Origin: Dehalococcoidia bacterium | GTDB lineage: Bacteria > Chloroflexota > Dehalococcoidia > SHYB01 | Assembly (NCBI GenBank): GCA_965248515.1 | Contig: CBDFJU010000002.1 | Span: 767,688-831,687, forward strand | DNA: 64,000 nucleotides | Reading direction: 5' to 3' | Notes under the pieces: model-generated | Databases searched by the model: none | Told to the model about the DNA's origin: nothing | What the model saw: only the letters and a program-made list of their open reading frames with translations | Shown: piece after piece, positions 1 through 64,000 of the stretch | Numbering within the stretch: the first letter of the stretch is position 1 | Layout: the number at the start of each line of letters is the position of its first letter | Made by a program: the position numbers and the translations under genes

Positions 1-125
1 TCGTCCAACGAGGCTTCCCTGTTCAAGGCCTCGAAGTCTCCATGGGCTGGATCGAAATTCATAACCGTCAGGATGTGAGCCTCGCGGAACAGGAGCTGTT
101 ATCAGCAGGAATAACGGAGCGTTAG
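1..125 (+). CDS. 3' end of a phosphonate/phosphocholine cytidylyltransferase-like domain (possibly a PEP mutase-NTase fusion), truncated by window edge
   Basis: Frame 3 reads VQRGFPVQGLEVSMGWIEIHNRQDVSLAEQELL...* (TAG 123-125), resembling the C-terminus of 2332..3120 (DRGVEVHCTIIDSGWFEID); lies directly upstream of the decarboxylase genes. Confidence 0.6.
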   Translation, partial: VQRGFPVQGLEVSMGWIEIHNRQDVSLAEQELLSAGITER

Positions 126-129
126 TGCT

Positions 130-663
130 GTGACGTCCCAACGAAGTTCCGGACTCGCGAGCGTGTCCACGGTGGACCCCGCCGCGCTCTGGGCGGCGTT
201 GGCCGATCGCGGCTTCACGCTCTTCTCGGGCGTCGCCGACTCGACGCTGGCGCCCCTGTACGGCGAGGCGATGGAGCAGGCCCGTGTGCGCTATGTTCCG
301 GCGCCGCGGGAGGATGCAGCGCTCGGCGTCGCCAGCGCCGCCTACTTTGGAGGCAGTCGAGGCGGAGTGCTCCTGCAGAACTCCGGTCTGGGCAACCTGG
401 TCAACCCGCTGACCTCCTTCAGCCTGATGTATAAGATACCGGTGCTCCTGATCATCGGATGGCGGGGCTACGAGGGTCGCGACGCCCCCGAGCACCTGAT
501 CATGGGCGCCAAGACCGTCGACCTGCTCGACCTGTTGGGGGTCCCCCACGCGACGCTGGAGACCGAGGGCGCTTGGGGCCCGCTGGACAGCCTCATCCGG
601 AAGATGGACGAGGAAAGGGCGCCGGCGGCGCTTCTCGTGCGTCCTGGGGTGCTGGGCCGATGA
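130..663 (+). CDS. Phosphonopyruvate (sulfopyruvate-like) decarboxylase, N-terminal/alpha subunit
   Basis: FSGVADSTL, REDAALGVASAAY, LLQNSGLGNLVNPLTS, IGWRG...APEH motifs of Ppd/ComD; exact start uncertain. Confidence 0.88.
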   Translation: MTSQRSSGLASVSTVDPAALWAALADRGFTLFSGVADSTLAPLYGEAMEQARVRYVPAPREDAALGVASAAYFGGSRGGVLLQNSGLGNLVNPLTSFSLMYKIPVLLIIGWRGYEGRDAPEHLIMGAKTVDLLDLLGVPHATLETEGAWGPLDSLIRKMDEERAPAALLVRPGVLGR

Positions 664-1226
664 AGCGGCACGAGGCGATCGAGGCGCTGGTGCCGTACCT
701 GGGGCCGGACGACCTCGTGCTCTCGACGACCGGGATGATCTCTCGTGAGCTCTTCGCCGCTGGCGATCGGTCTGGAAACTTCTACATGATCGGGTCGATG
801 GGGCTGCTCACCTCCTTCGGGCTGGGCGTCGCCCTCCAGCACCCGGAGCGCCGCGTCGTCGTGCTGGAAGGCGACGGCAGCTTCCTCATGTCGATGGGCA
901 GCGTTGCGCTCATCGCCCACGAGAAGCCGGCCAACTTCCACCACGTCGTCCTCGATAACGGCGCCTATCAGTCCACCGGTGGACAGCCAACGGTCAGTGT
1001 CGCGGTCGACCTCGCGCCGATCATGCAGGCGGCCGGGTATCGTCGGGTGGCCGGGGCCGCGAGCGTCACCGAGCTCGCCGCCGCGTTTGGCGAGAACCTT
1101 GCCACTCCCGGCCCAACCGGTCTGCACGTCCGCGTCGACATCTCCGAAGTCGAAGGTATCCCGAGGGTGTCGCATAGCCCGGAGACAATCCGCGACCGGT
1201 TTCGGGGGGCCGTGGAAGCTGCATGA
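660..1226 (+). CDS. Phosphonopyruvate decarboxylase, TPP-binding C-terminal/beta subunit
   Basis: ATG at 660 overlaps the upstream TGA (ATGA); TTGMISRELF, NFYMIGSMG, EGDGSFLM...DNGAYQSTGGQPT TPP-binding motif. Confidence 0.9.
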   Translation: MKRHEAIEALVPYLGPDDLVLSTTGMISRELFAAGDRSGNFYMIGSMGLLTSFGLGVALQHPERRVVVLEGDGSFLMSMGSVALIAHEKPANFHHVVLDNGAYQSTGGQPTVSVAVDLAPIMQAAGYRRVAGAASVTELAAAFGENLATPGPTGLHVRVDISEVEGIPRVSHSPETIRDRFRGAVEAA

Positions 1227-2335
1227 GCACGCGCTTCTACAATCCGACCGACGTTCGCTGGATGCCCTGGGCCCAGGTCGGCGAGCTTCTTCCGGAGCCG
1301 GGCCTGCGGGTGATGATCGTCACGGGTGAGTCGTCGAAGGCGCGAGGCGAGCAGTTGCGGAACGGGGCGCTGCAGGACCACGACGTCCAACTCCTTAACG
1401 GAGTCCCGGCCGACCCAACGGACGAATCAGTCCAGGACGCGCTGGACGCAGTCCGGGCCGCCGACCCCGACTGGCTGATCGCCATGGGCGGCGGCAGCGT
1501 TCTCGACAGCGCGAAGGCCGCGGCGATGCTCGCTAGGAACGAAGGACGAGTCCTCGATTACGTGCGGAACCAGCGCCAGGTGGTCGCGCCGCCTATCCCA
1601 CTGATAGCCATCCCCACCACTGCCGGGTCGGGAAGCGAGGTCACTCCTTACGCTTCAATGACAGATACGGGTCGAACGCAAAAAGTTTCATTGAGTCACG
1701 ACTGGCTTTTTCCGCGGTACGCGGTGTTCGACCCCGAGCCCAGCCTGACCTGCTCGCCGCGCCAGACCGCGATCAGTGGCATGGACGCCCTCTCCCACGC
1801 GATTGAGGGGTATTGGAGCAACCGGTCGACCCCTGTTACCGACGCCTACGCCCTGGTCGCGGCAAAGCTCGTCTCGGACGTCCTTCCCAGCACCTTCGCC
1901 TGCCCCTCCGACCTGGAATCGCGCTGCGCGATGCTCCACGGGAGCCTCCTCGCCGGACTCACGATCAGCAATGCACGGACGACGGCGGTCCACGCCGTCT
2001 CGTACCCCCTGACCGTCCACTATCACGTCCCGCACGGGATGGCGTGTGCGATGCTGCTGCCCTCGTTTATCCGGTACAACGAAGGGGCGATGGACCGACG
2101 CAAGGAGCGCGCTCTCCTCGACCGCCTCGAGATCGATTCGATGCGCGGGCTGGCGGAGTCCGTCGAAGACCTGAAAACGCGGACGGAGATACCCGAGCGC
2201 CTCGGCGAATTGGGACTCGGCGAGCGTGACCTCGAGACCATCGTCGATAACGGCTTCCGTCCCGACCGCATGGCCAACAACCCTCGCGAGGTGACGGTGC
2301 ACAGCCTCCGCGATCTCCTGGAGTCGATCCTGTGA
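1223..2335 (+). CDS. Iron-containing alcohol dehydrogenase, probable phosphonoacetaldehyde reductase (2-hydroxyethylphosphonate forming)
   Basis: GGGSVLDSAK, IPTTAGSGSEVT, DALSHAIEGYWS, HAVSYPLT...VPHG motifs; sits between the decarboxylase and MPnS genes. Confidence 0.85.
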   Translation: MSTRFYNPTDVRWMPWAQVGELLPEPGLRVMIVTGESSKARGEQLRNGALQDHDVQLLNGVPADPTDESVQDALDAVRAADPDWLIAMGGGSVLDSAKAAAMLARNEGRVLDYVRNQRQVVAPPIPLIAIPTTAGSGSEVTPYASMTDTGRTQKVSLSHDWLFPRYAVFDPEPSLTCSPRQTAISGMDALSHAIEGYWSNRSTPVTDAYALVAAKLVSDVLPSTFACPSDLESRCAMLHGSLLAGLTISNARTTAVHAVSYPLTVHYHVPHGMACAMLLPSFIRYNEGAMDRRKERALLDRLEIDSMRGLAESVEDLKTRTEIPERLGELGLGERDLETIVDNGFRPDRMANNPREVTVHSLRDLLESIL

Positions 2336-3120
2336 CCGACGGCCTCGTCGGTGTCGTCATCGCCGCCGGCCTCGGCTCGCGGCTGCTGCCGCTGACGGCC
2401 GAGATGCCGAAGTGCATGCTCCCGGTTCGCGACAAGCCGATGCTTCATTGGGCCCTCGAGACCTTCCGGCATGTGGGGATCGAACGTTCGGTGGTTATCG
2501 GTGGCTATAAGGCGGACCGCCTGGAGATACCGGACGGCGCGACCCTCGTGATGAACCATGCCTTCGCCCACAACAACGTCCTGCACTCGTTTGCCCAGGG
2601 CAGAGCGAAGATCAACGGCTCCAAGGCGGCGCTGGTGAGCTACTCCGACATCATCTTTACGCGCTCGGTGGTCGAACGCCTCCTCCGGTCCGAAGGGCGC
2701 GACATCAGCGTCGTCGTCGATCGGGGCTGGGCGCCCGGATACGAGGGCCGGCTGCACCACCCACTCGATGAGGCCGAAGGGGCCCGGTTCGACGATCGCG
2801 GACTGCTGCGAGAGGTTGGGAAGGGCCTACTCGCGTCCGACAGCCCGCCGCACGAGTGGGGCGAGTTCATCGGCATGATGAAGATGAGCCACCGGGGGCT
2901 GGAGCAGTTCTGGACGGCCTTCGACGACGTCAATGCCAAGACCGGTGAGGATGAGCCGTTCCAAGGCGCCCAGGCCTGGCGAAAGGCATATCTGACCGAT
3001 ATGCTGCAAGAGCTCGTCGACCGAGGGGTCGAGGTGCACTGCACGATCATCGACAGCGGCTGGTTCGAGATTGACACCCAGGAAGACTATGAGCTCGCCC
3101 AGGGCTTCAGGTTTGAATAA
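2332..3120 (+). CDS. Phosphocholine/phosphonate cytidylyltransferase family (LicC/PntC-like)
   Basis: IAAGLGSRLLPLTAEMPKCML, YSDIIF, GEFIGMMK, YLTDMLQEL, WFEIDTQEDY. Confidence 0.85.
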   Translation: MTDGLVGVVIAAGLGSRLLPLTAEMPKCMLPVRDKPMLHWALETFRHVGIERSVVIGGYKADRLEIPDGATLVMNHAFAHNNVLHSFAQGRAKINGSKAALVSYSDIIFTRSVVERLLRSEGRDISVVVDRGWAPGYEGRLHHPLDEAEGARFDDRGLLREVGKGLLASDSPPHEWGEFIGMMKMSHRGLEQFWTAFDDVNAKTGEDEPFQGAQAWRKAYLTDMLQELVDRGVEVHCTIIDSGWFEIDTQEDYELAQGFRFE

Positions 3121-3124
3121 GGTA

Positions 3125-4528
3125 GTGGCCACGGAGCGCGACGATCATGAGTACCGGGTGCGCCAGGGGGCGAGGATCAGAAGTGCGGCCAACGATCTGA
3201 AGCGAAACGACGCCGCCTTGGCCTCCGAGCTCGGCGAGACTCCCGGGGCCATCGAGGGTGTCTTTGCCGGCGCGGCGGACCTGCCGACATACGAGCGCGT
3301 GATACGCCGCATGGTTGAGGTCTACCCCATCTCCCGCCTTGATCTCGAGGTACGGCGCGACGACACCGATGAAGGCGTCGTCCACTGGCCTGCGGACTCC
3401 GCGACGGCGTCGAGCCGGGTCTTCGACCGCGCCAATAGGGAAGGCCGGCTGACGCCCTACTACGAGTACCGCGACCTGGCGATGAGCGCTGGCGGGCCCT
3501 ACCGGCCGGAGTGGATCAAGGAGCTGCGGGTGGTCGGCAGTGACGACGCGGACGACCCCGACGTCGCCTACAACAACGGGCACTTCTTGCACCAGATGAC
3601 CTTCTTCATCGGTCCCGTCAACTTCTACTGGAACGATGGCGACGGCTTTCACGTCGAGCGGATGGACACCGGCGACTCGAACTACATCACCCCGCTGGTT
3701 CCCCATAGCTTCGCTTCCCGCGACGCTGACCGGGAGGCGCTCATCGTCGCCGTCACCTTCGCGGGAAACCTCGGAGGCGAGGCCCAGCAGGAGCTGGCGA
3801 ACCTGGACGTGGGGCGCATCTCCGGCCACCTGCCGAACGTGAGCAGCCCGGCACGGGCCTTCTCCCGAGTCCTCAACAAGGAGATGGCCAACGGCATGCG
3901 CACGCCAGAGCAACTCGTTGCCCGCTCCGGCATCGCGGGAGCGCGGGTGGCCAGCTTTCTCGATGGGACGGTGCTGCCGAACCCCGAGGAGCTCACCGCG
4001 TTGGCGGGAAGCCTGGGGACTAATGTTCGCGATCTGATGCCGCCGGAGCCGGTCGACCGTCGCGAGGTCGTCGTGCGACACTCCTCGGCGGACGACGAGT
4101 GGCCCTATCCCTCGGAAGAGCTGCCGCGCTATCGAGTCCGGGAGCTTGCCGGATCGCGCAAGGTGCCGTTCCTCAACGGCATGGCGGCGCGAGTGGTCGA
4201 ATCGTCGCCGGCGGGTTCGCCGGATTCCCTGGACCTGGCGACTTCCTCCCACGAGTTCGCCTACAACTATGGCGACGCCACGGCCTATCTGTATTGGCAA
4301 GGCCGCGACGAGCTCCGATGCGTCGCCGTCGGGCCCGGGGACTCGTATTACGTGCAACCGACGGTCCCGCATGCCGTGCGGGCAGCCGATGGCGCTGGCG
4401 CCAGCCTGGTCCTGGTGCGGGTCGGGAGCGCCCTCACCGGCGACAGCATGTGGGAGCTGGCTTCGTTACCCGAGAATGCCCTCGACCGCGTCATCTCGGA
4501 GACAAAACAGTGGTACGACCCGAAGTGA
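3125..4528 (+). CDS. mpnS: Methylphosphonate synthase (HEPD/MPnS-family non-heme Fe dioxygenase)
   Basis: Tandem HTH+cupin repeats; YNNGHFLHQMTFFIGPVNFYW...GDSNYITPLVPHSF gives His-x3-Gln...His with Phe 10 residues after Gln and Ile 6 before the distal His, matching the MPnS signature; GTG 3125 chosen as start (ORF open from 3071). Confidence 0.85.
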   Translation: MATERDDHEYRVRQGARIRSAANDLKRNDAALASELGETPGAIEGVFAGAADLPTYERVIRRMVEVYPISRLDLEVRRDDTDEGVVHWPADSATASSRVFDRANREGRLTPYYEYRDLAMSAGGPYRPEWIKELRVVGSDDADDPDVAYNNGHFLHQMTFFIGPVNFYWNDGDGFHVERMDTGDSNYITPLVPHSFASRDADREALIVAVTFAGNLGGEAQQELANLDVGRISGHLPNVSSPARAFSRVLNKEMANGMRTPEQLVARSGIAGARVASFLDGTVLPNPEELTALAGSLGTNVRDLMPPEPVDRREVVVRHSSADDEWPYPSEELPRYRVRELAGSRKVPFLNGMAARVVESSPAGSPDSLDLATSSHEFAYNYGDATAYLYWQGRDELRCVAVGPGDSYYVQPTVPHAVRAADGAGASLVLVRVGSALTGDSMWELASLPENALDRVISETKQWYDPK

Positions 4529-4538
4529 CTGGGGTAGC

Positions 4539-5273
4539 ATGGTGCCGAACATCCTTAGCGTGACCCTCGCGAGGGGCGGCTCCAAGAGCATCCCCAAGAA
4601 GAACGTCACCCCCTTGCTCGGCGTGCCGCTGATCGCCTACACGGTGGTCGAGGCGAAGCGGGTGAGCTTCGAGCACGAATACATCGTGTCCACGGACGAC
4701 GAGGAGATCGCCGAGTGTGCCCGAGGCTTCGGGGCCGAGGTGCCGTTCCTGCGTCCGGCGGACCTGGCCGGCGACCAGGCCTCCTCGGCGGCCGCGGTGA
4801 TCCACGCGCTTGAGTGGATGGAGAACGACCGCGGCAAGAAGTACGACATCGTCGTCGAGCTGATGTGCACCAACCCGATGAAGACCTCGAAGGATATCGA
4901 CGCGGTGGTGGAAAAGATGATCGCCACCGGCGCGGACTCGGTCATCGGCGTCACCCGGCTCTGGGACCATCACCCCATGCGGGTGAAGAAGATCGTCGAC
5001 GACCGGCTCGTCGACTTCTGCGTGTACGAGAAGCCGGAGAACCGCCGCCAGGACCTCCAGCCCCCGGCCTACATCCGCAACGGCGCCATCTACGCGGTGA
5101 AGCGCGACGTGCTCCTGGAGACGGGGGCGAGGTACGGCACCGAGCACAGCCGGCCGCACGAGATGCCCGCGGAGGCCTCGGTCAATATCGACTCGCCCAT
5201 AGACCTGCTCATCGCCGAGATGCTGCTCAAGGGCAGCCCGCGACCCTACATCCCGGGGTTCAAGATCGAGTAG
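4539..5273 (+). CDS. Acylneuraminate cytidylyltransferase (NeuA/PseF/LegF family)
   Basis: LARGGSKSIPKKN, VSTDDEEIA, VPFLRPADLAGD, YIRNGAIY, SVNIDSPID. Confidence 0.9.
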   Translation: MVPNILSVTLARGGSKSIPKKNVTPLLGVPLIAYTVVEAKRVSFEHEYIVSTDDEEIAECARGFGAEVPFLRPADLAGDQASSAAAVIHALEWMENDRGKKYDIVVELMCTNPMKTSKDIDAVVEKMIATGADSVIGVTRLWDHHPMRVKKIVDDRLVDFCVYEKPENRRQDLQPPAYIRNGAIYAVKRDVLLETGARYGTEHSRPHEMPAEASVNIDSPIDLLIAEMLLKGSPRPYIPGFKIE

Positions 5274-5276
5274 CCG

Positions 5277-6248
5277 ATGAAGCCGAGCATACTTGTCATA
5301 ACGCCGGTGCGACACATCAATGGCGTCGCCGATACCCTCGAGGCGTGCGGCGACGTCACCTATCTGGACGACCCCTCGCCCGAGGACGTGACGCGGCGCA
5401 TCGGGGACCACGACGCTCTGTACACGAACCCCAACAAGTCCAACGTCTTCATCTCCCGCGATCTGATCGGGGCCGGCGCCATCCTCAAGGTCGTCTGCAC
5501 GGCGTCCACCGGGACGAACCACATCGATCTTGCGGCCGCGAAGGATGCCGGCGTCGCCGTGCTCTCCCTGACGGAGGAGCGCGACGTCATCAACCGGATC
5601 ACCTCCACCGCGGAGCATGCCTTCGGGCTCATGATGGCCGCGCTACGGCGTGTCGCGCCAGGGTGGGAGTCGGTGAAGCGCGGAGAGTGGGACTACCTCC
5701 CCTACGTCGGCCGCCAACTCAACGCCCTCACCGTGGGCGTGGTCGGCTACGGACGCCTGGGAAGCCTCTTCGCCGGCTATTGCCAGGCCTTCGGGAGCCG
5801 GGTCCTCGTCCATGACCCTTACAAGCTTGTCGACGACCCCGCTCTTCGCCAGGTGGAGCTCGAAGAGTTGCTCGCCGAGAGCGACGTCATCAGTCTCCAC
5901 GTTCACGTCACTCCGGAGACGCTGAGGATGGTGGGCGGCGGCTGGCTCGCCAGCGTCAAGCCGGACCTGGTGCTGGTGAACACCTCGAGAGGCGACGTCT
6001 GCGACGAGGCTGCGCTCGTTGAATTCCTCGAAGCGAATCCGCGAGCGCTCTACGCCACCGACGTGCTTGCCAACGAGACCACGGAAAAGTTCACCAGCCG
6101 GCTAAGGGCGTGGGCGATAGAGAGGGACCAGGTGCTGATTACGCCGCACATCGGAGGGATGACGGTCGAGGCCCAGGAGATCGCCTACAACCACGCGGCG
6201 CGGATGCTGAAGGATTTTCTCGGGTCGCGAGTGGCGGCGACATCGTGA
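5277..6248 (+). CDS. D-2-hydroxyacid dehydrogenase (PGDH-like)
   Basis: STGTNHID, GVVGYGRLG, ISLHVH, NTSRGDV, ITPHIGG. Confidence 0.88.
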   Translation: MKPSILVITPVRHINGVADTLEACGDVTYLDDPSPEDVTRRIGDHDALYTNPNKSNVFISRDLIGAGAILKVVCTASTGTNHIDLAAAKDAGVAVLSLTEERDVINRITSTAEHAFGLMMAALRRVAPGWESVKRGEWDYLPYVGRQLNALTVGVVGYGRLGSLFAGYCQAFGSRVLVHDPYKLVDDPALRQVELEELLAESDVISLHVHVTPETLRMVGGGWLASVKPDLVLVNTSRGDVCDEAALVEFLEANPRALYATDVLANETTEKFTSRLRAWAIERDQVLITPHIGGMTVEAQEIAYNHAARMLKDFLGSRVAATS

Positions 6249-6277
6249 CCGGGCGAGAATAGACAGAGGAGAAACGC

Positions 6278-7291
6278 GTGGCGAAACCGAAACACTGCTA
6301 TGTCATCGCGGAGGCGGGCCTCAATCACAACGGCTCGATGGAGTTGGCGAGATAGCTCGTCGACGTCGCCGCGGAGGCCGGCGCGGACTGCGTCAAGTTC
6401 CAGAAGCGGAACGTCGCGACGCTGGCGGTCGGCCCGGTGCTCGATGCCGAGGACGACCGCTTCCCCACCCTCGGCTCTACGTACCGCGAAATTCGAGAGA
6501 GTCTCGAGTTCGACCTGGATCAGTATCGCGAGCTCAAGAGCCGTGTCGAAGCGAAGGGCATGGACTTCCTGTCCACCGCTTTCGACGTCGAGTCCGTCGA
6601 CTTCCTCGAAACGCTCGGAGTCGACGCCTACAAGATGGCCAGCCACTCCAACACCAACATCGGTCTGCTTCGCTATGTCGCCGCCCTGGGGAAGCCTGTT
6701 GTGCTGTCCACCGGGGCCTGCACCGTGGAGGAGCTGGATGACGCCGTCGCCGTGTTCAAGGATGCGGGGACTGAGCTGACCCTGCTCCACTGCGTCTCGT
6801 CGTACCCCACCCCGGTGGAGCAGATGAACCTCGCCATGATCGATTGGTACGCCGATCGCTACGGCGTCCCGGTCGGGTACTCGGGCCACGAGATCGGCTA
6901 CTTGCCCACGCTTTCCGCCGTCGCTCGGGGCGCGGTGGCGGTTGAGCGTCACTTCACCGTGGACAACACGCTCCCCGGCTTCGATCACAAGCTCTCGCTC
7001 ATGCCCCAGGAGCTGAAGGCGATGATCGAGGCGATCCGCTCGGTGGAGACTAGCATCGGCACGGTCGAGACAGGCGTTTCGGAGTTCGAGCAGGTCACCC
7101 GGGGCAAGTACAAGGTCTCGATGGTCAGTGCCGGCCCCATTCCCAGGGGCGCCGTCTTGACCGAGGAGATGATCACCTACAAGAACCCCGGCACCGGCAT
7201 CTACCCGAAGGACGCTGGACGGGTGCTCGGGAAACGAACGGTGATGGACATCCCTCGGGACACGCTGATCGACGAGGGGATGGTGGGGTAG
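6278..7291 (+). CDS. NeuB-family nonulosonic acid synthase with SAF domain; interrupted by in-frame TAG at 6353-6355
   Basis: GAGGAG RBS and GTG 6278; YVIAEAGLNHNGSMELAR*LVDVAAEAGADCVKFQKR continues in frame into ORF 6437..7291 (LLHCVSSYP, GYSGHE, ERHFT...GFDH). Confidence 0.88.
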
Positions 7292-7297
7292 CGAGCC

Positions 7298-8611
7298 ATG
7301 CCCAAGGCATCCATCATCATCCGCACGAAGAACGAGGAGCAATGGATCAAGCACTGCCTGAAGATGATCGATGCCCAGTCTTTCCGCGACTTCGAGGTGT
7401 TGCTCGTCGATAACGAGAGCGAGGACGCCACGGTGTCCATCGCCCGGCGCCACGGTGTCGAGAAGATCGAGACGATCGCGGACTACCGCCCCGGCGACGC
7501 CTTGAACCGGGGCATAGTCGCCTCCCGCGGCGAGTACGTCGTCTGCCTGTCGGCCCACTGCGTTCCCAGGGACAGCGACTGGCTGTCGAAGCTGCTGGCC
7601 CCGCTTGACGACGCCAACGTCGCCGGGGTCTACGGAAGGCAGTTGCCCGTCTCCTTCAGTCCCGATAGCGACAAGCGCGACCTCCTGATCACCTTCGGCC
7701 TCGACCGGCGCGTCCAGGTGAAAGATTACTTCTTCCATAACGCCAATAGCGCCATCCGAAGGGAGATCTGGGAGAAGATCCCCTTCGACGAACGGGCCTC
7801 GAACATCGAAGACCGGATCTGGGGCAAGGCGGCGATCGAGGCGGGATACAACCTCGTCTACGAGCCCGAAGCCGCCGTGTACCACCACCACGGCATCCAC
7901 CAGAACCAGGCCCAGGGCAGGGCTCAGACGACTGTCTCCGTCCTCGAGCGTGTCGAGCCGGCGGGCGACCTGAGCGGCCTCCCGGAGACGATGCTGCCCG
8001 AGTCGGCCCACATCGTAGCCATCTGCCCCATCGTCGGCGATGTTGCCGGGGACGACGAGCTGCTTACCCGCCTCGTTCGCGACCTGCAGTCGTCCCGCTA
8101 CGTCGATACGATCTATCTGCTTTCGGAGAGCGAGGGTGCGGCGGAGCTTGCGGGCTCGATGGGCGTAGAATTCCTGAAGCGGCCCCCGGACTTGCGGCCC
8201 CCGGAGAAGAGCCTTGAGGACGCCCTGCAGTACGCGTTCCTCGAGATCGAGGCCCGAGGCGAGTTTCCCGACGCCATCGTCTATGCCAACTAGCTGTTTC
8301 CGTGCCGACCCCAGGGGTTCTTCGACGAGTTGGCGACGGAGTTGCAATACAAGGGGCTGGACACGGTGTTCGCGGGTTATCCCGACTTCAACAACTACTG
8401 GATGGGCAGCGGTGAGGAGGGCTTTCGAATCATCGGCGACGGGATGAAGCCGCGCTCCGGCAAGCGCCCCATGTATCGGGCGCTGAACGGGTTGGGGACC
8501 ATCGCCTCCTCTTCGCACATTCGTCGCGGCGCGCTTGTGGGTGAAGCCGTAGGCATCATCACGATTCGCGACGAGACCTATGCTACGAAGGTCAGCCCTT
8601 CAGGAGCCTGA
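7298..8611 (+). CDS. GT2 glycosyltransferase fused to a degenerate cytidylyltransferase-like C-terminal domain; in-frame TAG at 8291-8293
   Basis: SIIIRTKNEE, LVDNESED, LSAHCVP, FFHNANSAIRR, IEDRIW; C-terminal part FLKRPPDL...YAN*LFPCRP continues in frame to ORF 8330..8611. Confidence 0.75.
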
Positions 8612-8612
8612 C

Positions 8613-10098
8613 GTGGACCTTCCACTCACCCGGTTCAACCAGGGCGACGCCTACAAGGCCAGGCAGGCCGAGGCCCTCCATCGGTTCGAGGGCAAGCTGT
8701 TCCAAGGGCTGGAGCTGAGACCCGTGCTCTACGACGACGTGAGCAGCCGCGTCACCGAGGACGTGGACGGCCCTGGCCGAGGGTTGGGGTTCGCCGTGCG
8801 GTTCCTGAGGGGCATGGCGACCTACGTCCTCAGGGGGAGACTGGTCGCCGACCTCGCCCGCGTGCCGGCCCTCACCCTGTCGCAACACGGATGCGACTCG
8901 CCGCAGGGCCAGGTCTGGGTGTTGATGGACCACTCGAGGAAGACCGTGGAGACGCAACTTGACGAACATCATTGGCGGCTCCCCCTACGTGGCCCTCGAG
9001 TACGACCTGCGAGGAAGGCCAGCAGGCTGGGGTTTCTTGCGGCGGCTCCTGCGCTATGCGGGTCTCTTCCCGAGATGTTTCGTGCCGTTCGCGAGCAATC
9101 CCTTCGGATCGGTGCACAAGCTGGCGGTGCAGGTTCTGGCGGCGGGGGAGATCGCGGCCGAGGCGCGGCGGTTGATGGCCGAGGGTAGGCCGGGCGCGCT
9201 GTTCCTGTTCCGGGATTTCCAGGGGACCGCAAACACCCTGGTCCAGGTCGCTCGCGTCGCGGGCGTCCCGACCTACACCACACAGCACTCGATTCACCCC
9301 CAGTTCTCCGGCAGGTTCGATCGCGTCGGGAACGTCCTGCTCGAGAACTCCCTGTCCGACACCTACGTGGCCTGGGGCCCCTTCTCGGAGCGTCAGATGC
9401 TCGACTTCCACGAGCGGTGCGGTCGGAAGCTGAGGGTGCTCCTGGACACCAGGCCTACCGCGCCGGAAGAGCGGCAGCTCGACATGGACAAGGCCTCCAA
9501 CCAGCGAATCGAAGTCCACGAGGTCGTCGTCTCCCTGATGGGACTCCGTTACGAGGCCGAGAATGCAGCGCTCCTCCATCTTGTAGCTCAGCTTGCCGGC
9601 GATCGGGGCCATCCGATAAAGGCCAGGCCGCACCCGTCGCTCGACTTCTCCAAGTACGAGGCATTCCTGAGTGACCTCGAGCGCGAGCACGGCGTTGACG
9701 CCGAGCTCACCGATTCCCGAGCAAGCGCCCAGTCGCGGTATACGCCTCACTCCCTGGGCGTTACCGGCATCACCTCAACCTACTTCGAGAACCTGTTCTT
9801 CGGGATACCGGTGCTCGTGCTCGACCACGGTCACACCGTCGTCGAGCCGCTGCCGCGCGTGCTCCCCGGGTTCAAGACCGCCGAGGAGCTGGCTTCCCAG
9901 GTCGAGGCCGTTGAAGCGATGACCTGGGCCGAGTGGTACGCCAAGGCGGACCCGGTCTGCGTCGAGGTCTACAATAGGCCATGCCTGGAATTTGGGCCTC
10001 GACGTTCGATGATCGACCTGGTGCGTCAGGACGCCGGCCTCGCGTCGGACGAGCCTTCTCCGGCCAAGGCCGCCGCCATAACTGGGGGAGACCGATAG
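8613..10098 (+). CDS. Uncharacterised surface-polysaccharide protein (GT-B-like), frameshift near 8958
   Basis: GGAG RBS and GTG 8613 (frame of ORF 8580..9188) joins ORF 8959..10098; TQHS, VAWG, KARPHPS, STYFENLFFGIP motifs. Confidence 0.55.
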
Positions 10099-10102
10099 CC
10101 GC

Positions 10103-11239
10103 GTGTCTATTCAAGTCCTGAAGCCCAAGTATCACGTCGAGGAGTGCCTCGCCGAGATCGAGGAATGCCTGCGCTCCGGCTGGACCGGCGCCGGCTTCAA
10201 GACCATTGAGTTCGAGGACGCCTGGAAGCGCTACACCGGTCTGGCCAACGCCCACTTCGTCAACTCGGCAACCTCGGGCCTTCATCTGGCGATGGCAATC
10301 CTTAAAAAGCGGCACGGCTGGTCTGAGGACGACGAGGTGATCAGCACGCCCCTCACCTTCGTCTCCACGAACCACGCGATCCTGTACGAGCGACTGCAGC
10401 CCGTATTCGCGGACGTCGACGACACGCTGTGCCTCTCGCCGGCCTCCATCGAGGAGCGGATCACGCCGAAAACGCGGGCCGTGATGTACGTGGGCTTTGG
10501 GGGCAACACCGGGGAGCTGAACGCGGTCGCGGAGCTCTGCCGGCGCCGTGGCCTGGCGCTCGTCCTCGACGCCGCCCACATGGCGGGCACTCGTTATTTC
10601 GACCGGCATGTGGGGTCGGAGGCGGACGTCGCCGTCTTCAGCTTCCACTCGGTCAAGAACCTCGCGACGGCCGACTCGGGCATGGTGTGCTTCCGCGATG
10701 CCGGGGACGATGAAACGGCCCGGCGTCTCTCCTGGATGGGGATCACCAAGGCCACCCATGAGCGGACCGAGGAGGGCTCGTACAAGTGGCGGTACGACGT
10801 GCCCGACGTCGGGTTCAAGTACCACGGGAACTCGATCATGGCAGCCATTGGGCTGGTGCAGCTGCGCCACTTCGACGAGGACAATGCGCGCCGCAAATCC
10901 CTAGCAGCAAGCTACCGGAAAGCGCTGGAAGGGCATCCCTGCGTTCGACTGGTCCCCGAGGCCGCGGGCTGCCAGAGCGCGCAGCACCTGTTCCAGGTCA
11001 GAGTCGACCGTCGGGACGAGGTTATGGAGGAGCTCTACAGGGCCGACATCTACCCCGGCGTCCATTACGTCGATAACTCCGGCTACCCGATGTACCGGCA
11101 CCTGCGGGGCACGTGCCCCGACGCGGCAGCGGCGTCCGCGGAGCTTATCAGCCTTCCGTTGCACCTCGACCTCACCGACGAAGACGTGAGCCGCGTCTGC
11201 TCCACTCTCATAGCGGCGGTCGAAGAGGTCCGGGTCTAA
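10103..11239 (+). CDS. DegT/DnrJ/EryC1/StrS PLP sugar aminotransferase
   Basis: VNSATSGLHLA, LTFVST, LDAAHMAG, FSFHSVKNLATADSGM, GFKYH. Confidence 0.92.
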   Translation: MSIQVLKPKYHVEECLAEIEECLRSGWTGAGFKTIEFEDAWKRYTGLANAHFVNSATSGLHLAMAILKKRHGWSEDDEVISTPLTFVSTNHAILYERLQPVFADVDDTLCLSPASIEERITPKTRAVMYVGFGGNTGELNAVAELCRRRGLALVLDAAHMAGTRYFDRHVGSEADVAVFSFHSVKNLATADSGMVCFRDAGDDETARRLSWMGITKATHERTEEGSYKWRYDVPDVGFKYHGNSIMAAIGLVQLRHFDEDNARRKSLAASYRKALEGHPCVRLVPEAAGCQSAQHLFQVRVDRRDEVMEELYRADIYPGVHYVDNSGYPMYRHLRGTCPDAAAASAELISLPLHLDLTDEDVSRVCSTLIAAVEEVRV

Positions 11240-11243
11240 CGCC

Positions 11244-12232
11244 ATGTCCGATCCCCGGGACACGGTCACGATCATAACCGTCGGATACCGGTCTTGGGAC
11301 TATCTTCGCTTCCTTGCCTTCACCGCATCCCGGCTCGCCGACAGCGGATGGAAGGAATGGCTGCTCATCGACAACACGCCTGAGGAGGCCGAGGCCGAGC
11401 TGCTTTCCGGGTTGCCTGGCGCGCGAGTGTTGCCTCGGGGCCTCGCCGACGAGTGTTCCCGGCGTTCCCGGCGCTTTCCCCACGGCATGGACAGGACTAC
11501 GCTTGCTCCGTCAACGCCATGTATCGGGAGGTGACGACGGAGTACACCCTGCTCGTCGATCCGGACGTCGCGTTGCTTCGCGGCTCGTGGGACCGCGTCC
11601 TTGTCGATGAGATGGAGCGGCACGGCTACGACGCCGTCGGAGCGCCGTACAACCCCTACAAGTGGCAGAAGTACGCTGGCGATCCTAGCGTGATCTTTCT
11701 CTTCATCCGAACCAAGCTGCTGCAAGAGACGGGCTTCGACTTCCGCTCCTACTCCGGGAACCCGATCACCGATCGGTTCGAATATCTACTGCACCGTAAA
11801 CAGGGCCGCATCAACCGTTGGCTACCCGAGCTCGTGCGCGGCCGGAGCCGGGACGCCGGCTGGCGACTGCCGCATCTCTTCCGGTCTCGGCGAGCGGCGA
11901 CGCTGTCCTTCGGCGTGCCTTTCATTCGCGACGTGGCCGAGCACTTTCCCGGCAGGCTGCGGCGGGTGAAGCCCAGGGACCCCTTTCAGCGGCCCAAGAA
12001 TGGCCTGTTTCAGGCGAACGACATGGTTGCGGGGGACTACGACGAGTTCTGGCACGCGGGCGCTTTGTTCGCCACCCATCACGGTGGCTCCGGAGGCGCG
12101 GCCGGGTGGGCTTCGGAGAAGAGCCGCATCTGGTCGTCGAAGGTCCTCGACTATCTGAACGCGGGGCGGGCTGAGTTCGACGAGTATCTCGCCGACGTCA
12201 CGGCGCGGCGTGCGATCGGGAGCGTGGCCTGA
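11244..12232 (+). CDS. GT2-like hypothetical protein, frameshift near 11452
   Basis: ORF 11244 (TIITVGYRS...LLIDN) joins ORF 11453..12232 (TEYTLLVDPD, DxD motif). Confidence 0.55.
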
Positions 12233-13296
12233 TGAAGGCGCTGGTCCTCGCCGGTGGCAAGGGAACGAGGCTTCGGCCGATCACCTATAACACGCCCAAA
12301 CAACTGATTCCTATCGCCAACCAGCCGGTGCTGCACTACGTCCTGACCCGGCTCGAGGAGGTGGGCGTCCAGGAAGTGGGCATGATCATCGCCCCGGAAA
12401 CGGGCGATCAGATCAAGCAGGCCGTCGCTCGGGAAAACTGGGACTTTGAGGTCACCTACATTACCCAGGACGAGCCGTTGGGCCTGGCCCATGCGGTGAA
12501 GACCGCGCACGGTTTCCTGGGCGACGAACCTTTTGTGATGTGCCTGGGGGACAACCTCATCGGCGAAAGCATCACCGGGTTCGTCGACCGGTTCAACAAG
12601 TCGAAGAGCGACGCTCTTGTGCTGTTCAAAGAGGTGTCCGATCCCCGCCTGTTGGGTGTGGCGGAGTTCGACGAACAGGGCCGGTTGAAACGGCTCGTCG
12701 AGAAGCCCGAGGTGCCGCCTTCCAACCTCGCGCTGGTCGGCCTTTACATCTTCTCGCCGGCGATCCACGAGGCGATCTCCCACATCCAGCCCTCCTGGCG
12801 GGGTGAGCTCGAGATCACGGATGCCATCCAGCAGCTGCTGGATGGGGGCCGCAGCGTCGACAGCTTCGAGCTCAAGGGCTGGTGGCTCGATACCGGGAAG
12901 AAGGACGATCTGCTCGAGGCGACCCGTGTGGTCCTCGACGATTGGCTGAAGCCCGACTTGCAAGGCAGCGTCGACGCCGCCTCGAAGGTATCCGGCCGCG
13001 TCGACCTGGCGCCGGACGCGGTCGTCGAGGGCAGCGAGATTCGGGAGCCCGCGATCATCGGCGCCGGCACTGTGATCAAGAACAGCTTCATCGGTCCCTA
13101 CTCCAGCGTAGGCAACGGCTGTCAGATCACCCGGTCGTCCCTCGAGCACTGCGTCGTACTGGACGGGGTCGTCATCGAGGGCCTGGAGCGCCTCGAAGAC
13201 AGCGTCATCGGGCAGAACGCGACCATACGCTACTCCTCGAGCAACCACCGGGCCGTCCGGCTGATGATCGGCGAGGACTCGGAGGTCCTCTTTTAA
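12232..13296 (+). CDS. rmlA: Glucose-1-phosphate thymidylyltransferase (long form)
   Basis: MKALVLAGGKGTRLRPIT..PKQLIPIAN, EKP, RGELEITDA, WWLDTGK; C-terminal beta-helix. Confidence 0.92.
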   Translation: MKALVLAGGKGTRLRPITYNTPKQLIPIANQPVLHYVLTRLEEVGVQEVGMIIAPETGDQIKQAVARENWDFEVTYITQDEPLGLAHAVKTAHGFLGDEPFVMCLGDNLIGESITGFVDRFNKSKSDALVLFKEVSDPRLLGVAEFDEQGRLKRLVEKPEVPPSNLALVGLYIFSPAIHEAISHIQPSWRGELEITDAIQQLLDGGRSVDSFELKGWWLDTGKKDDLLEATRVVLDDWLKPDLQGSVDAASKVSGRVDLAPDAVVEGSEIREPAIIGAGTVIKNSFIGPYSSVGNGCQITRSSLEHCVVLDGVVIEGLERLEDSVIGQNATIRYSSSNHRAVRLMIGEDSEVLF

Positions 13297-13297
13297 C

Positions 13298-13855
13298 ATG
13301 GCCTTCAGCTTTCGCGACCTGGAGATACCGGGCGTGGTCCTGATCGAGCCCGAGGTGTTCTCCGACGACCGCGGTTCCTTCATGGAGACCTTCAAGGGCT
13401 CGGATTTCGCCGCCAACGGCGTCCCCGAGCGCTTTGCGCAGGAAAACCAGTCGCGCTCTCGGCGCGGAGTGCTTCGAGGGCTCCACATCCAGCGGCCGCC
13501 CAAGGCCCAGGGAAAGCTGGTGCGGGTGGTCGCCGGCGAAGTCTTCGATGTCGTGGTCGACGTCCTGGAGGGCTCGGCCAGCTACGGCCAATGGGTCGCC
13601 AACGTGCTCTCCAGCGACAACAACCTGATGCTTTACGTGCCACCGTGGTGCCTTCACGGCTTCGTCGTCAACAGCGACACCGCGGATGTCGTCTACATGG
13701 CAACGGAAGAATACGCGCCCGATCATGAAAGCGGCGTGGCGTGGAACGACCCCGACCTGGCGATCCGCTGGCCGATCGAGGAGCCGGTTCTATCCGAGCG
13801 AGACCGGGCGCTCCCACGGCTTCGCGACGTGCGATTGAGCATGATGAAAGTATGA
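13298..13855 (+). CDS. rmlC: dTDP-4-dehydrorhamnose 3,5-epimerase
   Basis: DDRGSFMETF, QENQSRS..GVLRGLH, QGKLVRV, WNDPDLAIRWP. Confidence 0.93.
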   Translation: MAFSFRDLEIPGVVLIEPEVFSDDRGSFMETFKGSDFAANGVPERFAQENQSRSRRGVLRGLHIQRPPKAQGKLVRVVAGEVFDVVVDVLEGSASYGQWVANVLSSDNNLMLYVPPWCLHGFVVNSDTADVVYMATEEYAPDHESGVAWNDPDLAIRWPIEEPVLSERDRALPRLRDVRLSMMKV

Positions 13856-13865
13856 GCGCGCACGG

Positions 13866-14912
13866 ATGACAACGGCGCTGATCACCGGAGGGGCCGGGTT
13901 TATCGGCTCGAACCTGGTGCACCATCTGGTCGAGGCGCGCCCCGACTGGCATTTGCTCGTCGTGGACAAGCTCACTTACGCGGGCAATCTCCGCAACCTG
14001 GAAGGCGTTCTCGAGAACCCCAACCTCACGTTCTTGCAGCACGACATCGGCGACCGGGAGGCGATGCAGGCCCTCTTTGGCGAGCACCGACCGGAGCTCG
14101 TGGTGAACGTCGCCGCCGAGTCCCACGTCGACCGCAGTATCCTCGACGCCAGTCCCTTCATCGTCACCAACGTCCTGGGGACGCAGGTGCTGCTGGAGAG
14201 CGCCCGAGAGCACGGGGTCCAGCGTTTCCTCCAGGTGTCGACGGATGAAGTCTACGGCTCGGCCCCATCCGATCGGCGGTTCGACGAAGAGAGCTCGCTG
14301 CACCCGACAAGCCCGTACGCCGCGTCCAAGGCGGCCGCCGATCTCCTGTGCGACGCCTACCTCCGCACCTATGGCGTGCCGGTGGTCATTACCCGCAGCT
14401 CGAACAACTACGGCCCCTACCAGTTCCCCGAGAAGCTGCTCCCGCTGGCGGTCCTCGTTCTGCTGCGCGGGGAGGCGATACCCGTCTACGGCGAAGGGGC
14501 CAACATGCGGGACTGGTTGTATGTGACCGATAACTGCCGTGGGCTGCTCTCAGTCCTCGAGAAAGGGACGGTCGGCGAGGTCTACAACCTCGGGACGGGA
14601 GAGGAACGCCCCAACATCGAGGTGCTGGAACTGCTCTGGGAGCTGTTCGCCGAGCGAATGGCGCGGCCCGACGGCGGAGGCGCGCCGGTGAAGTTCGTCG
14701 ACGATCGGCCCGGCCACGACCTCCGTTACGCGATGTCCATGGAGAAGGTCAACCGGGATACGGGATGGCGCCCCTCGGTGGACTTGCAGACCGGGCTTCG
14801 CGCCACCCTGGACTGGTACCTCGACCACCGTGACTGGGTCGAGGAGGTGCTGTCCGGAGACTACCTTCGTTACTACGAAGCCGTATATGAGCGGTCATGG
14901 GGCAGAAAATAG
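13866..14912 (+). CDS. rmlB: dTDP-glucose 4,6-dehydratase
   Basis: TGGAGFIGSN, DKLTYAGN, AAESHVDRSI, STDEVYG, YAASKAA, NNYGPYQFPEKL, DRPGHDLRY. Confidence 0.95.
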   Translation: MTTALITGGAGFIGSNLVHHLVEARPDWHLLVVDKLTYAGNLRNLEGVLENPNLTFLQHDIGDREAMQALFGEHRPELVVNVAAESHVDRSILDASPFIVTNVLGTQVLLESAREHGVQRFLQVSTDEVYGSAPSDRRFDEESSLHPTSPYAASKAAADLLCDAYLRTYGVPVVITRSSNNYGPYQFPEKLLPLAVLVLLRGEAIPVYGEGANMRDWLYVTDNCRGLLSVLEKGTVGEVYNLGTGEERPNIEVLELLWELFAERMARPDGGGAPVKFVDDRPGHDLRYAMSMEKVNRDTGWRPSVDLQTGLRATLDWYLDHRDWVEEVLSGDYLRYYEAVYERSWGRK

Positions 14913-16208
14913 CCACGGCCGCTGCCAACCTGCCCAACGTCATCATGTTCGTTGGCCACTTCAACGACATCGACCACCTGTCGCCGGTAGCCTACAAGCT
15001 GTGGGAGACGGGGCGGGCCCGGCCCATCGTTGTCGTCACCGACCCCGCCTACGACATCGAGGGCGACTACCGCTTGCGGTTCCTCGAGGAGCACTGCGGC
15101 GCCAAGGTGCGCCATGCCCCCTGGTTCGAGCCGCCCAACATCGTCGTCGCCTGGCTGACGGGCCTGGCGGCCAGCATCCGAGAAGGCCCGTTGGGTGGCC
15201 CGGCGATTTTCGCCTTCAGGGCGTTGAGGCAACTCTTCTACGGACGGCGCTGGGCTGACAAGGTGCTCTCGAAGTATCAGCCGGCGGCTCTGGTATTCGA
15301 GTGGGCACACCCAGCGAGCGGAATCGCGGGCGCCTTCGTCCTCGCCGGGAAGGTGAGGGGCGTGCCGGCCCTCTCCCTGCCCCACGGTATGTTCATCTTC
15401 ACCAACGATCTGGTGACGCGAGGGGAGCAACAACGCGGCCGGGTAAGCCGGGACTACGTGAACCTGTTCGACCGTGCCGTATACCAGAGCCGACTCCACG
15501 CCGACCGCGCCCGGGAAGAGGGCGTGCGCCCCGAGAAGACCGCTGTCCTCGGCAGCGCCAGATATTGCGACGAGTGGCAGCGGCTGAATCTCGACATCCA
15601 GCCCGTGACCTTCACGTCCGAAAAAGGGGAAGGCTGCACCCACCGTGCGGTGTTGATGCTGCCCCAATGGAACTACAACGCGGACAAAGATGCCGCGGTC
15701 CGGACGCTGCGGCGACTCGGGGACGAGGCCTGGCTCCACCTCGCGGTAAAGCCCCACACGCGGGAGCTGGCGGCGAAGCCCGACTACCTCCGCGAGCTCG
15801 ATGCGCTCCCCAACGTCGAGATCGTTGGAGACGTCCCCTCGACCGCCCTCATCCAGTGGGCCGACTCCGTCATCGTTTCCGGTTCCAGCATCGCACTGGA
15901 GGTCCTGTTACAGGGCAAGGTGCACATCGACCCGGCCTACGTCGACGAGAACTCGACCGTGTTCGAGGAGGCGGGCGCAGAGTGGACGGTCCATGACGAC
16001 GACGATCTGGTCGACGCGCTACGCCGGCTCTCCCAGGGGGAAAAAACCACCGTACGGCGACGACGAGATAGCGAAGGTGGTCCGGCAGCTCGTCCTGGGC
16101 GACCGCGATGACCGCGACGTGCTCGGCCATTACGTGGACTTCGTGCTCGGCGGCTGGCGCACGGAACCCGCCCCCGAGGAGCCGGCTGAGCCATCGAGGC
16201 AAGCCTGA
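14897..16208 (+). CDS. Uncharacterised surface-glycan protein (GT-B / glycerophosphotransferase-like), frameshift in G5A6 run at 16036-16046
   Basis: FNDIDHLSP, LPHG, LGSARY, VKPHTR, SSIALE motifs; C-terminus continues in frame of ORF 15801..16208. Confidence 0.55.
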
Positions 16209-16209
16209 C

Positions 16210-17890
16210 ATGACGCCCGAGACGAGCATTATCATCAGGACCCTGAACGAGGAGAAATTCCTCCCTCGCTTGCTGGAAGGGATTCGAGCGCAGAACTATA
16301 CCGACTGGGAGATCATCCTCGTCGACTCGGGCTCGCGCGACGGTACACTCGACATCGCCGCCCGCTACACAGAGCACATCGTCCACATCGACCCGGCGGA
16401 CTTCACCTTCGGTCGCTCTCTCAACCTGGGTTGCGAGCGCGCCCGGGGACGATATCTCGTGCTGGTCAGCGCCCACGTTCACCCCACCAGCAACAACTGG
16501 CTAGGCAACCTGGTCGAGCCCTTTTCGGAGCCGACCGTCGCCATGGTCTACGGACGACAACGTGCCGGCGACGAGAACAGGCTCTCCGAGCGGATGGACC
16601 TCTACCGCAACTACGGTCCGACGTCGCGGGTCCTGGTCGACCAGCCCAACGGGAATAACGGGAACGCGGCGGTCCGCCGTGACCTGTGGCTCGAGGAGCC
16701 CTTCGACGAGTCGCTCCCCGGTCTCGAGGACATCGATTGGGCCCGCAAGTTCCAGCAGCGGGGCTACCGGATCTACTACGCGGCGGACGCCGTCGCCTTC
16801 CACATTCACGAAGAGAGCCTGCGACAGGTGTACCGCCGCTTCTTCCGCGAAGCGGTGGCGTGGAAGCGGATATTCCCGGACTTCCGCCCCACCGCCGCCG
16901 ACGCAATCAAGGGCTTCATCTACACCGTGGCCACCGACGTCCTGCACGCCCTGCGGGCCAGGGACCTGGGGCAGCTGGTCCAGGTCCCCGGGACTCGAAT
17001 CGCCGAGTTCCTCGGTACCTATCGCGGGCACCGTGAGCACGTTCGCCTCAGCCGGGCGGTTATCGACGGTCTCCGTCCCCCTGGTGAAACTGAGGCGTTG
17101 GTAGTCGAGGGGCCTTCAAAACACGGCCTCCAGCCCAGGCCTGTTCCGAGTCCCGGCCCCGGCGAGGTGCTCGTCCAGGTGGCGTACATCCCTGTGGACT
17201 CGAAGGACGCGACCGAGGTGTCTGGGACGACCCCGGTTCCCCGGACGCGTCTGCTCCGGGGCCGTGCTGGCGACTGGCGCCGGCGCCGGGGCCCTTCAGC
17301 CAGGCGACAAGGTTGTCGTAACCGGCGTCGCCGGCGCCTATGCCCGGCACATCGTGGTCCCGTCCTCCCGAGTGCGGAAGGCGCCCCGAGACTTGCCCTT
17401 CAAGACCGCGACGCTTCTCGCGCTGGTCTCCGAATGCGTCGACCGCGTCGGCCCCGCCGTTCGCGCCAGTGGACGGGCCTGCGTACTGGGAGCGGGACCT
17501 CGGGGTAATCTCTGCGCTCAGATCCTTCGAAGCCGGGGCCTCGACGTGACCGTCGTCGAGCGGGACGCGCGATGGCTCAAGCTCCTCCACAAGTACGAGC
17601 TCAACACCTCGTCCGAGCCGCCGCCCCAGAACGGGTTCGACACCTACGTGTCCGAGGACGTCGAGCCCTTTTCCGCCGGCGATGCCTCGGGCGGCAACGG
17701 GACTGCGACCGCGACGAGCGACGCCTGGCAAGAGGCGGTCCGCGCACTCACCTCCGGTGAGCTGAACCTGTCGGACCACATCGGCGTCGTGTTGCCACTG
17801 GAGTCCTATCAGGAGGCGTGGGACGGTCTCCGCGACGGTAGATATTTCAATGTGCTGCTCCTCGCGAGCAAAGAGCTGGAGAGCGTGTAG
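16210..17890 (+). CDS. GT2 glycosyltransferase fused to a degenerate MDR (Zn-ADH-like) domain, frameshift in C4 run at 17239-17242
   Basis: SIIIRTLNEE, VDSGSRDGT, SAHVHP, LEDIDWA; then PSPGPGEVLVQV, VLGAGPRG and a YFNVLL tail in ORF 17264..17890. Confidence 0.7.
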
Positions 17891-17897
17891 CCGGCCC

Positions 17898-19934
17898 ATG
17901 CACCTCATAGTCGTAGAGGCGACCAACGTCAAACCCGGGTGGCTGCGCTCGCTCGCACTACCCCGAGGCCAGCGTATCGCCGTGCTACCGCTGGGCGGCG
18001 CCGGCGAAGCGGCTGCGTCCGTCGCCGAATGGGTCGCGGACGTCACGGGAACGCATCCCGAGACGATCGACGTCGGGGATGAAGGGCTCAAAGAAGCGGC
18101 GTTTTCGGCCAGGGGAAAATACATAGACGCCGTGGCCCGGTGGCCGGAACAGTACCGCCACGATGGCAAGAGCCTCAAGGAGCTCCTCGTGTCCGATGGG
18201 CTCTCGCTCTGGTGGCTGAGCAGGGCCAGAATGAAGGACCAGGAGGAGTCACCCACCTTCGGTTACCTGTTTCATCTCGAGCTCCTGGAGCGGCTTCACC
18301 GCGACGGCCCGATCGAGGGGCTCCACCTGATATCGGAGCACCGCGGATTTCGTGACCTGGTCCGGCAATGGGCGGCCCGCCAGGGAATCGCCCTCGTCTG
18401 TCATCCCCGCGGCAGCGAGCCCGACCCTCGCACATGGCTCGCGCGCTGGGCCGTGAGCCGGCTGTGGTTTACCGCCAAGGCCATGCTCGGCTACCTGTTA
18501 GCGAAACTTCTAATCCTGCTGCCCGGTCCCGCGGCTCCATCTCGCGACGAGGTCGCGTTCCTCACCTATCTCGGCGATACGGCCATGATCGACTCCCACG
18601 GCATCCACGACCGCAACTACGCCCGTCTTCCCGACCATCTCGGCGAAGAAAGCGGACTCTCTCCCGTGTACGCCGCCTTCGTCTACGACCGGCCCGTGTA
18701 TCTACTACGGAACCTCAGACGAATCCTGGCGAACCGCGATCGGCTCGCGCTACTCGAAGCTTACCTCCCCCTCCGCGCCTTCGTTGGCACGCTCTTCGGG
18801 GTGGGAACCCTACTCCGCTTTCTCGCTCTCGATAGGGACAGGCGGTTTCGAGAGGCATTCGACTACGAGGGTCTGAGCGTCTACCCGTTGATACGGCCCG
18901 AGCTTCTTGGCTCCTTCGTCGGCCCGCACGTGACGCAGTGCCTTCTGCTGGGCCGCGGCTTCGAGCACCTGACGCGCCGCCGCCCGTTGCGGTTCGTGGT
19001 GAGCTTCCTCGAGCTGTACCCGGAGGGCCTTGCGGTCTACTGGGGCGCGAAGCGGGGGCGTCCTGAAACGACCACTGTCGCCTACCAGCACGCTGGGGTG
19101 ACCCACATGAAGCTCTGGTATAGTCCCGCACCCAGCGAGGTCGTTCCGGATTCCGTAGACTCCAGGGGCGGCATCGACACCATGCCGATACCCGACAACA
19201 TCGTCTGCCAAGGGGGCTTCGGCCGCCGGGTCTTTCTCGAGGCGGGCTTTCCCGACGACGCATGCCTCCTGACCGGCAGCCCCAGGTACGACGCGCTCAA
19301 GGACGCCGCCAACCTCGCGGGTCCCGACGTCGACCCGGTGAAGCGGTTGGGTGTGTCTCCCGGAAAGAGGCTGGCCGTCGTCGCCACGCCCTACGACTGG
19401 AATCACACGATGGCGCTGCTCCGCGCGGTAGCGGACGCCTTTCGCTCCAGGCCCGAATGGCACGTGGCGGTCAAGCCACACCCCGTCCAGCGGGTTCAGG
19501 ACATCGCGACGGAGATGCGTCGGCCGGGCGGCCTGGATGGCTACTCCATCGTCGATCTCCCCATCCCACAGCTGGCCCGCATGGCCGGCGTTCTGGTCAC
19601 GACGTATTCCACCGCCGCCGACGAGGCCATTGCGATGGGCTGTCCCGCCATCGTGTTTCAGGACGGTATGAGCTTCTTCATGGGCACGTTCTGGGAAGTA
19701 GCCGCGGGACCCATCGTAAGAAGCTCTGAAGCACTGGGAGAGGCGCTGGACACACTCGGCAGGACGCCCGACGGCTTTGCGGAATACCGGGACCGCTGGG
19801 AGGAGTTGATCGAAGGCAGTTTCCACCGGGTCGATGGGATGGCCCACCGGCGCGTGACAGAGGCGTTGTCAGGCCTTCATGCGGATACACCGCCAACTCA
19901 AGACGTGAGAGCGAAGGCGACGCTTGCCCGATAG
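17898..19934 (+). CDS. Surface carbohydrate biosynthesis protein (LIC13510-like, GT-B-like C-terminus)
   Basis: LSLWWLS, AYQHA, PIPDNIVCQG, TGSPRYD, VKPHP, STAADEAIAMG. Confidence 0.6.
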   Translation: MHLIVVEATNVKPGWLRSLALPRGQRIAVLPLGGAGEAAASVAEWVADVTGTHPETIDVGDEGLKEAAFSARGKYIDAVARWPEQYRHDGKSLKELLVSDGLSLWWLSRARMKDQEESPTFGYLFHLELLERLHRDGPIEGLHLISEHRGFRDLVRQWAARQGIALVCHPRGSEPDPRTWLARWAVSRLWFTAKAMLGYLLAKLLILLPGPAAPSRDEVAFLTYLGDTAMIDSHGIHDRNYARLPDHLGEESGLSPVYAAFVYDRPVYLLRNLRRILANRDRLALLEAYLPLRAFVGTLFGVGTLLRFLALDRDRRFREAFDYEGLSVYPLIRPELLGSFVGPHVTQCLLLGRGFEHLTRRRPLRFVVSFLELYPEGLAVYWGAKRGRPETTTVAYQHAGVTHMKLWYSPAPSEVVPDSVDSRGGIDTMPIPDNIVCQGGFGRRVFLEAGFPDDACLLTGSPRYDALKDAANLAGPDVDPVKRLGVSPGKRLAVVATPYDWNHTMALLRAVADAFRSRPEWHVAVKPHPVQRVQDIATEMRRPGGLDGYSIVDLPIPQLARMAGVLVTTYSTAADEAIAMGCPAIVFQDGMSFFMGTFWEVAAGPIVRSSEALGEALDTLGRTPDGFAEYRDRWEELIEGSFHRVDGMAHRRVTEALSGLHADTPPTQDVRAKATLAR

Positions 19935-20865
19935 TCCGGAGAGACAGCCTTATTTCAGCGTGGTGGTCCCCACCTACAACCAGGCCGATTACCTCGCGCT
20001 GGCGCTGGAATCGGTGCAGGCCCAGACGTGGCAAGATTTTGAGGTGATCGTCGTCGACAACGAGTCGACGGACCATACGCGAGGCGTCGTTGACGGCGTC
20101 CGGGCGCAGGATGGCCGCTTCCGGTCGTTGCTCTTCGTCGACAATCACGTTATCGGGTCGGTGCGCAACGCAGGGATCGAGGCGTCGCGGGGCCGCTACG
20201 TCGCGTTCCTCGATACCGACGACGTGTGGTACCCAACCAAGCTGCAATTGGTGGCCGAGGTCTTCGAGCGGCGCCCGAGCATACGCGTTGTCTGCCACGA
20301 CGAGGATTTTATTAGCGGAGACAGGGTCATAAGAAAGCAGAGCTACGGGGTGCCGGAGAGCAGCCGGCTTCCGTTGCACGACTATCTTCTGTACGAGCGG
20401 AATTGCCTTTCGACCTCGGCCACGGCTGTCGAGCGGGACGCGTTGACGGCCGTCGGCGGCTTTTCGTCAGACCCCGCGTTCAACACCGTCGAGGACTACG
20501 ATCTGTGGCTTCGGCTCTCGAAGGAGGTCGAGTTCCACTTCCTCCACGAGACCCTGGGCCGGTACCGGGTCCACCCCGGCGGCGTCTCCTACGCGTCCGA
20601 CAGCAACGTTCAAAACACCTACAACGTGGTCAGCCGGCACGTCTCGACCAACGGGGGCGCCGCTTCCGGATGGCGCGTGGGCAGGCGCTACGCGTCGATC
20701 TGGTATCAGGCGGCGCGGAACAACGCCGGGCGGGGCTCTTTGGGTGGGGCGTTGCGCTACTACGCCAGGGCGCTGAGCGCCGGTCCCTGGCATTGGAAGC
20801 TCTATCCCGGCGCTGGCCACCTGGTGCTGACCTGGGGAAGGGGACTCCTGGCCCGTTCCAAGTGA
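19924..20865 (+). CDS. GT2 glycosyltransferase
   Basis: SVVVPTYNQ, VVDNESTD, AFLDTDDVW, EDYDLWLRL. Confidence 0.9.
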   Translation: MPDSPERQPYFSVVVPTYNQADYLALALESVQAQTWQDFEVIVVDNESTDHTRGVVDGVRAQDGRFRSLLFVDNHVIGSVRNAGIEASRGRYVAFLDTDDVWYPTKLQLVAEVFERRPSIRVVCHDEDFISGDRVIRKQSYGVPESSRLPLHDYLLYERNCLSTSATAVERDALTAVGGFSSDPAFNTVEDYDLWLRLSKEVEFHFLHETLGRYRVHPGGVSYASDSNVQNTYNVVSRHVSTNGGAASGWRVGRRYASIWYQAARNNAGRGSLGGALRYYARALSAGPWHWKLYPGAGHLVLTWGRGLLARSK

Positions 20866-20878
20866 GCGGACGCACCCC

Positions 20879-21971
20879 ATGATGACCGCGATATCCGGCG
20901 AGCCGCTACTCGGCCCAGGCCTGCTGCTGCGGGCCGTCCTCGATGGGCCCGGCGGGCCCGGCCCCGACGTCCATCTCTTCTCCAGGGCCCGCTACGCCCT
21001 CGCGAGCTACCTGGAGAGTGAGGGACTCACGCGGGGCACGCTGTACGTCCCGGCCTACATCTGCGCCGAGGCGGTTGCCGGCCTTGGGGCAAAATGGCCC
21101 CAGCGTTCGCTACTACCCCGTGGGCAAGGACCTGACCCCGGACTGGGCCTGGCTTGGCGACCAGGAATTCGGCGACCGCGACTCATTGCTCCTCGTGCAC
21201 TATTTTGGCTTCCCCAACGACCTGGACCGCGCGCTTGATCTCTGCGGCGAGCGCGGCCTGCGACTCATCGAAGACTGCGCCCACTCGTTTCTGACAACTC
21301 GGGAAGGGAGGGCGATCGGCACCTTCGGCGATGCCGGAATCTACGCCTATCACAAGCTTCTGCCCATCCCGGACGGCGCGGGCCTGTCCCGCCGGTCGGA
21401 AGGAGCGGCGGCAGGGATGGGGCCGGCGCCACGCTCCGGGCTTTCCGAGAGCCGCGCCATCGCTCGTCAACTGGTGAAGTTCGGGATCTATCGCGCGGGG
21501 CTCGCCCGACCATTGCTCTACCGGCTGCGGAACGGGCACGACTCGGCGGGCCAATCGGCCGCCGGGGCCGAGCGCGGTATCTCCAGGGCTTCGACGCGGT
21601 TGCTGGGGGAGCTTGCGAGGCAGTTCGACCGCATCGTCGTTCGGCGTCGGGCCAATTACCAGGCCCTGGCTGTGGCGTTTCGGGACTTCTCCGAGGCCGC
21701 ACCGCTGTTCCCCGAACTCGACGACGGCGTCTGTCCTTACGCCTTCCCCGTCCAGGTCGAGCACCGATCGCGGATCGTCGGCCTCCTGCGACGCGAGGGG
21801 ATTGCCGCATACCGGTGGCCCGACCTGCCAGCGGAGGTAGCGGGGAGCGCGGACTTCCCGAACGCCAACCGGCTGGCCGACCGGGTGATGCTATTGCCGG
21901 TCCATCAGGACATAGGACTGAAGCAGGTCGCTCGGATTGTGGCCGCTTACTTGAGGGTGCGTTCCGAATGA
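20879..21971 (+). CDS. DegT-like PLP-dependent protein, frameshift in G4 run at 21086-21089
   Basis: FSRARYAL, VPAYIC (ORF 20879) joins VHYFGFP, IEDCAHS, HKLLPIPDG, LLPVHQ (ORF 20943..21971). Confidence 0.72.
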
Positions 21972-23050
21972 GCGAAGGGCCCGCCGCAGCGTCGCCGCTG
22001 GTGAAGGCCGCGTACAAGGCGGCATTGAGAGGCTACTACTACTCTGGCCTCGCTGCGGCGCATCGAGGCCTGGGCCGGCGACAGCGGACGTGCACCATAT
22101 TGCTCTACCACGGCGTCAGCGACGCGCCGGACTGGGACGAGGAGCTGTTCGACGGCAGGTTCGTCTCGACGGCGGACTTTCGACGCCAGATCCGCTTTCT
22201 CAACCGCCATTTCGATGTCATGTCGCTGCGGGACGTCGTGGCCCACATCGAGAGCGGCGCCCCATTTCGGCGGCGGTCGGCGGCGGTCACCTTCGACGAT
22301 GGCTACCGCAACAACCTCGACGTGGCCCATCCCGTGCTCCGGGAGTTCGGGGTTCCCGCCACCTATTTCGTAGCCACGGATTTTATAGGCGGCGCCCGTA
22401 GGCCGTGGTGGGACAGAGTGCAAGAGATGGTGCACCCCTCTCGGAGCCTCGGATCGGCGAAGGTGACGGTCGATTCCACCGGAACTAGCCCCTATGACCT
22501 CGCCACCCGTGCCGACCGTCGCCGGCTCTATCTCGAGGTTATGAGGGCGATCCAAGCGACGCCCTCTGACGAGCAGTCGGTGATGGAGGGCCTGGAACGC
22601 ACCCTCGGTATTCCGGAGGGCCCGGGGGAAACCAACGCCTTCGTGGACTGGGAGGGGCTGCGCGCAGCGTCATCCGAACCCCTGGTGGAGATTGGCGCGC
22701 ATACGGGTTCCCACCCCCAGCTCTCGAGCCTGTCTCGGCAGGAGGCCGGCGACGAGGTCGCGACGTCGAAACGATCCCTCGAAGACGCCCTCGGCGTCCC
22801 GGTAACCTCCTTTGCCTATCCCTACGGCACCCGGGCCTCGTACACCGACGAGACGGTCGATCTCGTCAAGGAAGCCGGCTTTTCCTGCGCCCTGACGGGA
22901 ATCGAGGGCAACGTGGACGAGCGGGCGGACCCGTATCAGCTTCGCCGCGTCTCCATATTGGGCAACGACCGGTGGCCGGACTTCGTGGTAAAGGTCCTGG
23001 GCGCGAGCGCGGCCTTTCGCCGGGCCTCGTCGAGGATGAGAATTGCTTGA
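21968..23050 (+). CDS. Polysaccharide deacetylase (CE4/NodB)
   Basis: ILLYHGV, VTFDDGYRNN, IGAHTGSHP, FAYPYG. Confidence 0.9.
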   Translation: MSEGPAAASPLVKAAYKAALRGYYYSGLAAAHRGLGRRQRTCTILLYHGVSDAPDWDEELFDGRFVSTADFRRQIRFLNRHFDVMSLRDVVAHIESGAPFRRRSAAVTFDDGYRNNLDVAHPVLREFGVPATYFVATDFIGGARRPWWDRVQEMVHPSRSLGSAKVTVDSTGTSPYDLATRADRRRLYLEVMRAIQATPSDEQSVMEGLERTLGIPEGPGETNAFVDWEGLRAASSEPLVEIGAHTGSHPQLSSLSRQEAGDEVATSKRSLEDALGVPVTSFAYPYGTRASYTDETVDLVKEAGFSCALTGIEGNVDERADPYQLRRVSILGNDRWPDFVVKVLGASAAFRRASSRMRIA

Positions 23051-24194
23051 CGCGGCGAAGCGCTCAGTCGCCGACGTCCGTCGGATCTCCGACGACAAGG
23101 AGTTCCTCGAACTGGGGCCGCGTTGGCGAGAGCTCGAGGAGCGCTCGGGCCCTCTCAACCCGTTCCTCTCGTTCGAGTGGCTCTCCTCATGGTGGCACGC
23201 TTTCGGCGAGGGCCACCGGCTGTGCGTGCTCGTCCTCGAGCGGGATGGCGTCTGGATGGCCCTGGCGCCGCTTATGCTGCTCCGCCGGCGCGGCTTTACC
23301 ACGCTGCAGTTCATCGGGAGGCCCTTCTCCGACTACAGCGATTTCCTTATCGCCGGTGATCGTGAATCGAGCATCGCCGAGATTCTGAGCTTCTGCGATC
23401 GCGAGGTCGCGTGGGACAGGATTGAGCTCGACGGTGTGCTCGAGTCCGCCGCGAACCGTCCCGTGTTCGAATCCCTTTGGAAACAGCGGCCCGGCATCGC
23501 GAGGGTCAAGTCGGATTTGGTGGCACCCTATATTCCGATCCGGGAGCCCTGGTCGACGTATCAAGCGGGACTGCGAGCGAAACTGTTCAGCGATGGCCGG
23601 CGCCAGCTCCGCCGCCTCGAGGCGCAGGGCGAGGTGGCGTTCGAGCGGTGCGACGATCTCGACACGGCGCTGTGGACGATAGGCGAACTCGAGACGCAGA
23701 AGTCGTCTCGCTACCAGGACACAGGGGCGAGAAACATTTTTGGCGGCGGGCGTTTGCGGACCTTTTTTGAGGACGTTGTGAGGGCGCTCTGGGACCGGGG
23801 CGTCGTCGACGTTTCGCGAGTAGTGCAGAACGGGACAACCCTGGCTCTCCACTTCGGCTTCAAGACCAATGATCGGTTCTTCTACTACATGCCAAGCTTC
23901 GACGACCGCTATCGGAGCTTCTCGGTGGGCCGTCTCCTCAACGCCCACCTGATCGAACGCGCTTTCGAGGACGGCCTGCGGGAGTTCGACTTCCTGCCCG
24001 GGGACGACGCGTACAAATACGACTGGACGAGCCAGAGGCGCCAGGTCTACAGCTTCGTCTCGTACCGGTCGTCGGCGAAGGGCATGGCCCTCTTCGGGGG
24101 CCAGGAGCTGGCCATGGGAACGCTGAGAGGATCGTCACGGGCGCGAGGGCTGGTGCGGTGGCTGCGCCGGCTCACGGCGGGACTCAGGTGCTGA
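23043..24194 (+). CDS. GNAT-family (CelD/BcsL-like) acyltransferase
   Basis: PFLSFEWLSSWW, SDYSDF, RRQLRRLE, SVGRLL, EFDFLPGDDAYKYDW. Confidence 0.82.
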   Translation: MLDAAKRSVADVRRISDDKEFLELGPRWRELEERSGPLNPFLSFEWLSSWWHAFGEGHRLCVLVLERDGVWMALAPLMLLRRRGFTTLQFIGRPFSDYSDFLIAGDRESSIAEILSFCDREVAWDRIELDGVLESAANRPVFESLWKQRPGIARVKSDLVAPYIPIREPWSTYQAGLRAKLFSDGRRQLRRLEAQGEVAFERCDDLDTALWTIGELETQKSSRYQDTGARNIFGGGRLRTFFEDVVRALWDRGVVDVSRVVQNGTTLALHFGFKTNDRFFYYMPSFDDRYRSFSVGRLLNAHLIERAFEDGLREFDFLPGDDAYKYDWTSQRRQVYSFVSYRSSAKGMALFGGQELAMGTLRGSSRARGLVRWLRRLTAGLRC

Positions 24195-24198
24195 CCCC

Positions 24199-25344
24199 AT
24201 GCATATCGGTATCAACGCGACCTACCAGCTGCGAGGGGGCGGCCTGAACCACCTGCGGCGCCTGCTCGGCCAGTGGGGCTCCGAGGACGCCCGTAAAGGG
24301 CATCGCTTCACGGTGTTCACGAGGAAAGACAACGTGCCGTTGATAGAGGACGTCTCGGGCGGTTGGTCCACCGTACGGGTGGTGGACACGTGGCGCTTCA
24401 GCGTCGCCGCCAAGCTCGTCTGGGAGCAGGTGGCTTTCCCCAACCTGCTGCGCCGCACAGGCGTGGACGTTGTTTACTGCCCAGGGGGCATCGTGCCCCT
24501 CTTCGCGAGCGTCCCATCCGTCGTCCTCTTCCAGAACATGGGCCCGTTATGCCCCTCGGTGAAGCGGTCGAGCGTGGGCTTGTTCTACTCGGTCTGGTTC
24601 GCCGCCGTGGGGCAGATGATGGCCCGCTCGGCGCGCCGAGCCGCCAGATGTGTCACCGTCTCTCATCACGCCCGCGAGGAGGTCTGCCGCCACTTCGGGG
24701 TCCCGGAGGAGCGCTGCGACGTGATCTACCACGGCCGCGACGGGGCCGAGCCCGACGCCGTGACGCCTGCAGACCAGGGGATTTCCGGTAGGTATGCGCT
24801 TTGCGTGTCGCACTTGCACCCCCATAAGGCCCTGCGTGAGCTCATCATGGGGGTCGACCTGGCCAGCGAGACGTTCCGGCGTCGAGGCCTGAGGCTAGCG
24901 ATCGTCGGTGAGTCCAGGGGGGCCTCCTACGAACGTGGGCTACGCGCCCTGATCGAGAAGCGAAGGCTGGGCGACGTGGTGCATCTCGCTGGGGGTCTAC
25001 CCCACGGCGCGGTTCGCGACGCGATACGCGGCTGCGAGTTCTTCGTCTTCCAATCCACCTGCGAGAGTTTCGGCCTCCCGCTGGTCGAAGCCCTCGAGGC
25101 GGAAGCGCCGATCTGCTCGTCGGATGCGAGCGTGATGCCCGAGATCGCCGGCGACGCCGCGCTGTACTTCGACCCCACGGACCCCGTTTCCATTGCGGCT
25201 TCGCTGACAAAGATGGCCGAAGAGGGAGAGTTGCGGGAGCGGCTGAGCGCTGCGACAAGGGCGGAGGTCGCCAAGTTCCCAACCTGGCGAGAGGTGGCCG
25301 ACATGACCATCGACTCGTTGGAGAGGGCGGTCGCCGCTGCGTGA
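24199..25344 (+). CDS. GT4 glycosyltransferase
   Basis: HPHK, FVFQSTCESFGLPLVEA, MPEIAGDAA. Confidence 0.88.
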   Translation: MHIGINATYQLRGGGLNHLRRLLGQWGSEDARKGHRFTVFTRKDNVPLIEDVSGGWSTVRVVDTWRFSVAAKLVWEQVAFPNLLRRTGVDVVYCPGGIVPLFASVPSVVLFQNMGPLCPSVKRSSVGLFYSVWFAAVGQMMARSARRAARCVTVSHHAREEVCRHFGVPEERCDVIYHGRDGAEPDAVTPADQGISGRYALCVSHLHPHKALRELIMGVDLASETFRRRGLRLAIVGESRGASYERGLRALIEKRRLGDVVHLAGGLPHGAVRDAIRGCEFFVFQSTCESFGLPLVEALEAEAPICSSDASVMPEIAGDAALYFDPTDPVSIAASLTKMAEEGELRERLSAATRAEVAKFPTWREVADMTIDSLERAVAAA

Positions 25345-26575
25345 AGATTCTTCTCCTCACGCAGCTGTATCATCCAGAGCCGGAGTTGAGGAATCATCAA
25401 CTGGCCCGGGGTCTGCTCGAGCGAGGCCACGAGGTCGAGGTCGTCACCGCCTACCCCAACTACCCCAGCGGGCACATCTACCCCGGCTACAAGATGCGGG
25501 CGTGGAGCAGGGAGCGCGACCACGGCGTGCCGGTGCTCCGTCTTCCCACTACGCGAACCACAGCCCGTCGGGCGTCCTTCGCGGGCTCAGCTATCTTTCG
25601 TTCTTTATGTCGGCGTCCGTGCTCGGGACGGTGCTGTCGAAGAGGCCCGACTTGGTGTTCGTCTACCACCCTCCGTTGAGCACCGGCCTGGCCGGCCTCT
25701 GCCACCGGTGGGTGAAACGCGTCCCCTTCGTGCTGGACATTCAGGACATGTGGCCGGAGAGCCTTTCGGCCACTGGTGTGGTGCGCAACGGTGCGGTGTT
25801 GAGCGGCATCGAGGCCGTGGCGGGCTTCCTGTACAAGCGGGCGGCTGCGGTCACGGTCATTTCGCCCGGTTTCAAGCGATTGCTGGTCGGCAAGGGCGTG
25901 CCGGAGGACAAGGTCAGCGTGATCCACAACTGGGTCGACGATGCGCTGTTCCGGCCCGTGGAGCCTGACCCTGCATTGGCATCAGAGATCGGGATGGCGG
26001 GGCGCTTCAACGTCCTCTACGCGGGGAACATGGGGCCGGCGCAGGACCTCGCCAACGTGCTCGATGCAGCAGCACTTCTCCGGGACTTGCCGGAGCTCCA
26101 GTTCGTCTTCGTCGGCGACGGTGTCGAGCGCGACGGGTTGGTGAGCAAGGCGAAGGAGCTGTCGCTGGAGAACGTCCGTTTCCTCCCGAGGGTGCCGGTC
26201 GAGCGCATACAGGGCCTGAGCGCGCTGGCCGGAGCCGTGCTGGTGCATCTGGCGGACAGGCCGCTGTTCGACGTCACCATCCCGGGCAAGACGCAGACCT
26301 CCCTGGCGTCGGGTCGCCCTATCGTGGCCGCGGTGGCGGGCGATGCCGCCGGCCTCGTGCGACAGGCGGGGGCGGGGTTGATCGCGAAGCCGGGCGATCC
26401 CAACGACCTCGCGGCGCGCATCAGGGAGCTTTACGTAATGCAGCCGGAACAACGCGAGGCGATGGGCGCCGCGGGTCGGGAGTTCTTTTTGAAGAACCTG
26501 AGCCGCGATGTCCTGCTTGACCGCTTTGAAGCGCTGTTCGATGAAGTCGTTCACAAAAACCGAAGGGCGGCCTAG
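25341..26575 (+). CDS. GT4 glycosyltransferase (WbuB-like), frameshift near 25546
   Basis: MKILLLTQLYHPE, AYPNYPSG joins DIQDMWPES, YAGNMGPAQDL, TIPGK (ORF 25502..26575). Confidence 0.85.
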
Positions 26576-26604
26576 CCTCGGGCTTCGGCCGCCGGGAGCG
26601 TGAT

Positions 26605-27525
26605 ATGAAGATCCTCGTCACCGGAGGCCTGGGCTCTATCGGCCGGGCCCTTACCGAAGAGCTTGGCAAACGCGGCAACGAGGTGTGGGGCTGCGACCTG
26701 GCCCACAGCAACCTCGATACCTATATGCGCTGCGACGTGCGCCACCTGCGCCAGGTCGAGCGCCTGTTCGACGCCCACTCTTTCGACTACGTCTATCACC
26801 TCGCCGCCGAGTACGGGCGCTGGAACGGTGAGGACTATTACGAGAACCTCTGGCTGACCAACGTGGTGGGCACGAAGAACATGCTCACCGTGCAGCAGAA
26901 GCACGGCTTTCGCATGGTCCACTTCAGCAGTGCCGAGGTCTATGGCGACTACGACGGTGTGATGACCGAGTCCGTTATGGACGAGATCCCGATCAAGCAG
27001 ATGAACGACTACGCCATGACGAAATGGGTCAACGAGATGCAGGTGTTGAACTCGGCGGAGATGTTCGGTACGGAAACGGTGCGCGTGCGTCCGGTGAACG
27101 TCTACGGTCCCGGCGAGCCCTACACCCCCTACCGCGGTGTGGTGCCGAACTTCATCTACAAGGCGCTCACCGGTCAGCCCTATACCGTGTACAACGGACA
27201 CAAGCGCATCTTCGACTACATCGACGACACGGCCCGCACCATCGCCAACATCTCGGAGAACTTCAAACCCGGCGAAGTCTACAACCTCGGGGCGAAACCG
27301 GACTGGGAGTGCGACATCAAGCGTATCTCGGACCTGGTGCTCGGGCATCTCGGCCTCGACGACTCCAAGGTCACGTACAAGGAGGGCGAGCCCTTCACGA
27401 CCCGCGTGAAGACGATCGACTCGAGCAAGGCGGTCCGGGACCTGAAACACGACCCGCAAGTGCCGGTCGAAGTGGGCATCCCACGCACCGTCGACTGGAT
27501 GAAGTGGTATTATCGAATTGACTGA
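26605..27525 (+). CDS. NAD-dependent epimerase/dehydratase
   Basis: LVTGGLGSIG, YAMTK (YxxxK), NVYGPGE. Confidence 0.9.
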   Translation: MKILVTGGLGSIGRALTEELGKRGNEVWGCDLAHSNLDTYMRCDVRHLRQVERLFDAHSFDYVYHLAAEYGRWNGEDYYENLWLTNVVGTKNMLTVQQKHGFRMVHFSSAEVYGDYDGVMTESVMDEIPIKQMNDYAMTKWVNEMQVLNSAEMFGTETVRVRPVNVYGPGEPYTPYRGVVPNFIYKALTGQPYTVYNGHKRIFDYIDDTARTIANISENFKPGEVYNLGAKPDWECDIKRISDLVLGHLGLDDSKVTYKEGEPFTTRVKTIDSSKAVRDLKHDPQVPVEVGIPRTVDWMKWYYRID

Positions 27526-27539
27526 AGGAGGTCGCCTGC

Positions 27540-28577
27540 ATGCCCCTTTATGACGCCTCTGGGTACTCCGGCAAACGCGTCCTCGTTACCGGAGGGGCCG
27601 GCGCCATCGGGAGCAACCTGACCCGAGCCCTCGCCGAGGCTGGCGCCCATGTCCAGGTGCTGGACGACCTCTCCTCCGCGACCCGCTGGAACGTCCCGTC
27701 CCTCCCCAACGTGCTCTTCGTCGAAGGCGACGTCCTCGACGAGGTAAAGCTCAAGCGCGTCTTTTTCGAGCGGCCGGCTATCGTCTTCCACCTGGCGGCC
27801 TTCTTCGCCAACCAGAACTCGGTGGACCACCCCGAGCGAGACCTCGATGTCAACGGCAAAGGCACCCTTCGCCTGTTGGAATATGGGCTCCTCTCCGGCA
27901 TAGACCGGTTCGTCTACGCCTCGTCGGGATGCTCGATCTACGGTAGCGACGCGCCCCTCCCCCTCACCGAAGACTTCATGTCGATGCACCTGAGCACGCC
28001 CTACCAGATCACGAAGATGGTCGGCGAGCTCTATTGCAACTTCTTCCAGGACCACCATGGCCTCAAGGTCGTGAAGCCTCGCTTCTTCAACTCCTACGGA
28101 CCGGGCGAGGTCCCGGGTGAGTACCGCAACGTCATTCCGAATTTCATCTATTGGGCTATGCGAGGGCAGCCCTTGCCGGTTACCGGAACGGGCGAAGAAA
28201 CCAGGGACTTCACCTACGTCGGCGACATCGTCGACGGCCTGCTTCGTGCCGGCGACATGGAGGCGGCCGTTGGCGCGGAGTTCAACCTGGCCTCCGGCGC
28301 CGAGACCCGGATCGTAGACCTGGCTGACATGGTCAACGCGCTGACTGACAACGACGCCGGGATCGCCTTTGCGGAACGGCGCAAGTGGGACACCAAGAGC
28401 CGTCTGCTCGCCTCCATCGACCGTGCCAGGGACCTGCTGGGCTACAATCCCGCGACGCCTTTCGAGGTCGGGCTCAAGACGACGGTGCAATGGTTCCGCG
28501 ACAACTGGGACGTGATCGAGGCCTCGGCCCGCTTCAAGCCCGGCGTCTCATCGGCGATCCGGAGCAAGGTGAGCTGA
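27540..28577 (+). CDS. NAD-dependent epimerase/dehydratase
   Basis: LVTGGAGAIG, YQITK, FFNSYGPGE, TRDFTYV. Confidence 0.9.
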   Translation: MPLYDASGYSGKRVLVTGGAGAIGSNLTRALAEAGAHVQVLDDLSSATRWNVPSLPNVLFVEGDVLDEVKLKRVFFERPAIVFHLAAFFANQNSVDHPERDLDVNGKGTLRLLEYGLLSGIDRFVYASSGCSIYGSDAPLPLTEDFMSMHLSTPYQITKMVGELYCNFFQDHHGLKVVKPRFFNSYGPGEVPGEYRNVIPNFIYWAMRGQPLPVTGTGEETRDFTYVGDIVDGLLRAGDMEAAVGAEFNLASGAETRIVDLADMVNALTDNDAGIAFAERRKWDTKSRLLASIDRARDLLGYNPATPFEVGLKTTVQWFRDNWDVIEASARFKPGVSSAIRSKVS

Positions 28578-28612
28578 TCGGCCCGAGTGCGGCGGCCTTG
28601 GCGGACTCTTCA

Positions 28613-29251
28613 ATGAACACGCGCTTTTCGCTCGTGATGAAACGTGCCATCGATCTGACGGTCGCGATTGTCGTCCTGATCCTGGCGTCTCCGCTGGTGC
28701 TGGCCCTCGCGCTCCTGGTCCGTGTGATACTGGGCGCTCCGGTGCTGTTTCGCCAGCAGAGGCCCGGACGGGGAGGCCGGCTCTTCACGATCTACAAGTT
28801 CCGCACTATGAGCGACAAGCGCGACGAGGGCGGCGAGCTGTTGTCCGACGAGCAGCGCATGGTCCCGTTTGGGACGCTACTGCGCAAAACGACCCTGGAC
28901 TCCCTCCCCGAGTTACTGAACGTGCTCAAAGGCGACATGGCCGTCGTCGGGCCTCGTCCGCTTCTGCCCGAGTACCTCGAGCTGTATACCCCCGAACAGA
29001 TGCGGCGGCACGAGCTCCGACCTGGCATGGCGGGGCCCGTTGTCATGGGCGGACGCAACGCGCCGAGCTGGGACGAGAAGTTCCGGTTGGACGTGTGGTA
29101 CGTGGACAACTGGTCGCTCTGGCTCGACGCCAGGGTGTTCTTCGCGGCGCTCTGGAAGGTGCTCAAGCGAGAGGGTGTGAGCGCCGAAGGGCACGTCACC
29201 GCGCCAAAATTCCAGGGTTCGCGTGGCTCCGGCGAGGGCCAAACACGATGA
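28613..29251 (+). CDS. Monotopic phosphoglycosyl transferase (PglC-like sugar transferase)
   Basis: MKRAIDL, FRQQRPG, YKFRTM, LLNVLKGDMAVVGPRPLL, LDVWYVDNWSLWLD. Confidence 0.9.
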   Translation: MNTRFSLVMKRAIDLTVAIVVLILASPLVLALALLVRVILGAPVLFRQQRPGRGGRLFTIYKFRTMSDKRDEGGELLSDEQRMVPFGTLLRKTTLDSLPELLNVLKGDMAVVGPRPLLPEYLELYTPEQMRRHELRPGMAGPVVMGGRNAPSWDEKFRLDVWYVDNWSLWLDARVFFAALWKVLKREGVSAEGHVTAPKFQGSRGSGEGQTR

Positions 29252-29886
29252 CGAACGTGCTCGTGATCGGCGCCGGAGGGCACGGTCAGGTTGTCGCCGA
29301 CATCCTGCTCCGGGCTCGCGATGCGGGTCACAAGGTCCGTCCCATCGGTTTCCTCGACGACGACGCGACCGTTGTGGGCTCGAATGTAATGGGCCTGCCA
29401 GTGCTGGGCACCGTGGCCCAATCGGCGAATTTCGATTACGACGCCATCGTCGTCGGCATCGGCGACAACGCTGCCCGCAAGCGGTTCTGCGAGCAGTTGA
29501 CGGCGCGGGGCGAGCGCCTGGTTGCTGCGGTCCATCCGGCGGCCGTCGTCGCGCCCGACGTGCGGCTCGGCGAGGGGGTTATGATCTGTGCCGGCGCGGT
29601 CGTCAACCCCGGGACGGTTGTCGGCGAGAACGCGATATTGAATACCGGTTGCTCCGTGGACCACCACAACGACATCGGCGCTTACGCCCACATCGCGCCG
29701 GGCGTTCGGCTCGGCGGGGAGGTCTCCGTTGGCGAGGAGGCCCTGGTGGGCATCGGTGCGATCGTTATCCCGGGCGTCTCGGTGGGACCGCGAAGCGTGG
29801 TCGGCGCGGGAGCCGTCGTGATCCGCGACGTGCCGCCGGATGTCACGGTGGTCGGCAACCCGGCGGGGGAGCCGCGTCGTGACTAG
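29248..29886 (+). CDS. Sugar N/O-acetyltransferase (PglD/NeuD family)
   Basis: IGAGGHG, GFLDDD, GIGDNAAR, hexapeptide repeats, VVGNPA. Confidence 0.9.
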   Translation: MTNVLVIGAGGHGQVVADILLRARDAGHKVRPIGFLDDDATVVGSNVMGLPVLGTVAQSANFDYDAIVVGIGDNAARKRFCEQLTARGERLVAAVHPAAVVAPDVRLGEGVMICAGAVVNPGTVVGENAILNTGCSVDHHNDIGAYAHIAPGVRLGGEVSVGEEALVGIGAIVIPGVSVGPRSVVGAGAVVIRDVPPDVTVVGNPAGEPRRD

Positions 29887-29893
29887 GCAGCCT

Positions 29894-31069
29894 ATGACGC
29901 GTATTCCCATGTCGGGCCCCGACCTGACGGACGCCGAAACCCAGGCCGTGTTGCGAGTAATGGAGACTCAGTCCCTTGCTCTGGGACCGCGGCTCCGCGA
30001 GTTCGAAGAGCTTTTCGCCGATCATGTCGGAGCCCGGTTCGCCGTCGGTGTCTCCAGCGGCACCGCGGGACTACACCTGAGCGTGCTGGCCGCGGGCATC
30101 GGCGAGAGCGACCTGGTCATCACCACTCCCTTCTCCTTCGTCGCCTCCGCCAACGTGATGCTCTATGAACGCGCCGTGCCCCTCTTCGTGGACGTTCGTG
30201 AGGACACGGGATGTATCGACCCCGGCCTCGTCGCCGAGGCCGCTGACGACTTGATGCGCGGCGGTAAGCCGGCTGCCCGATGGCTACCGCCGGCGCTCAG
30301 GGAGCAGAAAGGCCTTCCCCTGAAGGGCGTGCTGCCTGTCGACGTGTTTGGGCAGCCCGCCGACTTCGACCCGATAGCGGACGTCGCCAGCCGGCATGGG
30401 CTGACCGTCATCGAGGACGCGTGTGAGGCCGTTGGCGCTGGGTACAAGGGGCGGCCGGCGGGCGCGCTCGGAGACATCGCGGTGTTCGGCTTCTATCCCA
30501 ACAAGCAGATGACCACCGGCGAGGGGGGCATCGTCGCGACGGACCGGGAAGACTGGGCCGCGCTCGTGCGCTCGCTCGCAAATCAGGGCAGGGACGAGAC
30601 GTCGAGCTGGCTGGACCACGTTCGTCTGGGCTACAACTACCGTCTGGACGAGCTCAGCGCCGCCCTCGGGGTCGCCCAGCTCAACCGCATCGAAGAGATT
30701 CTCGTCAAGCGGGCCCAAGTTGCTGCCTGGTATTCCGAGCGTCTGACGGGGGTCGAAAGGGTACGTACGCCGGAGGTTGTCCCGGACACGACGCGGATGT
30801 CCTGGTTCGTGCACGTCGTGCGCATCGAGCCGCCGCTGCAGCGCGACGAGGTGGCCCGAACGCTTGCCAACCGAGGCATCGACAGCCGCGTCTACTTCCC
30901 GCCCATCCATTTGCAGCCCTTCTACGTGGACCGGTTTGGCTACAAGCCGGGCGATTTTCCCGTAACCGAGCGACTGGGCGCAACCAGCCTCGCGCTCCCC
31001 TTCTCTGGCGTCATGACCGAGGACCAGGTCGACTACGTTTGCGAGGTCCTGGGCGAGGCGCTGTCTTAG
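29894..31069 (+). CDS. DegT/PglE-like sugar aminotransferase
   Basis: SSGTAGLHL, IEDACEA, FYPNKQMTTGEGG, GYNYRLDE. Confidence 0.92.
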   Translation: MTRIPMSGPDLTDAETQAVLRVMETQSLALGPRLREFEELFADHVGARFAVGVSSGTAGLHLSVLAAGIGESDLVITTPFSFVASANVMLYERAVPLFVDVREDTGCIDPGLVAEAADDLMRGGKPAARWLPPALREQKGLPLKGVLPVDVFGQPADFDPIADVASRHGLTVIEDACEAVGAGYKGRPAGALGDIAVFGFYPNKQMTTGEGGIVATDREDWAALVRSLANQGRDETSSWLDHVRLGYNYRLDELSAALGVAQLNRIEEILVKRAQVAAWYSERLTGVERVRTPEVVPDTTRMSWFVHVVRIEPPLQRDEVARTLANRGIDSRVYFPPIHLQPFYVDRFGYKPGDFPVTERLGATSLALPFSGVMTEDQVDYVCEVLGEALS

Positions 31070-31070
31070 C

Positions 31071-31835
31071 ATGCCCACGGTCGCCTACATCCCGGTCCGC
31101 ATGGGCTCCTCGCGCTTCCCGGGAAAGCCTCTGGCGCCCATCCTCGGAATGCCCATGGTGGAGCACGTCTACCACCGCACACGTCTCTGCAGCGCCCTCG
31201 ATGAGGTGTGCGTCGCAACTCCCGATGACGAGATCCGGGAGGTCGTCGAGGGCTTCGGCGGCCGGGTGATCATGACCTCGCCCGACCACCAGAGGGCGAG
31301 CGACCGGGTAGCGGAGGCCATGGAGACGGTTCCCGCAGACATCGCCGTGATGGTCCAGGGCGACGAGCCGATGGTGCACCCCGATATGATCGCCGCCGCC
31401 GTCGCCCCGTTCGACGAGGACCAGAACGTTGGGTGCGTCAACCTGGTGCAACGGATCGAGAGCGAAAGCGAGTTCGAGGACACGAACACCATCAAGGTCG
31501 TCATGGATCGTAAGGGGAACGCGCTCTACTTCTCCCGAAAGCCCATCCCGTTTCGGCGTGAGGAACGGATTCCGGGGCTCCATCTGTACAAGCAGGTCTG
31601 CATCATCCCCTTCACCCGGGACGCGCTCTTGCTCTTCGGCCGTCTCGACCCGACACCCCTTGAGGTGGCTGAGTCGGTAGACATGATGCGCTTCCTGGAG
31701 CACGGCTACGGCGTCAAGCTCGTCGAGTCACCGTACCCCACCCACGCAGTCGACACCCTCGACGACCTGCGGCTTGTCGAAAAGCTGATGCGGGACGACT
31801 CGTTGCTCGTGAAATACCGAAGGACAAAGACATGA
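31071..31835 (+). CDS. kdsB: 3-deoxy-manno-octulosonate cytidylyltransferase family
   Basis: IPVRMGSSRFPGKPLA, VQGDEP, ALYFSRKPIP, LEVAESVDMMRFLEHG. Confidence 0.8.
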   Translation: MPTVAYIPVRMGSSRFPGKPLAPILGMPMVEHVYHRTRLCSALDEVCVATPDDEIREVVEGFGGRVIMTSPDHQRASDRVAEAMETVPADIAVMVQGDEPMVHPDMIAAAVAPFDEDQNVGCVNLVQRIESESEFEDTNTIKVVMDRKGNALYFSRKPIPFRREERIPGLHLYKQVCIIPFTRDALLLFGRLDPTPLEVAESVDMMRFLEHGYGVKLVESPYPTHAVDTLDDLRLVEKLMRDDSLLVKYRRTKT

Positions 31836-32803
31836 CCTGGCGCGTCCTCGTCTCGGCCCCCTACCTGGTTTCGAGGCTCGATCAGTACCGCGAAATGCTG
31901 TCCGGGAACGACGTCGAGCTCGTCGTTGCCGACGTCCGGGAGCGCCTTACCGAAGAGCAGTTGCTGGAGCACGTGGGCGACGTGGATGGGGCGATGTGCG
32001 GAGACGACCCGTATACGGAGCGAGTCATGCTCGCGGCCCCCAGACTCCGAGTGATCTCCAAATGGGGGACCGGAATAGATTCCATCGATCAGGAGGCCGC
32101 TGCCCGGCTCGGCATACGAGTCTGCAACACTCCCGGGGCCTTCGCCGATCCGGTCGCCGACTCGGTGATGTCGTACGTCCTGGCATTTGCGCGGCAGACG
32201 CCCTGGATGGACCGGGACGTGCGCTCAGGGATATGGCAGAAGCGCATGGGGGTCTCCCTTCGGGAATGCACGCTGGGCGTTATTGGCGTCGGGGCCATCG
32301 GCAAGTCGGTGGTGCGGCGCGCAGCCTCGTTCGGGATGAGGCTCCTCGGCAGCGACCCCGTCGAGGTCCCGATACCCTTCGCGGAGGCCCACGGACTCGA
32401 GATGACGCCCCTCGACGATCTTCTCGAGGCCGCCGACTACGTCAGTCTGAACTGCGACCTGAACCCGACTTCGTATCATCTGATGGGGGCTCGGGAGCTG
32501 GCGCTGATGAAACCCACCGCGTATCTCATCAACACTGCGCGCGGTCCCCTGATCGACGAGAGTGCCCTGGTCGAGGCGCTGGAAACGGAGCGAATCGCCG
32601 GGGCGGCCCTTGATGTCTTCGAGCAAGAACCGCTGCCGGCGGAGAGCCCGCTGCGCCGCCTGGAGAACACGATGCTCGCGCCCCACAACGCGAATGTCAG
32701 CCCAGAGGTGTGGCGCCGCGTCGATGAGAACACCCTCGCGAACCTGATTCGGGGCCTGCGAGAGGTCGAGCGGCGCGGCCCCGACAGTGATGGCGCCAGG
32801 TGA
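31832..32803 (+). CDS. D-2-hydroxyacid (phosphoglycerate-type) dehydrogenase
   Basis: KWGTGIDSID, GVIGVGAIG, INTARGPLIDE, DVFEQEPL, LAPHNA. Confidence 0.9.
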   Translation: MTWRVLVSAPYLVSRLDQYREMLSGNDVELVVADVRERLTEEQLLEHVGDVDGAMCGDDPYTERVMLAAPRLRVISKWGTGIDSIDQEAAARLGIRVCNTPGAFADPVADSVMSYVLAFARQTPWMDRDVRSGIWQKRMGVSLRECTLGVIGVGAIGKSVVRRAASFGMRLLGSDPVEVPIPFAEAHGLEMTPLDDLLEAADYVSLNCDLNPTSYHLMGARELALMKPTAYLINTARGPLIDESALVEALETERIAGAALDVFEQEPLPAESPLRRLENTMLAPHNANVSPEVWRRVDENTLANLIRGLREVERRGPDSDGAR

Positions 32804-33822
32804 CCAGGAGGACCGGCAATGCTGTTGTCCTTCACGGCCCTGGCGAGGCGTCCCTGGAAGAGGTCCCGGTCCCTGAACCGGGCCCCGGCGATGCGCTCAT
32901 TCGGGTGGCCTATGAAGGCGTCTGCGGCACGGACCTGGAGATGCTTCACGGCACCCTCGGCTATTTTCGAGACGGGCTGTCGAGCTATCCCATCGTCCCA
33001 GGACACGAGTTCTCGGGCGAAGTCGTCGCGGTTGCGAGCGACGTGAAGAGCGTGGGCGTGGGCGCGCGGGTCGTGTGCGAGCCGATCCAGAGCTGCGGAC
33101 GCTGCGATGCCTGCGTGGCCGGCAACTGGGTCGCCTGCCCCGAGCGGGTCGAGCTCGGTGTCATGCGACGGGACGGGGCCTACGCCGACTTTGTTCGCGT
33201 TCCAGCGAGATTTTTACACGAGCTCCCGAAGGATGTTGAGCTCGAGACGGGGGCGCTATGCGAGCCCCTCGCGGTGGTGATGAAGGGGCTCCGACGCCTG
33301 GAGCGCGCCTGGGCCCTGGGTCCTTCGAAACGCTGCGCGGTTGTCGGGGCCGGGCCCATCGGCCATCTCGCGGCGCAGGTGCTGAGGCACCGCGGCCACC
33401 CTGTCGTGGCCGTGGATACCGACTCCCACCGTCGAAGCATCCTGGAGGCCTTGGGCGTCGAGACAAGTGACACGATGTCCGAGCTCGGGGACGCTGCGGC
33501 GATCGTCGAAGCCACCGGGTCCGTCGGAGCCCTCGATGCCGCGTTGGGCGCCGCTGCTCCCGGCGCCGCCGTTCTCCTGCTCGGACTTCCCTACGGCAAG
33601 CTGACCTTCGACTTCGAGGGCCTGGTCGCTTACGATAGGAGCATCGTCGGCTCAGTGGGCAGCGGCCCCGAGGACTTTGGTGAAGCTATACAGATGCTGC
33701 CTTTGCTCGATACGCGGTCGTTGACCGCGGGCGTCTTTCCCCTGGCAGGGTTCCGCGACGCCTGGACGAGCCTCGAGCGACGGGAGCACCTGAAAGTCAT
33801 GTTGAAAGTCGCCGCGGCGTGA
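32800..33822 (+). CDS. Zinc-binding alcohol dehydrogenase (MDR)
   Basis: GVCGTD, PGHEFSG, CGRCDAC...C, GAGPIG. Confidence 0.9.
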   Translation: MTRRTGNAVVLHGPGEASLEEVPVPEPGPGDALIRVAYEGVCGTDLEMLHGTLGYFRDGLSSYPIVPGHEFSGEVVAVASDVKSVGVGARVVCEPIQSCGRCDACVAGNWVACPERVELGVMRRDGAYADFVRVPARFLHELPKDVELETGALCEPLAVVMKGLRRLERAWALGPSKRCAVVGAGPIGHLAAQVLRHRGHPVVAVDTDSHRRSILEALGVETSDTMSELGDAAAIVEATGSVGALDAALGAAAPGAAVLLLGLPYGKLTFDFEGLVAYDRSIVGSVGSGPEDFGEAIQMLPLLDTRSLTAGVFPLAGFRDAWTSLERREHLKVMLKVAAA

Positions 33823-34739
33823 CCGCGAAGAAGGCCCTGGTGACGGGGGGAGCCGGCTTCATCGGCTCCCACATCGTCGACGACCTGCTGGGTCAGGGGC
33901 TCGACGTGGTCGTGATCGATAACCTCTCCACGGGGAGGAAAGAGCACGTCGCGGCGGGCGCCAGGCTCGTCGAGATGGACATCCGCGACCCCGGACTCTC
34001 GAAGGTGTTCAAGGAGTCCAGGCCCGACGTGTTGTTTCACTGCGCGGCCCAGTCGAGCGTCGTCGTCTCTTCGGAAGACCCGATCGTCGACGCCGAGAGC
34101 AACATCATCGGCTCCCTGAACCTGCTCCAGGCGTGTCGTAAGCACGGTGTCGGCCGCTTTATCTACTCCTCCACTGGCGGCGCCCTCTACGGCGATCCCG
34201 AGCGCCTGCCCTGCGACGAGGACCATCCCCTTCGCCCCACGGCCCCCTACGGCGTGAGCAAGGCCACCGTTGAGCTTTACCTGCGCAGTTTCAACGTCCT
34301 CTGCGGGCTCGATTACACAGTGCTTCGTTACGGCAACGTCTACGGGCCGAGGCAGGATCCTTTCGGCGAGGCCGGGGTCATCGCCATCTTCTCGCAGCGA
34401 ATGCTTCGAGGCGAGGAGGTCACCATCTTCGGCGACGGCACTCAGGAGCGGGATTTCGTTTATGTCAGTGACATCGTCGAAGCCAACATCAAGGCCATGG
34501 GGCAGAGCGACAACGGTACTTACAACGTCGGCACAGGACAAGGGGCGAACGTGAACCGGCTGTTCGAGCGACTGGCTCGCCTCTCCGGTTCCGCGTTGGC
34601 TCCTCGTTACGAGCCGTCCCGGAAGGGCGAAGTGTACAAAGTCTATCTCGATGTCGCCCACGCCCGGGCCGCTCTCGGATGGGAAGCGAGGGTGGGTCTC
34701 GACGACGGGCTCGCTCTCACAGTCGAAAGCTTTCGATAG
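33819..34739 (+). CDS. UDP-glucose 4-epimerase-like SDR
   Basis: TGGAGFIGSH, STGGALYG, YGVSK, RYGNVYGPRQDP. Confidence 0.88.
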   Translation: MTAKKALVTGGAGFIGSHIVDDLLGQGLDVVVIDNLSTGRKEHVAAGARLVEMDIRDPGLSKVFKESRPDVLFHCAAQSSVVVSSEDPIVDAESNIIGSLNLLQACRKHGVGRFIYSSTGGALYGDPERLPCDEDHPLRPTAPYGVSKATVELYLRSFNVLCGLDYTVLRYGNVYGPRQDPFGEAGVIAIFSQRMLRGEEVTIFGDGTQERDFVYVSDIVEANIKAMGQSDNGTYNVGTGQGANVNRLFERLARLSGSALAPRYEPSRKGEVYKVYLDVAHARAALGWEARVGLDDGLALTVESFR

Positions 34740-34745
34740 CTGCTC

Positions 34746-35903
34746 TTGCTAAGAGTCCTCTCTATCTTCGGGACGCGCCCCGAGGCCATCAAGATGGCGC
34801 CGGTGGTGGCCGAGCTTCGGAAGCATGCCGACCGAATCGAGTCCCACGTCTGCGTTACGGCTCAGCACCGCGAGATGCTCGACCAGGTACTCGATCTTTT
34901 CCGGATAGCGCCCGACATCGACCTGGACCTCATGGAGAAGGACCAGACACCCTCGACGCTGACCAGCGGGGCGATGACCGCCGTCACTGGAGTCCTCGAG
35001 CGGGTCGAGCCCGACGTGGTGCTCGTCCAAGGGGACACCACTACGGCCATGGTGGCCGCCCTCGCCGCCTTCTATCGGAAGGTCCCGGTGGGGCACGTCG
35101 AGGCTGGGCTTCGGACCGGCGATCGCTACAGTCCCTTCCCGGAGGAGATCAACCGCCGGATCATCGACGTCCTGGCGACCTACTGCTTCGCGCCTACCCG
35201 GACTTCCGCCGACGCGCTTCTGGCGGAGGGTGTGGCGCCGGCAACGGTCACGGTGACCGGAAACACGGTCATCGACGCGCTGCTCGACGTGTCCGGGCGG
35301 CCGCCCTCCCCACGGGCCCTCGAGCTGCTGAAGTCTCTGGGCGTGCCCGTGGCGCGCCCGTGGGTAGGCGGGGACGCACGCAAGCATATCCTGGTGACGG
35401 CGCACCGGCGTGAGAATTTCGGTGGGCCACTCGAGGAGATTTGCCGGGCTCTTCGAGAGCTGGCCGAGTCTAATCCCGAGGTCAGCATCACTTATCCGGT
35501 GCATCTGAACCCGAACGTTCGCGAACCGGTCGAGCAGCTCCTCGGTGGGGTCGCCGGCGTCAACCTGATCGACCCCCTCGACTACGAGCCTTTCGTCCAA
35601 CTTATGGCCCGGTCCTACCTCGTCTTGACCGACTCCGGGGGGATTCAGGAAGAGGCACCAGCGCTGGGCGTGCCGGTGCTGGTGATGCGCCGGGAGACCG
35701 AGCGTCCCGAGGCGGTCGAGGCGGGAACGGTCGAAGTGGTCGGCACCGAGACAACGACGATAGTCGACAGGGCGCAGGGGCTGTTACGGGACCGAAGCGC
35801 CTACGACAAGATGGCGCGGGCGGTGAGCCCGTATGGCGATGGGCATAGCGCCGCGCGCATTGTGGGGGTCCTCCTCGACTCGAACGGGCTGGGGGGACGG
35901 TAG
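34746..35903 (+). CDS. wecB: UDP-N-acetylglucosamine 2-epimerase (non-hydrolysing)
   Basis: FGTRPEAIKMAP, QGDTTT, HVEAGLRT, TAHRREN, TDSGGIQEE, TERPEA. Confidence 0.95.
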   Translation: MLRVLSIFGTRPEAIKMAPVVAELRKHADRIESHVCVTAQHREMLDQVLDLFRIAPDIDLDLMEKDQTPSTLTSGAMTAVTGVLERVEPDVVLVQGDTTTAMVAALAAFYRKVPVGHVEAGLRTGDRYSPFPEEINRRIIDVLATYCFAPTRTSADALLAEGVAPATVTVTGNTVIDALLDVSGRPPSPRALELLKSLGVPVARPWVGGDARKHILVTAHRRENFGGPLEEICRALRELAESNPEVSITYPVHLNPNVREPVEQLLGGVAGVNLIDPLDYEPFVQLMARSYLVLTDSGGIQEEAPALGVPVLVMRRETERPEAVEAGTVEVVGTETTTIVDRAQGLLRDRSAYDKMARAVSPYGDGHSAARIVGVLLDSNGLGGR

Positions 35904-35927
35904 CGCCGCGCCTCCGAACATCCCGGA

Positions 35928-35966
35928 ACGCACCGAGGGCCGCTGAACCAGCGGCCCTCGGTGCGT
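35928..35966. terminator. Perfect 18-bp inverted repeat between convergent genes
   Basis: ACGCACCGAGGGCCGCTG-AAC-CAGCGGCCCTCGGTGCGT; no clear U-tract. Confidence 0.7.
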
Positions 35967-35982
35967 CTTCGGGGGTCGGGTC

Positions 35983-37167
35983 TTACCGATGTGGAGCGAG
36001 CGTGCGCGCGCCCTCCCCGAGCAACCTCAGAAGGTTCTTCATGAACGGAATCCGGAGAAGTGTCTTGATCGGCTTGCTGTGCCAGTCGAAGTTGAGCGAC
36101 GGAGACTCAATAAGGCCTCGCGCAATGCGATTGTGCGAGAGCTGCTTGACCACGTAGTTGAGCTGCTTGTTGCCGAGCAGCTCAAAGAGACTTCGGGCGG
36201 TGTAACCAACCTCCATCTCCTCACCGAACAACCGGTCGCACTCCTTCTCATAGACCGAGAGAAAGGAATCGGAGAGGTCGTCGGTAACGAGTCCCCGATG
36301 GAGCGTTTCGGCGGCCACGCCCCCGGCAAGCAGTCCGTAATAGATGCCCCCGCCGGTCATGGGCTTCACCTGACCCGCCGCGTCCCCCGCCACCAGGACT
36401 CTGGAACGCGACATTCTGGGAAGCGTTCTCATGGGGACGCCCCATCGTTCCGGGCCGGACACCACTGCTTTGATCTTCCCCTCGTCCTTGAGGGTTGCGA
36501 TAAGGCCGTTCAACAGGTCGAAGTCGCGGCTGCGGGAAAGCAGCCCCACCAGAGCTTTGTCCTTGCTGGTGGGTATCAGCCAAGCGAAGAACCCGGGCGC
36601 GATCTCATGATCCAGGAAGACGTCGATCTCCTCGAGGTTGGGCGCCTTCACGACAGCCTGAGTCCCAATCGCGAAATCCTCGACCTGGCTCAAGCCCGCC
36701 AGGCGGGTCAGGTTAGATCCGAATCCGCTGGCGACGACGGCGCACCGGGCCTCAACGAGCTCGGGGCCAGCGCCGTTCTGGATCACCGCGCGGACGCAGT
36801 CGTCATCCACCTGAAGAGAACGGACCGCGTGTCCCAGGCGGTACTTGGCCCCGAACTCACGGGCCTGGTCGGCGAAACTGGCGACGTAGGACACTCGGTC
36901 CAGGATGTACGCGGGCGGCTCGTCGCGCTCGAGGCGCAGGCGCGCCCCCGATGGGGAGTTGACCTCGGCAGCCGAGGCGGGACGGTAGATCTGCGACGCC
37001 GCGGCTGGAAACTGTCGAAGGCACTCCGCGCCAACGATGCCGCTGCATAGCTTGTCCCCGATGTTATGGCGGCGGTCGACGACGGTTACAGCATGACCGC
37101 GTCTTGCCAGCCCCAATGCTGCCTGATTTCCCGCGGGGCCGGCGCCAATGACGAGAACGTCATCCAA
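35983..37167 (-). CDS. Geranylgeranyl reductase-family flavoprotein
   Basis: DVLVIGAGPAG, CSG, APGFFAWLIP, GDAAGQVKPMTGGGIYYG. Confidence 0.88.
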   Translation of the reverse strand: MDDVLVIGAGPAGNQAALGLARRGHAVTVVDRRHNIGDKLCSGIVGAECLRQFPAAASQIYRPASAAEVNSPSGARLRLERDEPPAYILDRVSYVASFADQAREFGAKYRLGHAVRSLQVDDDCVRAVIQNGAGPELVEARCAVVASGFGSNLTRLAGLSQVEDFAIGTQAVVKAPNLEEIDVFLDHEIAPGFFAWLIPTSKDKALVGLLSRSRDFDLLNGLIATLKDEGKIKAVVSGPERWGVPMRTLPRMSRSRVLVAGDAAGQVKPMTGGGIYYGLLAGGVAAETLHRGLVTDDLSDSFLSVYEKECDRLFGEEMEVGYTARSLFELLGNKQLNYVVKQLSHNRIARGLIESPSLNFDWHSKPIKTLLRIPFMKNLLRLLGEGARTLAPHR

Positions 37168-37226
37168 GTTAAGCGGTCTCCAGAGCGTAGCGAATCCCGG
37201 AGGGACTCGGAGTAGATGGCCCTGGG

Positions 37227-37304
37227 ATTATAGCAGAGACTGTGACGCGAATCACGAAGGCGGCGCCATCGAAACGTGGCCGAAATCGAGCTGTCGCATA
37301 TAAT
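37227..37304. promoter_or_regulatory. Back-to-back -10 boxes of the reductase/kinase divergon
   Basis: Minus strand TGCTATAAT (extended -10, TATAAT at 37232-37227); plus strand TATAAT at 37299-37304. Confidence 0.55.
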
Positions 37305-37338
37305 GCTGCGAGCGCCATGACGTAGGCCGATCATTACT

Positions 37339-37989
37339 ATGAAACCCTCCTCGACGGCCACACACGAGCACACGACGGTCCCTCCGCTCGCTCCCTTAAC
37401 CCAATCGGCAGGCCTGAAAAGACGCCTGATCCACATCACGGCTGGCTCGTTCTTTCCGGTCCTGTTGATCTTCTTTCCCAGGATTCCGGTGCTGTCCGCC
37501 TCTCTTGCTGTCTTTGGCGTTGCCCTCGCCGTGGAGATAGCCCGCCTTCGATACCCGGAGGTCAATCGGTGGGTCATCCGACGTGTGGGGTCGCTCATGA
37601 AGCCCGCTGAGCATTCCAGGCCCCTGGGCGTGACCTATTGGCTCGCCTCCACCCCCCTTGTGATCGGGGTGATGCCACAACCAGTGGCGGTCCTTGTCCT
37701 CCTGTATTTGGCGGTTGGAGATTCCGTGGCGCCAGTGGTCGGAGGCCGCTATGGCCGCCATCATCTCTTCGGGAAGACTCTGGAAGGATCGGCGGCGTTC
37801 CTGGCAAGCTGCCTGGCGGTCGGCTGGGTCCTGCTGGCGACTGGGCTTGAGACGTCCGTTCCGGTGATGTTCGTCGGGGCTGTCGCCGCTGCCATCGTCG
37901 AACTGGTTCCCAGCCCCATGAACGATAACGTGAAGGTACCGCTGGCGACGGGCGGCCTGCTTGTTCTCGTTTCCCACTTTTGGGGCTGA
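37339..37989 (+). CDS. CTP-dependent phytol/dolichol/diacylglycerol kinase-family membrane protein
   Basis: RRLIH, LAVGDSVAPVVGGRYG, GKTLEGSAA, DNVKVP; multi-TM. Confidence 0.82.
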   Translation: MKPSSTATHEHTTVPPLAPLTQSAGLKRRLIHITAGSFFPVLLIFFPRIPVLSASLAVFGVALAVEIARLRYPEVNRWVIRRVGSLMKPAEHSRPLGVTYWLASTPLVIGVMPQPVAVLVLLYLAVGDSVAPVVGGRYGRHHLFGKTLEGSAAFLASCLAVGWVLLATGLETSVPVMFVGAVAAAIVELVPSPMNDNVKVPLATGGLLVLVSHFWG

Positions 37990-38003
37990 CAACCAGCCGT
38001 CAG

Positions 38004-41000
38004 TTAGGAGGAAACGACGCGGCGGAGGGCAGCCATCACTGCTTCCCGCTTGATTGGCTTGGATACATAGTCGTCCATGCCGGCGGCAAGGCAACGCTCC
38101 CGGTCCCCCTTCATGGCGTGGGCCGTCATGGCTACGATGGGCAGGTGTTTCCCCGTCGTTAGCTCCCGCTCCCGAATTCGTGTCGTCGTCTGGAAGCCGT
38201 CCATGTTGGGCATCTGGATGTCCATGATCACGGCGTCGAAGATTTCACTTTCCAGGGCCTGAAGAGCCTCGATGCCGTCAGCGACGGCTTTGACATGACA
38301 GCCGGATCGCTCCAGGATCCGCACTCCGACCTTTCGCGAAATCGGGTCATCCTCCGCGAGTAGTAGCCGAAAGGGCGGCCCGTCTGAGGGCGGTTTCTCG
38401 GGGGCGTGAGCGGTATCGTTCCTCGGAGGCGGGTCACCAGTCCCAACCACCGAGTTGATCGCGGCATACAGCTCGGACCTCCTGATAGGCTTGGTGAGAC
38501 AAGAGAAGAGCCCCATGTCCGACGCTGGAGCGGCGTGGCCCGCGGCGCTCGAAGTGAGAATAATAACCGGCGTCTTGTCGACACGGGGCTGCTCACGCAT
38601 CCAGCCCGCCAGCTCGAAGCCGTCCATCTCGGGCATGCGCGCGTCGAGCAGGGCCAGTGAAAAGTCGCCGCCATCGTCGCCGGAACGAGAGTAGAGCTCC
38701 ATCGCCTCCGCCGCTCCCGTCGCGGTAGTCGGCCGCATCCCCCAACTGGCGAGCAGGACCTCGAGGATGCGGAGGTTCGTGGTGTTGTCGTCGACGACAA
38801 GGACTCGCAGGCCCGTCAGATCAGGGTCGATCCCCCTCCGGGCATCCACGGCCGCTTTATCATCGGTGTTGAAACGGGCGGTGAAGTGGAAAGTACTCCC
38901 TTTTCCCGAATCGCTTTCGACCCAGATGCGGCCGCCGATCATGCCAACAAGCGACGAGCAGATCGCAAGGCCCAGCCCGGTGCCGCCATAGCGGCGGGTC
39001 GTCGAGCCGTCGGCCTGCGTGAAGACCTCGAAGATGGCGTCGAGCTTATCGCGAGGGATGCCGATACCAGTGTCGGCGACGGTGAAGTGCCATGCCGGCT
39101 CGCCCTCCGCCCGCTCCTCTTTCCCGACGCGGACCACTACCTCCCCCTCGTCGGTGAACCTGACCGCATTGCTGAGCAGGTTGACGAGTATCTGGCCCAG
39201 CCTGTGCGGGTCCCCTCGGAGCTTCACCGGGACGTCATTGGGAAGTTCATAGGTGAGCTCCAGGTGCTTTTCGCCGGCGCTGGCGGTTACCGTCGTCAGC
39301 GCGGTCTCGATTGCCTCGCCCAGGTCAAAAGGCACGTCGTCCAAGTCCAGCTTTCCGGCCTCGATCTTGGAGAAGTCGAGAACGTCGTCAATCAGCGCCA
39401 GCAACTGGTTGGCGGAAACCTGGACGCTCTCGAGGTAGTCGCGCTGCTCGGCCGAGAGGTCTGTGTCCAATGTCAGCTCGGTGAACCCGATGATCCCGTT
39501 CATGGGGGTCCTGATCTCATGGCTAATGTTGGCCACGAATTGACTCTTTGCGTGGCTCGCGAGCTCCGCTTTGGCGGCTATTTCGTTTGCCAGCAGCGTT
39601 GCTTGCTGCAGGTCTCCGTTGGTCTCGATGAGGGCTCTGTTGGCTTGCTCCGCCCCCTCCTTCGCCCGCTGTAGCTCTTGCTCGGCGAGCTTTCGTTCCG
39701 TGACGTCGGTGGCTATCAGGATCAGCCCGACCACACTCCCGTCGCGCTCCATGGGACCGACCCGGGTCGTGTGCCATGTGCCGGGAGCCCTGGCAAGCTC
39801 GTATGTGTCCATGACGCCCGTGGTGAGCACCCGGTGAAAGCACTGGCGCACCACCTCGTGGTAGGCGATGGGTATGTAGTCGAAGATGGACCTCCCAATG
39901 AACTCTTCCACGCTGTGCCCGTGTAGCGCATGGTTCACGAAAAGCATCGTTCCTTTGAAGTCCACGGTGATGATCAGGTCCGGGGCGTTCTCCGCCACGC
40001 CACGGAACCGCGCCTCGCTCTCGCGAAGGGCCTCCTCGACGCGGCGCCGCTCCGTGTTCTCGACCTACATGCTCTGGTTGGCCTCGGAAAGCTCGATGGC
40101 GAGGTCCTCGATGCGCTGTGAGCGGGTCGACCGGCTGGAGACGTAGAGACCGAGAAGCACCGTGGCGACAAGCCCTCCCGAAAGAGCCACCCAGCGCTGT
40201 ATCGGGTTCTCACCGCTCAGGAAGTCGGGGCCTGGATGAAGCAGGAGAGACCACTCTCGGCCGGCGATCTCCAGCGACTCGATACGATGGATGCCCCGCC
40301 GAATTCCGTCCTCGAGGGCGGAGTCTTCTCCTATCATCAGGGCAGGACCTGGCTTGCCGGGTCCCGACTCCGGGGGGTATCGGTAGAGCAGCCGAGTCTG
40401 GACACCGGGGGTCTTATCGAGCACCAGAAAACTCATTCCCTCGATCCCAGCCACCGCTTGGGCCGCGAGACCGTCGATGCGCAATGCGGCCACGGCGAAT
40501 CCAGTCAGACCCTCCGCCCGTTGGGTCGGCGTATCTAAGGCGGCCCCTTTGACGAAGGTCGGATAGAAGACCAGGTATCCGGTCAGCGGCTCGAATCCTC
40601 CACCGATGGGCATTTCCCGGTTCCCCGAACCGCCCCAGGTGTCGAGCACCGGGCCAAGGTCGAAGAATGGGGAAGGGAGCACAGCCAGGTCGAGCCCGAG
40701 ACCTTCTTGAAGGCCTTCGGTCGGCAGCATGTAGTAGATCGGGTAGTACTCGGGTCGCGTTCCGGCCGGGACGAACCGCAACGATTTGTCGAGTTCGGTG
40801 ATACGGAAGCCCTGAAGGCCGTTGAGGCGAGCCTGGGCTTCGAACGCTGGTCTATCCTTCAAGAGAACGCGTGGCACCCATCCAAGCACATTGATGCTGG
40901 TATGGTCCTCGAAGGCCCCGGACACGAACGTGCCGAACTCGTCGCGGGCCACCTCATCGCTGCTGGCGAAGAACCGACCTATGGACCGAAGCACTTCGAG

Positions 41001-41231
41001 GTCGTTATTGACGGCGGTCTCGAGTGCAGCCGCAACGGCAAGCCCCTCCCTTGCGAACGCGCTCTCACGGCGCTCGTAGTCCAGCCTTTGATAAAGGAGG
41101 AACGCGCCGACTGAAAGAAGCCCGCCGGCTAGCACGGCCAGCACCACCGGAAGGGTTGAACGGGGCGTCCAGTCCCCGCTGCCGCGCTTCCGACGGGCCC
41201 GCTCGCTAGGCGGCTTTGACGGCTGTCCCAC
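38004..41231 (-). CDS. CHASE-PAS hybrid sensor histidine kinase with two receiver domains; in-frame TAG at 40067-40065
   Basis: TM-CHASE-TM (ORF 40065..41297) reads in frame through SM*VENTERRR into ORF 38004..39998 (PAS, SHEIRTPMNG H-box, DTGIG, GGTGLGL, two REC domains); start uncertain. Confidence 0.82.
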
Positions 41232-43320
41232 GGTCGCCCACGATGCCGTCTGCGATACTCTTGATACGCGTTGGACTCGGCCCTTCCGTCCGACCACCTC
41301 GCGTCACGACCTGTACCAGGCTTGGCACGTCGACGATCAGGACAACTTGCCCATCGCCCAGAACGCTCGCCCCCGACAGGCCTTTGATCTCTCCGATATA
41401 TGCTCCCATCGACTTGGCGACGACTTCCTGCTGCACCCGGACCCCATCCACGACGAGTCCCAGAGAGCGCTCGCCCGAGCGCACCACCACGACATAGCCC
41501 TTCCCTGAGTCGTCGGATCTGGCTCCCTGGCCCAGCCCGAAGGCGTCACTCAGTCTGACGAGGGGGATGATGGCGTCTCGAAGGCGCATGACCTCTCGTC
41601 CTCCCATCGTATGAATCTGGGCAGGGTCGGGCGAGACCGTCTCCAGAATGTGGACCAGTGGAATCGCGTAGACGGTCGGCCCGATTGAAACCAGGAGCGC
41701 CTGAACGGTCGCCAGGGTTAACGGCAACCGGAGCGTGAAGGTTGTCCCCTCCCCAGGCCGAGAGCTCACCAGGACCAGGCCGTTGATGGCCTCGATGTTC
41801 GTCTTCACGATGTCCATGCCGACCCCGCGGCCGGAGACGTCCGTGGTCTTCTTGGCCGTGGTGTAGCCGGGAAGGAAGATCAGGTCCATTGTCTCGGCCT
41901 CGTTGAGCCGAGCAGCCGCCTCCCGGGACAGGAGTCCCTTCTTGACGCCCGCGTCGCGCAGCGCCTCGGGATCGATACCCTTGCCGTCGTCCTCGATCGA
42001 GATGACGATGTGGCTCTGCTCGTGGTACGCGTCGAGCGTGATTCGGGCGGCCTCCGGCTTCCCAGCGCTCTTCCGCTGCTGGGCCGATTCGACCCCGTGG
42101 TCCAACGCATTGCGCAGCAGATGGACGACGGGGTCGCGGATATGCTCGATCACACTGCGATCAATCTCGGTGTCCTGTCCCTTGACCTGAAAGTCGAGCT
42201 TCTTTTTCATCTTCTGGGCGAGGTCCCGCATCATCCGGGGGAAGCTGTTGAACACCGTCCCGATGGGGAGCATGCGGACCTTCATGATGTCTTCCTGGAG
42301 CTCGTCGACGACCTTCGCGATGTGGGTAGTCGTCTTGCCCAGGGCTTCCAGCAGATCGTCGTCCTGGTAACGAGACTCGAGCATCTTCGCGACCTGAAGC
42401 AGCCGGGTGCGGTCGATCACGAGCTCGCCGATGACGTTCATCAGGCTGTCGAGCCGCTCGACGTCGATTCGCATGGTCTGCGAAAGGGCGGCCGACCGCT
42501 TGGGTGCGTTGTCGCCGCCGGTCGGCGGGCCTTCCTTCCGCTCTGGAGGGCCGTCGTTGGACCGCTCATAGGGCGACACCGCAATCCCGGCAATGTCCGG
42601 GACCTCTTCCACGCTGGCGCTGAGGGCCGCCGGCTCCGCCGACGTTGCCAGGACGACCTCCAGCCTGGTGTCCGTGACCTCGGCGCGGTCGATGAGCTCC
42701 AGCGACGGGTTGCTCGCGATGATCTCGCCCAGTCCCCGCAGCTCTTCGATGATCTGATAGCAGCGCACGACAGCCCACTCTGTCGTCTGTTCCAGCTCGA
42801 TGCGGATATGCTGCACTGTCTTTCCGCCCGCCTGGGCCACGACGACCCGGCCTTCCGCTGCTTCGTCGAGCACCAGTCCGCGCTCCGCCGAGCCGGGGTG
42901 CTCCGAGCTGGGGCGGACGCCGTCTTGCTCCGCCACGGCCGCCTTGAGGGCCTCCAGGGCGCCCTCGACGGCGACGGGGTCCCCGTCGGGTTGGCTCAGG
43001 GCGTCTGTGAGCGCTCTGAGGACGTCGAGGCAGCCCAGAAGAGCGTCGATCGCCTGGGTCGTCGCTTTCAGATCGCCACGCCTCACGCGGTCGAGAAGGC
43101 TCTCCATCGCGTGGGCCAGCTCGGCCATCGCGGTGTAGCCGAGCATCGCCGACGACCCCTTCAGCGTGTGGGCCGCCCGGAATATCTCCTGGATGACCTC
43201 GGCATCCTCTCCCCCGCGCTCCAACTTGAGGATGGACTCATCGAGCAACTGGAGATGCTCTTCAGCCTCCTGCAAGAAGACGATCAAGTCGTCGGGTGTG
43301 ATGTCGGGGGCAAGCTCCAT
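41206..43320 (-). CDS. cheA: Chemotaxis histidine kinase CheA
   Basis: IFRAAHTLKGSS HPt, RIDVERLD, HLLRNALDHG, DVSGRGVGMD, C-terminal CheW-like domain. Confidence 0.95.
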   Translation of the reverse strand: MELAPDITPDDLIVFLQEAEEHLQLLDESILKLERGGEDAEVIQEIFRAAHTLKGSSAMLGYTAMAELAHAMESLLDRVRRGDLKATTQAIDALLGCLDVLRALTDALSQPDGDPVAVEGALEALKAAVAEQDGVRPSSEHPGSAERGLVLDEAAEGRVVVAQAGGKTVQHIRIELEQTTEWAVVRCYQIIEELRGLGEIIASNPSLELIDRAEVTDTRLEVVLATSAEPAALSASVEEVPDIAGIAVSPYERSNDGPPERKEGPPTGGDNAPKRSAALSQTMRIDVERLDSLMNVIGELVIDRTRLLQVAKMLESRYQDDDLLEALGKTTTHIAKVVDELQEDIMKVRMLPIGTVFNSFPRMMRDLAQKMKKKLDFQVKGQDTEIDRSVIEHIRDPVVHLLRNALDHGVESAQQRKSAGKPEAARITLDAYHEQSHIVISIEDDGKGIDPEALRDAGVKKGLLSREAAARLNEAETMDLIFLPGYTTAKKTTDVSGRGVGMDIVKTNIEAINGLVLVSSRPGEGTTFTLRLPLTLATVQALLVSIGPTVYAIPLVHILETVSPDPAQIHTMGGREVMRLRDAIIPLVRLSDAFGLGQGARSDDSGKGYVVVVRSGERSLGLVVDGVRVQQEVVAKSMGAYIGEIKGLSGASVLGDGQVVLIVDVPSLVQVVTRGGRTEGPSPTRIKSIADGIVGDRGTAVKAA

Positions 43321-43363
43321 GAAGGCCTCGGTATCTTTCCTTGTTGGGGGCTCCGAAGGTCGC

Positions 43364-43867
43364 TCAGGCGGCCGCGGCGCCGACGAGGGTGGTGATGCTG
43401 TCCTGCTGCGACCCAGAGAGCACTCGTTCCAGATCGAGCAGGATGATCATCCTCCCTTCGAGTTTCGCGATCCCGATCAGATACTCCGAGTCCTCGTTCG
43501 TAATCACGAGCGAAGGCGGCTCGATTGAATCCTCCGAGATGCGCATCACCTCGTTGACGGCGTCGACGATCATGCCGATGCTCTGGCTCGCGATGTCGAC
43601 GACGACGATACGGTTGTCCTTGCTAACCTCGCCGTGCTCCAGACCAAATCGCTTTCGCAGATCGACAACCGGAATCACCTTCCCCCGGATATTGATCACT
43701 CCCTCGACGAAGTTCGCCGTCTCGGGTACGCCGGTGATCTCCTCCATCCTGATGATCTCGAGTACGGCGTTGATGTCGACGCCGTAGGCCTCGCCGGCCA
43801 GATCGAAGACCACGATCTGCTGCTCCTGGCTTTCACTCTGCTGCTGGGTCTGTCCCTTTTCGCCCAT
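43364..43867 (-). CDS. cheW: Chemotaxis adaptor CheW
   Basis: AAGGAGG RBS and ATG 43867; VVFDLAGEAYGVDI, GVINIRGKVIPVVDLRKRF, GMIVDAV. Confidence 0.95.
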   Translation of the reverse strand: MGEKGQTQQQSESQEQQIVVFDLAGEAYGVDINAVLEIIRMEEITGVPETANFVEGVINIRGKVIPVVDLRKRFGLEHGEVSKDNRIVVVDIASQSIGMIVDAVNEVMRISEDSIEPPSLVITNEDSEYLIGIAKLEGRMIILLDLERVLSGSQQDSITTLVGAAAA

Positions 43868-44053
43868 GGGGCACCTGCCTCCTTGCCGCTGTTTTGAGGA
43901 AGAACGCGACACTTTCAAACCTATCCGCTATCGGTCGCGCCGGTAATGGCAGAACTCCTCATTTCGTTTGGGGGACGCCGGTCGGTAACCATGGTGGAAA
44001 AGCCGCTTCAAGGGGCTGAGGGGCTTCACGCACGAATGAATGGAATGCGATGG

Positions 44054-44080
44054 GTATCGATGAAGCCACCAGACACTGAA
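44054..44080 (-). promoter_or_regulatory. Putative sigma28-like promoter upstream of cheW; overlaps a TTC PAM plus spacer-seed match
   Basis: Minus strand TTCAGTGT-N11-ATCGATAC versus consensus TAAAGTTT-N11-GCCGATAA (5/8 and 5/8). Confidence 0.35.
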
Positions 44081-44170
44081 TAATTCCCGCTCACCCTTGG
44101 GTGGCGTGGGTACCAGCATCTCGCGACCAACTGGGGGTGGGCATGCCGCTGGAGGTCGCGTGGCTTGGTC

Positions 44171-44263
44171 GGAAGGACTCCAGGGGCCTTCCTGGTATCA
44201 CCGGCCACTAAGAGACAACACACTGTTTCAATCCTCGACCCTCTTTCGACGAAGGTCGCAGAT
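44171..44263 (-). CRISPR. Mini-array: one type I-C-like repeat, a 32-nt spacer and a terminal hairpin (possible degenerate repeat)
   Basis: Minus strand ATCTGCGACCTTCGTCGAAAGAGGGTCGAGGATTGAAAC (44263-44225): 8-bp stem followed by an 11-nt AGGATTGAAAC handle; spacer AGTGTGTTGTCTCTTAGTGGCCGGTGATACCA (44224-44193); hairpin GGAAGG-N10-CCTTCC (44192-44171). Confidence 0.75.
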
Positions 44264-44281
44264 CCGGCGGGCAGCCGCCGG
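44264..44281. repeat. GC hairpin between the cas7 stop and the CRISPR repeat
   Basis: CCGGCGG-GCAG-CCGCCGG. Confidence 0.6.
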
Positions 44282-44288
44282 GCGAAGC

Positions 44289-45181
44289 CTATCCAACGAG
44301 ACGAGCGAGCGAGATGCCGGGTGGAAGCGCTCGGTCGTCGACGGTCACCTCGTAGTCCTGAAAGCGACGCGGTGTCGGCGCCCGCAACCTCGCGGTCACA
44401 AGCTCGACAAGCGTATAGGCGGGAGCGTCACCAGCCTTGGCGCTGTGCGTGAACACGTAGAGCCCGCGGCAGGTCATGGTCCCCCGGTTCACCGACCGGT
44501 CCAGGTCCCAGAGGTTTGTCAGCGCATCCCAGAGCAACGACAGGTCCTCCGCCGATGCCCCGGTGTCGTCGGCAAGGAACGGGTTAAACGCGCCCCTCGT
44601 GACGTAGAGGCCATAGGGCACGACGAACCGCCGCCCCATCTGCCCCGATACGGCTTCCACATCCTCTACCTCCCCGCGGGCGACGTCGTCGGGATTGGTG
44701 AGGGCCACCCGCGTAATGGCGAGGTCGATCGGGTTGATCGGGTCCACCGAGCGGGCGAAGGAGAGCTGAACTGGTCCCCTTACCTGGCCGCAATTCCACT
44801 GCTTCCCCCGGAGCTCGCTCCGGCCCGTGGTCATCACGGCGCCGAACATGCGGACGTCGTAATACAGTTGGCACATCTTCCGCCGTGCGTCGTAATTCAC
44901 CGATGCCGATGGCGGGGCGTTCAGTCGCGCGTAGGCCCTCCTCTGCTCCCGCGCCAGAATGCCGCGATGCTTCACGTAGATGTCCTGGTCGTGGACCCGA
45001 TGAACGTAGTCGCGCACCTTGCGTTTCAGGCACACGTCGGTGACCCACCCGTGCATCGTCTCGGGGTCGACGGGGGCATGTTGCCGGCATCGGGGTCGCC
45101 GTTGGGGTTCCCGTCTGTGACGTCGAACACGAGCACGAAGTCGTGGCGCTTGCTGGGGTCGGTGTGGACGGCATCGGTCAT
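44289..45181 (-). CDS. cas7: Type I-C Cas7 (Csd2); 1-nt frameshift at ~45072-45076
   Basis: RHDFVLVFDVTDGNPNGDPDAGNMP (from ATG 45181) joins VDPET..VTDVCLKRKVRDY, YDVRMFGAVM, GQVRGPVQLSFARS, MGRR..VPYGLY. Confidence 0.92.
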
Positions 45182-45198
45182 GGCACGCTCTTTCTGGC

Positions 45199-46908
45199 CT
45201 AGGCGGCCCGTACGTCTCGTTGCCGGGCTGCGACGTCGGCCGGCGCCACATGCAGCCCGGCCCTCTGGTAGTAGTAGCCGAGGGCGAAGAGGCCTTGTCC
45301 TCGGAGGTCCAGCGATTCTGGGAAGGCGGGGAGCTGGCCCAACAACGCGGACACCTCGCCCTGGAGAGCGGCATGGAGCGGCCGGGTCGCGCGTCGGATC
45401 CGCCCCAGGTGTTCCGTGGCAATGCCGATCAACCGCGGGAAGACGCGAGCGGGGGCGGTGGCGGCGGCGCCGAAGGAGCGCCGTGCCGCCGTGGTCTTTG
45501 CCCCGGGGACGGCCCGGCGATGGACGAGGTCCCACAGCGCGAGGAGTCGTCCACAGAGGTAGGCGTGCTCGCTGCCCATCAGCGCTTCGAAGGCGGGACG
45601 TTCCGCCCGAGTGAGGAGAAGGAGCTTGATCAGGGAAGCGAGGGGAGCCTCCATGAACGTCTGTCCGCCATCGGCGACGGTCCTCCCGAGCGAGGCCCGG
45701 CGCACGGCGAGATGCAGAAGCCACTGGGGCAGCGAATCCCCGGCGAAGGCATTCCTGACAAGCGCCCGCGCAACATTCGGGGAGAGACGCGATCTCTCCG
45801 GCGCGCGGCCCTCGCGGCGGCCGGGCAGGACGAGGCTGCGTTCCAGGGCGTGGGGCGAATACCAGCTCCACCGACCTTCTCGATCTGGTAGCCCCTGTCG
45901 AGCGAAATAGGTGGCGAGGTGTTGCCGGGCGGCAAGCACGGTAGTGTCGATCCAGTCCCGGAGAACGATGCGCCCCCCACTCGGAGAAAAGCAGGCGCCA
46001 TACCAGCGGTCGTCGGTCGCCACGCCGTTGCTTGGCTCCAGCGACAGGGAGCGGACGCCGTACTCGTCGGGATGGGCCAGGAGCCCGAGCAGGTTTCCGG
46101 TAGAGCCCTGGTCCGTAAACGCCACGATGGTCGTCATGGAATCCGGCAACAGCGTGTGGGCTGCGTCGTCACTCAGGAGTGCCGTCAGCGTCTCCGTGTA
46201 CCCCTGGGCGCAGGATTGGCAGACAGGGCTCGTTAGGCCCTGGTTGAGCCCATACGACTGGAAGGCTGGGCTATTGGCCGAGACAAGCGCCATCCCTGCT
46301 GGCTGGCCTCCCGCTATGCCCCGAACAATTGGATGGACGCGGGCGATGGGCGCGCTCTTGCCGCACACGAGGCATTCCCCAACAGGCCCCGAATCGAGCC
46401 GCCGCGCCCACCATACCTGGACCGCCTCCCGGTCCACCACCGGCGACTGACCTTCGACACGGAACGCGCATATGTCGTCGCCGAAGAGATCGCCGGGGAG
46501 CTCGAGTTGGGCCGGATTGAGGGTCTCGAGGAAGCGCTGCACGGCGATGACGGCAGGGTCTCCGGTGTCCCGGGCGCAGGCGTGGACCAGGTCGACGAAG
46601 GCGGCGTGGCCCAGGATCGTCCGGGCCCGGCTTCGGGTGCCAAGCATGGGACTCAGGCGCGCCAGGGCGTGCGCGCCGGAATCGGCCAGCAGCCGCGCCG
46701 CCACGTTGTTTGTAACCCGAACGTACGGGAGCGGCCAGCGGACCCCTACCTTGCGCTCCTGAGGCCCCGTTGCTTCCGACGTTCTGACAACATCGACGAG
46801 CCGGCCGTTGAGATCGAGGTCCAGCCACCAGTGGACCGGCGCGGTGCGATATCCGGGAGGCACCGGGACGCCGATCCTCTCGCGGCACTCGACGAGCGCC
46901 CTAAGCAC
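45199..46908 (-). CDS. cas8c: Type I-C Cas8c (Csd1)
   Basis: GTG 46908 overlapping the cas5 stop; MLRALVE, PPGY, CLVCG..ARVHP, LVSANSPAFQSYG, PVCQSCA, AYLCGRLLA, QGLFALGYYYQR. Confidence 0.9.
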   Translation of the reverse strand: MLRALVECRERIGVPVPPGYRTAPVHWWLDLDLNGRLVDVVRTSEATGPQERKVGVRWPLPYVRVTNNVAARLLADSGAHALARLSPMLGTRSRARTILGHAAFVDLVHACARDTGDPAVIAVQRFLETLNPAQLELPGDLFGDDICAFRVEGQSPVVDREAVQVWWARRLDSGPVGECLVCGKSAPIARVHPIVRGIAGGQPAGMALVSANSPAFQSYGLNQGLTSPVCQSCAQGYTETLTALLSDDAAHTLLPDSMTTIVAFTDQGSTGNLLGLLAHPDEYGVRSLSLEPSNGVATDDRWYGACFSPSGGRIVLRDWIDTTVLAARQHLATYFARQGLPDREGRWSWYSPHALERSLVLPGRREGRAPERSRLSPNVARALVRNAFAGDSLPQWLLHLAVRRASLGRTVADGGQTFMEAPLASLIKLLLLTRAERPAFEALMGSEHAYLCGRLLALWDLVHRRAVPGAKTTAARRSFGAAATAPARVFPRLIGIATEHLGRIRRATRPLHAALQGEVSALLGQLPAFPESLDLRGQGLFALGYYYQRAGLHVAPADVAARQRDVRAA

Positions 46909-47560
46909 GGTGGCGGGCCCCAACCGCCAGGTAAAGGTTTTGTGGGATGCGCATCGCACCGTGCTCGAGCCTTGGGAAGAAGAACCGGGGCAGGGCCGGA
47001 TGGCCGTCCGACCCGTAATCCAGGTCGAACAACATCGGTCCAAGGTCCTCGGATATCGGTTGCGGCCTGTCGCCTTTCCGCGGCAGGCCGAAGAAGGCGG
47101 GGAACTCCCGGCAGCCGAGGTAAGGGGTCTGGAAGCATTGTCCTCGCTGCACGCGGCGACGGAATTGGTCCCGATACCCCGCGGGGTCCAGGTTACTCGC
47201 GTGTGGCTTCAAGACGACGTCCGCGTGCACGATGTACGCGACGTCGCGCAATGCGAGCGTATGACGCTGCGCTCGGTGCTCGTCCGCCAGGAAGTCGGGG
47301 CCCGCCCCCACTCGAAGTGTTGCCTTCTCCGTTACCTCGTTCCGGACCAGGGAAACGAACTGTACCGGGCGCAGGACGAGGATCTCGCGGATCTCCCACG
47401 AGAACTCGGGACGCCAGAAGATCGACTCCAGGGCGCCTCGCGCCGCCGAGGGTGTCATGACCGGGTAGCTCACGCGCTCGACCTTCATCTCGGGCCGGGT
47501 GAAGCAGGCGAACTCGCCCCAAAACCGCGCCACTAACGGGGGATCACTGAACGTCGTCAT
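46901..47560 (-). CDS. cas5: Type I-C Cas5 (Cas5d)
   Basis: GGAGG RBS and ATG 47560; WGEFACFTRPEMKVERVSYPVMTPSAARGALESIFWRP, GQCFQTPYLGCREF, DLGPMLFD. Confidence 0.95.
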   Translation of the reverse strand: MTTFSDPPLVARFWGEFACFTRPEMKVERVSYPVMTPSAARGALESIFWRPEFSWEIREILVLRPVQFVSLVRNEVTEKATLRVGAGPDFLADEHRAQRHTLALRDVAYIVHADVVLKPHASNLDPAGYRDQFRRRVQRGQCFQTPYLGCREFPAFFGLPRKGDRPQPISEDLGPMLFDLDYGSDGHPALPRFFFPRLEHGAMRIPQNLYLAVGARHRA

Positions 47561-47610
47561 CGACCATCCTCCACGCATGCGGACAGACTGCCGCTGGGTC
47601 CGCTACTTGA

Positions 47611-47640
47611 ATGGTAGGGTCGACTACACTGAAGTGACAA
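47611..47640 (-). promoter_or_regulatory. Predicted sigma70 promoter of the cas operon
   Basis: TTGTCA-N18-TACCAT on the minus strand ~50 nt upstream of cas5; the inter-hexamer region contains TTC-AGTGT. Confidence 0.55.
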
Positions 47641-47716
47641 AGCCTGCTCCCTTCGGATGCCTACGAAGGGACAGGGTCGCGCCCAGTGAGCAGGTCCTCG
47701 AAAGGAGTCGAGGGGT

Positions 47717-48409
47717 TTAGGACTGGGGGGTAGCCGGGGTGGGGACGGCTTTCCACGTCGCCAGCTCGCGGACGCCGTCGACTCGCCAGGAGAGGTTCCC
47801 GTTCGTGACCAGCTGGAGCTCGTTCTGGATGTGCTGGTTGCCGGGCAGGACGATCTCGACGATGGCCGACGCGGTGTGGCAGCCGATCGACGGGGCGCGC
47901 AGGCTCACCAGATCGAGGCCTTTCCCGAGGTCCCGGGACGCCTCGGGGTAGAACGACTCAGTGGTGACACGGCGAAGGCCATCGATGTTGCTCTCGCGCA
48001 GGAAGCGGAGGTACTCCCTGACAGCGCTCTCCACAACCTCTCGCCGCTGAATCACCTGGCTTGCCGCGCCGCCGATGCCGCCGAGGTTCGACGAGCCGCT
48101 GGAGATGGCCACGCGGCCCTCGACGAGAAGCGAGAAGCCCCGGGCGCCGCCGTCCACGGTGCAGATCACGCTATGGCCGCGCCGCTCCAGCTCGTCGCGT
48201 AGGGCCAACGCAACGTCAAGGGCCGTCTGCCCTGCGGAGACCGGCACCTCGATCTTGGAAGGGGCCGAGAGGACGAGGGTGCCGTCCGCCGTCGCCGAGC
48301 CCTGCAGGCTTACCTCGTAGATGTCGGCGACCTGCTTGGTGTCTCCGTCGTTGGCGCAGGCAGCCACCAGAATTAGGGTGAGGACGGCCAGACTCAGGAG
48401 ACGACGCAT
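47717..48409 (-). CDS. Hypothetical lipoprotein
   Basis: GGAGG RBS; signal peptide MRRLLSLAVLTLILVAAC with lipobox. Confidence 0.7.
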   Translation of the reverse strand: MRRLLSLAVLTLILVAACANDGDTKQVADIYEVSLQGSATADGTLVLSAPSKIEVPVSAGQTALDVALALRDELERRGHSVICTVDGGARGFSLLVEGRVAISSGSSNLGGIGGAASQVIQRREVVESAVREYLRFLRESNIDGLRRVTTESFYPEASRDLGKGLDLVSLRAPSIGCHTASAIVEIVLPGNQHIQNELQLVTNGNLSWRVDGVRELATWKAVPTPATPQS

Positions 48410-48505
48410 CGGACCTCCAAGATCTGCTTCAGTCTACGCTTTTGAACCCGGTTTGGGAAGTCGTCCGATGCTTGCAGGCCTGAAACGAGGCCCCTAGAAT
48501 CGTCC

Positions 48506-48949
48506 ATGCACCCCCGGCCAAGGAGTATCCACTTGATCGACACGCGCCGCCTCTCCTACCAGACCGAAGGGGATGGCCAGGTTATCGACCTGTCCGCCGA
48601 CCTTGCCAGGGAGCTCGCGAGTTCGGAGGTCTCCGAGGGCACCGTCACCATCTTCGTGGCGGGAACCACTGCTGGAGTCACCATCATGGAGTACGAGCCC
48701 GGCCTCGTCGACGACATGCAGACATTCATGGAGCGGGTGGCCCCTCGCGACGTCCCTTACCAGCACAACATCCTCAATCGCGACGACAACGGCCACTCCC
48801 ACACGCGGGCCATGTTGATGGGCCCGTCGCTGGTCGTTCCCTTGGCCGAGGGCCTTCAGTTGCTCGGGACCTGGCAGCGCGTGGTCCTCGTCGACTTCGA
48901 TAGCCGGCCCAGGGTACGCGAGGTCGTGCTCCAGATCATGGGCGAGTAG
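48506..48949 (+). CDS. yjbQ: YjbQ/UPF0047 family protein
   Basis: TTAGVTIMEYEPGL, YQHN..DDNGHSH, LGTWQRVVLVDFD; start may be a few codons downstream. Confidence 0.85.
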   Translation: MHPRPRSIHLIDTRRLSYQTEGDGQVIDLSADLARELASSEVSEGTVTIFVAGTTAGVTIMEYEPGLVDDMQTFMERVAPRDVPYQHNILNRDDNGHSHTRAMLMGPSLVVPLAEGLQLLGTWQRVVLVDFDSRPRVREVVLQIMGE

Positions 48950-49047
48950 CCGCGGGCTCGAACACACGTCGCGGCGGTTCGTTGACGCTCTTCAGAGGCC
49001 TTGCTAGGATGAGGTCTGCGTTTTGAAGCAGTTCGTCGGGAGGCAAC

Positions 49048-49740
49048 GTGGGCAACGAAAACGGCCGTCAGTACGTCCGCTATTCGGCATACAAGGTGCA
49101 ACCGGAATGGCGGCGACTCGAGGCTGACCGCAAAGCGGCGGGCCGCCGGGAGTTGACCGCCGTCATCGACGAGCTCTCGGATGGAATGCTGATCCGCAGC
49201 TATAGCTTGATGGGGACTCGGGGCGACGCCGACTTCATGCTGTGGATGGCCTCCGAGCGCCTGGAGCAGATTCAGGGGCTGGCGACCCGGATGTTCTCGA
49301 CGGACCTGGGCCGCCACCTGGACACGACGCACTCTTACCTCGCGATGACCAAGAAGTCGATGTACGTCGACAAGCACCGCCACGCCAATCAGGAACGGCT
49401 GACGGTCACCCCGCTTGGCCGGAAATACCTGTTCGTCTATCCGTTCGTCAAGACGCGGGCCTGGTACACCCTGGACAACGAGAGCCGCCAGGAGATGATG
49501 CGCAGCCACTTCGCCGTCGGCCACAAGTACCCCGACATCACGATCAACACGTCCTACTCCTTCGGGCTCGACGACCAGGAGTTCGTCGTGGCCTTCGAAG
49601 GCGACGACCCCGGGGTCTTCCTAGACCTGGTGATGGAGCTGCGGCTCAGCAAGGCGAGCAGCTACACGGAGCGCGACACGCCGATCCTGACCGGCGTGTC
49701 GATGTCGATGGAAGAAGCACTGGAGTCGTTGGGCGACTGA
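49048..49740 (+). CDS. Chlorite dismutase family / coproheme decarboxylase (HemQ/ChdC-like)
   Basis: YSLMGTRGDADFMLW, YPFVKTRAWY, H..VG, SYSFGLDDQEFVV. Confidence 0.85.
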   Translation: MGNENGRQYVRYSAYKVQPEWRRLEADRKAAGRRELTAVIDELSDGMLIRSYSLMGTRGDADFMLWMASERLEQIQGLATRMFSTDLGRHLDTTHSYLAMTKKSMYVDKHRHANQERLTVTPLGRKYLFVYPFVKTRAWYTLDNESRQEMMRSHFAVGHKYPDITINTSYSFGLDDQEFVVAFEGDDPGVFLDLVMELRLSKASSYTERDTPILTGVSMSMEEALESLGD

Positions 49741-49750
49741 AAGGGGCCCC

Positions 49751-50098
49751 ATGGCGCGGACCGTCAACTTTTACTGGAAGACCACCTGAACGACGTGCCG
49801 TAAAGCGAAAGCGTCGCTTTCGCAGATGGGCGTCGAATTCTCCGAGCGCGAGCTTGCCAAAGAACCGCTAAGCCCTGATGAAATTCGCCGGCTGTCCGGT
49901 GGCGATCCGGTCTCGCTGATCGATAGAAGAAAACCCTCGTTCAAGAAGCTGGGAGTCGGCGACCGCGCGCTCTCCGAAGCCGAGGCGATCGACCTGATGA
50001 CCCGGGAGCCCAGCATCATCCGGCGCCCCATCTTCGAGATCGACGGCGAGATCGTCTTCGGTTTCAACCAGCAGGAGCTCGACCGGCTCCTCGGTTAG
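49751..50098 (+). CDS. ArsC/Spx-family thioredoxin-fold selenoprotein (UxxC)
   Basis: MARTVNFYWKTT-TGA(49787-49789)-TTCRKAK continues in frame into ORF 49826..50098 (EPSIIRRP); TGA occupies the first Cys of CxxC. Confidence 0.82.
49805..49823 (+). other. Putative bacterial SECIS hairpin
   Basis: GCGAAAGC-GTC-GCTTTCGC starting 16 nt after the UGA, loop beginning with GU. Confidence 0.65.
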
Positions 50099-50109
50099 CC
50101 GGCGCTCCG

Positions 50110-50487
50110 GTGGACTGTAACGAGGTCCCGCCCCCGGCGTTCCGGCAGGGCATCGATGAGTTCAACCAGGGGGCCTACTTCGACGCCCACGAGACGTTGG
50201 AGACCCTGTGGAAAGCGGAGTCCGGGCCTGTCCGCAACCTGCTCCAGGGCGTTATTCAACTGGCCACCGGAATGCACCACGTCCGCGGCGGGAACCGGAA
50301 GGGCGCGCTGGCACTGGTGGAGCGCGCGGTCGCGAAGCTCGAGCCGTACCAGGTCTGCCTCGGCATTGACGTTGCGGCGTTGCGGGACGACGCGGGTCGC
50401 GTGGTAGCCCGGCTGCGCGAGCTCGGGCCCGGTGAACTCGACGCCTTCCCGTGGAGCGAGGCGCCTCGCGTCAAGCTAGCGGACTAG
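50110..50487 (+). CDS. DUF309 family protein
   Basis: FNQGAYFDAHETLETLW, LQGVIQLATGMHH, GNRKGA. Confidence 0.88.
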   Translation: MDCNEVPPPAFRQGIDEFNQGAYFDAHETLETLWKAESGPVRNLLQGVIQLATGMHHVRGGNRKGALALVERAVAKLEPYQVCLGIDVAALRDDAGRVVARLRELGPGELDAFPWSEAPRVKLAD

Positions 50488-51387
50488 AGGAGCGCCATCG
50501 CGGCTACGCCGAGGGTGACGCAGAGGGCTGAGGCGGCTTTCGTTACCAGGGCTGGTCGAGAAGCGCGCTCTGTCACTAGCTTGGGGATGAACGTGGCGAT
50601 GACCGTGGCGTACGCGAGGACAATTACCGGCCTCGACGCCATAATCGCTGAAGACAGCGAGACGGGGCCCAGGCTAAACGCGATGAAGCTGGTCATGAAG
50701 GCGATGAGCAACGTGACGTGGGCCAAGGCCGTCACGCCCATCGCTTTGGGCGCTTTGAGCATCGCGCCGATCGTCCGCCACGCGCCGAAGCCCTGGGCGG
50801 CCACCGTGAACCCCGCCGCGGCCCCGACACTGGACAGGGCATAGAGCTGCCACACGGAGAGGTGCCCCAGGGCGTACTTGGCGACGGCGCTGTAGACCGC
50901 GATCCCGAAGCTGGCAATGAGTAACAGCGCGAAGGGCCGCCGCAGCTTCACGGGATCGCCGGGCAGCGCGTGATGCCACGAGGCGATGACGGCCGCCCAC
51001 GATGACGAGCCCAATGGCGAGCCATTTGATCGGGTTCAGCACCTCGCCAAGGAACAGCACGGCAAGTATGGCAACGAAGATTGGGTGGGTGTCGAGGACC
51101 GGCACGACCCTGGTCACTTCGTCCTCGGACTGGATGACCCGGTAGATCAACAGCGAGAAGCCGGCGTAGAGCGCGCCGACGCCGACCATGGCGAAAACGG
51201 GGCCGCTCATCCACGACGACGGAGCGTCGATAATGAAGATAGGGACGGATATCACGAGATGGAAGATGCCGCCCCAGAAGGCGAACCCGAAGATGCTCCG
51301 AACATGACGCACGAAGGCGTACTTCTGCAAGATCGCGTACGCAGAGAACGATACGGCACTGATCAGCGACAGTGCGATCCAGTCCAC
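50484..51387 (-). CDS. EamA/DMT-family transporter, frameshift near 50997
   Basis: ORF 50674..51387 (LFLGEVLN..WLAIGLVIVG) joins ORF 50484..51014; multi-TM. Confidence 0.8.
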
Positions 51388-51478
51388 GGGCTGTTCTCCT
51401 AGCGAAGCGTAGCAGGGGTGCGAGTTGTCTCCGGATTGAAGTCCCGGCAGCCTCGCCTCGCGATGCTACGCTCTGTGA

Positions 51479-51769
51479 CTACTCGGTTGCGTCGTCAGGC
51501 CCGTCGCCGGCGTCGTCGCCTTCGGTGAGATCGAGAATCTCGCGGATGCCGGCGTAGTTGATACCTTTATCCGCCAGTTCGGCGATCCTCTGGATGCGTT
51601 GCACCTCGGCGTCGGAGTAGAGCCTCGTGCCGCCATCGGTCCTCGAAGGCTCGAGTAACTCCGCGGCCTCGAAAGCGCGCAACCGGTGCTCGGAAACGCC
51701 GGTCAAGGTCACAACGACGCTGATGGGGTACTTCCCCACGTTCGGATCTTCGATGATGCCTCCAGGCAA
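51479..51769 (-). CDS. MerR-family (HspR-like) transcriptional regulator
   Basis: YPISVV..LTGVSEHRLRAFE, PSRTDGGTRLYS, GINYAGI. Confidence 0.85.
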   Translation of the reverse strand: MPGGIIEDPNVGKYPISVVVTLTGVSEHRLRAFEAAELLEPSRTDGGTRLYSDAEVQRIQRIAELADKGINYAGIREILDLTEGDDAGDGPDDATE

Positions 51770-51794
51770 TCTAACGCCCTCAGCTAGATTACCT

Positions 51795-51830
51795 AAGATT
51801 GATGTTAGGATAGTCTCAGTCTTGTGTCAA
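51795..51830 (-). promoter_or_regulatory. sigma70 promoter of the MerR-like gene with overlapping inverted repeat
   Basis: TTGACA(51830-51825)-N17-TAACAT(51807-51802); AAGATTGA-N13-TCAGTCTT dyad at 51795-51823. Confidence 0.65.
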
Positions 51831-51930
51831 GATGGTCTGCCACCAACGCCCGAGATATGGCCGTGGCCCTTGTTGTTGGCCACGGGCCGGCGCACTATAC
51901 TCGAAAGGCGATGCTTGCCAGGAGCCCCTG

Positions 51931-53373
51931 TTGAAAGACCTGCTGCTGCGCGCCCTCGACACCGCCGTCAAGCGCGGCGCCTCCTACGCCGACGTCCGGC
52001 TCGTCGAGACGAAGGTGCAGAGCCTCGCCGTGAAAGACGGGCGCGTCGAGGCTGTGACCTCGGACGAAAGCCGCGGTTTCGGTGTGCGCGTCATCGCCAA
52101 CGGCGGCTGGGGCTTCGCCAGCAGCTCCCGGCTCACGGCGTCGGAGATGGACGTCGTCGCCGCGACAGCCGTCCGCATAGCCCTGGCGTCGTCCTCGGTG
52201 CTCAGCGAGCCGGCGACGTTGGGCGATCCGGTCCGAATCGTCGATTCCTACCGCACGCCGGTTGTTCGCGACCCGTTCTCGGTCCCGATCGAAGAGAAGG
52301 TCGGCGTGCTCGTCGCGGCGACTGAGGCGATGAAGGCAGTGAAAGGCATCGCCGTCGCCGAAGGGAACATCGAGGTCATCCGCACCGACAAGACCTTCGC
52401 CAGCACCGAGGGCAGCTACATCGAGCAGACGCTCTACGAGACGGGCTGCGGCATCGAGGCGACCGCAGTCGATGGCGACGAGGTGCAGAACCGCAGCTAC
52501 CCCAACAGCGTCGGGAGGCATCAGGGCACCGAAGGCTGGGAGTTCGTCGAGCGCTACGACCTGCCGGGCAACGCCCCGGCCATCGCCGAGCAAGCCGTCG
52601 CGCTGCTCAAGGCGAAGCAGTGCCCCTCGGGCGAGACTACCGTCATCCTGGACGGCTCGCAGACAGCCCTCCAGGTCCACGAGTCCTGTGGGCACCCTAT
52701 CGAGCTGGACCGGGTCCTCGGCATGGAGGCGGCCTTCGCCGGCACCAGCTTCCTGACGACCGACCTGCTCGGCTCGTTCCGCTACGGCTCCGACCAGGTG
52801 ACGATGACGATCGACGCCACGCTCCCGGGCGGACTCGGCAGCTTCGGCTTCGACGACGAGGGTATCCCCGCACAGCGCGCGGAGGTGGTCAAGGACGGTA
52901 TCTTCGTCGGCTATCTCACGTCAAGGGAGACGGCGGCGCGTTTGGGCCAGCAGAGCAACGGCACGTCCCGGGCCAGCGGCTGGGACCGGCTGCCCCTCAT
53001 CCGGATGACGAACGTCAACCTGGAACCCGGCCCGTGGGCGCTCGACGAGCTCATCGCCGACACGGACGACGGCATCTATATGCAGACAAACCGTAGCTGG
53101 AGCATCGACGACCGGCGGCTCAACTTCCAGTTCGGCACCGAGATCGCCTGGGAGATCAAGGGCGGCAAGCTCGGCGCCATGCTGAAGAACCCAACCTACA
53201 CGGGCATCACACCCCGCTTTTGGGCGGGGTGTGACGCCGTATGCGGTGGCGACGAGTGGACCGTCTGGGGCACCCCCAACTGCGGCAAGGGTCAGCCCGA
53301 GCAGGTCGGCCATGTCGGCCACGGCGCCGCCCCTGCCCGCTTTCGCGGCGTGCAGGTCGGCGTGATGCGCTGA
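51931..53373 (+). CDS. tldD: TldD/PmbA-family metalloprotease (TldD type)
   Basis: AGGAG RBS and TTG 51931; YADVR, HESCGHPIELDR (HExxGH), FDDEG, IRMTN, CGKGQP. Confidence 0.88.
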   Translation: MKDLLLRALDTAVKRGASYADVRLVETKVQSLAVKDGRVEAVTSDESRGFGVRVIANGGWGFASSSRLTASEMDVVAATAVRIALASSSVLSEPATLGDPVRIVDSYRTPVVRDPFSVPIEEKVGVLVAATEAMKAVKGIAVAEGNIEVIRTDKTFASTEGSYIEQTLYETGCGIEATAVDGDEVQNRSYPNSVGRHQGTEGWEFVERYDLPGNAPAIAEQAVALLKAKQCPSGETTVILDGSQTALQVHESCGHPIELDRVLGMEAAFAGTSFLTTDLLGSFRYGSDQVTMTIDATLPGGLGSFGFDDEGIPAQRAEVVKDGIFVGYLTSRETAARLGQQSNGTSRASGWDRLPLIRMTNVNLEPGPWALDELIADTDDGIYMQTNRSWSIDDRRLNFQFGTEIAWEIKGGKLGAMLKNPTYTGITPRFWAGCDAVCGGDEWTVWGTPNCGKGQPEQVGHVGHGAAPARFRGVQVGVMR

Positions 53374-53413
53374 TCGCTCTGAGTCCGGTCTGTCGCAGCC
53401 AGCCTCAGCGCCG

Positions 53414-53452
53414 AAACAAAAAAAACGAGCCCGGGCATCGCCCGGGCTCGTT
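53414..53452 (-). terminator. Rho-independent terminator
   Basis: AACGAGCCCGGGC-ATC-GCCCGGGCTCGTT with an A-run on its left (U-tract for the minus-strand SPFH gene). Confidence 0.85.
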
Positions 53453-53475
53453 GCGTTCGTGACTACGGTGCGGGC

Positions 53476-54333
53476 TTACTTGTTGCCGTCGTCTCCGCCG
53501 CCTCCGAAGTTGCGGAAGGACTGCATCAGGCTAGTGAACTCCATGGGGAAGATGAACTTGGTCGACGGGCTGTCGCCCAGGCTCTTCAACGTTTCCAAGT
53601 ACTGCAGGCTCATCGTCTTGGTATCCACCGACTTGGCGACGGAGTAGATCTTGTCGAGGGCGTTGGCGAAGCCCTCGGCTTCGAGCAGCTGGGCCTCGCG
53701 GGCGGCCTCGGCCCGAAGGATCTGGGCCTGCCGGTCGCCTTCGGCCTTCAGTATCTCGGACTGCTTCTGGCCCTCCGCGACGGTGACCGCGGCCTCGCGG
53801 TGTCCGGAGGCCTCCGTAACCGTGGCGCGCCGGTCCCGCTCGGCAGCCATCTGCCGGTTCATCGCCGCCTGAATATCGTGGGGCGGCGTGATCTCCCTGA
53901 TCTCGACGGCCGTGACCTTGACGCCCCAGCGGACGGTCACCTCGTCGAGCTTGACGCGCAGGACGCTGTTGATCTCCTCCCGCTTTGCCAGGACGTCGTC
54001 CAGGGGAATGTCGCCGATCACGGCGCGGAGACCGGTGGTGGCGATGCCGACGGCGGCGGAGACGAAGTCCTGGACCTCGATCACCGACTTTTCCGGCGAT
54101 TCCTGCATGATCCGGTAGTAGATCAGGAAGTCGATGTCGATGGGCGCGTTGTCCCTGGTGATGGCGGTCTGGCTGGGCACCGAAAGGACCCGTTCGCGGA
54201 GGTCGAGCTTCTTGCTCCCGTTGTTGATGATCGGCCAGAGCCATCTCAGGCCCGGTGCACGCAGCTCGGTGTACCTACCGAAACGAAAGATCATCAAGGT
54301 CTCATACTGTCTCACAATCGAAATTCCGGCCAT
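53476..54333 (-). CDS. SPFH/stomatin (band 7) protein
   Basis: AAGGAGG RBS and ATG 54333; FRFGRY..PGL, QTAITRDN, WGVKVTAVEI, AAERDRRA. Confidence 0.9.
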   Translation of the reverse strand: MAGISIVRQYETLMIFRFGRYTELRAPGLRWLWPIINNGSKKLDLRERVLSVPSQTAITRDNAPIDIDFLIYYRIMQESPEKSVIEVQDFVSAAVGIATTGLRAVIGDIPLDDVLAKREEINSVLRVKLDEVTVRWGVKVTAVEIREITPPHDIQAAMNRQMAAERDRRATVTEASGHREAAVTVAEGQKQSEILKAEGDRQAQILRAEAAREAQLLEAEGFANALDKIYSVAKSVDTKTMSLQYLETLKSLGDSPSTKFIFPMEFTSLMQSFRNFGGGGDDGNK

Positions 54334-54430
54334 TGCGGCCTCCTTCTGATTACACACGGCGATTGTCGCCGGCTAGCCTTCGAGGAACACTGCACCCTGA
54401 AGACGCCTCCCGTCTTCAGATAGGCGTACC

Positions 54431-55897
54431 TTAGTCCCCACCCTGGTCATCGTCAAGTGCGGCCCCTGCTTCGGGGGGCGGGCCGGGCTCCTCGCCGGAA
54501 GGCAGGGCGTAACCCTCTCCCTCCCGCAGCAGCATGGGCACTTTGCGCACCTTCAGGGTGAGGCCATCCAGGGAGAGGGCCTCGACCCGCTCGCCTGCTT
54601 CGACGGTCAGGTAGTTCTCTTCCTCCGCGGACCAGTCCATCCCACTGATGTGCACCGTGCCTAGAGGGTCCAACGGGGAAGTCACCCTGCCGGTTTTCCC
54701 GATGACCACGTTCCGTACCGATTCCGGGGGCTGGCTCTTGCCCCGCCAGGCGAGCCATGACACCGCCAGAATCCCGGCGGCCATGCTTCCGCCGAATCCC
54801 ACGATAAGCCAGGGACTGACCTTTATCCGCGGTCCGGAGATCGATGGCGGATCGGCCGCGAAGGGCGAGAACAGGAACAGGGCGCCAAGAACAAAGGCGA
54901 CGAGGGCCCCAACCCCCAGGATGCCGGTCCCGGCAACCTGGACCTCGAAGAACAGCAGGACCAACGCGAAGAGTATGAGCCCGACCCCGGCATAGTTCAC
55001 CGGAAGGTTTCCCAGCGCGACGAACGCCAGCACGAGGGCGATGGCGCCGAAAACGCCGGGGAACACCAGCCCCGGGTTCAAGATCTCGATGAAGAGCGCC
55101 AGGCCGCCCAATGAGAGAAGCAGGGCCGAGATATTGGGGTCGGCGATGACCGAGAGGAAGTTTTCGACAAAACTCGGGCTCACGCTGGTGCACATGGCCC
55201 TGGGCTTTTCACAGACGATTCCCTCGGTGTGCAGGGTGACGTCTCCGCGGTCCATGCTGATGACTCGACCGTCGAGCGTGGCGAGCAGGTCGGCCAGGTC
55301 GTCGGCGATGAGGTCGATCATATTCAGCTCGAGGGCTTCCTCACTGGTGAAGGAAGAGGCCTCGCGCACCGTTTCCTCGAGCTTCTCGATGTTGCGGCCG
55401 CGGCGCTCGGCGATACTCCTGATCTCGGCCGCGGCATCGTTCAGGGCCTTCGCGGCGAGGGTCTCGGGCAGGTCTTCTCCGCCGCCCCCGATTGGAGTAG
55501 CGGCTCCGATGTTCGTGGCCGGGGCCATGACGGCGACATGGCCCGCGGCGGTGATGAAGGTGCCGGCCGAAGCCGCTCTGGCTCCCTGGGGAGCGACGAA
55601 CGTAATGACGGGGATGTCCGAGCTGAAGATGCTCTCGACCATGTCCCGCATCGAGCTGACGAGGCCGCCTGGAGTGTCGATGACGATGATCACGAACTGG
55701 CCGCCGTCTTCCTGGGCCCGTTCCAGGCCGCGTTTGAGGAACTTGGCGCGGTTCGGGTCGATGGCGCCGTCGATCTCGAGAAGAAAGGCCCCCCCGGAGC
55801 TCGTGTCCTGGGCGGCGGCGCGCAACGGTGCGATGAGACCGGCACAGACCAGCCCCAGGTACAGCATGAGCCGGCCCAGGCGGAGTTTGTTTCCCAT
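54431..55897 (-). CDS. nfeD: NfeD membrane-bound serine protease (long form)
   Basis: DTPGG, RAASAG, MAPATNIGAATP, TM bundle, C-terminal OB fold; adjacent to SPFH gene. Confidence 0.9.
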   Translation of the reverse strand: MGNKLRLGRLMLYLGLVCAGLIAPLRAAAQDTSSGGAFLLEIDGAIDPNRAKFLKRGLERAQEDGGQFVIIVIDTPGGLVSSMRDMVESIFSSDIPVITFVAPQGARAASAGTFITAAGHVAVMAPATNIGAATPIGGGGEDLPETLAAKALNDAAAEIRSIAERRGRNIEKLEETVREASSFTSEEALELNMIDLIADDLADLLATLDGRVISMDRGDVTLHTEGIVCEKPRAMCTSVSPSFVENFLSVIADPNISALLLSLGGLALFIEILNPGLVFPGVFGAIALVLAFVALGNLPVNYAGVGLILFALVLLFFEVQVAGTGILGVGALVAFVLGALFLFSPFAADPPSISGPRIKVSPWLIVGFGGSMAAGILAVSWLAWRGKSQPPESVRNVVIGKTGRVTSPLDPLGTVHISGMDWSAEEENYLTVEAGERVEALSLDGLTLKVRKVPMLLREGEGYALPSGEEPGPPPEAGAALDDDQGGD

Positions 55898-56002
55898 ACG
55901 CCTCCTGCGAGGCCATTATAGCCCCGGGCGCGCCGGTCAGACGCTCCCACTCGATTGCTCGCTGCGTCGCGCCCCTGCTATCATCGGGAAGAGTACACCC
56001 GG

Positions 56003-57523
56003 ATGCCCCCTTCCAAACAAGGCGCCCCGCGCACTCTCCCGGACCTGTTGCTGGGCGGCGAGCCCCGTAGTCCCGCCATTGTGGTCCCGGGAGGCCCGAC
56101 GCTGAGCTACGAACAGCTAGCCGACCGCGTCGAGACCCTCGCGGGTCGTCTGCGCGCGGCCGGTGCCGAACCCGGCACGCTGGTCTCCATGGTCCTCGGG
56201 AACGACGTCGCCTTCGTGGAGACGTTCCTCGCGGTGACCCGGGCAGGCGCTCAGGCGGCGCCCCTGAACCCCGCCTACACGACCGACGAGTTCATCTCCT
56301 CGATCGAAGACGCTCACGCCCACGTTGCGGTCCTGGACCCGGAGGCGGCGTCTGCCTGGGAAGCCACTCGCTCGCTCGACGTGCCCTCGGTGAGCGCCAC
56401 CATGGGCGACGGTGGCGTCCGCCTCGAGCGTGACGGCGCCCTGGTGCCTTCTGATGGGAGAATACAGCCTCCCGATCCCGGTTCCGTGGCCCTCTTTCTC
56501 CATACCAGCGGGACCACGAGCAGGCCCAAAGGCGTGCCCCTCACCCATGCCAACATCGTGGCCTCCGCGCAGAACACGGTGCGGACCTACCGCCTTGGTC
56601 CGGAAGACGCCACGATGGCGGTGATGCCGCTGTTCCACGTGCACGGCCTCATCGGCGTGGTCCTCTCCACGCTGGCCTCCGGCGGACGCATCGTGCTCCC
56701 TCCGCGCTTTAGCGCGAGTACCTTCTGGCCCCAGGTCCGAGATGAAGGGGCCACCTGGTACTCGGGGTCGCCGACCATTCATCAGATCCTTCTCGCGCGC
56801 GCCGACGACGACCAGGCCCCCCGGGGGGCCTTCCGCTTCATCCGCTCCTGTAGCGCCGCTCTAGCGCCCACGGTACTGGAGCAGGTCGAGGCGCGCTTCG
56901 AGGCGCCGGTGGTGGAGGCTTACGGCATGACGGAGGCCTCCCATCAGATCGCTTCCAACCCGCTCCCGCCCGGCGAGCGCCGGACATCGACCGTGGGTCA
57001 CCAAACGGGAGTCGAGGTCGCGGTCATGGACGAGTCGGGCTCTCTGCTCCCCGCGACCACCGAGGGCGAGGTGGTCATCCGGGGCCCCAACGTCACCCAT
57101 GGCTACCGGGATAACCCGGAGGCGAACGCCGCTTCATTTTCGGACGGCTGGTTCCGGACCGGGGACCAGGGTGTGATCGCCGGCGATGGCTACGTCGCGC
57201 TGACGGCACGGATCAAAGAGATCATCAATCGCGGCGGAGAGAAGATCGCCCCGTTGGAAGTGGATGCGGCGCTGATGCGGCACGGGGCGGTGGCCGAGGC
57301 CATCGCCTTCGGCGTGCCCGACGCCAAGTACGGCGAAGAGGTCCACGCAGCCGTCGTTTTGCGCGGTGAGGCGTCGCCCGACGATTTACAGCGTTTCGCC
57401 GCCGAGCACCTCGCTTCTTTCAAGGTGCCGAAGGTGATCCATGTCGTCGACGAGCTGCCTCGGACCGCCACGGGCAAGGTGCAGCGGCGCCATGTTGCCG
57501 CCAGGTTCGCCGACAAGGCCTGA
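56003..57523 (+). CDS. Acyl-CoA synthetase (oxalate-CoA ligase-like)
   Basis: LHTSGTTSRPKGVPLTH, RSCSAAL, EAYGMTEASHQ, FRTGDQG, NRGGEKI, TGKVQRR. Confidence 0.88.
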   Translation: MPPSKQGAPRTLPDLLLGGEPRSPAIVVPGGPTLSYEQLADRVETLAGRLRAAGAEPGTLVSMVLGNDVAFVETFLAVTRAGAQAAPLNPAYTTDEFISSIEDAHAHVAVLDPEAASAWEATRSLDVPSVSATMGDGGVRLERDGALVPSDGRIQPPDPGSVALFLHTSGTTSRPKGVPLTHANIVASAQNTVRTYRLGPEDATMAVMPLFHVHGLIGVVLSTLASGGRIVLPPRFSASTFWPQVRDEGATWYSGSPTIHQILLARADDDQAPRGAFRFIRSCSAALAPTVLEQVEARFEAPVVEAYGMTEASHQIASNPLPPGERRTSTVGHQTGVEVAVMDESGSLLPATTEGEVVIRGPNVTHGYRDNPEANAASFSDGWFRTGDQGVIAGDGYVALTARIKEIINRGGEKIAPLEVDAALMRHGAVAEAIAFGVPDAKYGEEVHAAVVLRGEASPDDLQRFAAEHLASFKVPKVIHVVDELPRTATGKVQRRHVAARFADKA

Positions 57524-57687
57524 GTCGGCTATTTTGCGCTTCGATTAGCCCTTCTTCTCCTGGCCGGTTCGTGTCGTCTTCGAGGCGGCGCCGAGGCCCA
57601 GAGGAGCGCCACGCCTCGCGACGTTGGGGGAATCGCCGGCGCTACACTAGGGGTAGAGGGTCGGTAGTAACCCTCGGGAGGTGGCCC

Positions 57688-57834
57688 GTGTCACGTCATG
57701 GAGACTACCAAAAACATGATATCAAGAAACCCAAGATGGGCGACCAGCTTCACCCCCACGCCAAGACCCCACCGCCTTCCGCGCCGGTGCGCGTGATCAA
57801 GAGCAAGGGGAGGAAAGCGGAGCCGGGCGGCTAG
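57688..57834 (+). CDS. Small basic hypothetical protein (48 aa)
   Basis: GGAGGT RBS and GTG 57688; MSRHGDYQKHDIKKPK... Confidence 0.55.
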   Translation: MSRHGDYQKHDIKKPKMGDQLHPHAKTPPPSAPVRVIKSKGRKAEPGG

Positions 57835-57857
57835 CGGAGCCCTGAACGCTTCATCGC

Positions 57858-58145
57858 ATGACGCAGCAGCGATGCGCCTTCACCGCCGTTGTTCGCGGCC
57901 GCGTTCAAGGGGTGTACTTCCGGGACTATGTGCGGACGAAGGCGCTGGGACTTGGGCTCGTCGGTTATTGCCACAACGGAGCGGATGGCGTGTCGGTCGA
58001 GGTCCGGGCTGAGGGCGCCACGAAAGCGCTGGAGCAGCTCGCCGAGCACCTGCACCGGGGGCCGCCGACCAGCCGCATCGACAGTGTCGACGTGACGTGG
58101 GGCGAGGCCGTCGGCGACGGATCGAGCTTCGTGATCCGGTGGTGA
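57858..58145 (+). CDS. acyP: Acylphosphatase
   Basis: VRGRVQGVYFR, GYCHN..DG.SVEV, GPP. Confidence 0.9.
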   Translation: MTQQRCAFTAVVRGRVQGVYFRDYVRTKALGLGLVGYCHNGADGVSVEVRAEGATKALEQLAEHLHRGPPTSRIDSVDVTWGEAVGDGSSFVIRW

Positions 58146-58266
58146 CCCCTTGGCTGGGCGTGGATGTGGGGGAGTGCAGAGGGGGTGTCCCCTTCTACCA
58201 ACAAATACCCAGAAGGGCTACCGTGAACCCCCCGAGGGGGTTTGGGGGTGGTCTTCGGTGACGCCG

Positions 58267-58689
58267 CTAGACGCGCCGCATCCCGTAATAGTCGTCGCTA
58301 TCCAGGACTCGGACTAGAGTCTCGGGGGTGATGACGCGGGAGTCCCTGATTCCGACTCCCCGCTCGGCCAGTTCCTCGCCCAGCTGTTCGACGTCCATCG
58401 GCTTGTTTTCGTGGACGAGAAGCAGCCGGAATGCAGCCTCGAGGAGCGGCAGATCGGGGTTCACGAAGCCCTCGATCTTTGCCAGGTCGACCATGGAGGG
58501 GACGCCGCCTCCCTTGCGCTTCTTAGCTCCCTTCGGCGGGACCTGGTCCATCTCGTTGATGCGGCTTTCGATCATGTTCTGGAATGAACGGGCGCTCGCT
58601 TCATACCACTCCAGGTCGATACGGTACTTCGGCCTCTCAACCTCTGCTTCGTCTCCGCCGGCGATCTCGGGGGCGTCCTCTTGAGTCAT
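58267..58689 (-). CDS. Hypothetical protein (possible winged-helix C-terminus)
   Basis: Clean ORF directly downstream of moeA; YRIDLEWY...FRLLL..ENKPM..LDSDDYYG. Confidence 0.65.
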   Translation of the reverse strand: MTQEDAPEIAGGDEAEVERPKYRIDLEWYEASARSFQNMIESRINEMDQVPPKGAKKRKGGGVPSMVDLAKIEGFVNPDLPLLEAAFRLLLVHENKPMDVEQLGEELAERGVGIRDSRVITPETLVRVLDSDDYYGMRRV

Positions 58690-58741
58690 CTCTTTGGGGG
58701 CTCCTCAGTGCGGTGAGATTGGCGAGCCAGGGCGGACTGCG

Positions 58742-60082
58742 TCAAGACTGGTCTTCGGACCAGTCGAGCATCTCGACCGTGACGCGACTTCCAGCGGGCA
58801 TCAGGGGCACTTCTTCGGGGCAGATGGCGAGGCCGTTGGCCTTCGCCATCGAGGTCAGCACGCCGGAGCCTTGCGGTCCGGTAAGGCGGGCGTAGTAGCG
58901 GCCTTCGCGTTTCGTCACCCACGCCCGGGCATACACTCTCCGCTCGTCGTGGTTCTCGATGGGGTCTTCCAATGTGGCTTCGATGGTCGGCTTGGACAGG
59001 TCCATCCGGCCCATCATCTTCAGGATCGCCGGACGGCCGAACTGCTCGAACGCCACCAGAGAGCTCACGGGATTGCCGGGCAGGCCGAGATGGGGGACGG
59101 GCCTTCCGAAGCCACCCGCGCCGGGGGCCTTGAGGACGCCGAAGGCGAGGGGCTTCGCAGGCTTCATGCGTACGGTCCAGAAGGCGATCTCGCCCTGTCT
59201 CATCAAAACGTCTTTGACGATGTCGTAGTCGCCACGGGAGACGCCCGCGGTGGTTATCAGCAGGTCTGTGTCGAGACCCTCGGCAATCTTCGCTTCCAGG
59301 GAGTTGAGATTGTCCCTGGCAATGCCGAGGAGCTTCGGGACCCCGCCGTAGCGAAGGACAGAAGCGGCGATGCTAAAGGTGTTGCTGTTATAGATCTGTC
59401 CCGGCCGGACCGGCGCCGGGGGCTCGACCAGCTCGTCGCCAGTGGCGAGGATGCCGACAACTGGGCGGCGCACCACCGGTGCGGCGTCGAAGCCCAGGGA
59501 TGACAGGACGCCGATCTCCGCCGGCCGCAGAACAGTCCCCTGGCTCAGGACCAGGTCGCCTTTCCTGATGTCTTCCCCGGCCTCGCGGATGTTTGACCCC
59601 GGGGGCAGGTCGGCCATGACGCGGACCTCTTCGCCAATGGCCTCTCCCTGGCGGGCCCGGTGCAGCTCATCAGTTTCCTCGAACGGCACCACCGCGTCGG
59701 CGCCGTCGGGGATCGGGGCCCCGGTCATGATGCGAATGGCCTGGCCCTTGCCGACCCTTGTGCTCGGCACCTGGCCCGCGGCAAGATGGCCGACCACGTC
59801 GAGCAGCACTCCGCTCGCGGAGCCGGCGTCGTGGATATCGCCGGCCCGGACCGCGTAGCCGTCCATCGAGGAGTTCGGCAGCATGGGCACGTCGAGCCCT
59901 GCCTGGACGTTGGTGGCCAGCACCTGGCCCAGGGCTTCGAGGAGGGGCGTGTCCTCGGCATCGAGGACGTTAACATAACTCAGGATCTTGTCCCGCGCCT
60001 CCTCCACGCTCAGCCAATCGGGCATCTTGGGCATGCCTTGGTGGGCGTGGCGGTCATGAGCGTGGACGTGCGGCGATGCCAT
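58742..60082 (-). CDS. moeA: Molybdopterin molybdenumtransferase
   Basis: NSSMDGYAVR, RIMTGAPIPDGADAVV, TGDEL, GVSRGDYD, GLPGNPVS; ATG 60082 with GAGG RBS. Confidence 0.93.
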   Translation of the reverse strand: MASPHVHAHDRHAHQGMPKMPDWLSVEEARDKILSYVNVLDAEDTPLLEALGQVLATNVQAGLDVPMLPNSSMDGYAVRAGDIHDAGSASGVLLDVVGHLAAGQVPSTRVGKGQAIRIMTGAPIPDGADAVVPFEETDELHRARQGEAIGEEVRVMADLPPGSNIREAGEDIRKGDLVLSQGTVLRPAEIGVLSSLGFDAAPVVRRPVVGILATGDELVEPPAPVRPGQIYNSNTFSIAASVLRYGGVPKLLGIARDNLNSLEAKIAEGLDTDLLITTAGVSRGDYDIVKDVLMRQGEIAFWTVRMKPAKPLAFGVLKAPGAGGFGRPVPHLGLPGNPVSSLVAFEQFGRPAILKMMGRMDLSKPTIEATLEDPIENHDERRVYARAWVTKREGRYYARLTGPQGSGVLTSMAKANGLAICPEEVPLMPAGSRVTVEMLDWSEDQS

Positions 60083-60234
60083 GGGGACGATACCTCGCGG
60101 GGTCAGCCAATTGTAGGGGATGGCCCTTTCCAGCGTCAACGAGAACGACGGGTCTGGCCCAGAGAGCGAGGCTCCTGTCCCGTTTTTGGGGTTGACCGTC
60201 CTGTTTGACGTTTCGGCGAGGATGCCTTCTTCTG

Positions 60235-60263
60235 TTGCCTCGCCTCTTTGCGGACGTTATACT
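60235..60263 (+). promoter_or_regulatory. sigma70 promoter of rel
   Basis: TTGCCT-N17-TATACT. Confidence 0.6.
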
Positions 60264-60295
60264 GAGGAGAGTGAATCGTTTCCCGAGGCCCTGAG

Positions 60296-62455
60296 ATGGC
60301 CGTCTCCGTCACGACTCTTCTGGGCAAGGCCCAGGAATATCTGCCCCCCGATAAGGTCTCTCTCGTACAGGAGGCCTATGAGGTGGCCGAGTTCGGCCAC
60401 CAGGGACAGATGCGCAAGTCGGGCGCCCCTTACATCGAACATCCGGTCCGGGTCGCCCTCCTCCTTGCCGATCTTCAGCTCGATAGCCACACGCTGAGCG
60501 GCGCCCTTCTTCACGACGTCCTCGAAGACACGAAGGTCACGAAGGAAGAGCTCGAGCGCCGCTTCGGTCCCGACGTGCGTAAGCTCGTGGACGGCGTGAC
60601 CAAGCTGAACAAGATCGAGTACCAGACGAGCCACAATGGCGCGGGCCAGGGCCTCGATGGTGCGCACACAGGCCTCCAGGCCGAGAGCCTGCGTAAGATG
60701 CTCGTGGCCATGGCGGAGGACGTCCGGGTGATCCTCATCAAGCTCGCCGACCGACTCCACAACATGCAGACCATCAAGGCGCTGCGCCCCGAGACCCAGT
60801 TCCGAATCGCCCGGGAGACGCTCGACGTCTACGCTCCGCTAGCCCACCGGCTCGGCATCTCGAACTTCGGATGGCAGCTCGAAGACCTGGCCTTCCGCTG
60901 TCTCTATAGCGAGCGATATCGGGAGATATCGAAGCTCCTCGCGACAAGCCGCAAGCGCCGCGAGGACTTCATCCACCAGGTCCGCAGCACCCTCACGAAA
61001 GAGGTCGATCAAGCCGGTATCAAAGCCGAAATCTACGGCCGGCCGAAACACATCTACAGCATCCACAAGAAGATGGAGCGATATGCGGGCCAGGGCCGCG
61101 ACTTCGACCAGATCTACGATCTGTTCGGGTTCCGGGTGCTTGCCGAAGACATCGGCAATTGCTACGCGATCCTGGGGCTGGTGCACAAGCTGTGGCGGCC
61201 GATTCGCGGCGAGTTCGACGACTATGTGGCCAACCCTCGCGAGAACATGTATCAGTCGCTCCATACCGCGGTCATGGGGCCGAACAACGTTCCGTTCGAG
61301 GTCCAGATCCGGACCCACCGCATGCACGACGTCGCGGAGTACGGCATCGCCGCCCACTTCCGTTACAAAGAAGGGGGCCATGGCGACCATCGCTTCGATG
61401 AGCAGATGACCTGGCTGCGTCAGCTGCTGGAGTTGCAACAGGACCAGCCGGCCGCCGAAGAGTTCATGGAGTCGGTGCGGACCGATATCTTCCCCGACCA
61501 GGTCTTCGTGTACACGCCAAAAGGCGAGGTGCGAGAGCTCCCGACCGGCGCGACGCCCCTCGACTTCGCTTATCGCATCCACACCGAGCTTGGGCACCGC
61601 TGCATCGGTGCAAAAGTGAACGGCAAGATGGTCTCACTCGACAGTGAGCTCCAGAGCGGGGACAGGGTCGAGATCCTCGCGTCGAAGGGGGCGAAGGGGC
61701 CGACCCTGGACTGGCTGAACGACGACCTGGGGTATCTGAGAACGGCGAACGCCAGGGACAAGGTGCGGTCCTGGTTCAGAAGGCGGGCCAGGAACGAGAA
61801 CATCGAAGCGGGGCGGGTGCTACTGGAAAAGGAGTTAAGGCGGATGCACGTGGGGATCGCCGAAGAGGACGTGGCGGCCCTGATGAACTACCCTTCCATA
61901 GACGACCTCTTCGCGGCCATGGGCTCGGGCGCGCTGAGCACGCAGCAAATTGCGCCAAAACTGCTGCCCGTCGAGATCGCCCCGATACCGGACTCCGCTG
62001 CCCCGGACGCCGAAGCCACCGAATCGGTGATGGTTGCCGGGCTCCCGAACATGCTCACGCGCCTGGCACACTGTTGTCATCCCCTCGCTGGCGACGGGAT
62101 TGTGGGCTTCGTGACCAGGTCGCGCGGCGTCAGCGTCCATCGCGAGGGATGCCGGAGCGTCCACAACCTGGAAGCGTCCGGCCGACAGGTCCCGGTTAGC
62201 TGGGGCGTCCGCACCCAGCACTACACCACCAAAGTGGCCATCGTCGCCTGGGACAGGGTGGGCCTGCTCAGCGACATTACCGGGATCGTTTCGTCGGAAG
62301 GCGTGAACATCGCGGCTATCCGCAGCTCGCACCGAAAACAGGGGACCGTCACCGAGCTCCTCACCCTTCAGACCACCGGCGCCGCCCAGCTCAGCCGGAT
62401 CCTGTCCAAGGCGGAGCAGGTCAAGGGCGTCATCTCCGTGAACCGCACCGGCTGA
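60296..62455 (+). CDS. rel: Bifunctional (p)ppGpp synthase/hydrolase
   Basis: HQGQMRKSGAPYIEHP, LLHDVLED (intact HD), KLADRLHNM, GRPKHIYSI, YQSLHT, TGS and ACT domains. Confidence 0.95.
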   Translation: MAVSVTTLLGKAQEYLPPDKVSLVQEAYEVAEFGHQGQMRKSGAPYIEHPVRVALLLADLQLDSHTLSGALLHDVLEDTKVTKEELERRFGPDVRKLVDGVTKLNKIEYQTSHNGAGQGLDGAHTGLQAESLRKMLVAMAEDVRVILIKLADRLHNMQTIKALRPETQFRIARETLDVYAPLAHRLGISNFGWQLEDLAFRCLYSERYREISKLLATSRKRREDFIHQVRSTLTKEVDQAGIKAEIYGRPKHIYSIHKKMERYAGQGRDFDQIYDLFGFRVLAEDIGNCYAILGLVHKLWRPIRGEFDDYVANPRENMYQSLHTAVMGPNNVPFEVQIRTHRMHDVAEYGIAAHFRYKEGGHGDHRFDEQMTWLRQLLELQQDQPAAEEFMESVRTDIFPDQVFVYTPKGEVRELPTGATPLDFAYRIHTELGHRCIGAKVNGKMVSLDSELQSGDRVEILASKGAKGPTLDWLNDDLGYLRTANARDKVRSWFRRRARNENIEAGRVLLEKELRRMHVGIAEEDVAALMNYPSIDDLFAAMGSGALSTQQIAPKLLPVEIAPIPDSAAPDAEATESVMVAGLPNMLTRLAHCCHPLAGDGIVGFVTRSRGVSVHREGCRSVHNLEASGRQVPVSWGVRTQHYTTKVAIVAWDRVGLLSDITGIVSSEGVNIAAIRSSHRKQGTVTELLTLQTTGAAQLSRILSKAEQVKGVISVNRTG

Positions 62456-62471
62456 CCTGCCGCACACAGCA

Positions 62472-62500
62472 TTGCCAGCGCGGAGCGGGCCCGCTAGAAT
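62472..62500 (+). promoter_or_regulatory. sigma70 promoter of rpsT
   Basis: TTGCCA-N17-TAGAAT. Confidence 0.65.
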
Positions 62501-62533
62501 ACAGAAGCAGTATCGCGAAAGAGGAAGACTTCA

Positions 62534-62806
62534 TTGGCCAACCACAACTCGGCAAAAAAGGCCGCCAAGCAAATGGAACGGCGCCGCATGCGGAACCGGG
62601 CCGTGCGCTCGACGCTCAAGACCTACGTCAAGAATGCCGAGGGGACCATCAAGGGCGGCGAGCCGGCCGCGGCCGATGAGGCGGTCTTGAAAGCCGTCAG
62701 CGGACTCGATGTCGCCGTCCGCAAGGGCGTCGTGCACAAGAACCAGGCGGCCCGGCGAAAGTCGCGTTTGATGCGCAAGCTCAACGCCGCCAAGTCCGCC
62801 GGGTAG
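62534..62806 (+). CDS. rpsT: 30S ribosomal protein S20
   Basis: MANHNSAKK..RRMRNRAVRS, KGVVHKNQAARRKSRL. Confidence 0.96.
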   Translation: MANHNSAKKAAKQMERRRMRNRAVRSTLKTYVKNAEGTIKGGEPAAADEAVLKAVSGLDVAVRKGVVHKNQAARRKSRLMRKLNAAKSAG

Positions 62807-62869
62807 ACCCCGGCGTCGACCGGTTCGACTCCTCCTCTTCTCGCTCCTCTTCATCCCGCCAGTGGGGCG

Positions 62870-62899
62870 TTGACACGCCCCCGCGATGCTGGATAGACT
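62870..62899 (+). promoter_or_regulatory. sigma70 promoter of lexA
   Basis: TTGACA(62870-62875)-N18-TAGACT(62894-62899). Confidence 0.7.
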
Positions 62900-62922
62900 G
62901 TTTCAGAACAATCGTTCCAAAC
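62900..62922. promoter_or_regulatory. LexA (SOS) box
   Basis: GAAC-AATC-GTTC at 62906-62917 inside the wider dyad GTTTCAGAACAATCGTTCCAAAC, just downstream of the -10. Confidence 0.85.
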
Positions 62923-62967
62923 CGTGGGCGTTCCATGCCGCGCGTTCTCCACGCCCGAAGGGGAGTC

Positions 62968-63609
62968 ATGCGAAAAACTTCCGAAAAGCAAAAAGCCATC
63001 CTGGCGTACATCCAGGACTTCGTGGGCCAGAAAGGGTATCCCCCGTCGGTCCGGCAAATCCAGGAGGCCTGTGGCATCAGCTCCACTTCGGTTGTCGACT
63101 ACAATCTGCGGATCCTGGAGCAGCGGGGCGAGATTCGGCGCGACCGGGACGTGTCTCGGGGCATCGAGCTCCTGGGCGCCGCGGCGCCTCGTGGTGGGGT
63201 GGCTCAGGTCCCCTTGATGGGGACCATCGCGGCCGGGTCGCCGATACCCATCCCGGAGGCTGGGACATGGACAAGCCAGCCCGAGGAGATGCTTCAAGTC
63301 CCGGAATCCATGGTCAGGGGCAGGGGCGACGTCTATGCCCTCCGGGTCAAGGGCACTTCCATGATCGACGCGCTGGTTAACGACGGCGACGTTGTGCTGG
63401 TGCGCCATCAGCAGACCGCCGACAACGGCGAGATGGTGGTCGCCTGGCTCAAGGAAGAGGAGGAGACGACGTTGAAGAAGCTGCACCAGGAGCGCGACCG
63501 CGTCCGGCTCCAGCCGGCGAACAGTACGATGGAGCCCATCTACACGGCCCCCGAGAACCTCGAGATCCAGGGGAAGGTAATAGGCGTGCTCCGCGACGGC
63601 ATCGTCTAG
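62968..63609 (+). CDS. lexA: SOS repressor LexA
   Basis: GYPPSVRQI, STSVVDYNL, IAAG cleavage site, KGTSM (Ser), TLKK (Lys); ATG 62968 with GGGAG RBS. Confidence 0.95.
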   Translation: MRKTSEKQKAILAYIQDFVGQKGYPPSVRQIQEACGISSTSVVDYNLRILEQRGEIRRDRDVSRGIELLGAAAPRGGVAQVPLMGTIAAGSPIPIPEAGTWTSQPEEMLQVPESMVRGRGDVYALRVKGTSMIDALVNDGDVVLVRHQQTADNGEMVVAWLKEEEETTLKKLHQERDRVRLQPANSTMEPIYTAPENLEIQGKVIGVLRDGIV

Positions 63610-63628
63610 CCCGCGTTGACTCGAAAAG

Positions 63629-63655
63629 AAAAGGGCTCCCGAGGGAGCCCTTTTT
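63629..63655. terminator. Bidirectional Rho-independent terminator
   Basis: AAAAGGGCTCC-CGAG-GGAGCCCTTTT(T) between convergent genes. Confidence 0.85.
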
Positions 63656-63674
63656 CATTCCGGCCGGTCGTCGT

Positions 63675-63818
63675 TTAGTCGGAGGATGGCAGCGCGCGCG
63701 GTTGCTGGACTTCCATCTCCCGCTCGTCGACGAGCAAGGAGCCCTCACCGGCCTTGGTGCAGAGCACTTGAATGCCCGACTGTTCGTCCACGTATCGTCG
63801 TCCAAGTTGGATGGCCAC
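63675..63818 (-). CDS. Small protein (47 aa), desulforedoxin-like with most Cys lost; absent from ORF track
   Basis: GGGAGG RBS and GTG; MAIQLGRRYVDEQSGIQVLCTKAGEGSLLVDEREMEVQQPRALPSSD*. Confidence 0.7.
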   Translation of the reverse strand: MAIQLGRRYVDEQSGIQVLCTKAGEGSLLVDEREMEVQQPRALPSSD

Positions 63819-63836
63819 AAAGCCCTCCCGTTCGTT

Positions 63837-63968
63837 CTAGCTTTTTATTTTCAGCTCGACCTTGTCGCCGCCATGATCGCAATAGAGGGCAGCGTCGCCG
63901 CCGCGGGTCACGATGACTTCCGCCCCACATTTGTCGCAAATATATCGCTTGCCAGTCTCTGCGGGCAC
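63837..63968 (-). CDS. Small desulforedoxin-like metal-binding protein (43 aa); absent from ORF track
   Basis: AGGAGG RBS and GTG; MPAETGKRYICDKCGAEVIVTRGGDAALYCDHGGDKVELKIKS*. Confidence 0.72.
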   Translation of the reverse strand: MPAETGKRYICDKCGAEVIVTRGGDAALYCDHGGDKVELKIKS

Positions 63969-64000
63969 TCGGGGGTTCCTCCTGAACGGCTTTCCAAACA

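Follow-up and report, generated by a model that had tools for sequence, protein, structure and literature searches.

Canonical type I-C CRISPR systems, represented by those of the Desulfovibrio vulgaris and Neisseria lactamica types and by the solved Cascades 7kha, 8dej and 8g9t, share with the locus described here Cas5c, Cas7 and a Cas8c whose C-terminus is Cas11c-like, as well as a repeat with a hairpin and an 11-nt handle of the kind that Cas5c would leave. The present locus differs from them in lacking cas3, cas4, cas1, cas2, a leader and an array, in having one repeat and a broken cas7, and in its fixed guide, of which only ~15 nt are conserved. Cascades without Cas3 have so far been known mainly from within transposons (CASTs) or together with replacement nucleases. 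The transposon-linked ones resemble our locus in the loss of Cas3 and adaptation, the retention of Cascade and a link to transposons, but here there is no Cas8-Cas5 fusion, Pfam finds no adjacent transposase, TniQ or HNH domain, and the guide matches the transposon's own end instead of an attachment site, the family being IS630 and not Tn7 or Mu. A single "incomplete I-C" was reportedly noted earlier as a possible DNA binder, and Cas12m-type silencing, which uses another effector type and keeps arrays and usually adaptation, is a further case of CRISPR interference by binding only. Type IV-A with CasDinG, described in terms of "transcriptional repression" (PMC12714560), shares the outcome proposed here, RNA-guided DNA binding without target destruction; its effector is of another type and arrays and usually adaptation are kept, whereas the locus studied here has a single inherited guide.

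CreA/CreTA, CreR and regulatory mini-arrays resemble our locus in that a lone degenerate repeat flanks the effector genes, the effective guide is short, and Cascade binds instead of cutting (PMC9458426; PMC8501985; bioRxiv 10.1101/2023.03.10.532045; PMC10120712). CreA and CreR are described as degenerate repeats within cas loci whose repression works via incomplete matches close to cas promoters, and creA-like elements have been reported for type I-C (bioRxiv 10.1101/2023.03.10.532045; PMC9458426; PMC8501985). In these accounts such elements form part of complete loci that are competent for immunity, and their match is to a promoter close by; our locus has lost the remainder of the system, and its guide matches a transposon end and, convincingly, no local promoter. 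Among type I-C loci, stand-alone repeats are frequent, being tabulated for 34% of 1206 (PMC10120712, Table 1).

The locus belongs to a Dehalococcoidia bacterium of SHYB01 (genome G000) and lies on contig CBDFJU010000002.1; all coordinates are those of the window, the whole 64,000-nt stretch of DNA that was analysed. On the minus strand, cas5c, cas8c and cas7 of type I-C are followed by a single degenerate repeat, a guide and a hairpin:

47717..48409, minus strand: lipoprotein gene (230 aa, LVAAC lipobox), the upstream boundary
47611..47640, minus strand: candidate sigma-70-like promoter TTGTCA-18-TACCAT upstream of cas5c (one site against a shuffle mean of 0.5)
46901..47560, minus strand: cas5c (Cas5d family), intact, 219 aa; TIGR01876 144.4 bits against a cut-off of 85, PF09704
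45199..46908, minus strand: cas8c (Csd1), intact, 569 aa, GTG start; TIGR01863 252.6 bits against 218.65, PF09709 297 bits
45181..44289, minus strand: cas7, whole gene; TIGR02589 228.7 bits (C-terminal piece)
45074..45181, minus strand: N-terminal piece of cas7 (MTDAVH...GNPNGDPDAGNMP), frame A
45072..45076, G-run on the plus strand: cas7 frameshift site, placed by homologue alignment
44289..45071, minus strand: C-terminal piece of cas7 (VDPETMHGW... to the stop), frame B; TIGR02589 228.7 bits
44225..44265, minus strand: lone degenerate I-C repeat with an 8-bp stem, CGACCTTC/GAGGGTCG, and then an 11-nt 5' handle (Rfam CRISPR-DR9, fold)
44235..44225, minus strand: 11-nt 5' handle AGGATTGAAAC, the terminal part of the repeat
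44210..44224, minus strand: conserved 15-nt guide AGTGTGTTGTCTCTT, fitting the IS630-family terminal core AGTGTNNTGTCNCT
44171..44192, minus strand: hairpin GGAAGG-N10-CCTTCC, 3' of the guide (fold)
44058..44083, minus strand: transposon-end-like 26-nt motif TTATTCAGTGTCTGGTGGCTTCATCG, the best TTC-flanked partial guide match in G000
43364..43918, minus strand: cheW, the downstream boundary
41206..43320: cheA, next after cheW and followed by a CHASE-domain gene

The product of cas5c matches the solved I-C Cas5 8g9t_N over its full length (E 1.2e-45), and the 3' end of the gene is overlapped by 8 nt by the 5' end of cas8c, whose GTG start lies across the cas5c stop. Residues 447-553 of Cas8c align to separately solved Cas11c chains, so that an internal small-subunit (Cas11c) product of cas8c is likely. 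Of the residues compared with regard to PAM preference (see below), the equivalent of Asn72 is retained as N68, and that of Gln212 is ambiguous (Q202/P203 in G000, K in G006, a genome from the same family but a different genus). The Cas8c tree unites G000 with P0002 (77% identical to G000) and P0003 in a 100/100 clade whose stem measures 0.79; P0003, which shares 99% identity with the G006 protein, represents a cluster of 21 sequences, two of which differ at 6 of 566 residues. The Cas8c proteins of the G000/G006 group are thus, by sequence, a separate long-branched clade.

The third gene, cas7, is split by a 1-nt deletion within the Arg codon of the motif NMP-R-VDPET. This Arg, between NMP and (C/F/V)DPET, is present in the four intact Cas7 homologues aligned, and the two pieces share one frame in all five relatives; the C-terminal piece showed no additional defects. 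Logan contigs from each of four runs, which represent one sample and possibly the source of the assembly, span 43900-47700 with no differences and no gaps and so reproduce the deletion, which makes the G000 copy probably non-functional and the module as a whole probably dead or dying. The Cas7 homologues P0020, P0021 and P0023 are 67-70% identical.

The repeat starts 23 nt past the cas7 stop. Rfam CRISPR-DR9 covers it end to end (model positions 1-37 of 37) but at 17.9 bits, where the gathering score is 45; its final 12 nt, GAGGATTGAAAC, are those that end the repeats of true I-C arrays in the same class (G001, G022, G063). No AT-rich leader was seen at the repeat. The guide of 15 nt followed by a hairpin is unlike a normal I-C crRNA.

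Much of what the first-pass annotation had described at this locus was borne out. The neighbouring ORFs confirmed the lipoprotein gene, which matched no Pfam family, and cheW as boundaries that leave no space for further cas genes, and the one repeat without an AT-rich leader and the hairpin after the guide are all seen in the G000 sequence. Of the three coupled Cascade genes with their own promoter, the identities, the cas5c/cas8c overlap and the candidate promoter stand, but cas7 is not intact. The spacer length of 32 nt, with a nominal end at 44193, was assumed, and conservation covers only the first 15 nt. The description of a Cascade-only I-C derivative with one fixed guide also holds genome-wide: in the 3.82-Mb G000 assembly (four large contigs, 91% complete) we found no cas3 helicase above the cut-off (best 43 bits against 102.45, the matches being generic helicases), no cas3 HD domain, no match to cas1, no second occurrence of the repeat even with 8 mismatches allowed and, by a k-mer periodicity scan, no CRISPR array. 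The largest cluster in that scan, upon inspection, was a leucine-rich-repeat gene, and most others read as coding from their periods. A CAST, which the first-pass annotation had already discounted, was rejected as the identity of the module, as a Pfam scan of the 10 ORFs within ~6 kb found no transposase, TniQ or HNH domain and no inverted end pair encloses the module.

The genomic context of the module was taken from two genomes, G000 and G006. In the latter, it occupies a 6.3-kb contig on which cas5, cas8c and cas7 are 68%, 45% and 69% identical to those of G000 and cas7 is intact; both boundaries are visible, with the terminal part of a LuxR-type regulator gene plus a terminator upstream and a PAS histidine-kinase gene downstream, and neither cas1 nor a cas3 above the cut-off was found in this genome. 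The flanking genes thus differ between the two genomes. Beyond the cas genes, GAGGATTGAAAC is identical at 12 of 12 positions and the next 15 nt at 13 of 15, and the rest of the flanks is unalignable. An 18-bp hairpin takes the position of the G000 terminal hairpin, and the repeat stem abuts the handle exactly in both genomes, though the stem sequences differ. Of 401 genomes of the class, G000 and G006 alone contain the exact handle-plus-guide pattern; of 301 genomes of the phylum, G000 alone does. Cas8c is present in 2 of the 14 other genomes of the family, one of which has a canonical system with cas1 and a 50-repeat array. The three-gene, single-repeat layout, the handle and 13 of the 15 guide bases are therefore shared with a relative, but the che neighbourhood, whose conservation the first-pass annotation had also proposed to check, is not. 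This recurrence of layout and guide in a second genus argues for a module that was selected and exapted and is not a random remnant.

In its core, the conserved 15-nt guide reproduces exactly the outermost 15 bp of the inverted repeats that bound an IS630-family element in G006, a 919-bp, CTAG-flanked element with HTH_32 and DDE_3 domains (G006:C125:3715-4633) whose ends are AGTGTCATGTCACTC and AGTGTCGTGTCACTC, the G006 guide being AGTGTGATGTCCCTC. Among 61 relatives, CTAGTGTNNTGTCNCT gave 27 matches in 8 genomes, compared to 2 for the reversed control; these are multi-copy IS/MITE ends with variable outer flanks, found at contig ends and in some cases as inverted pairs 143-400 bp apart. Because guide positions 6, 7 and 12 were left as N in the queries that found these elements, the fall of mismatches on the non-pairing positions 6 and 12 follows from the query design and carries no independent weight, and an exact match of the query pattern in G006 is not rare alone (~0.2-0.7 expected); the weight of the match lies in its location in G006 and its recurrence across the element family. 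A single site, G003:C6:964968, agrees with the G000 guide at position 7; it lacks a partner end and may have arisen by chance. G000 itself has no matching IS630/MITE ends and no DDE_3 gene genome-wide, which fits relaxed selection on a broken copy. The main weakness of the IS-end reading is the PAM: owing to the TA duplication in the CTAG target, an integrated end is preceded by N-C-T, so that a C at −1 is impossible in this register, the I-C PAM is TTC, and binding would need an altered PAM preference. No inward-facing sigma-70-like promoter was found at the IS left end, leaving promoter occlusion unsupported. The guide as part of an inserted IS630 element or MITE was also considered and rejected, as the junction GAAAC/AGTGT lacks the T of the TA duplication.

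Combining these observations, we propose a reading to which we give an even chance, namely that the locus is a rare type I-C derivative reduced to its DNA-binding components, cas5c, cas8c (probably with internal Cas11c) and cas7, plus one crRNA-like gene in which the repeat hairpin and the 11-nt handle, AGGAUUGAAAC, precede a fixed ~15-nt guide and the terminal hairpin. The guide RNA would be transcribed by read-through from the cas operon and cleaved by Cas5c at the base of the repeat hairpin, and the resulting one-guide Cascade would bind IS630/MITE ends without cutting, most likely impeding the transposase or its expression; chromosomal targets would be tolerable only because Cas3 is absent. 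That this nuclease-free Cascade is hard-wired to IS630/MITE ends and decaying in G000 seems to us evenly balanced between right and wrong. More tentatively, the module may be a domesticated I-C Cascade whose single inherited guide serves RNA-guided, germline-encoded silencing or sensing of transposons in bacteria, kept across genera because the loss of Cas3 makes self-targeting harmless, and decaying once the transposon family is lost, as in G000; we consider this less likely than not. If the module is indeed only a Cascade with one inherited guide copying a transposon end, it would amount to natural CRISPRi against transposable elements and to a compact three-gene, one-RNA binder, possibly with an altered PAM. 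The G006 module and the IS630 element of that genome make a concrete, testable pair, and G000 would illustrate the death of such a module, with loss of the target followed by the frameshift.

A rather improbable alternative is that the locus is a plain decaying remnant, in which a canonical I-C system was stripped of cas3 at one end and of cas4-cas1-cas2 and the array at the other, an IS630/MITE insertion that truncated the array left the "guide" as its scar, and no function survives. The reproduced cas7 frameshift, the patchiness of I-C in the family, the IS630-type end after the handle (IS elements do delete neighbouring DNA) and the frequency of stand-alone repeats in I-C loci cited above would all agree with it. 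However, the reduced layout is intact in another genus at 45-69% protein identity, with handle and guide kept amid unalignable non-coding DNA, and the Cas8c proteins form a distinct clade that includes the 21-sequence cluster. As for a scar, the junction lacks the T of the duplication, the likeness of the guide to IS and MITE sequences, five MITEs among them, ends at nt 15, and a right-hand IS end is absent after the guide in G000 and weak and indel-bearing in G006. The first-pass annotation would have taken a read-confirmed frameshift together with complete-locus relatives as the mark of such a remnant; the frameshift recurs in the four runs, but the relatives with complete I-C loci are all distant (31-41% Cas8c identity). 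The incompleteness of G000, together with the tendency of repeats to stay unassembled, leaves a slight chance that the system is a split canonical one, with cas3, adaptation genes and arrays in the unassembled 9% or on a plasmid. The assembly is nevertheless in four large contigs without a cas3 core above the cut-off, an HD domain, cas1 or a second repeat, and the same absences are seen in G006.

Two further alternatives keep a binding Cascade and give the guide another target. In a CreR/CreA-type circuit, which we consider quite unlikely, a solitary crRNA-like RNA would guide Cascade either to its own cas promoter, giving autorepression, or to a promoter that drives a small toxin; under the latter variant the cell would be addicted to the Cascade genes, so that only these survive. 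Degenerate-repeat regulators of this kind, including the creA-like elements of I-C, have been reported (see above; bioRxiv 10.1101/2023.03.10.532045; PMC9458426; PMC8501985). The spacer of the predicted cas5c promoter holds TTC+AGTGT, the canonical I-C PAM plus guide bases 1-5; TTCAGTGT occurs 28 times in the G000 genome and twice in the 5.5-kb locus (Poisson P ~8e-4), and once 290 nt upstream of cas5 in G006; and a comparable mini-guide separates cas3 from cas5 in one canonical relative (L021:12433). Against this, complementarity to the promoter comprises the PAM and 5 nt and then only 4 of the next 9 pairing positions, no toxin-like gene was recognised by eye in 43920-44170, transposon ends match the conserved guide far better, and a live toxin circuit should be lethal with cas7 broken. 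The control of the adjacent che operon that the first-pass annotation had suggested is poorly supported for the G000 module, and we consider it very unlikely that the fixed guide steers Cascade to the cheW-cheA upstream region to control chemotaxis. The best TTC-flanked partial guide match genome-wide does fall in the cheW upstream region (44077, 147 nt downstream of the guide; 11 of 13 pairing positions within guide nt 1-15), but its seed carries mismatches at positions 8 and 11, it is IS630 ends and not a che promoter that the conserved guide portion matches, and the cheW/cheA adjacency is replaced in G006 by the LuxR-type regulator and PAS histidine-kinase flanks. The 44077 site is, moreover, part of the transposon-end-like 26-nt motif, which occurs twice in G000 and in none of the 14 other family genomes and so cannot be the target that holds the guide constant in two genera; its second copy lies upstream of a KaiC-like gene (G000:C4:923271-923296). 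In favour of che control, the G006 sequence downstream of the module includes a TTT-flanked site with 11 of 13 pairing positions, and the ORF that follows this site has an N-terminus that appears, by eye only, chemoreceptor-like.

The module occupies the minus strand of the window between a lipoprotein gene upstream and cheW, cheA and a CHASE-domain gene downstream, and its G+C content is similar to that of the surrounding DNA. Its features and a related motif are:

47640..47611, minus: sigma-70-like site TTGTCA-18 nt-TACCAT 5′ of cas5c, the predicted promoter
47560..46901, minus: cas5c (NCBIfam and Pfam: type I-C Cas5c)
46908 (GTG)..45199, minus: cas8c (NCBIfam and Pfam: Cas8c/Csd1)
45181..44289, minus: cas7 (NCBIfam and Pfam: Cas7/Csd2)
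44265..44225, minus: repeat-like element 23 nt after the cas7 stop, an 8-bp stem followed by AGGATTGAAAC
44192..44171, minus: 6-bp hairpin after the guide
44058-44083 in the window, and 923271-923296 of contig C4: 26-nt motif TTATTCAKTGTCTGGTGGCTTCAYCG, present exactly twice in the genome, the copies 24/26 identical

The start of cas8c overlaps the stop of cas5c by 8 nt. Cas5c aligns over its full length with solved type I-C Cas5 chains, and the final ~120 residues of Cas8c align with separately solved Cas11c chains. The module is a variant of type I-C CRISPR-Cas; titles and abstracts yielded no description of this layout, the nearest being a published note of an 'incomplete type I-C' system. 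The repeat aligns with Rfam CRISPR-DR9 at all 37 positions, yet its score of 17.9 bits falls short of the gathering score (45). Type I-C arrays of three relatives (G022 and G063 of the same class, G001 of the same family) consist of 37-nt repeats with the same terminal GAGGATTGAAAC. The fold of the element's RNA is not unusual (z −1.41).

The first-pass annotation saw no cas3 or adaptation genes beside the module and left open whether they, or further repeats, lie elsewhere in the source genome, G000 (3.82 Mb in 4 contigs, 64% G+C, 91% complete, with the window at C2:767688-831687); a genome-wide search for cas3, cas1 and further repeats found none above cut-off. Three regions resembled the cas3 core profile, all in long generic helicase frames and none scoring more than 43 bits (cut-off, 102.45), the cas3 HD domain was absent, cas1 had no match, and no second copy of the repeat element was present at ≤8 mismatches. 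A k-mer periodicity scan, in which the largest cluster was inspected (a leucine-rich-repeat gene) and most others were read as coding repeats from periods that are multiples of three, revealed no CRISPR array. The ~3-kb gene in question (C2:598801-602000, outside the window) is built of near-identical 72-bp (24-residue) repeats and mimics an array in such scans. A second AGGATTGAAAC in G000 (C4:921317), behind a PHP-domain gene and devoid of repeat structure, was dismissed as a chance 11-mer.

Of 41 genomes sampled, 7 encode a Cas8c relative, G000 included; within the family, 2 of 14 genomes besides G000 do so. The distant ones (31–41% identity for G025, G022 and G016 in two comparisons, 34–38% for G001) belong to canonical loci: G025, G022 and G016 have a cas3 upstream of cas5 (that beside the G022 locus scores 98 bits, slightly below the 102-bit cut-off), cas1 adjoins the locus in G022, G016 and G001, and long arrays are present in G022 and G001. 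Table 1 of PMC10120712 shows that complete I-C loci commonly contain stand-alone repeats and mini-arrays. In one canonical locus (L021, G022:C147, ~12433, minus strand), a lone repeat-like element lies in the cas3–cas5 interval; its short guide CAGGTCTTGGAAGAGTG resembles a sequence just upstream, CAGGTATTGGAAGAGTA, and has the appearance of a CreR-type mini-guide.

The closest relative, G006, represents another genus of the family and carries the module on a 6346-bp contig, with cas5, cas8c and an intact cas7 at 68%, 45% and 69% identity, respectively. This genome (82% complete) has no cas1 and no cas3 above the cut-off. Past the cas7 stop, a strong hairpin terminates precisely at AGGATTGAAAC; AGTGTGATGTCCCTC and an 18-bp hairpin come next, and the RNA fold is unusual (z −5.22). 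Between G000 and G006, GAGGATTGAAAC, which includes the handle (the last 11 nt of the repeat), is identical at 12/12 positions and the next 15 nt, the guide, at 13/15, against intergenic regions that are otherwise barely alignable. The combined handle and guide pattern AGGATTGAAACAGTGTGWTGTC occurs exactly only in these two genomes among 401 of the class; three mismatches admit three more genomes, where one match is a spacer of an ordinary array and another lies in the unpublished genome G247, to which we gave no weight. A related handle–guide pattern was found only in G000 among 301 genomes of the phylum. Judged by these comparisons, the module is not a one-off remnant. Of the features whose conservation the first-pass annotation had proposed to check, the three-gene, single-repeat layout and the first 15 nt of the spacer recur in G006; the che neighbourhood does not, as the G006 flanks are unrelated to those in G000: on the 5′ side, a terminator and 330 nt of spacer DNA follow the end of a LuxR-type regulator gene, and on the 3′ side lies a PAS histidine-kinase gene. 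In this locus (L019, G006:C70, 1-6346) the module sits between the LuxR-type response-regulator and kinase genes as if inserted into a two-component operon, and an ORF further downstream has a chemoreceptor-like N-terminus.

A search of 5.8 billion proteins returned only two close Cas8c relatives, P0002 (77%) and P0003 (45%), with the next best at ≤39%; P0002 is encoded on a 119-kb ENA contig, and P0003 is 99% identical to the G006 Cas8c and represents a cluster of 21 sequences. G000 Cas8c, P0002 and P0003 form a clade with 100/100 support on a long stem (0.79). Since housekeeping identity within the family is ~75% (TldD, G000 versus G001 and G002) and CheA is 58% identical between G000 and its G006 counterpart, the Cas divergence is compatible with long residence in these lineages. 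With G006 Cas7 as the query, 8 of 401 class genomes matched at E ≤ 1e-95, G000 at 67% and the rest at 56–58%. Three Cas7 homologues, P0020, P0021 and P0023, show 67–70% identity. Further members were not forthcoming: a DNA pattern run against metagenomes had 0 matches, scans with a Cas8c alignment confirmed 0 of 111 candidate metagenome stretches and 0 of 49 viral ones, a search of genome contigs gave only seven distant loci at 23–27% identity, the best match to P0002 in the phylum, G000 itself aside, did not exceed 41%, and no Cas7 partner near the 77% identity of P0002 was among the matches listed. The G006 homologue of the window CheA is encoded at C18:35532-37721, the 58% applying to the C-terminal part, and family members G001 and G002 have no homologue at E ≤ 1e-40; motility genes missing from the others may be common to both genomes with the module.

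The G000 guide has only chance-level matches in its own genome at ≤10 mismatches over 32 nt, none that is TTC-flanked at ≤2 mismatches over 14 nt, and 0 matches in viral contigs with patterns that left every sixth base free. In G006, the pattern AGTGTNWTGTCNCT (≤1 mismatch) matched, besides the guide, two sites on contig C125 in inverted orientation and 900 bp apart. Both are ends of a 919-bp element flanked by CTAG that encodes HTH_32 and DDE_3 (IS630/Tc1-type) domains in two frames; the ends read CT|AGTGTCATGTCACTC and CT|AGTGTCGTGTCACTC. Across relatives, CTAGTGTNNTGTCNCT gave 27 matches in 8 of 61 genomes versus 2 for a reversed control, with ≤10 copies per genome; contig ends hold many of them, outer flanks vary between copies, inner sequences define subfamilies, and inverted pairs 143–400 bp apart were read as MITEs. 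Loci L061-L087 (in G003, G008, G023, G026, G048, G049 and G051) comprise MITE-like elements of 143–400 bp and IS630-like elements that share CTAG as insertion site and TAGTGTNNTGTCNCT as terminal sequence, likewise at ≤10 copies per genome and often at contig ends. From the ends and their recurrence it follows that the conserved core of the element end is the conserved core of both guides, with guide base 1 corresponding to the A of the TA duplication.

Positions 6, 7 and 12 were left as N in the search patterns; that the G006 guide departs from its IS end at positions 6 and 12 alone, the bases flipped out by a type I crRNA (PMC10120712), is therefore a product of the search design. A single exact match is unremarkable at a genome size of 2.9 Mb (roughly 0.2–0.7 expected), and the strength of the match is its position at both transposon termini and its recurrence across the family. 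A further G006 site, TTCAGCGTCATGTCTCTC (C73:17610, with 1 mismatch), falls across the start codon and ribosome-binding site of an opposite-strand dehydrogenase-like gene and was set aside as a chance match. The guide is not simply an element adjoining the repeat, because (i) the guide regions resemble five MITEs only up to nt 15, (ii) no right-hand element end was found after the G000 guide, and (iii) the junction is devoid of the T of the TA duplication. G000 contains neither such IS630-type ends nor a DDE_3 gene. We found no literature tying IS630 ends to a Cascade guide (subscription journals and supplements lay outside the search).

The data show which genes the module has and which it lacks, that its layout and guide are conserved, and that guide and transposon end are identical; for the mechanism we propose the following model. 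As a leader is absent, the RNA would be made by read-through from the cas promoter. Cas5c would cleave at the hairpin base and leave the 11-nt handle, with AGGAUUGAAAC as the predicted 5′ start of the processed RNA, and Cascade would assemble with this one guide. The loaded complex would bind IS630/MITE ends and, without Cas3, leave them intact. Self-targeting, with a guide directed at a transposon of the same genome, would favor cells that lose Cas3, and Cascade binding could hinder the transposase; occlusion of a promoter at the left IS end is unsupported by a consensus promoter scan. The main difficulty for targeting of IS ends is the PAM. Cas8c of D. vulgaris reads TTC via N72 and Q212 (bioRxiv 10.1101/2022.06.15.496202); integrated elements are invariably flanked by N-C-T, apart from three G023 copies with TTT. 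The clade retains N72 as N68, and the Q212 position is ambiguous.

A less likely alternative is CreR-like autoregulation by the guide; CreA/CreR elements repress toxins or cas promoters (PMC9458426, PMC8501985 and bioRxiv 10.1101/2023.03.10.532045). The G000 genome has 28 copies of TTCAGTGT, which joins the PAM to 5 nt of guide, and two of these lie in the 5.5-kb locus (P about 8e-4), one inside the predicted cas5c promoter and one upstream of cheW; one further copy lies upstream of G006 cas5. These sites keep autoregulation in play, although pairing is poor beyond the 5 nt. Control of the neighboring chemosensory genes, as the first-pass annotation had suggested, fares worse. The best TTC-flanked partial guide match in G000 is upstream of cheW (11/13) and is part of the 26-nt motif, whose two copies lie upstream of cheW and of a KaiC-like ATPase gene, both with a second similar block, TGAARCGGSTTTTCC, ~44 nt beyond. 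The motif resembles an IS630-type end with 2 changes. As it is absent from all 14 other family genomes, the cheW-upstream site cannot explain conservation of the guide, and the unrelated G006 flanks also speak against che control.

In the window, cas7 is split over two frames, the alignment reading ...DPDAGNMP, two stray bases, VDPET..., compared to ...DPDA(E/D)NMPR(C/F)DPET... in four intact close homologues. By this comparison the Arg codon has lost 1 nt, at the plus-strand G-run 45072-45076. Both parts share one frame in 5/5 relatives that have the gene, and the remainder of cas7 is free of any other defect. Logan contigs from 4/4 runs each span 43900-47700 in a single piece with no differing letters and no gaps, so the deletion is not an artefact of this assembly, for the one sample of one study that all four runs represent and that is possibly the source of the assembly. 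The frameshift may be programmed, but by reading the site has no canonical slippery sequence. The reading as a decaying remnant, which the first-pass annotation had tied to a confirmed frameshift and relatives with a complete locus, is supported in part: the frameshift stands in the contigs of this sample, and complete loci occur only in distant relatives. Loss of the target family and a fresh frameshift in the G000 copy fit relaxed selection, as seen in a sequence comparison of two genomes only. A short contig from run X4 (31 letters, depth 6; window 45080-45109) adjoins the frameshift site without crossing it and ends in one differing letter, perhaps a minor variant. Elsewhere in the window, two overlapping minus-strand ORFs in different frames (50484..51014 and 50674..51387) match the EamA transporter family, and 50484-51387 may be a second frameshifted gene.

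Follow-up and report, generated by a model that had tools for sequence, protein, structure and literature searches.

A solitary, conserved crRNA-like guide unit behind cas7 of a type I-C Cascade locus without detected Cas3 in a Dehalococcoidia bacterium

The 64,000-nt stretch of DNA analysed here (hereafter the window, to which all coordinates given without a contig name refer) carries on its minus strand three type I-C Cascade genes followed by one CRISPR-repeat-like element, which is probably a functional and selected single-guide unit of a nuclease-free type I-C Cascade that acts by DNA binding, regulation being the likeliest purpose. The element has the anatomy of a repeat hairpin with a handle and a short guide, occurs once in the genome, stands behind intact Cascade genes and is conserved in two genera; moreover, copies of its PAM plus seed are enriched at the locus. 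With neither Cas3 nor Cas1 nor an array found in the genome, the complex would be limited to binding DNA, and its role is therefore most likely that of an RNA-guided DNA binder that regulates genes, rather than one in immunity. The RNA element as such belongs to a known kind, namely the solitary repeat units of type I-C systems; what is new is its position after cas7 and its standing as the sole guide found in a genome without detected Cas3, Cas1 or array. In the following, the source genome is denoted G000, and the relatives of the same class with which it was compared are G006, G117 and G381.

The cas7 stop codon (TAG, 44291-44289, minus strand) was read directly from the sequence, and an 8-bp repeat-like hairpin starts about 25 nt past it on the same strand. 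The parts of the element and the interval before it are as follows.

44264..44281, minus strand: small hairpin CCGGCGG-CTGC-CCGCCGG in the interval from the cas7 stop to the repeat, by sequence and fold, with no U-run behind it
44236..44258, minus strand: repeat-like hairpin (psi-R), CGACCTTC / loop GTCGAAA / GAGGGTCG, by sequence and RNAfold
44225..44235, minus strand: 11-nt 5' handle, AGGATTGAAAC
44193..44224, minus strand: spacer-like stretch (psi-S) of 32 nt, whose conserved core (44224-44211) is taken from the G006 alignment
44171..44192, minus strand: 3' hairpin, GGAAGG (44192-44187) / CCTTCC (44176-44171), not repeat-like, by sequence and fold

The 5' arm of psi-R, CGACCTTC, occupies 44258-44251, the loop GTCGAAA 44250-44244 and the 3' arm, GAGGGTCG, 44243-44236; the arms form eight pairs, one of them G-U, and the stem ends at 44236 with the spacer starting at 44224, so that the original prediction of a stem with one G-U pair ending exactly 11 nt before the spacer is borne out by the coordinates. 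Its description of the handle as type I-C-like likewise agrees with the finding that G006 and the array repeats of both G117 and G381 carry AGGATTGAAAC unchanged, and the downstream element that it had described as a hairpin without a handle is indeed GGAAGG...CCTTCC with nothing handle-like behind it. From published type I-C processing, a Cas5c cut is predicted between 44236 and 44235. The suggested check by RNA folding gave a divided answer: the psi-R stem is present in both the minimum-energy and the centroid structures, whereas the complete 161-nt stretch does not outperform its shuffles (z -1.0), and in the region of the 3' hairpin the minimum-energy fold favours an overlapping CCAGG/CCUGG pairing. 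Rfam returned a sub-threshold match to the full CRISPR-DR9 model over 44265-44225 (17.9 bits against a gathering score of 45, E 0.41). It is conservation in G006, and not the fold energy, that marks the element as exceeding chance.

The Cas5d/type I-C setting that had been proposed for the repeat is supported by three flanking cas genes, all scoring above curated cut-offs, and one promoter-like site was found ahead of them.

47611..47640, minus strand: promoter-like site of the cas operon, TTGTCA-18 nt-TACCAT, the only sigma-70-like site in 47450-47800
46901..47578, minus strand: cas5c (Cas5d), pre-crRNA endonuclease subunit; PF09704 at 6.1e-27, TIGR01876 at 144.3 bits against a cut-off of 85
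45199..47043, minus strand: cas8c (Csd1), longest open frame; PF09709 at 5e-88, TIGR01863 at 252 bits against a cut-off of 218.65
44289..45422, minus strand: cas7 (Csd2), longest open frame; PF05107 at 3.8e-67, TIGR02589 at 227.6 bits against a cut-off of 182.25

Solved Cas5c chains that bear the name pre-crRNA processing endonuclease match the Cas5c of G000 at E 1e-45, and the PF09709 match of cas8c spans profile positions 9-556 of 559. The true start of cas8c probably lies downstream of its overlap with cas5c; similarly, the real cas7 start is probably near 45200-45100, because similarity to relatives begins near residue 110. All three genes are full-length open frames in both G000 and G006, and the cassette of Cascade genes plus guide measures about 3.6 kb, with no cas3, cas4, cas1 or cas2 adjoining the cas5c-cas8c-cas7 operon. 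On its 5' side stands a lipoprotein-like gene without a family match, which ends in a terminator-like hairpin; the promoter-like site (47640-47611) sits 3' of that hairpin, and shuffled versions of 47450-47800 contained a mean of 0.0 sigma-70-like sites. On the 3' side, family searches identified cheW, cheA, a CHASE-domain protein and a hybrid histidine kinase. G000 has two cheA paralogues that are 50% identical (C4:164080-166110 and window 43320-41206), and the copy in the window belongs to the cluster directly behind the cas cassette.

The G000 genome (3.82 Mb, 4 contigs, 91% complete) contains the 12-mer GAGGATTGAAAC once in the window and in one exact copy overall, and a stem ending 11 nt upstream is absent at all 8 one-mismatch copies in the genome. 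Tandem Repeats Finder (TRF) detected no tandem or CRISPR-like array in the window, and a k-mer chain scan of the genome, which produced 19 clusters, revealed no CRISPR array; the 5 largest clusters, when checked with TRF, were perfect tandem repeats without unique spacers. The repeat is thus solitary, as originally proposed. At least two repeats with unique spacers make up a canonical array, and this locus has a single repeat followed by the handle-less hairpin. Long perfect or near-perfect tandem repeats, none of them CRISPR-like, occur at G000:C2 about 78,790-79,100, C2 about 598,840-601,970 and C4 about 1,207,200-1,209,000; they comprise a 60-nt unit in 5.2 copies with 98% identity, a 72-nt unit in 43 copies, probably coding, and proline/glycine-rich units of 30-60 nt.

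A complete type I-C system was likewise not found in a genome-wide search that covered Cas3 and Cas1: Cas1 gave 0 matches in the 91% complete genome, and no cas3 exceeded its cut-off, the best cas3_core matches (43 bits against 102.45) being long generic helicase frames. As the genome is 91% complete, a missing cas3 or array may sit in the unassembled part. In contrast with arrays and complete systems, several features of a solitary repeat unit are present, namely a repeat-like hairpin with an 11-nt handle that lies outside any array, together with cognate cas5c, cas8c and cas7, and conservation in a related locus, that of G006.

Conservation was assessed among relatives carrying the Cascade genes. 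A Cas7 match was found in 14 of 61 relatives and, at E 1e-40 or better, in 34 of 401 genomes of the class; among these 401 genomes and 80 metagenome loci, G006 is the sole close relative, belonging to the same family and another genus (Cas5 68%, Cas7 65-69% and Cas8c 44% identical), so that the evidence of conservation comes from two genomes. Its 6.3-kb contig carries a GerE-type regulator gene, a terminator, cas5c-cas8c-cas7, a solitary repeat and a PAS histidine kinase gene. The absence of a repeat after cas7 in homologous loci had been named beforehand as the outcome that would speak against the original prediction; G006 has such a repeat at the same position, with the same handle and a conserved spacer start. 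Around its inner stem lies an unrelated 11-bp stem, and the distance from stem to spacer is the same as in G000 despite an entirely different stem sequence; the G006 fold is well beyond shuffles (z -6.1). The two genomes are identical over 13 nt that include the handle and then over 12 of the first 14 spacer bases, so that a nearly uninterrupted block of 27 nt contains 2 differences; alignment is much poorer on either side of it. An 18-bp hairpin follows about 21 nt past the handle in G006; the length of the guide is unconserved (32 nt in G000, about 21 nt in G006), and so is the guide beyond about position 16, both of which fit a short regulatory guide. No Cas1 match and no cas3 above the cut-off were found in G006 (82% complete). 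Since protein identities of 44-69% would leave neutral DNA scrambled, the comparison indicates that the stem pairing, the register, the handle and the guide start are under selection and that the element is not a relic.

Wider searches returned no closer kin. A scan of metagenomes for the handle-plus-guide pattern gave 0 hits, and a metagenome scan with a Cas7 alignment, from which 80 loci were kept, found none closer than G006, the best being 55% identical. A handle-like 8-mer occurs within 600 nt after cas7 in 12 of these 80 loci, four of which (L191, L200, L240 and L251) have arrays directly after cas7; another, L204, proved to stand ahead of cas4 and to have no target, and was set aside. 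L087 shares the match coordinates of the G006 contig and was counted as the same DNA, not as independent support. A TTGAAAC seen by eye 5' of cas5 in G006 was rejected as a second repeat, no stem preceding it. On the same contig (G006:C70, L028 1-6346) the cassette looks as if inserted into a two-component gene pair (GerE/LuxR-type regulator and PAS histidine kinase), and further downstream in L028 there is a truncated gene with a marginal match to a four-helix-bundle sensor (27.6 bits against a cut-off of 27).

A scan of the genome collection for the handle followed by AGTGTG listed at least 117 stretches, most of them chance hits or ordinary arrays. Among those listed, three type I-C loci of other phyla, L041 (about 2880-2965), L101 (about 3050-3110) and L117 (about 2060-2175), combine a solitary repeat close to cas5 with a partial self-match, flanked by TTC, in the vicinity: 13/15 in L101, 17 nt in L041 if one base is skipped at position 6/7, and two candidates in L117. 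They exemplify the solitary repeat units already published; because they were selected by the pattern, these loci say nothing on the conservation of AGTGTG. A promoter TTGACA-17-TATCAC around the L041 target was not returned by the promoter scan, which needs T at the last -10 position, and was discarded.

On this basis a mechanism may be proposed for the element. It would be transcribed together with cas5c-cas8c-cas7 from the promoter-like site at 47640-47611, and Cas5c would cut at the 3' base of the hairpin (44236/44235) to release an RNA consisting of the 11-nt handle, a short guide and the 3' hairpin, in which the first 14-16 nt or so of the guide would matter. Cas5c, Cas8c and Cas7 are envisaged to assemble on this single RNA, and the resulting complex would be a hard-wired RNA-guided repressor of the CreR or crRNA-like RNA type. 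Its likeliest sites would be TTC-flanked partial matches in its own promoter, giving autorepression, and ahead of the cheW-cheA operon.

In type I guides every sixth position is usually skipped; accordingly, the first 17 guide positions were scored with every sixth ignored, leaving 15 scored positions, at sites flanked by TTC. No full-length guide match exists in the genome, where the best non-self match is 23/34 without a PAM, and of the 111,140 TTC-flanked sites in the genome 5 reach 11/15. Two candidate sites lie in the locus.

47597..47633, minus strand: candidate target a, PAM TTC at 47633-47631, protospacer from 47630, guide positions 1-5 matched
44044..44080, minus strand: candidate target b, PAM TTC at 44080-44078, protospacer from 44077, 11/15

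Candidate target a has its PAM and seed between the two hexamers of the cas operon's promoter-like site and scores 9/15, with no further complementarity; TTC plus a 5-nt seed arises in the 161-nt cas5 promoter region for 0.58% of 20,000 shuffled spacers (0.0058). Candidate target b, which lies 147 nt past the start of the spacer and some 130-165 nt ahead of cheW, matches guide positions 1-5, 7, 9, 10 and 13-15 and tops the 111,140 TTC sites, having the longest seed run among the 5 at 11/15; a score of 11/15 within +-300 nt was obtained with 0.135% of 20,000 shuffled spacers (0.00135). It is mismatched at guide positions 8 and 11, both of which are conserved. The PAM with the 5-nt seed, TTCAGTGT, has 28 copies in 3.82 Mb, 2 of them in this locus. 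These two (47633-47626 and 44080-44073, minus strand) are directly repeated at a distance of 3,553 nt, one on each side of the cassette; the pair is read here as guide sites and may alternatively have had a role in the cassette's arrival.

In G006, TTCAGTGT has 15 copies in 2.9 Mb, one of which falls, on the other strand, in the 300 nt or so ahead of cas5 and pairs over 5 nt (shuffle p 0.0074). Because it is replicated in two genomes, the enrichment of PAM plus seed is taken as real. For candidate target b, no convincing TTC-PAM counterpart was found on the G006 contig or near the G006 cheA, and neither TTCAGTGT nor a good guide match occurs near that cheA; the best TTC/TTT site of the contig, at 11/15 with the PAM TTT and 1.39 kb downstream of the repeat (shuffle p 0.029 over the whole contig), is a weak counterpart. 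Contiguous pairing at every candidate site falls short of the published 11-16, the cas promoter sites pairing over 5 nt in both genomes. Since pairing is weaker than in published cases, these sites remain candidates, and any repression exerted at them could be weak.

Other ways of scoring were abandoned. For instance, wobble-tolerant scoring yielded noise in a G+C-rich genome (389 sites at 12 or more, none at 15/15), and gapped guide alignments to the promoter sites, made by eye, gave nothing consistent. A TTC-flanked site in L172 (G006:C73:17610-17627) with one mismatch, at seed position 3, was judged a chance hit at an expectation of about 0.07; a short-chain-dehydrogenase-like gene on the opposite strand has its ribosome-binding site and start codon there.

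The element has probably descended from an array, and its origin bears on the first alternative, that it is a decaying relic, i.e., the last repeat of an eroding array in a locus that is losing parts and has no present function. The stretch after cas7 was examined in 28 loci of the class (29 listed, L161 left out), and the handle motif was found there in three of them, with 1 copy in G006, 3 in G381 and 4 in the part of G117 that was inspected. G117 (L171, G117:C55 1-360) has cas3-cas5-cas8c-cas7, with cas3 on the same contig as the array, which starts about 75 nt after cas7, and no Cas1 match in the genome; G381 (L170, G381:C56 4929-4440) has a truncated cas4 (Pfam profile positions 4-52 of 160), behind which stand an array of three repeats and, further on, unrelated genes, with no cas3 above the cut-off in the genome. 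The array repeats of both end in the same 12 nt as the G000 element. From this shared position and the 12-nt repeat end, it follows that the solitary repeat is the positionally first repeat of a lost array; the G000 element is probably the remainder of an array formerly located behind cas7, whose loss presumably took place in the common ancestor of G000 and G006.

Such a gradient of loss, from G117 with cas3 and an array through G381 with a cas4 stump and 3 repeats to G000 and G006 with one repeat, is what decay would produce, and no strong target was found in the genome. Nevertheless, the handle and guide start stayed nearly unchanged across two genera while the stem and flanks were rewritten, stem pairing and the 11-nt register were kept in both genomes, as were three full-length Cascade genes, and PAM-plus-seed sites are enriched at the locus; a functionless relic is therefore an unlikely account of the element.

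Somewhat less likely still is that the guide is fixed on a phage, a plasmid or an insertion sequence, a mobile element carrying the conserved target, which the nuclease-free Cascade would block by binding alone. The core of the G006 guide recurs only at both terminal inverted repeats of an IS630-family element, whose left end pairs with the guide at 13/13 scored positions, with mismatches only at 6 and 12, and the estimated chance expectation of such a match is about 0.03-0.09 per genome. On the other hand, the triplet flanking that end is CCT and not TTC, its position -1 coming from the TA target site of the element; no homologue of the transposase was found in G000, to whose guide the end is a poorer fit; and the end sequence occurs, with at most 1 mismatch, in 6 of 401 genomes of the class, which is about the reversed-control rate. 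The ends of this element lie at G006:C125:3716-3731 (plus strand) and 4617-4632 (minus strand), the element corresponds to L284 about 1500-2416, and its transposase frame has a break.

An improbable third alternative holds that the element serves RNA processing or stability, either because Cas5c cleavage separates the cas and cheW-cheA transcripts or because the hairpins stabilise the 3' end of the cas mRNA, the released RNA having no guide function. The cas and che genes do share a strand, a terminator scan of 43800-44400 found no terminator-like site between them, and hairpins stand at the 3' end of cas7 in both genomes; however, this explanation leaves the 12/14 conserved bases after the handle and the PAM-plus-seed sites unaccounted for, and the downstream genes differ in G006. 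Finally, it is highly improbable that a type I-C CRISPR-associated transposon left the element behind as a remnant or used it for homing: Cascades without Cas3, Cas1/2 or arrays have been reported on type I-C transposons (in the available text of 10.1101/2021.08.16.456562), a partial guide match adjoins the cassette and the TTCAGTGT direct repeats bracket it, but no transposition gene or domain was seen among the neighbours scanned, TniQ had no match in the G000 genome (control genomes being equally silent), TnsA had none above the cut-off, and the G006 locus has a single TTCAGTGT copy in the opposite orientation.

The preferred reading, a selected single-guide unit that acts by DNA binding, can be placed among known systems. 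In the accessible portions of 10.1101/2024.12.27.630466, solitary repeat units of type I-C systems (Nezha, Gabija and 'CRISIS' systems in Neisseria and others) are cut 3' of the hairpin to leave an 11-nt handle, end in an unrelated 3' hairpin and carry a guide of about 16 nt that pairs, with a mismatch at position 6, beside a TTC PAM at a promoter, where Cascade alone represses without cutting. The present element shares with them the hairpin, the 11-nt handle, the short guide, the unrelated 3' hairpin, the TTC PAM and the Cas5c-Cas8c-Cas7 partners, its cut and action being predicted, and the likeness to regulatory mini-arrays of the CreA/CreR type that had been suggested for it agrees with those portions of the report. 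There, the units belong to complete systems, have cas3 or inserted defence genes on one side and cas5c on the other, and pair over about 16 nt with a defence-gene promoter; in contrast, this element lies after cas7, with candidate sites at its own promoter and ahead of chemotaxis genes, and pairs more weakly.

Similarly, CreR autorepression is described for types I-B, I-E and V-A in the available text of 10.1101/2023.03.10.532045, where creA-like I-C elements are mentioned in a supplementary figure. CreR, as presented there, and this element are both degenerate mini-CRISPRs with a guide that partly matches the promoter of the effector genes, whereas the promoter match of this element, unlike that of CreR, consists only of the PAM and 5 nt. 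According to the same portions, CreR competes with ordinary crRNAs and thereby senses their amount; G000, in contrast, is without other crRNAs to compete. The introduction of that report also states that CreTA RNA toxin-antitoxin pairs make Cascade genes addictive, and by analogy a lone crRNA-like guide could explain why Cascade genes outlast the other parts of a system; no short frame with a ribosome-binding site was seen by eye in 44150-43920 as a CreTA-like toxin, CreT genes being heterogeneous and without a model. An RNA anti-CRISPR, a solitary repeat of viruses and plasmids that serves as a decoy and has no Cascade of its own, was rejected: the element is chromosomal, stands among housekeeping-type genes, follows its own Cascade genes directly and carries a guide that is conserved.

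Standalone repeats and mini-arrays that are conserved in related loci and carry guides partly complementary to cas promoters were surveyed by Shmakov et al. (PMC10120712), and the elements described in the accessible part of that work resemble the present one in the conserved repeat-like sequence and the guide that partly matches a cas promoter. As far as that part describes it, the survey began from genomes with arrays and mapped elements on Cas3 trees, type I-C appearing once in the main text; a G000-like locus, being without Cas3 or array, would fall outside its design. In addition, type I-C Cascades without Cas3 are on record in two forms, the first transposon-borne with Tn7 genes (10.1101/2021.08.16.456562) and the second with a Cas8-Cas5 fusion, with no guide found in either. 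Both forms share with G000 a set of Cas5, Cas7 and Cas8c without interference or adaptation genes, whereas the G000 locus has separate genes, no transposition genes found and a conserved guide. In the portions of the literature that were accessible, supplementary lists aside, no account was found of a type I-C Cascade that is without Cas3 and retains one conserved guide.

A more far-reaching version of the regulatory reading, to be entertained only tentatively, is that the locus holds a fully domesticated type I-C Cascade, which lost Cas3, the adaptation genes and its array and was retained with one hard-wired guide as a chromosomal RNA-guided transcription factor for host physiology, whose sites bracket its own cassette and make expression of the adjacent chemotaxis and signalling genes depend on how much of the complex is present. 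If this holds, the system would be a natural CRISPRi regulator of host physiology and not of defence genes, the dependent genes being cheW-cheA in G000 and the marginal four-helix-bundle sensor gene in G006. Regulatory crRNA-like RNAs have so far been described as accessories of complete systems, in which they tune cas, toxin or defence genes. If the complex is a binder only, CRISPR machinery would here survive purely as a regulator, in two genera, and this would explain the persistence of Cas3-less Cascade loci that are usually dismissed as decay and that array finders, as well as surveys anchored on Cas3 or arrays, miss by design.
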